28,831 nucleotides of DNA, from assembly GCA_036507075.1 (NCBI GenBank), contig DASXQR010000170.1, forward strand, positions 1-28,831, in the 5' to 3' direction. The stretch is from Acidobacteriota bacterium (lineage in GTDB: Bacteria; Acidobacteriota; UBA6911; JACQSX01). How positions within the stretch are numbered: position 1 is the first letter of the stretch; each line of letters begins with the position of its first letter. This document shows, piece by piece, positions 1 to 28,831 of the stretch. A model generated the notes under the pieces. That model did no database searches, was not told the DNA's origin, and was given only the letters and a program-made list of their open reading frames with translations. Made by a program: the position numbers and the translations under genes.

Positions 1-808
1 ATACCAGCGCGTCAATCATCTCCTGGTCGCTTACCAGCAGAATTCCTTCAATCAGCGCTTTGACGATGGGAAACGTCAGCTCGCCCGGAGAGGATACCTG
101 CAATCCGTCTGCAATGGTGTGCGGCACGGGAATGTGCACGCGCTCGTTCTTCTGAAAGGAAAGAAACGTATCGTTGGCAGTTTCCGGCTCCACTCCGTAA
201 ATTCGAATGCCCGGAGAAAGGTGCTTTGCTGCAGTGGAGCAGCCCGCCATCAGTCCGCTGCCGCTGACCGACGTCAACAGGAAGTCCAGATGCGGGACAT
301 CCTCCAGCAATTCCACGGCCGCCGTTGCCTGACCGGCCATGATCAGGTAATCGTCGAAGGGGGGAACCATGATGGCCCCTCGCTCGCGACAGATTCTTTC
401 GCCCATCTCTTCGCGGTTTTCGCCGTAGCGGTCATAAAACACTATTTCAGCGCCATACCCGCGTGTGGCGTTCACCTTGGCCTCGGGAGCGTCTTGAGGC
501 ATGACAATGGTCGCCTTGATACCAAGCAGCCTTGCGGTCAAAGCGACCGCCTGCGCATGGTTGCCGGAGGAAAACGCCACTACCGCCGATACTCTCTGCT
601 TCTCGGTCTCGGCTTTGATCTTGTTGTAAGCTCCGCGGAACTTGAATGCGCCACCGCGCTGCAGATTTTCAGCCTTGAAATAAACGGCGCAACCGGCCCT
701 GTCGTCGAACTGGCGGGAATGGAAGACAGGAGTGCGATGTGCCACACCCTTCAATCGGGCCTGTGCTTTCTGAATTTCTTCCCAAGTGAGAGGCATATTT
801 TCCATCAT
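1..808 (-). CDS. PLP-dependent threonine/serine dehydratase (serine racemase-like); 3' end runs off the window
   Basis: Manual minus-strand translation: MMENMPLTWEEIQKAQARLKGVAHRTPV...YFKAENLQRGGAFKFRGA...AFSSGNHAQ...VSGSGLMAG...TIADGL. Contains the PLP lysine motif of fold-type II dehydratases. Start is ambiguous (in-frame ATGs at 796, 805, 808, 814). Confidence 0.9.
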   Translation of the reverse strand, partial: MMENMPLTWEEIQKAQARLKGVAHRTPVFHSRQFDDRAGCAVYFKAENLQRGGAFKFRGAYNKIKAETEKQRVSAVVAFSSGNHAQAVALTARLLGIKATIVMPQDAPEAKVNATRGYGAEIVFYDRYGENREEMGERICRERGAIMVPPFDDYLIMAGQATAAVELLEDVPHLDFLLTSVSGSGLMAGCSTAAKHLSPGIRIYGVEPETANDTFLSFQKNERVHIPVPHTIADGLQVSSPGELTFPIVKALIEGILLVSDQEMIDALV

Positions 809-842
809 GGCATCCGAGCCGCGCCCGCAAGCAAGGGAAGCC

Positions 843-978
843 TCAGTACCGCGTCCCGTTAGGGCGCGTGAGGACAATGTTAGTCGGTTTCTCAGAGCCC
901 TCAAGATGCTGTGGAATGGGCCGACACGTCGCATCTTGTTAGATTCTTGGTGCGCGCCCTGACGGAGCGCGGTACTGA
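843..978. repeat. REP-like inverted doublet with 26-bp arms
   Basis: TCAGTACCGCGTCCCGTTAGGGCGCG (843-868) and its near reverse complement CGCGCCCTGACGGAGCGCGGTACTGA (953-978), 3 mismatches. Related units at about 12287-12306 and 27141-27261. Confidence 0.8.
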
Positions 979-1064
979 TTTTCAGGTTCTCACGCGCGCT
1001 TCGGATCTTTGAAGCGGGTCGCGAAGATTCTAACTCATGTTCGTGTTTTCGCTTCTTTGCCGTT

Positions 1065-1418
1065 TCAACCGGTCAGAATTTCCGCTAAATGGGAAGAGAA
1101 ATACGAGCGTGCCACAACCTGGTCGCATCCGGCCTCCTGGGCGGCGCGGGCAAGGTCCGCTTGCACGTGCGACAGGAAGGCCAACAACGGAATAGAAATG
1201 TTGCGCCCTCGTATTTCGCGGATCAGATCCACGGCGCTGCAGGTTCGGCAGTTCAGATCAAGAATAATGGAAGAGATCGATTCTTGCGGCCGATCTCCAA
1301 GGTCCTTGAGCAGCGCCTCGGGCTTGGTGTAGATTCGAACTTCCTTCCCCAACTGCCTGGCCGTTCCTGTGATTTTGGAGCTGAAAAAAAGATCGTCCAC
1401 CAAAGCGAGAATCATCAT
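1065..1418 (-). CDS. Single-domain CheY-like receiver protein (atypical)
   Basis: VDD acidic pair, ILDL phosphoacceptor strand, [14 protein letters not shown]. The canonical KP is replaced by ARS. The start overlaps the DAHP synthase stop (ATGA). Confidence 0.75.
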
Positions 1419-2452
1419 CCTACCAAAGCCGGACTTTGCAGCGTGCGGTTTTCGAGCTTCAGGTACGGCTGCAGCTTTTCCATTAACGCGGAGAACTGCA
1501 ACGGGTTGAGCGACTGAGCACCGTCGCTGAGCGCATGTTCGGGGTGCGGATGCACTTCAATCATCAGCCCGTCGCAACCGGCAGCCACGGCGGCGCGCGA
1601 CATGGCGGGTATCAGCGATCGCACCCCCGTGCCATGTGTCGGATCCACGATCACGGGCAGGTGGCTCAATTCTTTGAGCAGCGGAACGGCGGAGAGATCG
1701 AGTGTATTGCGCGTCTGATCCTCGAAGGTGCGGATGCCGCGTTCGCACAAAATAACATTCGGATTGCCGTGCGAGAGGATGTATTCGGCCGACATCAGTA
1801 GTTCCTTGACCGTGCACATCATGCCGCGCTTCAATAAAATTGGTTTGCTGGTCTTGCCCACACCCTTGAGCAGTGAAAAATTCTGCATGTTGCGCGCGCC
1901 GATCTGCACGATATCGGCGTATTCGGCCACCAGCGGAATATCTTCAGCCCCGAGCACTTCGGTCACGATGGGCAGCTTTGTCTTTTCCCGGGCCTTGGCG
2001 AGCAGTTCCAATCCCTTCTTCTCCAGGCCCTGGAACGAATAGGGTGACGTGCGGGGTTTGAATGCTCCGCCGCGAAGGATGTTGGCGCCCGCCGCTTTGA
2101 CCGCGTGGGCCGCATCCAGTATCTGCTGCTCTGTTTCCACTGAGCAGGGACCGGCCATGACGGCAAATTGTCGCGATCCGATCTCCACATTCCCGACCCG
2201 GATAGTTGTAGGCTGCTTGCGTAATTCACTGGAGGCCAGCTTGTAGGGCTTCATAATCGGGATGACCGCTTCCACTCCTTCAACCAGCGCCAGCCCCAGC
2301 AACTCTTCACGACCGCGTTCATCTCCGATTGCGCCAATCACGGTGCGTTCGACGCCGTGAATTGGGTGCGACTGGAATCCAATCACCTCAATTTGATTAC
2401 AGATGAACTCAATCTGTTCCCTGGTGGCGCCGGGTTTCATCACAACAATCAT
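1415..2452 (-). CDS. aroF: 3-deoxy-7-phosphoheptulonate (DAHP) synthase, type I-beta, with N-terminal regulatory domain
   Basis: MIVVMK N-terminal domain; motifs [69 protein letters not shown] upstream. Confidence 0.95.
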
Positions 2453-2515
2453 AAAAACTCCTCGATGTTTTCGTTCAATCTGGCTTTCAGAGGATAGAAC
2501 TGCAGAATGAGAAAC

Positions 2516-2544
2516 GCGGAGAATCCAACTAGTGGATGCTCCGC
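2516..2544 (-). terminator. Hairpin overlapping the leader-peptide stop; candidate attenuator or pause hairpin
   Basis: Minus strand GCGGAG-C-ATCCA / CTAGT loop / TGGAT-T-CTCCGC, followed by GTTTCTCATT (weak U tract). Confidence 0.5.
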
Positions 2545-2612
2545 CAGGTAAAAAAGAAGTCCTGACGGCCGGAAGCGAAGTAGTTTTGGAAGGACCGCCG
2601 ATAACGCAGCAT
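2529..2612 (-). CDS. Putative aromatic-amino-acid leader peptide [27 protein letters not shown] (27 aa)
   Basis: ATG at 2612, TAG at 2529-2531. It has 5 Phe, 2 Tyr and 1 Trp in 27 codons and lies directly upstream of the DAHP synthase, downstream of a sigma70-like promoter. Confidence 0.7.
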
Positions 2613-2623
2613 AAATTTGGGAA

Positions 2624-2652
2624 AGGCTAAGGCAAGGCGGGCATAAAGTCAA
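2624..2652 (-). promoter_or_regulatory. Sigma70-like promoter for the leader-aroF transcript
   Basis: TTGACT (2652-2647), 17-bp spacer, TAGCCT (2629-2624); 11 nt upstream of the leader ATG. Confidence 0.55.
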
Positions 2653-2894
2653 GTTATTGGTCATTGGCCAGGGTCATTAGTCATCGGTCATCGGCATTGC
2701 TCATCGTCATTGGTCATCGGTTATTGGTAATGCAGAATTAAAGTTCAGGAGCTTGGTGTCTTGGTGGTAAAAAAATTGAACCACCAAAACACCAAGTCAG
2801 GTTTTCTTTATTTTGCGCACCCGATCCGCAGGAGCTTGTTTTTTACAAGGCATCCGATCAAAAGACGGATAACCAATGACCAATGACCAATGAC
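2653..2894. repeat. Inverted heptamer-array element (TCATTGG)n ... (CCAATGA)n enclosing a hairpin
   Basis: Degenerate TCATTGG/TCATCGG units at about 2653-2731, CCAATGA x3 at about 2870-2894, and an internal hairpin CTTGGTGTCTTGGTGGT...ACCACCAAAACACCAAG at 2752-2796. Confidence 0.85.
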
Positions 2895-2994
2895 GGTCGC
2901 TCGCCCAGAGTTCCCCTCCACCTGTGCGTTTATGGTAAAACTACTCTTGTTCAGTCATGACGATACAAAAGAGTACTTTCCGATAAGGAGGCCT

Positions 2995-3603
2995 ATGCCA
3001 TTTACACTTCCACCTTTGCCGTATCCTGCTGATGCTTTGGAACCTCATATCGACAAGATGACCATGGAAATCCACCACGGCAAACACCACAATGCTTACG
3101 TAACGAACTTGAACAAGGCTTTGGAGTCGGCGCCCGCGCTGGCGAACAAGAAAATTGAAGAATTGCTGGCGAACAACTGCTCCGCTGTTCCCGAAAATAT
3201 CCGCGCTGCGGTGCGTAATAACGGTGGAGGTCATGCCAATCACTCCATGTTCTGGCAGATTATGGGCCCCAAGGCGGGCGGCAAACCGAAGGGAAAGGTA
3301 GCAGAAGCGATTGATAAAACCTTCGGCGGCTTTGATGCGTTCAAAGAGAAATTTGCCGCGGCGGCCGTCGGCCGGTTTGGCTCGGGTTGGGCATGGCTGG
3401 TGAAAGACTCTTCCGGCAAGGTTGATGTTATTTCCACCGCCAACCAGGACAGTCCGATCATGGAAGGCAAGATCCCGGTAATGGGTCTCGATGTGTGGGA
3501 GCACGCCTACTATCTGAAGTATCAGAACAGACGCCCCGATTACATTGCCGCCTGGTGGAATGTCGTGAATTGGGAAGAGGTGGAGAAGCGTTTCACAGGT
3601 TGA
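2995..3603 (+). CDS. sodA: Superoxide dismutase, Fe/Mn family (Mn-type signature)
   Basis: [54 protein letters not shown] places the start at ATG 2995. Confidence 0.95.
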
Positions 3604-3718
3604 GCACGAGTTACACGAATGACACGAATCTTTCAAGTAACTCCGTGAAAATTTGCGAAAATTTGCGCTCGATGGAGGCTTTGACTTTCGACCTTCGACT
3701 TTCAGACTTTCGACTTTT
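3602..3718. repeat. (CACGAAT)n-type hairpin followed by a (TTCGACT)n heptamer array
   Basis: GAGCACGAG..CACGAAT..CACGAAT / CGTGAAAATTTGCGAAAATTTGCGCTC at 3602-3670; TTCGACC/TTCGACT units at about 3680-3718. Confidence 0.75.
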
Positions 3719-3738
3719 TGCAGTAGAGTGAATGTCGC

Positions 3739-4113
3739 ATGCTGTTCCCTCTGGTCGAGCCGGGAGAATCGATCTGCGCCGTTTCTGATCTGCAGAACGG
3801 CCAGTCGCTGAAGTTTCACTTTCCCACAGGAATCGGACCGGAGCAGGCTTTCCTGATACGCTACCAGGACGAATTTCACGCCTTTGTAAATCGATGCCGT
3901 CACGTGCATATTCCACTCGACTATGACGACAATGATTTCTTCAGCAGCGACGGTGAGTTTCTTGTCTGCAAGAATCACGGAGCTGTGTACGAGCCTGCCG
4001 CAGGCAACTGTGTATTTGGCCCGTGCGACGGGCGAGGTCTGGCACGCCTCCCCATCGAGGTTCGCGACTCGCACGTGGTCCTGGGAGAGATCCCGCCGGC
4101 GCTGCGAGTGTAA
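3739..4113 (+). CDS. Rieske [2Fe-2S] domain protein
   Basis: NRCRH...LVCKNHGAVY (CxH / CxxH ligands), GNCVFGPC. Confidence 0.9.
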   Translation: MLFPLVEPGESICAVSDLQNGQSLKFHFPTGIGPEQAFLIRYQDEFHAFVNRCRHVHIPLDYDDNDFFSSDGEFLVCKNHGAVYEPAAGNCVFGPCDGRGLARLPIEVRDSHVVLGEIPPALRV

Positions 4114-4165
4114 GTCAAAAGTCGACGTTCGACTTTCGGCCTTCGACGTTTCTCCGGATGGCTTT

Positions 4166-5002
4166 TTATGCAACGTACTCAGCAACTACCCGGGCCTTCA
4201 GAATCCCCCGTTTGTGACCTTCATCCAGCAGCGCCTGCACGGCTTTTCGACCCGACTCCGAATAGTCCATTGTCAGTTCATTTACGTACATCGCCACAAA
4301 CCGATCCATCAATTCGGGATCCAGCCCGCGCGCAAACTGGGCGGCGTATTGGAGTGCGTCTTCACGGTGCTCCAGGCCGTATTGGATGCTTTTCGATATG
4401 AGATGGGATATTTCCGAGATTGTTTTCGGGCCCAGATCGCGCCGGATCACATTGCCGCCCAACGGCAAAGGAAGAGACTTTTTCTGCTGCCACCACTCGC
4501 CCAGATCAATAACTTTCTCCAGGCCATCCGCGGCATAGGTGAGCTGTCCTTCGTGAATAATCAGCCCGGCATCGTATCTGCCCGCGAGAATTTCGGGAAT
4601 GATCTGATCGAAGGGAATCACGTCGCCCTCCAGTAACGGATCATAGATCTTCATGGCCAGGTATGCGGTTGTCAGCTTTCCTGGAACGGCCAGGCGCAGA
4701 TTTCGCAACTCGAGCGGTTTGATGCGATGCCGGGACACAATCAGCGGACCATAACCGCGGCCAATGCTGGCACCGTGAGGAAGCAGCAGGTAACGGTCCT
4801 GGATGAATGCATAGGCGTGGAAGGAGATGGCGCTTACTTCGTACTCTCCTTTCATGGCCGACTGGTTGAGCGATTCGATGTCTTTAAGGACATGCTCGAA
4901 TTTGTAGAGACGCGGCTTCATTTTCCCCGTCGCCAGGGCGTAGAACATGAAGGCGTCATCGGAGTCAGGGCTATGTGCGATTCTAATCAGTTTGTTTTTC
5001 AT
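4166..5002 (-). CDS. mqnD: MqnA/MqnD family menaquinone (futalosine pathway) protein, most like 1,4-dihydroxy-6-naphthoate synthase
   Basis: IAHSPDSDDAFMFYAL, DIESLN, VPGKLTTAYL, GLIIHEGQLTY, DLGEWW, LPLPLG, MYVN. Confidence 0.85.
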   Translation of the reverse strand: MKNKLIRIAHSPDSDDAFMFYALATGKMKPRLYKFEHVLKDIESLNQSAMKGEYEVSAISFHAYAFIQDRYLLLPHGASIGRGYGPLIVSRHRIKPLELRNLRLAVPGKLTTAYLAMKIYDPLLEGDVIPFDQIIPEILAGRYDAGLIIHEGQLTYAADGLEKVIDLGEWWQQKKSLPLPLGGNVIRRDLGPKTISEISHLISKSIQYGLEHREDALQYAAQFARGLDPELMDRFVAMYVNELTMDYSESGRKAVQALLDEGHKRGILKARVVAEYVA

Positions 5003-5990
5003 CTGGGGGAGCAGTGCGGGAAACGAAAGTAAGTGCGTAAATTTGCAGCCCCCGGTCGGCGGTGCTGAACGAGAGCAGATGTGACCCGAATTCGGCGCTT
5101 CTGATCAGTTGGTACAGGCGCGGTTCTCGAACGTCGACAATGGCATGTCCAGCTTCGTAACGCACATCTTCTCCGGCGAATTCTGCGGGGAGCGGCCGCG
5201 CGTCCTGCAGAATGTAGAGACGGCTTCCGAAACGCGAGCGCATCACCAGATTCACCTCGGCAGCGGAATACTGAAGCAAAACATGGCCTTCTTCCTCGCC
5301 CACAAATCTTGAGAACTGCGGCTGCGTGCTCCACTTGCCTACCAGGTAAACGGTGTCGGGAAGAAACTGCGACGGCATGGGGAAAATCCATTCGCTTCCC
5401 TCGCCGCTTGCCTGTTCCCGGTTTCCGATGCGGCTGCGATCGGTTCCGAGGTACAACTCGGGCGTGCCGCGACGGCCGACCTCGCCGGGACGGTCTGAGT
5501 CTCTCACGGGCGCCATCACGCCGCTGAATTCACCGCCGTCGTTGCGCTTCTGCAACAGCACTTGAATCGCCTCCTCGAAGCCGGGGTAATCCCCTTCTCC
5601 AAGGTGCGAGTAGCGCAGCCGGCCTTCCGCATCGAACAGATATTTGGCCGGCCAGACACGGTTGGCGAACGAGTCCCAGATTTTTCGCGCGTTGTCCAGA
5701 GTGACCGCATAAGGAATGTCGTAGGCATGCACGGCCGCCAAAACATTTTTCTTTTCGCGAGCAAAGTCGAATTCAGGAGTGTGAACACCGACGACCAGCA
5801 GCCCCAGGTGCGCGTAACGCTCGTGCCACTCCCTTAAGTAGGGCAGCGCCCGCAGACAGTTGAGACAGGTGTAATCCCAGAAATCCACCAGCGTCACCAG
5901 GCCGCTGCAGTCGGAGTTTGTGATTTTACCCTGAATCCATTCGCCGCCTTCAATTCCCGGAAAATGAATCAAGCCATTTTCGAGTGGCAT
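4983..5990 (-). CDS. Redoxin (TlpA-like) protein with DipZ-type C-terminal domain
   Basis: LVDFWDYTCLNC (CxxC), GVHTPEF, NRVWPAKYLFD, GEGDY, TPELYLG, YSAAEVNLV. Start set at ATG 5990 because the longer ORF runs through a repeat and the divergent intergenic region. Confidence 0.85.
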   Translation of the reverse strand: MPLENGLIHFPGIEGGEWIQGKITNSDCSGLVTLVDFWDYTCLNCLRALPYLREWHERYAHLGLLVVGVHTPEFDFAREKKNVLAAVHAYDIPYAVTLDNARKIWDSFANRVWPAKYLFDAEGRLRYSHLGEGDYPGFEEAIQVLLQKRNDGGEFSGVMAPVRDSDRPGEVGRRGTPELYLGTDRSRIGNREQASGEGSEWIFPMPSQFLPDTVYLVGKWSTQPQFSRFVGEEEGHVLLQYSAAEVNLVMRSRFGSRLYILQDARPLPAEFAGEDVRYEAGHAIVDVREPRLYQLIRSAEFGSHLLSFSTADRGLQIYALTFVSRTAPPDEKQTD

Positions 5991-6005
5991 TGTTGTTTGC
6001 TGGTG

Positions 6006-6034
6006 CAACTGACCATGGACAACGGACAACTGAC
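6006..6034. repeat. Short (CAACTGA/CAACGGA)n heptamer array (single arm)
   Basis: CAACTGACCATGGACAACGGACAACTGAC; same family as the outer arms at 16703-17114 and 26997-27503. Confidence 0.6.
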
Positions 6035-6087
6035 GAAATCCAACCCACACGCTCGGAGTTAATAGTATATTCGCCAATTCCACCGCT

Positions 6088-6909
6088 ATGAAAATCAACG
6101 TCGACGGCATTGTCTATGATCCGGAACGCGCCCGCATTTCTGTTCTGGACCACGGATTTCTTTACGGCGACAGTGTGTACGAAGTGCTGCGCACCCGGGC
6201 CGGAATGCTGGAAAACTTCGATGAACATTTCGCGCGGTTGGAAAATTCGGCGCGTTTCATCCATCTGCAGCTTCCCCACAATGCCGCATTTTACCGTCAG
6301 GAGATCGAAAAGACCTGCAGCGCTCTGGGCGCAACGGAAGCGTCAATCCGCTGGATTGTCACCCGCGGCCCGGGCGAGCTGAGCTTGAGCCCTCTTGAAA
6401 CCGAGCCTGGCTTTGTGATTATTGCGCAGCGCCTGCAGGCCAACATCATCCCGCCTCTGGTAAAGCTGGTGATAGTGCGCGGAATGAGCAGCAATCAACT
6501 TGGGTTCGATCCGCGAATCAAGACGGGGAACCGCCTTCCTCACGTGCTGGCCATGTACGAAGTAAAGCAGGCCGGCGGCTATGAAGGCCTGTTGAAGACC
6601 GCCGAGGGAATCCTGGCGGAAGGCATCACCAGCTCCCTTTTCTTTGTGCGCGGCAATCTCCTCCTTACGCCCTCCCTGGAAACCGGAATTTTAAACGGCG
6701 TCACGCGAAGGCAAGTCCTGAAGGCCGCCAATGAGGCGGGGATTCCTGCACAAGAGGGCAAGTTTACCGAGCAGGATTTATTGGCGGCCGATGCGGTGTT
6801 CATCTGCTCGTCCACGCGCGGCATCGTTCCAGCCGATCAGGTGGACCACCATCCCTATGCATCGAGGTCGAATTCGATTTTGAAAAGGCTCTATCAAAAG
6901 TTGGAATAG
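6088..6909 (+). CDS. PLP-dependent aminotransferase class IV (IlvE/PabC/Dat family)
   Basis: ISVLDHGFLYGDSVYEVLR, HFARL, IKTGN (PLP Lys), AEGITSSLF, GILNGVTR, SSTRGIVP. Confidence 0.9.
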   Translation: MKINVDGIVYDPERARISVLDHGFLYGDSVYEVLRTRAGMLENFDEHFARLENSARFIHLQLPHNAAFYRQEIEKTCSALGATEASIRWIVTRGPGELSLSPLETEPGFVIIAQRLQANIIPPLVKLVIVRGMSSNQLGFDPRIKTGNRLPHVLAMYEVKQAGGYEGLLKTAEGILAEGITSSLFFVRGNLLLTPSLETGILNGVTRRQVLKAANEAGIPAQEGKFTEQDLLAADAVFICSSTRGIVPADQVDHHPYASRSNSILKRLYQKLE

Positions 6910-6972
6910 CTGGCTCGAATCCTGACGCTTTTTTGACTAAACTGAAGTTTTCTGAAACAGACGAGGCAAAAA

Positions 6973-8826
6973 ATGACCGAACAAACTGCTCTGTGGCACT
7001 CCCTGGCTCAACAATTGCGCATCGACAGCATCCGCTCCAGTACTGCGGCCGGCTCGGGCCATCCAAGCTCTTCGATGTCTGCCGCAGACCTGATGTCGGT
7101 GCTGATGTCCAGCTATCTTAAATACGACTTCAAGAAGCCGGAAGATCCTTCCAACGATCATTTGATCTTTTCCAAGGGACACGCCTCGCCGCTGCTGTAT
7201 GCGATGTTTAAAGCGGCGGGAGCCATTTCCGACGAAGAGATGATGAGTTTTCGAAAGTTTGGAAGCCGCATGCAGGGACATCCGGTACCTATTATCCTGC
7301 CATGGGTGGATGTAGCTACGGGCTCGTTGGGGCAGGGCATAGCCATCGGCGTGGGAATTGCTCTCGCGGGCAAGTACCTGGACAAGCTCCCTTACCACGT
7401 ATGGGTTTTGCTGGGGGACAGTGAGATGGCGGAAGGTTCCGTGTGGGAAGCACTGGACCACGCGGGGTACTACAAGCTGGACAACCTGGTGGCCATTCTG
7501 GACATGAACCGGCTTGGCCAGCGCGGAGAAACCGAGTTGGGCTGGAACGGCGGCGCGTACGCCGAGCGAGTGCGCGCCTTCGGCTGGAACGCGATCGAGA
7601 TCGACGGCCACAATCTTGAGCAGATTGATCGAGCCTTCTCCGAAGCACTCAAGTCGGCTGCCAAGCCGACCATAATCGTGGCAAAAACCAGCAAGGGCCG
7701 GGGTGTTTCCTTACTGGAAAACAAGGAAGGCTGGCACGGCAAGCCTCTCAGCGAAGAGCAGGCGCGGCAGGCCATTAAAGAGCTGGGCGGGAATAATTCC
7801 ATTACCGTTTCCGTCAAAAAGCCGCAGCCGGGACCTTCGATTTCCACGCCCGCCGGCGGCGCTGCCAAACTGCCAAGATACGAAATCGGATCTTCGGTGG
7901 CCACACGCAAAGCCTATGGCGATGCTCTCAAGGAACTGGGTGCATCGCGCGCAGACCTGGTGGTGCTGGATGCGGAAGTGAGCAATTCAACGTTTGCCGA
8001 TGAATTTGCCAAGGCTTATCCGGATCGATATTTCGAAATGTACATCGCAGAGCAGCAGATGGTTGCCGCCGCTGTCGGCATGAGCGTGCGGCGGCGGGTT
8101 GCTTTTGCTTCCACGTTTGCCGCCTTCCTGACACGCGCTTACGACTTTATTCGCATGGCTGCGGTTTCCCGCGCCAACCTGCGTTTGTGCGGTTCGCACG
8201 CGGGAGTTTCAATCGGAGAGGACGGCCCGTCGCAGATGGCGCTCGAAGATCTGGCGATGATGCGGGCCGTCTGGAACAGCACGGTGCTTTATCCTTCTGA
8301 CGGGAACCAGACGGCGCAACTGGTCGCGGCGATGGCGGACCAGAAGGGAATCAGCTTCATCCGCACCACCAGGGAAAAGACGCCGGTTCTTTACAACGCG
8401 GATGAAAAATTTACCATCGGCGGCAGCAAGGTAGTACGCCAGTCGGAAAACGACAAGGTAACGGTAGTAGCCGCGGGCATCACGGTCCACCAGGCGCTGA
8501 AAGCTTGCCACCAACTGCAGCAGGAGGGCGTGGCGGTTCGACTGATTGACGCCTACTCGGTGAAGCCCTTTGATGTCGGCACGCTGGCCGAAGCCGTGAA
8601 AAGGACCAGCGGGCGCCTGGTGGTGGCGGAAGATCACTGGAAAGAAGGCGGGCTGGGATCGGCGGCGCTCGAGGCGCTGGCAAGCGTCAACGGGTCACTG
8701 GGCCTGAAGTTCAAACATCTTGCTGTAAAAGACATGCCCGGTTCGGGCACACCGCAGGAATTAATGGATGCGGCGGGAATCGGAACCAGGGCAATCGTCG
8801 AAGCGGTGAGGGAGTTGCTCAAGTAA
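6973..8826 (+). CDS. tkt: Transketolase (single chain)
   Basis: SGHPSS, SKGHASP, ATGSLGQG, GDSEMAEG (ThDP motif), WHGK, IAEQ, GEDGPSQM. Confidence 0.93.
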   Translation: MTEQTALWHSLAQQLRIDSIRSSTAAGSGHPSSSMSAADLMSVLMSSYLKYDFKKPEDPSNDHLIFSKGHASPLLYAMFKAAGAISDEEMMSFRKFGSRMQGHPVPIILPWVDVATGSLGQGIAIGVGIALAGKYLDKLPYHVWVLLGDSEMAEGSVWEALDHAGYYKLDNLVAILDMNRLGQRGETELGWNGGAYAERVRAFGWNAIEIDGHNLEQIDRAFSEALKSAAKPTIIVAKTSKGRGVSLLENKEGWHGKPLSEEQARQAIKELGGNNSITVSVKKPQPGPSISTPAGGAAKLPRYEIGSSVATRKAYGDALKELGASRADLVVLDAEVSNSTFADEFAKAYPDRYFEMYIAEQQMVAAAVGMSVRRRVAFASTFAAFLTRAYDFIRMAAVSRANLRLCGSHAGVSIGEDGPSQMALEDLAMMRAVWNSTVLYPSDGNQTAQLVAAMADQKGISFIRTTREKTPVLYNADEKFTIGGSKVVRQSENDKVTVVAAGITVHQALKACHQLQQEGVAVRLIDAYSVKPFDVGTLAEAVKRTSGRLVVAEDHWKEGGLGSAALEALASVNGSLGLKFKHLAVKDMPGSGTPQELMDAAGIGTRAIVEAVRELLK

Positions 8827-8831
8827 AGTCG

Positions 8832-8928
8832 GGGCACGAATTTCCACGAATTTCCACGAATTTCACGAAGTTATCTAAAAGATTCGTGAAATTCGTGAAA
8901 TTTGTGCTCAACTTCGACCTTCGACTTA
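8832..8928. repeat. (CACGAATT)n / (AATTCGTG)n hairpin plus TTCGAC array between convergent genes
   Basis: Four CACGAA units, a spacer and three TT(C/T)GTG units (8832-8909), then ACTTCGACCTTCGACTTA overlapping the stop of the fusion gene. Confidence 0.8.
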
Positions 8929-10362
8929 GTACCGCGGCATTTTGGGATCGACAAGCTGCGCCCAGGCGTCGATGCCGCCCTTCAAGTTCCGCACTTTCTT
9001 GAATCCAGCCTGCCGCAGGAAATCAACCGCCTTGGCGCTGCGGCCGCCCATCTTGCAGTGGGCCACGATCTCGTCGGCGCTGTTCAGTTCGTTCACACGT
9101 TGGGGAAGCTCGCCGAGCGGAATCAAATGCGACCCTTCCAGGCGAGAGATCTGATACTCATGGGGCTCGCGTACGTCGAGTATGAAGATATTGGCCTTTC
9201 GGTCCATCAAATCTTTTAACTCGGTGACGGTAAGCTCGCCTTCCGATTGCACGGGCGCTGCGTGCGCGGGCGTGACGCCGCAGAACTGTTCATAATCGAT
9301 CAGGGTGCGAATTTCATGGGTCCCGCAAGCCGGACATTTCGGGTCCTTGCGCAGCTTCAACTCGCGGAACTTCATCTGCAGGGCGTCAAACAGCAACAGC
9401 CGTCCAATCAGCGGCCGCCCCGCCCCTAAGATCAGTTTCACCGCTTCTGTCGCTTGGATCGTTCCTACGATTCCAGGCAGCACCCCCAGAACTCCGCCTT
9501 CGGCGCAACTGGGCACCAGTCCGGGCGGCGGCGGTTCCGGATACAGGCAGCGGTAGCAGGGCCCTTCCTGAGTGGCGAAAATACTTGCCTGTCCCTCGAA
9601 TCGGAAAATGCTTCCGTAGACATTTGGTTTTCCCGTCAGCACACAGGCATCGTTGACCAGATAGCGCGTGGCGAAATTATCCGTTCCATCCACCACGATG
9701 TCGTAGTCGCGGAAAAGCTCCAGGGCGTTTTGTGAGGTGAGCCGCGTTTCATACGGTTTCACCTGGACATTTGGATTGATCTGCGTGATCCGTTCCTGCG
9801 CGCTTGCCAGTTTCGATTGGCCGACGGCTTCAGTGGAATGCAGGATCTGGCGCTGCAGGTTGCTGAAATCAACCACGTCAAAATCCACTATCCCCATCCG
9901 CCCGATGCCTGCCGCCGCCAGATACATGGCTGCGGGCGATCCGAGCCCGCCGGCGCCGATCAACAGCACGCTGGCCGCTTTCAGCTTCTTTTGTCCCTCC
10001 ATCCCGACTTCGGGCATGATCAGATGACGGCTGTAGCGCTTGATCTCGTCGTTGGAAAGCTCCGCCGGCCGTGCCAATGTCACCGAGCTGCCGCCTGCGA
10101 TAGAAGGCACAATGCTGATGATGTCGCCGTCTTTCAACGGCGTCTGCTCCCTCTGTAGGTATCGGATATCCTCGTCGTTCAGATAAATGTTGACGAAGCT
10201 GCGCAGTTTCCCTTCTTCGTTGTAGAGGTGATTTTTCAAATCCGAATATTTCGTCGTCAGATTGCGCAGCAGTTCTGCCACAGTGTTTCCATCGAGCTCG
10301 ATGGAATCGCTTTTGCCCGCATACTGCCGCAGCGGTGTTGGAATCATTACTTTCTTAGGCAT
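8926..10362 (-). CDS. moeB: MoaD/CysO-like ubiquitin-fold sulfur carrier fused to MoeB/ThiF E1 adenylyltransferase and a rhodanese domain (MoeZ-like)
   Basis: Residues 1-91 form a beta-grasp domain ending ISIVPSIAGG. Then RYSRH, GAGGLG, SNLQRQ, DGTDNF, CYRC, SCAEGG, CPAC and a C-terminal rhodanese (DVREPHE, HCKMGGRS). Confidence 0.92.
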   Translation of the reverse strand: MPKKVMIPTPLRQYAGKSDSIELDGNTVAELLRNLTTKYSDLKNHLYNEEGKLRSFVNIYLNDEDIRYLQREQTPLKDGDIISIVPSIAGGSSVTLARPAELSNDEIKRYSRHLIMPEVGMEGQKKLKAASVLLIGAGGLGSPAAMYLAAAGIGRMGIVDFDVVDFSNLQRQILHSTEAVGQSKLASAQERITQINPNVQVKPYETRLTSQNALELFRDYDIVVDGTDNFATRYLVNDACVLTGKPNVYGSIFRFEGQASIFATQEGPCYRCLYPEPPPPGLVPSCAEGGVLGVLPGIVGTIQATEAVKLILGAGRPLIGRLLLFDALQMKFRELKLRKDPKCPACGTHEIRTLIDYEQFCGVTPAHAAPVQSEGELTVTELKDLMDRKANIFILDVREPHEYQISRLEGSHLIPLGELPQRVNELNSADEIVAHCKMGGRSAKAVDFLRQAGFKKVRNLKGGIDAWAQLVDPKMPRY

Positions 10363-10816
10363 GTTCGTTCTCCTTGGCCGCGCAAGCCGCGTTGCTGCTC
10401 AGGGAAATCTCCACCGACTTGAACCGCGTCCGATCTTCCTGCAGTTCCCAAGCGCTCAAACTGTCCGGGTATCCCTGCTTGATCGAAACAATAATGTACT
10501 GGTACCAGGGCCATGCATGTTCCAGATCAAACTGGCTCGGTCTTGCCTCCACGTCGGGATGGGAATGATAGAACCCGAGAATCTGGAGGCCTTTTTCGCG
10601 CGCGTACTTCTCAGCAGCCACCATGTCTTCGGCTTGAATCAAAAACCGGTTGCGGCGCGACTGCTGGTTCTGATTGACCAGCGGGCGAAGTTCCGTCACG
10701 TTTCGCATTCCTTCCGGAGACGAGTTGCCCAGCAGAATGCCGCAGCATTCTTCGGGGTAGGCTTTCTGCCCGTGCTCCTTGATGCTCACAAGGTTTGCTT
10801 CGTCAATGCAAATCAT
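10355..10816 (-). CDS. Mov34/MPN/JAMM (M67) metallopeptidase, Mec-like
   Basis: YPEECCG and GFYHSHPDVEARPSQFD (E...HxH...S..D JAMM motif). SD GGAGG before ATG 10816; overlaps both neighbouring genes. Confidence 0.92.
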   Translation of the reverse strand: MICIDEANLVSIKEHGQKAYPEECCGILLGNSSPEGMRNVTELRPLVNQNQQSRRNRFLIQAEDMVAAEKYAREKGLQILGFYHSHPDVEARPSQFDLEHAWPWYQYIIVSIKQGYPDSLSAWELQEDRTRFKSVEISLSSNAACAAKENEHA

Positions 10817-11732
10817 GTTCCTCCCAAAAGGATTCACTGAGGTAACGATCGCCGCTGTCGGGAAAGATTACAACGATAGCACCTTTTCGGATGCTGTTTG
10901 CAACCTCGAGAGCTGCCACGGTTGCGGCGCCCGCCGAGATTCCCGCCAACACTCCCTCCTGGCGGGCCAACTGAAGCACCATTCGATAGGCGCTTTCCGT
11001 GGCCACCTGCATCTGTCGATCGGCCAGTGTGGGGTCGTAAATCCCGGGAACAATGGCGGTAGCCATATGCTTCATGCCTTCCAGACCGTGCATCGGCGAA
11101 TCGGGCTGCACTGCGACCGCCTCCAGACCTGGCTTCTTGCTCTTCAAGAACCGGGTAGCGCCGACAAATGTCCCGGTCGTTCCCAGGCCGGCGACAAAGT
11201 GTGTGATCTCTCCGCCGGTCTGTTCCCAGATCTCAGCTCCGGTGGTTTCAAAATGCGCTCGCCAGTTTGAGTCGTTGTTGTACTGGTCGGCGTAATAATA
11301 AATGTCGGGCCGCTCGGCGTTCAATTGCCGCGCCTTGCGGATGGCGCCATCCGAGCCTTCCAGAGAACTGGTGAAGATCAGTTCCGCGCCATGCGCACGC
11401 AGAATGCGCCTTCTCTCCGGATTGATGTTCTCAGGTACGGCGAGAGCCACGCGAAAGCCCCGAACGGCTCCGATCATTGCGTACGCGATACCGGTGTTCC
11501 CGCTGGTCGCGTCCAGCAGAGTTTTTTTTGGAGTCAGCAAACCCCGCGCCTCCGCGTCCAGAACAATGGCGCGAGCGGCGCGGTCCTTAATGGAGCCGCC
11601 TGGATTAAACCACTCCGCCTTGGCCAGAATTTTCACGTCCGGGTTGGCGCTCAGGCTTGAGATATCCACCAGAGGCGTTTTGCCGATCAGATCGAAAATT
11701 GTCGAGCTTAGCAGTCCGGTGCCGATGGTCAT
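10803..11732 (-). CDS. cysM: Cysteine synthase family PLP enzyme (CysM/CysK-like)
   Basis: IGKTPL, KAEWFNPGGSIKDR, DATSGNTGI, QYNN, GLGTTGT, PDSGDRYLS. Confidence 0.9.
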   Translation of the reverse strand: MTIGTGLLSSTIFDLIGKTPLVDISSLSANPDVKILAKAEWFNPGGSIKDRAARAIVLDAEARGLLTPKKTLLDATSGNTGIAYAMIGAVRGFRVALAVPENINPERRRILRAHGAELIFTSSLEGSDGAIRKARQLNAERPDIYYYADQYNNDSNWRAHFETTGAEIWEQTGGEITHFVAGLGTTGTFVGATRFLKSKKPGLEAVAVQPDSPMHGLEGMKHMATAIVPGIYDPTLADRQMQVATESAYRMVLQLARQEGVLAGISAGAATVAALEVANSIRKGAIVVIFPDSGDRYLSESFWEEHDLH

Positions 11733-11736
11733 GGGA

Positions 11737-12180
11737 TCAAATATGGTACATCAGCACATCACGCTGCTGCTGTTGTCGATTCTTCAGATCCTCCAGCGAG
11801 ATGGACGCAAGGTCTTGAATGAAGTGACGCTCGATTTCCGTCCAGATGCCTTTCACGAATTTGCGATCATTGTCGATGATCTCGTCGATTTCATCCTCCT
11901 CGCGATTGCCCAGAAGATGGATGCTTCCCTCGACCGCTTCGATGGCATCGCGCAAAGAAATCTCAGAAGGTGAAACAGCCAGTTGATAGCCTCCTTTGGC
12001 TCCTCGCACCGACTTCACCAGCCCGGCCTTTTTCAGCGCCAGCAGGATCTGTTCCAGAAAGCGGTGCGGAATCCGTTGGGCCAGTGAAATATCGCGCGAT
12101 TGCACGGGTCTGTTGGCAGTGTCGAGAGCCAAATGGAACAGCGCGAGAATTGCATAATCAGATTTGGCCGTGATCTTCAT
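11737..12180 (-). CDS. Rrf2 family transcriptional regulator, CymR-like (no Cys ligands)
   Basis: MKITAKSDYA, FLEQIL, LVKSVRGAKGGYQL, ISLRDAIEAVEG. No cysteine in the protein; C-terminus LMYHI. Confidence 0.92.
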   Translation of the reverse strand: MKITAKSDYAILALFHLALDTANRPVQSRDISLAQRIPHRFLEQILLALKKAGLVKSVRGAKGGYQLAVSPSEISLRDAIEAVEGSIHLLGNREEDEIDEIIDNDRKFVKGIWTEIERHFIQDLASISLEDLKNRQQQQRDVLMYHI

Positions 12181-12182
12181 AC

Positions 12183-12217
12183 CCGATGATATTAATCGGA
12201 TTAATCTGGTTTTTCAA
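12183..12217 (-). promoter_or_regulatory. Sigma70-like promoter of the sulfur operon with overlapping palindromic operator
   Basis: TTGAAA (12217-12212), 17 bp, TAATAT (12194-12189), 8 nt before the ATG, no SD. Palindrome CCGAT-N7-ATCGG (12183-12199) straddles the -10. Confidence 0.55.
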
Positions 12218-12396
12218 TCCCTTGAAAATAAAGCCTTCTAGTGAAGAATCCGTTCCTGACCGCTGGGACAAGGACGTGAGAAAAAATCAGTACCGCACCC
12301 GTAAGCCCAGATTATTCATAAACTGGACAACGAACTGCAACCCCAACGATGCCTGCAAGTGGTGCTTATATCTGCCGGCTGCCGATTGGCCATAGT

Positions 12397-12494
12397 GCTT
12401 TCACCGCAGAGTCGCCGAGATCGCCGAGGTTTCGCAGAGTTGCAGTCAAGCCTCTGCGAATTCTCAGCGTACTCTGCGCCTCGGCGGTGAATGC
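12397..12494. repeat. Long imperfect hairpin with tandem (CGCCGAGAT-like) arms
   Basis: TTCACCGCAGAGTCGCCGAGATCGCCGAG ... CTCAGCGTACTCTGCGCCTCGGCGGTGAA. Confidence 0.7.
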
Positions 12495-12550
12495 AATTGT
12501 GGCCGGCTTGCAGATATGTACTGGGGAGATACGCCTGCTTCTTGTCGCGG

Positions 12551-13051
12551 CTACAGCGTGGCGCCGATTTCGCGGGAGAGCCAGACAATGAACATGATTG
12601 GGAGCAGCAAAGCCAGCGCAAGCGCCCCCAGGATGGAAACCACAAAGATCCAGTCCCACAAGGTTGGTTCGGCTGCCTCAAAGGCATGTTTTTCCAGCAG
12701 GCGCATGTTCTTGGTGTTGGATTTCCACACGAAATCAATCGCGTCGCCCACGAAAGGAACCACGCCCACAAATAGATCGATCAGAACATTCAGTACCATC
12801 TTCGCCTGGATCACTCTTGGGATGCGCATTTGGAATGCATTCACCAGGATGCAAGTGGAGAGAATAGTGGTGATCAGGTCGCCAAATCCGGGAAACAATC
12901 CGATGATCGCATCCCACCCAAAGCGAAAGCGCGTGCCGGGAACCCTGAACGCCTTGTCCAGCAGAAAGCTCCAGTGCTGCAACTGTTCAAAGCGCGCGCG
13001 CTGCCGGTCGTCCAGCCTTGTGACTCGACCCTCTCTGATTTCATCTCCCAT
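12551..13051 (-). CDS. DUF4112 family membrane protein
   Basis: LLDKAFRVPGTRFRFGWDAIIGLFPGFGD...GVVPFVGDAIDFVWKSNTKN. Confidence 0.88.
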   Translation of the reverse strand: MGDEIREGRVTRLDDRQRARFEQLQHWSFLLDKAFRVPGTRFRFGWDAIIGLFPGFGDLITTILSTCILVNAFQMRIPRVIQAKMVLNVLIDLFVGVVPFVGDAIDFVWKSNTKNMRLLEKHAFEAAEPTLWDWIFVVSILGALALALLLPIMFIVWLSREIGATL

Positions 13052-13064
13052 GGTTTTATTTTAA

Positions 13065-13182
13065 CTTGGCGTTCTTGGCGGTCTTCGCGGTTAAGTTTTT
13101 TGTTGGATAATCGGGGACTTGCGGTCGTGGTACTAATGGGGGCGAAGACGTTCGACTTTGGACTTTCCAGACCTTTGACTTA
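13065..13182. repeat. Single-arm CTTGGCG and TTCGACT-type arrays
   Basis: CTTGGCGTTCTTGGCGGTCTTCGCGGTTAA (13065-13094); TTCGACTTTGGACTTTCCAGACCTTTGACTTA (13151-13182) overlapping the EVE gene stop. Confidence 0.65.
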
Positions 13183-13581
13183 TTTCCCCATGCGCAGGAT
13201 TTCGTCGAAGTGTTCTTTTGTCAGAGGTGTTACTGCAATGCGCTGGATTTTGAGGAACGTCATACCGGCGAGCCTTCGATTGGCTTTGAGGTCGGCCAGT
13301 GGAACGCTTTTCTTCAGCCGCCGCGGCGAATCCAGATCGACAACGACCAGTTTCTTTTCTTTGTCTTTCGGATCCGGATAAGGTTCAGAGGCCACGCCGG
13401 CTGTTCCTATGACAGCCTTGTCCGGCGCCGTGTGATAGATCAAAACCGTATCGCCCCGCGACATATTTCGCATGTGTTTTTGTGCCAGGCTGCCGGCGAT
13501 ACCGTCCCAGACGGCGCGCTTCTGTTTTTCCAGGTCGTCAAAGCTGTAGGATTTCGGATCGGCAAGAAGGAGCCAGAACAT
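13180..13581 (-). CDS. EVE domain protein (PUA/ASCH superfamily)
   Basis: FWLLLADPKSYSFDDL, WDGI, MSRGDTVLIYHT, PYPDP, VPLADLK, RIAVTPLT. Confidence 0.88.
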   Translation of the reverse strand: MFWLLLADPKSYSFDDLEKQKRAVWDGIAGSLAQKHMRNMSRGDTVLIYHTAPDKAVIGTAGVASEPYPDPKDKEKKLVVVDLDSPRRLKKSVPLADLKANRRLAGMTFLKIQRIAVTPLTKEHFDEILRMGK

Positions 13582-13596
13582 GGTGCGAGATTATCA

Positions 13597-13821
13597 GGCC
13601 GGTCCGGATAATTCAAAAACATTAACCGCCAAGAACACCAAGAGCGCAAAGATGGCGCGGGGGAATGGCCTGGAGCTTAAAGCATGAAGGCCCGTAAGAA
13701 TTTGGATGTTGTTTTCGCTGCGTCGGCCTTCATGCTTTAAGCTCCAGGCCATTCCCCCGCGCTGTTCTTAGCGTTCTTGGTGTTCTTGGCGGTTAATGTT
13801 TTTGAATTATCCAGGCTGGCC
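13597..13821. repeat. Large palindrome, about 95-bp arms and a 32-nt loop
   Basis: 13606-13692 (GGATAATTCAAAAACATTAACCGCCAAG...GCATGAAGGCC) is nearly exactly inverted at 13725-13812. Confidence 0.9.
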
Positions 13822-13868
13822 AGCTAATGTACACTGGTAACCGGTAACTCTTGCCGCTTGTAACTTGA

Positions 13869-14552
13869 ATGTTCTTTCCGATCGGTGATGATGACAGCCA
13901 GGTAAGAACAACAGGCGCGGTGACGATGACGCTCATCATCATCAACGTGCTGGTGTTCCTTTACCAGTGGTCGCTGGGCGCGAACCTGGAACATTTCATT
14001 CGCGCTTATGCAACCGTTCCCGCTGAAATCTCCACCGGTCACGACTTGCCTCCGGACATCCCGTTTCCAGTCTATGTCACATTGATTACCGCTATGTTTA
14101 TGCATGGCGGCTTCATGCATATCTTTGGCAACATGATTTATCTGTGGGTGTTCGGCAACAACATCGAAGATGCCCTGGGTCGGGGGCGCTTCCTGGTCTT
14201 TTATCTGTTGTGCGGAATCCTTGCCGGCCTGGCGCACGTGATCTTCAATGTGCATTCGAGGATTCCCAGTCTGGGCGCCTCGGGGGCGATTTCGGGCGTG
14301 CTGGGGGCATATCTTGTCATGTTCCCGCGTGGTCGAGTAAAGATCCTGATCGGCTTCAGAATGGTGACACAAACTTCGGCCTGGGTTGCGCTTGGGGGAT
14401 GGATCCTCCTGCAGTTGATAAGCGGTTTCCTTTCGCTGGGGGTAACCGCGGAAAATGCCGCCGGCGTCGCCTTCTGGGCACATATAGGCGGTTTCTTTGC
14501 GGGCATGGTACTGGGTCCGCTGATGCGCCGGCGCGGCGGCGTTGCCATCTGA
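13869..14552 (+). CDS. Rhomboid family intramembrane serine protease
   Basis: AMFMHGGFMHIFGNM, GASGAISG (catalytic Ser), AFWAHIGGF (catalytic His). Confidence 0.95.
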   Translation: MFFPIGDDDSQVRTTGAVTMTLIIINVLVFLYQWSLGANLEHFIRAYATVPAEISTGHDLPPDIPFPVYVTLITAMFMHGGFMHIFGNMIYLWVFGNNIEDALGRGRFLVFYLLCGILAGLAHVIFNVHSRIPSLGASGAISGVLGAYLVMFPRGRVKILIGFRMVTQTSAWVALGGWILLQLISGFLSLGVTAENAAGVAFWAHIGGFFAGMVLGPLMRRRGGVAI

Positions 14553-14647
14553 GAGTGGAGCACGAATTACACGAATTTCACGAATTTCACGAATCTTTTA
14601 AATAATTTCGTGTAATTCGTGTAATTCGTGTAATTCGTGCTCCACTC
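14553..14647. repeat. Palindrome of 9-mer (CACGAATTW)n arms
   Basis: GAGTGGAGCACGAATTACACGAATTTCACGAATTTCACGAA ... TTCGTGTAATTCGTGTAATTCGTGTAATTCGTGCTCCACTC; begins immediately after the rhomboid stop. Confidence 0.9.
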
Positions 14648-14667
14648 CGTGCTCGACGGAGGAATTG

Positions 14668-16701
14668 ATGAAAACCAAAGTTGCCATACTTGCGCTGCTG
14701 GCGGCTCTTTCCATGCAGTTTTCCATTGCGGCAACACGTCCCATGACAGTCACCGACTGGATGAATGTCAAGCGTGTCGGAAATGCGCGCGTCTCACCCG
14801 ACGGCAGCCAGATCCTTTTCAGCCTGACAGAAAACAACTGGAAAGAGAATAAATCTGTTTCTCACATTTATCGCGCCAGTACCGATGGCGGCAGCCTGCG
14901 CCAGATGACCAACGGCGCCGATGGGGAGTCATCGCCGGCGTGGTCTCCCGACGGCAAGTCGTTCGCGTTCACCGCAAAACGCGAGCCGTCCAAAGAAACT
15001 CAGATCTTTTTGCAGCCCAACGACGGCGGAGAGGCCGTTGCCCTCACCAATCACAAGACCTCGGTTTCCCAATTCCGCTGGGCGCCGGACGGTTCCGGCA
15101 TCTGGTTCATCGCTTCCGATCCGAAGCCGGCCGAGCTGGAAAAGCGCGAGAAGGAGAAGGACGATGCTTACTCTTTCGAAAGGAATTACCAGCAGCGCCA
15201 CCTTTGGAAAATAAACCTGGCGGACAAAAAGGAGGAACAGGTCACGCGGGGAGATTACTCGATCGCGGAATTTGAAATTGCGCGCACCGGCAAACTGATT
15301 GCCGCGGCGATCGCGCCCAACCCTTTGCTGGAAGATCGCGACGAGATCGAGCTGTGGGTGATGGATACGTCCGGAAGCAGTCGCAGGCGACTTACCACCA
15401 ACAAAATTGATGAAAATCTTGTCGACATTTCCCCCGACGGCAAATGGGTGCTCTTCAGCGCGGGAGCCGATGAAAACTTTCAGGGCTACTTTCAAACAGC
15501 ACTTTTCCTCGTTCCTGCCGAAGGCGGAAAGGCCCGGCTGCTGCTGCCGGATTTTACCGGCGAAGTCAACCAGGGATACTTTTCCAGCGACGGCAGCGAG
15601 ATCTATGCCCTGGCCAATCTGGGCGTTCATACCGAAGTGATCGCCGTCGGTTTGAGCGGCCGGAAAGAACGCGCTCTCACATCAGGACAAAATGTTATTA
15701 CCTCGTTCGAATTTGACCCAAGATCGAGGATCATGGCTTTGGTCAAATCCGGCCCTGCCAGCCCGGGAGAAGTGTTCGTGATGCGCGAGGCTGATTTCAA
15801 GCCCCGACAGGTCACGCACTTGTTCGATCTGGAGAAGGATTTCGAGCTCCCGCGTGTCGAAGTGGTGCGCTGGAAAGGCACGGATGGAATAGACGTCGAA
15901 GGGGTTCTGTTTTACCCGCTGCACTATGAGTCGGGAAAACGCTACCCGCTGGTCACGCAGATTCATGGCGGACCGGCAAGTTCGGTGAAGATCGGGTTTC
16001 CGTCCTCGAGCTCGTATCCTCCGATTCTCGCTGCGTTTGGTTACGCTGTGTTTGCGCCGAACTATCGCGGGGGGACCGGGTACGGCAACGCCTTCTACCG
16101 TGACATGGTGGGTAACTACTTCAACAATGCGGACAATGACGTGATGACGGGAATTGATTTTCTGATAGAGAAGGGAATTGCCGATCCCGAAAAACTGGTG
16201 TTGATGGGCTGGAGCGCCGGAGGTCATATGACCAACTGGCTGATCACGCACACGAACCGCTTCAAAGCCGCGTCCAGCGGGGCCGGCGCTTCAAATTGGA
16301 TTTCAATGTACGCGCAAAGCGACATCCGCAGTCACCGTACTTTCTGGTTTGGAGGAACGCCATGGCAGAAGGACGCGCCGCTGCAGGCGTACCTGGATCA
16401 GTCCCCGCTGAAATACATCGCCAATGCCCGCACCCCGACGCTGATATTTGTCGGGGAGCGCGACGAGCGGGTCCCCATGCCGCAGTCCGTGGAGATGTAT
16501 CGCGGATTGAAGGCCAACGGAGTTCCTACCGAGCTGGTGGTCCTGCCGCGCGAGCCTCATGGGCCGAGAGAACTCCGGCATCAGCTCTTCAAAATCAGCA
16601 AGGAACTCTGGTGGTTCGAAAAATACGTTCGCGGTCGCGACTATCGCTTTGAAAAGCCGCCTTCGGCCGAGGACAAGCCTTCTGACGCCAAACCGGAGTG
16701 A
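14668..16701 (+). CDS. Secreted S9 family peptidase (dipeptidyl aminopeptidase / acylaminoacyl peptidase-like)
   Basis: Signal peptide, WSPDG-type propeller repeats, IHGGP, NYRGGTGYG, GWSAGG nucleophile, DERVP, EPHG. SD GGAGG. Confidence 0.93.
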   Translation: MKTKVAILALLAALSMQFSIAATRPMTVTDWMNVKRVGNARVSPDGSQILFSLTENNWKENKSVSHIYRASTDGGSLRQMTNGADGESSPAWSPDGKSFAFTAKREPSKETQIFLQPNDGGEAVALTNHKTSVSQFRWAPDGSGIWFIASDPKPAELEKREKEKDDAYSFERNYQQRHLWKINLADKKEEQVTRGDYSIAEFEIARTGKLIAAAIAPNPLLEDRDEIELWVMDTSGSSRRRLTTNKIDENLVDISPDGKWVLFSAGADENFQGYFQTALFLVPAEGGKARLLLPDFTGEVNQGYFSSDGSEIYALANLGVHTEVIAVGLSGRKERALTSGQNVITSFEFDPRSRIMALVKSGPASPGEVFVMREADFKPRQVTHLFDLEKDFELPRVEVVRWKGTDGIDVEGVLFYPLHYESGKRYPLVTQIHGGPASSVKIGFPSSSSYPPILAAFGYAVFAPNYRGGTGYGNAFYRDMVGNYFNNADNDVMTGIDFLIEKGIADPEKLVLMGWSAGGHMTNWLITHTNRFKAASSGAGASNWISMYAQSDIRSHRTFWFGGTPWQKDAPLQAYLDQSPLKYIANARTPTLIFVGERDERVPMPQSVEMYRGLKANGVPTELVVLPREPHGPRELRHQLFKISKELWWFEKYVRGRDYRFEKPPSAEDKPSDAKPE

Positions 16702-16702
16702 A

Positions 16703-17114
16703 TTGTCCGTGATCCGTTTGTCCGTTGTCAGTGGTCCGTAGTCCGTTGTCAGTTGTCTGTTTGATCCGAAAGTCAAAACCCGAAAGTCGAAGGTCGAAAG
16801 TCGAAAGCAGGAGGCAGAAGGCAGGAGGCAGGAAGCAGGAGGCGGAAGGCAGACATTCGACAGAGCCGAACCGCGCGCGTCAGCAAGCGGACCCTCGATG
16901 TAACGCTCTAATTAACTTGGCGGTAGGTGTTAAGTTGGAGGGTCCATTTGCTGACGCGCGCGGTTCGGCTGGCCTTCCGCCTGCCTGCCTCCTGCTTGGG
17001 ACTTTCGACCTTCGACTTTCGACCTTCGACTTTCGACCTTCGACTTTTGACTTAGCAACGACCACGGGCCATTGACCACGGACAACTGACCAAGAACAAC
17101 CGACAACTGACAAC
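16703..17114. repeat. Nested composite palindromic element A-B-C-core-C'-B'-A'
   Basis: A (GTCCGTT/GTCAGTT)n 16703-16757; B (AAGTCGA)n 16767-16806; C (GGCAGGA)n 16807-16847; core 16848-16978; C' 16976-16996; B' (TTCGACY)n 17000-17052; A' (CAACTGA/CACGGAC)n 17056-17114. Confidence 0.9.
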
Positions 17115-17152
17115 AAATGAAACATTTCCCTCGATTTTTCATCTAACCACGT

Positions 17153-17803
17153 ATGAAAAACCTGAGACTTCGATTCTTAACTTTTTCCGTACTAACCACG
17201 GTTTTTGCTTTGTTTTCACCGCTGTGGGCCAATACGCAGCTCATGGTGCTGCATCAGGACGGAGTGGGCAGCCAGTCGCAGCTCCAGTTTGATTCCATGA
17301 AGAAGTTCATCCGCGCTCTGCCTGGTGATGTTGACCTGGCAGTGGCTTATTTCGGGCATGGATCGCTCTCCTTTCAGTCCGATTTCACCTCCAATCACGA
17401 ATTGGCCGCTCGCAGCATGCGAGTTCCGCTCTCAAGCGCCAGCCAGACGTCGGGGACCTACGATTCACTGGTGGAGGCGGTAAAGAAACTGTCGCAGCGG
17501 GATGGCCAAAAAATACTTGTATTCTTCTCAGATGGTGTGGATACACTTCGCGATATGCTGACCGAGACGCCGGATCAAAATCCAATGCTGGTCAAAGCCG
17601 TCAAACTGGCAAAAGAAAACAATGTGAGGATCTATGCGGTCTACACACAGGCGCAGCCTTTTGCCGCGCGCGAGCGGTTTGCCGGGACCAGCTATCTGAA
17701 TTACCTGGCGCGAAACACGGGTGGTAAGGCCTTTCTGGAAACCACCATTTCCTACGACCCGGTTTTCAGTCAAATCAAAAGGGATTTGGTGGGACGTTAC
17801 TGA
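17153..17803 (+). CDS. Secreted VWA-like domain protein
   Basis: Signal peptide; DFTSNHE, YDSLVEA, KILVFFSDGVD, VRIYAV, LARNTGGKAF resemble VWA-fold motifs; the N-terminal MIDAS motif is degenerate. Confidence 0.7.
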   Translation: MKNLRLRFLTFSVLTTVFALFSPLWANTQLMVLHQDGVGSQSQLQFDSMKKFIRALPGDVDLAVAYFGHGSLSFQSDFTSNHELAARSMRVPLSSASQTSGTYDSLVEAVKKLSQRDGQKILVFFSDGVDTLRDMLTETPDQNPMLVKAVKLAKENNVRIYAVYTQAQPFAARERFAGTSYLNYLARNTGGKAFLETTISYDPVFSQIKRDLVGRY

Positions 17804-17806
17804 TCG

Positions 17807-18679
17807 ATGCTAGAGCCAAGGGGTGTCGAAATTTTCAGGCGTAGAGACGCGGCATGCCGCGTCAGAGCTCAGACGCGACATGCCGCGTCTCTACGGGCAA
17901 CGCGCTGCGGCGTGATGGCTGCCGTGCTTCTTGCCGCGTTTTGCGCCTTTACTCTGGCTTTGAACGCGTCAGACAATCAGCCTTTTAACCCCCAGGAAAT
18001 CATCCGCAAGTTTGCCGCCCGGGAAGCGCAATTCAAGGAAGCACGCCAGTCCTATACATTCAAGACCAGGATGCTCACGCAAATACTGGACGGCAAGGGT
18101 ATCGTGCTGGAGGAGCGCCTCTTGATCATGGAGAGTTATTTCACCAATGATGGCACGCGGCACCAGAGAACGTTGATCGACGACGGTGAGATCAGGTCTC
18201 TGAAGATGACCCAGGAAGATATCGATGATGTAATCAATATCCAGCCGTTTGTTTTGACCACTGATGACCTGCCCGAATACGACATCAAGTACATCGGCAA
18301 GGAAAAGGCAGATGAACTTAACACCTACGTCTTTTCCGTAAAGCCGAAACAAATCTTTGGAAGAAAACGTTATTTTGAAGGCAAGATCTGGGTGGACACA
18401 GAAGACTTGCAGATTGTAAAGACAGACGGAAGAGCCGTGCCGCAGAACGAGCAACGTTTTCCGCGGTTTGAAACACTTCGGCAGTTAGTCGACGGCAAGT
18501 ATTGGTTCCCCGTCTGGACGCTGGCAGACGAGACGCTGCGGTTCGGGGATGTATTCAGGGGAACAACAAAGCATCACGTGCGCGAGCTCATCACCTACGA
18601 GGACTATAAGAAGTTCGAAGTAAAGTCGAATATCAAATTCGGCGCCCCAAAACCCGACGAGCCACAGCCCAAGCCTTAA
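17807..18679 (+). CDS. Secreted LolA/MucB-like (outer-membrane lipoprotein-sorting fold) protein
   Basis: Hydrophobic signal AAVLLAAFCAFTLALNA; YDIKYIGKE, TYVFSVKPK, FEGKIWVD, YWFPV, YEDYKKF. Start uncertain (ATG 17807 or GTG/ATG near 17912-17915). Confidence 0.65.
   Translation: MLEPRGVEIFRRRDAACRVRAQTRHAASLRATRCGVMAAVLLAAFCAFTLALNASDNQPFNPQEIIRKFAAREAQFKEARQSYTFKTRMLTQILDGKGIVLEERLLIMESYFTNDGTRHQRTLIDDGEIRSLKMTQEDIDDVINIQPFVLTTDDLPEYDIKYIGKEKADELNTYVFSVKPKQIFGRKRYFEGKIWVDTEDLQIVKTDGRAVPQNEQRFPRFETLRQLVDGKYWFPVWTLADETLRFGDVFRGTTKHHVRELITYEDYKKFEVKSNIKFGAPKPDEPQPKP
17841..17894. repeat. GTAG-type REP inverted doublet
   Basis: GTAGAGACGCGGCATGCCGCGTC-AGAGCTCA-GACGCGACATGCCGCGTCTCTAC; 54 bp with GTAG and CTAC ends. 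Confidence 0.8.
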
Positions 18680-18681
18680 GA

Positions 18682-18939
18682 CGGAAAGCAGGAGGCAGGA
18701 GGCAGGAGGCAGGAGGCAGGAGGCAGCAGGAGGCAGACATTCGACAGAGCCGAACCGCGGGCGTCAGCAAGCGCACCCTCGATGTAACGCTCTAATTAAC
18801 TTGGCGGTAGGTGTTAAGTCGGAGGGTCCGCTTGCTGACGCGCGCGGTTCGGCTGGCCTTCCTGCCCCCTGCTTGCCTGCCTTCGGCCTCCTGCCTCCTG
18901 CTTCCTGCCTCCTGCCTCCTGCTTTCCGCTTTCCGCCTT
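18682..18939. repeat. Second copy of the 131-bp palindromic core with (GGCAGGA)n / (TCCTGCC)n arms
   Basis: Core 18732-18862 is near identical to 16848-16978; lies between convergent genes. Confidence 0.9.
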
Positions 18940-19514
18940 CAGCCCTTTCCTCCTCCGCCCGGTTGATAGATCTCGCCGTAGACCCTTCTCAAGGGCGCAA
19001 AGCAGAAGTCATAAACCAGTTGGCGAAACATCACAGGGTTGGTCTGCAGCAGGCTGAAGTATTTCGCACGTACTGTAAAGAGCACGCGTATTACGTCGGC
19101 GCGACCTTCGCGCGTTTCGCGTGAGACGGTCGTGCCCCATTGCGGTTCGATGTTCAAAAAGTCTTCATAGGCCTTGTCCGCGAAGGGTCGCCTGGTCCAT
19201 GGTTTCTGCAGGCTTTCCGTATAGTAAAACGCAGCCAGGCGGCGCACGAAATCGTGAATATTGAATTCGGCGACCTTGTTGTTCACGCTTGCCTCGATGA
19301 AGTAGCGTCCTTCCACCGATGGAAGAACCTTTAAACCGTAAGTCACATCCAGCACGCCCGGCCGCACGATCTTGAGGCGGTGGCCGCGCTCGTCATGATA
19401 GCTCTTCACCTGCGTTTCAAGGGCTCCAGAGCCGTCCGCGTACTGGAAGTAGAGAAATTCTATGAGTTCGTGCAGCGTCTGATCGATGGTCTGATAAATG
19501 GTGTCGAAGGTCAA
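18939..19514 (-). CDS. Hypothetical protein
   Basis: 191-aa ORF with TTG start 5 nt after the GHL10 stop; fills the gap and has protein-like composition. No family recognised. Confidence 0.7.
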   Translation of the reverse strand: MTFDTIYQTIDQTLHELIEFLYFQYADGSGALETQVKSYHDERGHRLKIVRPGVLDVTYGLKVLPSVEGRYFIEASVNNKVAEFNIHDFVRRLAAFYYTESLQKPWTRRPFADKAYEDFLNIEPQWGTTVSRETREGRADVIRVLFTVRAKYFSLLQTNPVMFRQLVYDFCFAPLRRVYGEIYQPGGGGKG

Positions 19515-19519
19515 AGTCT

Positions 19520-21049
19520 TCAGGGCCGCCGGCGTGCCGGGGGCGACAGGACAAAAGCCTGGCGTTTTACCACACCCGCTGGAACGTTGATATTAAAATT
19601 TCGTAACATGCCGCCGGCACGAACTGTGACATCCAAGGCTCCCGCGGGCAGGCGGGCTGCGCCAAAAAAACCATTCCCGTCGGTTCGCATCGATTCCGTT
19701 CCGCTTGTCCAATGCAGGCTGACTTCGGCGCCGTCAATAGGCTGCTGTAACGCATCGATCACGCGTCCTAGAAGCATTGCTTCGGTTGGTTTCCATGGCA
19801 TTTCCGGCGGTATGGCTGCAGCTTTAAAGACTGGATCATTCGCGACATCGTAACTTGTCGGACTGGACAGCGCGGCGTAGAAGTCGTTGTTGTCTCGCGC
19901 CGGCGTCAACTCGGTCGCGGTGTTGGTCGTGGCATAAGAATAGAAGACAATTCCGTCTGCGCCATTTCCGGCCGGCGTGGTTTCAGCGGCGCGCCTGGTT
20001 TGCGCCAGAGTCCCTTCGATAGTATTGATAAAGGCGCCCTGGCCGATGACGAGATGCCTTGCAAACTTCCGGTCTTTGTCGAATTGAATCCACCCGTCAA
20101 ACCAGTTTCTCTGCACGGGCACGTGCTCGCGGTCGTAGTGCATGGGCATTGCGATGTCCAGAATGCCCAGGCGAAGCCAATCCTGCCAGTCTTGAAACAC
20201 CCTGGTGTAGGCCTCGCTGGTGCTCCAGTTGTTGCCGGCCGGAGGCGCCCCGAAGGCGATAAGAGCGGCCGATACTTTGAGGCGCGGGTTGACATCCATA
20301 ATTTCCAGATAAAGGCGCCGGAACATTTGCGTCATCTGCAGGCGGCGCCAGAGACTCCAGTCGGGGTCTGAAATCGCCGGATTTCCCGTCTTGCCGAAAG
20401 CCCGGTTGAAACGCTGCACACTCACCGGATTGTACCCGATGTCGTAGCCTCCCTGAGTCGGGTTCGTTTCCGGATAGCGGATACGATCAAAGTGAATCCC
20501 GTCAATTTGGTATGAGGCGGCCAGGCTCCGTACCACCTGCACCAGATACTCAACCACCGCGGGATGTCCCGGGTCCACCCAGTAGTCTCCGAAGCGATCC
20601 AGCCCTGTGCTGCTTCGAGTAAGCCAGTTTTCGATTCCCTGGACTGACGGACCATGCAGGTTAAAGCTGTGGTTTGGATTGGCAGGAGGGTTTGACGAAA
20701 CAGACGGTCCCCAGATGGCATTGGCAATCACCCAGGCGTGGACTTGAATGCCGTTGGCATGTGCCCTGTCGATCAGGTACTGCAGCGGATCGAAGCCGTT
20801 TTCAACCTGAGGGTCTTCGGTAAACGGGTCTAGGGAACTCAGGAAGTAGGCGTCTCCACGGCGCCGGACCTGCACTACCAGTGAATTGATATTGGAGGCC
20901 CTTGCGCGTGTCACAAGGGCATCCACTTCAGGTCTGTTCTTGATTCCGGGGTGGAACGCATCTACCCAAAAAGCCCGGAGTTGCACCTCCTGCCCGAAGG
21001 CGACTGGCGAAATAAACAGCAAGCAGGCAGATAGTAGGATCTTTCGCAT
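19520..21049 (-). CDS. Secreted glycosyl hydrolase-like 10 (GHL10/YddW-like) protein with C-terminal carboxypeptidase-regulatory-like domain
   Basis: Signal MRKILLSACLL...AFG; LRAFWV, VQVRRRGDAYF, FDPL, IQVHAWV, WVDPGHP, IDGIHFDRIRYP, QDWQDW; C-terminal GRVID..PIDGAEV..TDGNG. Start set at ATG 21049 because the longer ORF is repeat-derived. Confidence 0.88.
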   Translation of the reverse strand: MRKILLSACLLFISPVAFGQEVQLRAFWVDAFHPGIKNRPEVDALVTRARASNINSLVVQVRRRGDAYFLSSLDPFTEDPQVENGFDPLQYLIDRAHANGIQVHAWVIANAIWGPSVSSNPPANPNHSFNLHGPSVQGIENWLTRSSTGLDRFGDYWVDPGHPAVVEYLVQVVRSLAASYQIDGIHFDRIRYPETNPTQGGYDIGYNPVSVQRFNRAFGKTGNPAISDPDWSLWRRLQMTQMFRRLYLEIMDVNPRLKVSAALIAFGAPPAGNNWSTSEAYTRVFQDWQDWLRLGILDIAMPMHYDREHVPVQRNWFDGWIQFDKDRKFARHLVIGQGAFINTIEGTLAQTRRAAETTPAGNGADGIVFYSYATTNTATELTPARDNNDFYAALSSPTSYDVANDPVFKAAAIPPEMPWKPTEAMLLGRVIDALQQPIDGAEVSLHWTSGTESMRTDGNGFFGAARLPAGALDVTVRAGGMLRNFNINVPAGVVKRQAFVLSPPARRRP

Positions 21050-21094
21050 CGCTGGAAAGATCAGAAATAACATAACACTGCTGAAGGGGCAACA

Positions 21095-21340
21095 GGCGGA
21101 AAGCGGAAGGCAGAAGGCGGAAGGCGGAAGGCAGAAGGGGGGAGGCAGGAAGCGGAAGGCAGACATTCGACAGAGCCGAACCGCGCGCGTCAGCAAGCGG
21201 GCCCTCGATGTAACGCTTCTAATTAACTTGACGGTAGGTGTTAAGTTGGAGGGTCCGCTTGCTGACGCGCGCGGTTCGGCTGACCTTCCGCCTTCCGCTT
21301 TCTGCCTTCTGCCTTCCGCTTTCCGCCTTCCGCCTTCCGC
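21095..21340. repeat. Third copy of the palindromic core (132 bp) with (GGCRGAA)n / (TTCYGCC)n arms
   Basis: Core 21158-21289, with a 1-nt insertion relative to the other copies; lies between divergent genes. Confidence 0.9.
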
Positions 21341-21365
21341 AAACCCTCCCACTACAGCGAAGGTG

Positions 21366-21371
21366 TATAAT
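21366..21371 (+). promoter_or_regulatory. Consensus -10 element (TATAAT) 8 nt before an SD-less ATG
   Basis: GGTG-TATAAT-ATTCCCCC-ATG. Confidence 0.55.
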
Positions 21372-21379
21372 ATTCCCCC

Positions 21380-21679
21380 ATGGCCGATAATACGCTGACG
21401 ATTGAATGTCCGTGCTGCGCCGCTAAGATTCAGATCGACGCGAAATCAGGAAAGGTGCTGTTTGCCGAAGAAGCTCAGGTAAAGAAGGATTTCTCTTTTG
21501 ACACGCAGCTCGAGCAGATCCGAAAGCAAAAGGACCAGGCCGACCAGTTGTTCAGCAAGGCTTTCCAGGATGAAGCGGAGCGCAAGAAACTGCTGGAGCG
21601 CAAATTTGAGGAAGCTCAAAAACGCGCCCAGGAAGACAAGGGCGCCATCAAGCCGCGACGGCCGTTCGATTTTGACTGA
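21380..21679 (+). CDS. Small protein with CPCC motif and charged coiled-coil
   Basis: TIECPCCAAKIQID followed by a K/E/Q-rich helix, ending RRPFDFD. Confidence 0.8.
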   Translation: MADNTLTIECPCCAAKIQIDAKSGKVLFAEEAQVKKDFSFDTQLEQIRKQKDQADQLFSKAFQDEAERKKLLERKFEEAQKRAQEDKGAIKPRRPFDFD

Positions 21680-21684
21680 CGAAC

Positions 21685-22902
21685 TCAGCCTATCCTTTCC
21701 CAGATGCGCCACGCCATCTGCATCGGAGACCGGTCAACTGCCGCTCCCGGCAGAAAGCCGGCGTAAAGATTCAACAGCAGCGAGTAAATCAGAGCACCAA
21801 CAAATCCTGCCCGCACGATCCGGGAGGAACTCTGGTTCCAATGCAGCAGCGCTCCCAGCGCAAGTGTCAGCAGAGTCGTGTGCAGATACCGGCTGGAGTA
21901 ACAAGTTCCGCCGTGCCATTGGCGGTACAATGCTGTCAGAGCTATCTGGGAGAGAGCAGCCGCTGACAGGAGCACAGGCAAAGTCTCGGTGCGTCTCACC
22001 CAGACCCAGCGTGCCAGCCCCACAAGTCCGAAAATCAAAATAGGAGCAAACGGCAGCAAACCATGCACCGGATCAAAAAATACGCTCCCCAGCCCTGAAA
22101 AAAAGTTTCCACTCTCGAACCGCAGCGGAGTCCGAAACTGCTCGTAGTAAAAACGGTTGAACCCGAGAATAAAGAGCAGACTCGCCGCCACCCCGGCCAT
22201 CACTGCGTAACTTTGCCTATTCCCAATGACGATCCCCCCCACAGCAATGGCGACAAAGACGATTGCGCTCGGATAACGGCACAGGATGGTAGCCGCCGTA
22301 ACCGATGCGATCAGAATGGCATTGTCGCCCTTCGGCCAGAGCCACAGCACCAGGATGAATCCCAGCAGCGCAAAGTTTTCCGTCCACAAGCCGCGCGCGT
22401 AGGCGAACAGAGGAGTTGAAAGTCCGGCCAGCAGGATCGTGCCCGGCGCAAGTTCAGGCCTGCCGAACGCTTCCAGAGTCTTTCCCGACAGATGGAGCGC
22501 CAGTAGCACGACGCCCATGCTACACAGCAACGCCAGCGGTTCCACCCAGCGGGTTGTCCGAAAAGGCAGGCACACCGCAGACAGAATCAGAGGCATGGCA
22601 ACGCCGTGATGATAAGTATAGAGATGGCCCTGCGCATCAGGCACGGCGTGTAAATCGAGGTCAAAGTTTCGGAACCAAAAGCCCGCGTCCCAGTCGCCGG
22701 CGCGGGCCTGGCGGTAATTATTCGACAGATCCAAATCGAAGTCTTCGATCAGGCTGTTCAGAATGACCAGGTAGTGCGGCTCGTCTCCCGTAAGAACCGT
22801 GGGGTAATGCAGGGCAACACCGGTGCGGCCGACACCGAAATAATGGAACGCTTCGGAACGCTTCAAATTATGGTGCGGAATCTGCCAGGGCAGAGCGAGC
22901 AA
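21685..22902 (-). CDS. Polytopic membrane protein, GT-C glycosyltransferase-like
   Basis: GDEPHY loop, DFDLDLSNNY, many TM segments, GLLPFAP, WHGG..YSSRY. The frame stays open upstream to 23004, so the true start is uncertain. Confidence 0.7.
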   Translation of the reverse strand: MLALPWQIPHHNLKRSEAFHYFGVGRTGVALHYPTVLTGDEPHYLVILNSLIEDFDLDLSNNYRQARAGDWDAGFWFRNFDLDLHAVPDAQGHLYTYHHGVAMPLILSAVCLPFRTTRWVEPLALLCSMGVVLLALHLSGKTLEAFGRPELAPGTILLAGLSTPLFAYARGLWTENFALLGFILVLWLWPKGDNAILIASVTAATILCRYPSAIVFVAIAVGGIVIGNRQSYAVMAGVAASLLFILGFNRFYYEQFRTPLRFESGNFFSGLGSVFFDPVHGLLPFAPILIFGLVGLARWVWVRRTETLPVLLSAAALSQIALTALYRQWHGGTCYSSRYLHTTLLTLALGALLHWNQSSSRIVRAGFVGALIYSLLLNLYAGFLPGAAVDRSPMQMAWRIWERIG

Positions 22903-23027
22903 ATAGACAACTGAAACGATCCACAGCGCCCGTCCAGCGCTGACCTTCGCTACGACATCAAAGGCTCGACGGATAGAAACGATTCCACCTCCTGGTCCTA
23001 GCTGCTATCCCGACGCTATCAATATTT

Positions 23028-23090
23028 AATTCGTGAAATTCGTGAGATTCGTGAAAATTCGTGCTCTAAATTCGTGCTCTAAATTCGTGT
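23028..23090. repeat. (AATTCGTG)n array, single arm
   Basis: Six ATTCGTG units directly after the beta-barrel gene stop (minus strand). Confidence 0.75.
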
Positions 23091-23092
23091 CC

Positions 23093-24100
23093 CTAATCGC
23101 GCGCCAGAAAGCGAAATACTTTCCTCACATGAAAACCGAAAACGATACCGTTGTGGCTTGACTCGTCATAAAGCGGATTAAGGTAACGTCGATAACCGGC
23201 CGTAAAGCCCAGTGAGTCCCATGGAAAATATTGAACGCCAATAGACAGGTCGCGCGGGTTCACTTCATGGATGCTGGGAATTCGACTCCCCCAGAACGTG
23301 AGGCTGTAAAACTCGCCCGTCACCTTTAATTTTTCGCTCAAATTATAGGTGGCGCCCACGGCCGATTGCCATTCGTTGGGGATGGGAAACTGCCGCCCGA
23401 ACGGATAGATTGCGTCTCCGGTGAAGATGACGCCATGGCTGGTGAGGAGCTTCAGGCGGCCAATTTTCTTCGAAGCGGCAAACTTTACGCCGCCATCTGT
23501 CGTCCCGGAACGCGTGCCGCGGAACAGCACCCGCATTTCACGCTCGGTATTGAATTTCATTTGCCCGATCACCGCCAGGCCCAGCGGGTCCCCGCGCCGT
23601 TCCGACAACAGGTTGTATTTTAGTCCGGTGAATCCGTCACTGTTGTCCCGGCCGGTCTTATGGGCCAGAAAGGCGAAGCTCGGATAGTAATCAAAAGGAG
23701 GAGGGGGGAAGGGATCCTGTGACAGCCTGTTGTACTGATCAAACGGGGCCAACTCTACGCCCTGAGTGAAAATGGGAGCGCTCAGATTGCGACGCTTCAC
23801 TTCGGTCGCGGCGTACCAGGAGATGAAGAACTCGAGCCGGTCCATCAGGCCAAATGCCGCGCCCAGCATCAGGTGCCGCACGCGCAGGTCCAGCGGATCG
23901 CGGTGGTACTGGTGGAACTGCGGGCCTCCCACGTAGTCCAGGGTCCTGAGCGTGTCGGGATCAAAGAGATCAAAAAAACCGGTGCTTCCATAATAATTGG
24001 GCATTACCCGCTTTCGATCCATGTCCGGGTCGTCCTGGGCCCGGGCAGCGGACGGCACGGCGACCAGCATCAGTGCCAGAAACAAAATCTTGGCTTTCAT
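23093..24100 (-). CDS. Secreted / outer-membrane beta-barrel-like protein
   Basis: SD GAGGAG; signal MKAKILFLALMLVAVPSAARA; amphipathic strands (GLKYNLL, VGATYNL, IGVQYF, FTAGYR, GIVFGF). Confidence 0.7.
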   Translation of the reverse strand: MKAKILFLALMLVAVPSAARAQDDPDMDRKRVMPNYYGSTGFFDLFDPDTLRTLDYVGGPQFHQYHRDPLDLRVRHLMLGAAFGLMDRLEFFISWYAATEVKRRNLSAPIFTQGVELAPFDQYNRLSQDPFPPPPFDYYPSFAFLAHKTGRDNSDGFTGLKYNLLSERRGDPLGLAVIGQMKFNTEREMRVLFRGTRSGTTDGGVKFAASKKIGRLKLLTSHGVIFTGDAIYPFGRQFPIPNEWQSAVGATYNLSEKLKVTGEFYSLTFWGSRIPSIHEVNPRDLSIGVQYFPWDSLGFTAGYRRYLNPLYDESSHNGIVFGFHVRKVFRFLARD

Positions 24101-24159
24101 CCACGCTCCTCTCAAAGATCCAGCATCCTAGCAAAACTAAGTCGAAAGTCGGAATATCA

Positions 24160-24336
24160 GTTACGGGTTTTCGGGTTACGGGTTGCGGATTCCGGGTTTT
24201 CGGTTTACGGGTCTTCGGTTTACGGGTTCTGAGTTGTGGGTTTTTTGCCCGGCAGATGAGAACGGGCACCCGGGTACCCGTAACTCGTAACCCGAAAACC
24301 CGTAACCCGAAAACCCGTAACCGCTAACCCGTAACC
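24160..24336. repeat. Inverted heptamer-array element (TTACGGG)n ... (CCCGTAA)n
   Basis: Left arm 24160-24242, right arm 24277-24336, between divergent genes. Confidence 0.88.
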
Positions 24337-24400
24337 GATTTTTTCACCATGCTATGATCAAATCGGGTGCGGTAATTGATCGCAGCCACGGAGGATAACG

Positions 24401-24586
24401 ATGTCGGCAACACTGATTTATCTGATTGGATACGTCATTTTTGTGATCGGCGCCGCCATGGGAGCCAATATGCTGGGTGTATCCCAGCGCTGGATCATGA
24501 TTGGAGTGATCATCCTGCTCGGGATCGGCATCACCACTGCCGCCACTCGAACGCGCCGCCAGGAACCCCCCGCCGAAGGGCGTTAG
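24401..24586 (+). CDS. Small two-TM membrane protein
   Basis: SD GGAGG; two hydrophobic helices; extended -10-like TGCTATGAT at about 24350. Confidence 0.8.
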   Translation: MSATLIYLIGYVIFVIGAAMGANMLGVSQRWIMIGVIILLGIGITTAATRTRRQEPPAEGR

Positions 24587-24589
24587 CCT

Positions 24590-24655
24590 CTTTGTGTCCT
24601 TCGTGTCTTTGTGGTTCTTTTAGCCTGGGACCACAAAGGCACAAAGGACACAAAG
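24590..24655. repeat. Hairpin with tandem (CTTTGTG)n / (CACAAAG)n arms; possible 3' end structure
   Basis: CTTTGTGTCCTTCGTGTCTTTGTGGT ... ACCACAAAGGCACAAAGGACACAAAG, 3 nt after the stop. Confidence 0.8.
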
Positions 24656-24778
24656 ACCTTAAATCCCGCCGCAGTCTTCGTTTTTCCTGTCAACCTTCCC
24701 CGTTTCCCGCCCGTATTACCAGCAAGTCGAATGCTATGATTGTGGCCATCGAGAGAAACAGACTCCAATCTCTCATCT

Positions 24779-25375
24779 ATGACGGATCAGGAGATGGTTG
24801 CCGCCATTCTGAAGGGGGACGAGCAGGCATTCGGTCTTTTCTTTGACAAGTTCAAGAGCATGGTTTTCTCGGTCGCGTACAAAGTGGTTTTTGATGAAGC
24901 CGATGCCATGGACATCGTGCAACTGGTCTTCATGAAGCTTCACCGCATGTTGTCGGAATGGGATGCCAGGCGCTCGTCGCTCTCCTCCTGGATTTACCGT
25001 ATTACTCTGAACGAATCCATCGACCGCTGGCGCTCCAGAAATCGCTACCGGGTTCTGAGCCTGGACAGCATGGCCGATGATCGGGAGCATCCGGCCCAGT
25101 TCCGCAGCGAGGGTCCTTCGGCGCTGGCGCAGCTTCGCGGGAAAGAGCTGAAGCAACTGGTCAAAAAGGAGCTTGGACATCTGCCGGCTTTGCAGCGGAA
25201 GATTTTCGTGCTGCGCCATTTCGAAGGGCTGAAGCTGGAGGAGATTTCCAACGTCCTGGGGATTTCCCTGGGGACGGTAAAAACGTCGCTCTTCCGGAGC
25301 TTGCGAACCTTGCAGCGCCGGTTGAAGAGACACAAAGAATTGACCCCGGATTGGGCGCGAGAAAATGAAGCCTGA
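24779..25375 (+). CDS. ECF RNA polymerase sigma factor
   Basis: DQEMV..GDEQAF, DAMDIVQLVF, SWIYRITLN, LPALQRKIFVLRHFEGLKLEEIS..LGTVKTSLFR. TGCTATGAT at 24732-24740 overlaps the TTG of the longer ORF, so ATG 24779 is preferred. Confidence 0.93.
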   Translation: MTDQEMVAAILKGDEQAFGLFFDKFKSMVFSVAYKVVFDEADAMDIVQLVFMKLHRMLSEWDARRSSLSSWIYRITLNESIDRWRSRNRYRVLSLDSMADDREHPAQFRSEGPSALAQLRGKELKQLVKKELGHLPALQRKIFVLRHFEGLKLEEISNVLGISLGTVKTSLFRSLRTLQRRLKRHKELTPDWARENEA

Positions 25376-25811
25376 ATCGCATCTCACTCAGGATCAGTGG
25401 ATCGAGTTCCAATACGGCCGGTTCGGCGAGGCCGAGCGGCGGGAATTGGAAGGGCATCTGCGCGCCTGTGTCGAGTGCCGGGAATTCGCGGCCGGACTGG
25501 CCGCCGTCCGGGACCTCTTTCAGATCGATGTCCCTGTGCCTTCCGGGGACTTGTGGGCCCGGATGCAGTCCCAGGTAATGCAGGATTTTCGACGCCATCG
25601 CGCTTCAGCCGGACCGGAGATGGTATTTCGCAACCTGCGGGATGCCGCTGGCAGAATCTGGCTTTTCCTCACCGATGATCCCCTTGCGGCGATGGCTTAC
25701 ACTTGCGCCGCCACCGGCTACCTTTTGTATTCGGTTTTCAGCATATCTCAGCTTCAGGGTCTTGTGCCGGGTCCCGATCAGGTGCTGAGTTTGATACGAT
25801 TTGCATTTTGA
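25365..25811 (+). CDS. Zinc-finger anti-sigma factor with TM helix
   Basis: N-terminal His plus HLRACVEC (HxxxCxxC ZAS motif); C-terminal hydrophobic segment; overlaps the sigma stop. Confidence 0.85.
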   Translation: MKPESHLTQDQWIEFQYGRFGEAERRELEGHLRACVECREFAAGLAAVRDLFQIDVPVPSGDLWARMQSQVMQDFRRHRASAGPEMVFRNLRDAAGRIWLFLTDDPLAAMAYTCAATGYLLYSVFSISQLQGLVPGPDQVLSLIRFAF

Positions 25812-25819
25812 AAGGCGAA

Positions 25820-26992
25820 ATGAACGCTGAACAATGGGTCAAGGCGGCGCCTGGGATAAAGACCGGCAGCTCGCCGCTCGCGCGTTTCTGGAACGATATG
25901 GTGGGAGTTCTGGTTTCCCCCAAGTTTCAGCTTGCCGCCATTCGGGAGCGGAACATCGTATGGGAGTCGCTCCTGCTGTTGTTCATCGGATTCCTGATTG
26001 CGTTTGAATGGATGGGCGGGATTTATTTTCGACGCGATCCGTTCCCCGCCTATTCGCTTCTTGTCTCCGTGCTGTTTGCTGTTGGTTTGGTGCTTTTTCA
26101 TGTCGCCACCGTGCACTGGGCGGCCCGGCTTTTGGGAGGGGGCGGCTCCTACCGCAGCCTGCTGTCGATATACGGATTCGCCAATGTCCCCAAGGGTCTG
26201 GTATTCGGACTGCTGCTGGCCCTGGTTCTGATTGCGCCCGCAGGCCTTGTGAAATTCGTTTCGGCCCATCATCTGACGGCGCTGCTGATCATGCTGCCGC
26301 TGATAATTCCGGCCGTTGTCGGCAGTTTTGTTTTGAAAATCCTGTCGCTCCGGGTGGCCTACGGAATTCGCGACGCCAAGTGTGTCGGCGTATTGATTCT
26401 CAGTTCCATGCTGTTCGGAATCGTCGTCGTTCTTCCGCTGGTTTTGCTCGTTGCCGGTTCCATGCGAGTCAGCCTGCGGGAAATCACGCCTTATCTGCAG
26501 TCGCGATATGATGTGGCCGAGGCGCCCAATTTGAGTTTCAACGTTCCCTTGGACCTGGTCTCGTTTCGGCTGCGCGAGCCGGTGCGATTCGAGTTGGTTT
26601 CCGTTCCTCCGCGCGACAGGCTGCAAAATGGTTCTCGCTCGAGCAGGGCGAAAGCGCTCCGGCAGTCTCTTTCATTTCGGGCGCCCGAGCAAAAGCTGGT
26701 GCGTGTGGTCGGCGCCGCAGGAGACAGAGTGGCGGTACGCAACGGTCGGGTCTGGCTCAACGGAAGTGAGTTGAGTGAAGACTACCGGGCCGTGGAGAAC
26801 TCGGAACTGAACATTCCCGAAGTCAGCGTGCCCGCCCGCCACATTTTCGTGCTGGCCGATGATCGAAGATTTGACGCCTCAAAGATACCATCCGGCGCCA
26901 TCCCCCTGTCCTCGGTTGTGGGCCGTCCCATCATCAAGAAATACCCCTTTGGCTGGCTGTTCTGGAAGCCTGAGATTTTCAGGAACGAATAG
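25820..26992 (+). CDS. Yip1-like membrane domain fused to a signal peptidase I (S26)-like domain
   Basis: GVLVSP, five TM segments, HWAARLLGGGGSYRSLLSIYGFA (Yip1-like); C-terminal RVVGAAGDRVAVRNGRVWLNG..EDY, VPARHIFVLADDR, GAIPLSSVVGR (S26-like). Confidence 0.75.
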   Translation: MNAEQWVKAAPGIKTGSSPLARFWNDMVGVLVSPKFQLAAIRERNIVWESLLLLFIGFLIAFEWMGGIYFRRDPFPAYSLLVSVLFAVGLVLFHVATVHWAARLLGGGGSYRSLLSIYGFANVPKGLVFGLLLALVLIAPAGLVKFVSAHHLTALLIMLPLIIPAVVGSFVLKILSLRVAYGIRDAKCVGVLILSSMLFGIVVVLPLVLLVAGSMRVSLREITPYLQSRYDVAEAPNLSFNVPLDLVSFRLREPVRFELVSVPPRDRLQNGSRSSRAKALRQSLSFRAPEQKLVRVVGAAGDRVAVRNGRVWLNGSELSEDYRAVENSELNIPEVSVPARHIFVLADDRRFDASKIPSGAIPLSSVVGRPIIKKYPFGWLFWKPEIFRNE

Positions 26993-26996
26993 TCAG

Positions 26997-27503
26997 TAGT
27001 CCGTGGTCTGTGGTCCGTTGGGCTCAGGTTTACGGGTTTCGGGTTTGCGCGTTTCGGGTTCCGAGTTCCGAGTTATGGGTTCCGGGTTCCGAGTTACGGG
27101 TTACAAGTTATTCTCGGTTGCCAACGTCTCGCCACATACTGCAGTACCGCGATCCGTTAGGTCGCGGCGCGCCGGAGTGTCGAGTCATTGTCAGGCTTGT
27201 TCAGATGCCAATCCCAGACCGGTCACTCTGGCTCGCCACAACCTAACGGTTGCGGTACCGCGATCGGCCGTAACCCGAAACCGTAAACCCTCAACCCGTA
27301 ACCCGTAAACCCGTAAACCCGTAAACCGCAACACGCAAACCCGTAACCCGCAAACCCGTAACCTGCAACCCGCAAACCCGTAACCCGCAAACCCGTAACC
27401 CGCAACCCGCAAACCCATAACCCTCAACCCGCAACCCGTAACCTGCAAACCCGCAACCCGTAACCCCGACAACAACTGACCACGGACAGCAGACCACGGA
27501 CTA
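26997..27503. repeat. Nested composite element A-B-REP doublet-B'-A'
   Basis: 14-bp perfect terminal IR TAGTCCGTGGTCTG / CAGACCACGGACTA; (TTACGGG/TTCCGRG)n at about 27028-27110; REP-like doublet at 27141-27169 and 27234-27261; (CCCGYAA)n at about 27268-27466. Confidence 0.9.
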
Positions 27504-27563
27504 TCTCCTTGGTACAATGACTATGTGGGTTCAATTTCGATTCTTGGATGGAGGACTAAATCT

Positions 27564-28469
27564 ATGAATATCAAGAGGTTTTTGCTACTGGGCTTGCTGG
27601 TGCTCCTGGCCGTTCCGTTCGTGATGGCCGATGCGCTGACGCTCAAAGACGGCCGGACGATCACGGGAACCTATCTGGGTGGCACATCCAGCACGGTCCG
27701 TTTTCGCACGGAAGGTGTAATCCGGACCTACAGGGTGACCGAAGTCGACCGTGTGGACTTTGGCGACACAACCAGCACGTATCCTTCCACGAGCAGCACC
27801 TATCCTTCCACGACCCCGTCGGCATCGTCGGAACGCTATGGAGCTCACACCGGAACACATACTGATGATCGTGCTGGCAGGCATTCGGGAACGCACACCG
27901 GTGTTTATTCGACAGATCCGAGCTCGCCGAACTATGCGCAGCGTGTGGGTGTTCGTGATGAGTACGTGATTCCATCGGGTACGACGCTGAGAGTGCGGAC
28001 CAATGAAACAATTGATTCGGACAATGCGCGCGTGGGTGATACTTTCAATGGCACTCTGGATCAGGATATTTTCATCGGTAACCAATTGCTTGCCGAGCGC
28101 GGTTCTCCCGTAAAGCTGCGTATTGCCGAAGTTGATGAAGGAGGAACTCTTTCCGGACGCAAGTCGCTGGTGATCGACCTGGTCGAACTGAGCGTCAACG
28201 GCGCACCCTACGCCTTGACCACAGCACCGATTGAACAGAAAGGCTCCTCGCGTACTCGGCAGAGCCAGACGGTAATCGGAGGAGGAGCGGCTCTGGGAGC
28301 CATCATTGGCGCGATTGCCGGTGGGGCTAAGGGCGCCGTAGTCGGAGCAGTAGTAGGGGGCGCCGGCGGCGCTGGCTACCAAATCCTCACCAAAGGCGCA
28401 AAGCTCAAGATCCCCGCAGAGACCGTGCTTGAGTTCACCATGCAGCGCGACCTCTACGTGCGCCGCTGA
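27564..28469 (+). CDS. Secreted protein with low-complexity linker, beta-rich C-terminal domain and glycine zipper
   Basis: SD GGAGG; signal peptide; ADALTLKDGRTITG; IPSGTTLRVRTNETIDS..VGDTF; IGGGAALGAIIGAIAGGAKGAVVGAVVGGAGG; IPAETVLEF. Extended -10-like TGGTACAAT at about 27510. Confidence 0.85.
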   Translation: MNIKRFLLLGLLVLLAVPFVMADALTLKDGRTITGTYLGGTSSTVRFRTEGVIRTYRVTEVDRVDFGDTTSTYPSTSSTYPSTTPSASSERYGAHTGTHTDDRAGRHSGTHTGVYSTDPSSPNYAQRVGVRDEYVIPSGTTLRVRTNETIDSDNARVGDTFNGTLDQDIFIGNQLLAERGSPVKLRIAEVDEGGTLSGRKSLVIDLVELSVNGAPYALTTAPIEQKGSSRTRQSQTVIGGGAALGAIIGAIAGGAKGAVVGAVVGGAGGAGYQILTKGAKLKIPAETVLEFTMQRDLYVRR

Positions 28470-28667
28470 AATCATCGCTAACACTGCAGGGGCTGGCCCA
28501 CTGGCCACCACACGGGTCGCCCCTGCCACCATTTCTCTCCCCCACCAGATTGACCCGACCTGTCTTGGTGCCTTGGTGGTTTATTTTTCCTCTGTGTCCT
28601 CTGTACTACTAATAATGCAAATTTACGCGGCACGGGATAATTCTAGTCATAAAAGACCAACAAAAAC

Positions 28668-28706
28668 CGTCCACGTGCACGAGCACGCCAACGTCCACGT
28701 TCACGT
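28668..28706. repeat. Hexamer (CACGTN)-like tandem array
   Basis: CGTCCACGTGCACGAGCACGCCAACGTCCACGTTCACGT. Confidence 0.6.
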
Positions 28707-28829
28707 TTCTGACGGACGAGGTCTCAGTGTCGCTAGTTTCTGACTCACCGGCGTCATGCAATCGGATCGGTTTTGAACGTGGAAGAAGGATGGGAGATGG
28801 TGGAACACGGCGTTCCACGGCGACCGAAT
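28701..28829 (-). CDS. Possible 3' end of a gene entering from the right edge
   Basis: Open minus frame IRSPWNAVFHHLPSFFHVQNRSDCMTPVSQKLATLRPRPSET* whose stop lies in the hexamer array. Too short to assign. Confidence 0.25.
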   Translation of the reverse strand: MRSPWNAVFHHLPSFFHVQNRSDCMTPVSQKLATLRPRPSET

Positions 28830-28831
28830 CT

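Follow-up and report, generated by a model that had tools for sequence, protein, structure and literature searches.

[quoted passage not shown] As for DAHP synthase, the aroR-aroF attenuator of Corynebacterium glutamicum is said to have been originally described by Neshat et al. in 2014. There, a leader with Phe-Tyr-Phe stands before aroF, and the response is reported to be to Phe and not to Tyr (PMC11802643, PMC4046766). A short uORF with Phe codons before aroF, the uORFC-13-1 motif of Acholeplasma, was proposed to sense Phe, and a leader was predicted upstream of the Shewanella aroF (PMC8632094 and PMC2659441, respectively). Furthermore, mgtL-mgtA, corL-corA, tnaC and speFL are uORF-controlled Rho-dependent attenuators; the same source describes Rho sites as biased towards C over G and optimal at 60-90 nt, several of them being controlled by uORFs, and adds that shorter sites of ~30 nt can occur (PMC12360218).

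In the open literature, with subscription journals mostly outside this coverage, we found no report of such leaders in Acidobacteriota or of Rho control of aroF. One article on leader genes that mentions Acidobacteria (PMC4833913) does not name aroF in its main text, and its supplements could list such leaders. Here we analysed a window of 28,831 nucleotides (the whole contig stretch of an Acidobacteriota bacterium), in which an aromatic-rich reading frame precedes aroF, and compared it with related loci.

Layout and conservation of the aroF leader

The earlier note on this DNA had listed a promoter, a 27-codon reading frame with eight aromatic codons, a hairpin, a Shine-Dalgarno (SD) sequence and aroF, and each was found in its place (Table 1); the observation of leader elements upstream of aroF is confirmed. 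On the minus strand, the -35 box TTGACT (2652-2647) and the -10 box TAGCCT (2629-2624) are separated by a 17-nt spacer; the site was absent from the output of a promoter scanner, as its 8 of 12 consensus bases fall under the scanner threshold. Promoter and ATG are spaced by exactly 11 nt in all five copies known, and the base 7 past the -10 box is A in each of them, which is the basis of the predicted start. The aromatic codons are five Phe, two Tyr and one Trp. The aroF product scored above the cut-offs of both protein profiles given in Table 1.

Table 1. Features of the aroF leader region, in order of transcription
Feature	Position	Strand	Remark
Sigma70-like promoter (TTGAC, 17-18 nt, TAnnnT)	2624..2652	-	Same layout in 5/5 copies; putative function
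Predicted 5-nt 5' UTR without Shine-Dalgarno	2613..2617	-	Predicted start is A of 2617
Leader uORF, 27 codons (19 in four relatives)	2529..2612	-	Length difference is an in-frame 24 nt
Phe codons -9, -8, -7 (counted from stop)	2550..2558	-	Phe-x-Phe invariant
Possible competing hairpin (2568-2561 with 2548-2541)	2541..2568	-	Weak; loop holds the Phe codons
Conserved hairpin, stop codon in loop	2516..2544	-	Begins on the final base of the Trp codon
Tail rich in pyrimidines and poor in G; candidate Rho loading site	2464..2515	-	From sequence composition
aroF Shine-Dalgarno GAGGAG	2458..2463	-	From sequence
aroF, 3-deoxy-7-phosphoheptulonate synthase, 345 aa	1415..2452	-	NF006421 7e-150, TIGR01361 6e-121

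Between 2449 and 2664 (minus strand) both frames shifted against the uORF are also open, one ending at a TGA that overlaps the aroF ATG and the other fusing to aroF. A frameshift or read-through fusion to aroF was rejected, with the spacing varying modulo 3 and stops closing the frame in other copies, including the 92%-identical contig L111. It should be added that a run of imperfect 7-mers (ATGACCA/ATGACCG type; 97 runs of at least three units in the genome) lies at 2660-2735, just before the promoter, and a long near-perfect palindrome at 2752-2796. The 17-nt arm of the latter has 89 exact genome copies and 299 with one mismatch; the palindrome is a dispersed repeat and not a part of the leader.

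The aromatic content of the uORF ranked third among 2834 intergenic uORFs of its own genome (nominal p 8.4e-4, crude gene calls), and on its own stays within what chance would give genome-wide. Only two of these 2834 uORFs, the aroF leader among them, have a TTGAC/TAnnnT promoter at a distance of 4-16 nt from the ATG. It is conservation together with promoter spacing, not aromatic content, that sets the leader above chance. The hairpin at 2544-2516 had a folding energy of -15.8 kcal/mol when folded alone, and its 61-nt window a z-score of -3.3, with 2 of 200 shuffles equally stable. An Rfam scan of positions 2300-3000 gave 17 weak matches, all below gathering scores and with no leader family among them.

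Within the same family, three of the four other genomes have the aroF orthologue, and the leader precedes it in all three; the fourth is 77% complete. Their leader peptides are MSGYALSYRPFRFSWRGIR, MSSYAYLLLAFCFSWRGIR and MNGRIYSLTVFRFTGRGIR, and the metagenome contig L112 provides a fifth copy, close to MSGYALSYRPFRFSWRGIR. The closest aroF relatives, 83% identical, come from Acidobacteriota/Acidobacteria records. The three relative genomes have different genes upstream of the leader, and the window has a different one again, which indicates that the leader belongs to aroF. A 30-letter pattern of codons and hairpin, with up to three mismatches, had hits in 4 of the 137 class genomes, one per genome and all in this family, and the same leader was absent from 25 aroF loci of other families; both tallies include the unpublished genome G015, counted as a negative, and nothing positive is claimed from it. 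The same pattern returned no matches on viral contigs. The scope of the leader is one small genome family.

Invariant in all five copies are TTGAC and TAnnnT, the 11-nt spacing, the ATG without SD, the Phe codons -9 and -7, the hairpin that encloses the stop within its loop, and the pyrimidine-rich tail. Phe-x-Phe is retained in the window genome as well, where its codons are unpaired within a loop. Trp at codon -5 is kept in four copies and replaced by Gly in genome G002, while Tyr, found in every copy, lies 12-24 codons ahead of the stop; in four copies it occupies codon 4, where both Tyr codons are used. Five of the last nine codons vary, and all these differences change the residue, none being silent, so that the RNA and the Phe codons, rather than the peptide, are under constraint. 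The same observation weighs against an arrest peptide in which a C-terminal W-R-x-I-x would sense a free metabolite in the exit tunnel, as in TnaC; the C-terminal residues are alike across copies, and we nevertheless regard this reading as highly improbable. Among sequencing runs, X5 yielded one 151-nt contig (depth 2.5) with the last 15 codons, Phe codons included, unchanged, and with nine substitutions and two offsetting indels in its upstream part; by hand, three of these changes were silent and one turned Tyr4 into Phe. Runs X2-X4 had no coverage of the 3' part of the uORF or of the hairpin, and the 3' comparison is thus that of the X5 contig.

In the alignment of the regions upstream of the aroF orthologues, proposed in the earlier note as a check, the conserved uORF with aromatic codons was borne out (Phe-x-Phe in 5/5), and the expected covariation of the hairpin was not. 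In the hairpin, 58 of 60 cells are paired, with one compensatory pair and two one-sided changes, and 102 of 500 shuffles reach the same score; this covariation is not significant. The five copies all come from one family and are hence not independent. Such few and related copies, along with an aromatic content within genome-wide chance, would be compatible with a conserved 5' structure in which the reading frame is incidental and non-regulatory. Against it stand the invariant position of the ATG, a frame kept open through an in-frame indel, invariant Phe codons, an aromatic codon 4 in four of five copies served by both Tyr codons, and the identity of the gene preceded, aroF. We consider a non-regulatory frame quite unlikely, and a functional aroF leader very probable.

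Probable sensed amino acid and predicted position of the ribosome

That one leader would integrate Phe, Tyr and Trp, as initially suggested, was not supported. Trp is missing from one of five copies and lies inside the hairpin arm, and Tyr is found at -12 to -24; three conserved codon types with stalls acting in the same sense, as a multivalent sensor would have, were not observed. The more general proposal, a uORF with aromatic codons that regulates aroF, survives in part: the uORF is conserved and probably regulatory, with only Phe-x-Phe invariant. Phe is likely the main signal, and Tyr may be a weaker second input.

In G002, the copy with no Trp codon, trpE, trpA and trpD were not found. 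A loss of the Trp codon through loss of trp genes was considered and set aside, as hisIE, rho and the adjoining block are absent too and an assembly gap is likelier. In G000 (C124, 46634-57296) and G001 (C112; L253, L254), trpE overlaps the end of hisIE, and the trp cluster is closed by a second aroF and a chorismate-mutase-like gene, with no leader; in G001, rho adjoins the cluster.

When Phe -7 occupies the A site, the hairpin starts 11 nt past the P-site codon's first base in each of the five copies. Stem-loops at this distance sit at the mRNA entry channel, where they can slow A-site binding (PMC7282821), and strong pausing was attributed to some stem-loops only (PMC8861025). For a footprint of 11 or 12 nt, a ribosome stalled at Phe -9 or -7 leaves the hairpin all or most of its energy, whereas a 14-nt footprint at Phe -7 about halves it. 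In most settings a ribosome at Trp -5 leaves no more than a third of the energy; one at the stop leaves none. The suggestion that a ribosome stalled at the Phe tract or Trp would block the hairpin is therefore doubtful: it agrees with a Trp stall, which melts the hairpin, and partly with the 14-nt footprint at Phe -7, and disagrees with a Phe stall at 11-12 nt.

Only 24-25 nt separate the stop codon from a would-be point of intrinsic termination, so that in rich medium a ribosome trailing the polymerase would keep the hairpin from forming. Since a ribosome waiting at the second Phe codon, 11 nt away, would leave the hairpin intact, the closed form represents the ON state more probably than a terminator, and only in this case would the sign be right for a biosynthetic gene. 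Nascent folds of all five copies also contained a competing hairpin that joins the Phe region to the 5' arm, in another register in the window genome; it did not exceed shuffled or recoded controls in strength, 5-57% of these being as stable.

Output signals and proposed mechanism

After the stem comes an invariant G; there is no U-run, and 8 nt contain just 3-5 U in each of the five copies. The hairpin plus U-run of classical attenuators was thus not found, nor were terminator-like sites between 1000 and 4000 of the window or a second conserved strong hairpin after the uORF in the copies compared. Among 206 strong post-stop hairpins, taken from a random 2500 of the 4805 gene calls of the same genome, at least five U followed in 13 and at least four in 33. 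U-runs after hairpins being this scarce, a weak U tract is compatible with weak intrinsic termination here. In such a case the hairpin would act as a weak intrinsic terminator, blocked by a ribosome stalled at the last Phe or Trp codon, and several findings suit it: the hairpin is stable and conserved, its U content is in the upper range for the genome, it is weakened by a stall at Phe -7 if the footprint is 14 nt and by one at Trp -5 whatever the footprint, and Trp is retained in 4 of 5 copies. However, a stall at the invariant Phe -9 leaves the hairpin whole, which is the wrong sign; G directly follows the stem; Trp is absent in G002; and with the stop in the loop, 24-25 nt from the end point, a ribosome in rich medium would, judging from known footprints, cover the 5' arm. 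We therefore hold an intrinsic terminator to be rather unlikely.

Of the first 30 nt of the tail, 21-26 are pyrimidines across the five copies, contig L111 having 22; the mean in 2997 comparable windows of the genome is 15.5, and 5.8% of them reach 21. Before the aroF SD, 40-50 nt of RNA are free with the hairpin closed and 53-64 nt when counted from the stop, lengths that straddle the 60-90 nt optimum of Rho sites; the 53-64 nt hold 15-18 C against 8-14 G. A weakly structured stretch of ~60 nt with more C than G thus follows the uORF, as in Rho attenuators.

Our preferred reading, with a probability of roughly 0.45 for the mechanism as a whole, is that the leader senses Phe at Phe-x-Phe and attenuates aroF in a Rho-dependent manner, with no intrinsic terminator. 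From the observed layout, conservation, 11-nt spacing, absent U-run and C/U-rich tail we infer the following regulatory steps. Transcription would start ~5 nt before the uORF, and Phe-x-Phe would read charged tRNA-Phe. When Phe is scarce, the ribosome would pause at the Phe codons immediately 5' of the hairpin. The latter would remain closed and conceal its C-rich 3' arm; as no more than 40-50 nt of RNA would then lie bare ahead of the aroF ribosome-binding site, transcription would continue. When Phe is ample, the ribosome would unwind the hairpin, terminate at the stop within the loop and depart, exposing the 53-64 nt past the stop together with pyrimidine-rich codons, where Rho would load and terminate transcription. 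Stalling at Trp would instead melt the hairpin, an effect opposite in sense to that of a Phe stall.

Several points speak against this mechanism. Rho may still load on 40-50 nt, since shorter sites of ~30 nt can occur; the hairpin could refold after release of the ribosome and hide its 3' arm again; and the halved hairpin energy under a 14-nt footprint at Phe -7 suits the intrinsic terminator. The same geometry would equally serve mRNA stability, with the stalled ribosome and closed hairpin shielding the U-rich tail from an endonuclease. In favour of this, the tail is unstructured in the relatives; against it, the tail is partly structured in the window genome; protection from an endonuclease being conjectural, we rate a stability effect as very improbable.

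The earlier note had also allowed for Rho-dependent or translational control. This caveat fits better than a terminator, though its translational half fared poorly: masking of the SD by the hairpin 3' arm or by the Phe tract was neither conserved nor above controls, and conserved masking relieved by a stall, as in the poly-Cys type, was not found. In translational attenuation of this mycobacterial type, the Phe tract or the 3' arm would mask the aroF SD until a ribosome stalls. It has a precedent (10.1101/834739), and in the window genome the Phe tract pairs with the SD in the best fold and opening of the SD is 3-6 kcal/mol costlier in the free leader. In the other four copies, however, this difference ranges from -2.0 to +0.1 kcal/mol; in none of the five is it larger than with a shuffled tract, and freeing the 3' arm alters SD opening by 0-1 kcal/mol. 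Translational attenuation is accordingly improbable. As a separate observation, a small hairpin in L031, L032 and L112 pairs bases around the aroF start codon with codons 4-5 in folds and may damp translation.

As for the factor that Rho-dependent attenuation would need, rho is full-length in G000, where it is above the TIGR00767 cut-off, and in G001, and partial at a contig end in G004. It was not found in the leader-bearing genomes G002 and G003. For G002 this points to an assembly gap because the whole block neighbouring rho is also missing; G003 is 63% complete.

Related leaders and comparison with known systems

Among 111 distinct aroF loci with at least 200 nt upstream, an aromatic-rich uORF was present in 25, compared with 7.0 expected from shuffles; the 25 include two members of the window's family and at least two loci, L048 and L144, that we presume from their motif to be T-box leaders. 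Of the 25 loci, 17 had a crude terminator, 12 had all three residues and seven had both. Aromatic leaders before aroF are thus common, and leaders that may sense all three aromatic amino acids exist elsewhere. In another family of the same class, six loci (L012, L013, L022, L024, L026, L028) carry different aroF leaders, Phe-rich (..AFFWLYF.., ..AFFVRFFF..) or Tyr-rich (..CYRYYYC.., ..GYYYYSY..), followed by a hairpin and a U-rich run, and by sequence these appear to be classical attenuators. At L037, L038, L040, L143, L164 and L181, Phe, Tyr and Trp are clustered upstream of aroF, mostly with terminator-like hairpins, L164 having 10 aromatic residues in 10 codons; these loci are better candidates for three-way sensing than the leader in the window.

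Sister leaders in the family, searched for by eye, were absent before trpE (2 loci), ilvB (4), hisG (5), leuA (5), a leuA paralogue (4) and prephenate dehydratase (4), and two other aroF-like genes of the window genome had no leader upstream. It is possible, though on balance doubtful, that the leader represents a two-codon Rho attenuator reading tRNA-Phe, near-leaderless, with a hairpin at the entry channel gating on the supply of Phe-tRNA, and the only leader-peptide control found among the checked amino-acid genes of the family. If Rho dependence and the entry-channel geometry were true, two codons would suffice for amino-acid sensing, and screens for terminator hairpins would overlook a class of attenuators.

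By published descriptions, the leader resembles C. glutamicum aroR in standing before DAHP synthase and in having Phe-x-Phe; it differs in phylum and in the middle codon, which is Phe, Arg or Cys in the Acidobacteriota leader. With uORFC-13-1 it shares a short uORF with Phe codon(s) found only before aroF, whereas the Acholeplasma motif possesses a ribosome-binding site and what looks like an intrinsic terminator, both lacking here. In the proposed mechanism it would be similar to mgtL and corL in that translation of the uORF decides access to the Rho site and its completion promotes termination. The signals of mgtL, corL, tnaC and speFL are, however, Mg2+, free Trp or ornithine, while that of the aroF leader would be charged tRNA-Phe, with Rho as the putative factor. 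Like the leaderless poly-Cys ORFs of mycobacteria, it has an SD-less uORF, few sensing codons and no intrinsic terminator; those ORFs mask the downstream SD, and such masking is not conserved in the aroF leader (10.1101/834739). With pheL and trpL it has in common end-product codons near a hairpin and a short uORF before a pathway gene, and unlike them it has neither a U-run terminator hairpin nor an Rfam match. The leader would work like a ribosome-sensed attenuator, yet lacks the terminator of the classical family. Attenuation of DAHP synthase via aromatic codons is already known; what is new is its compact, terminator-less form in Acidobacteriota.
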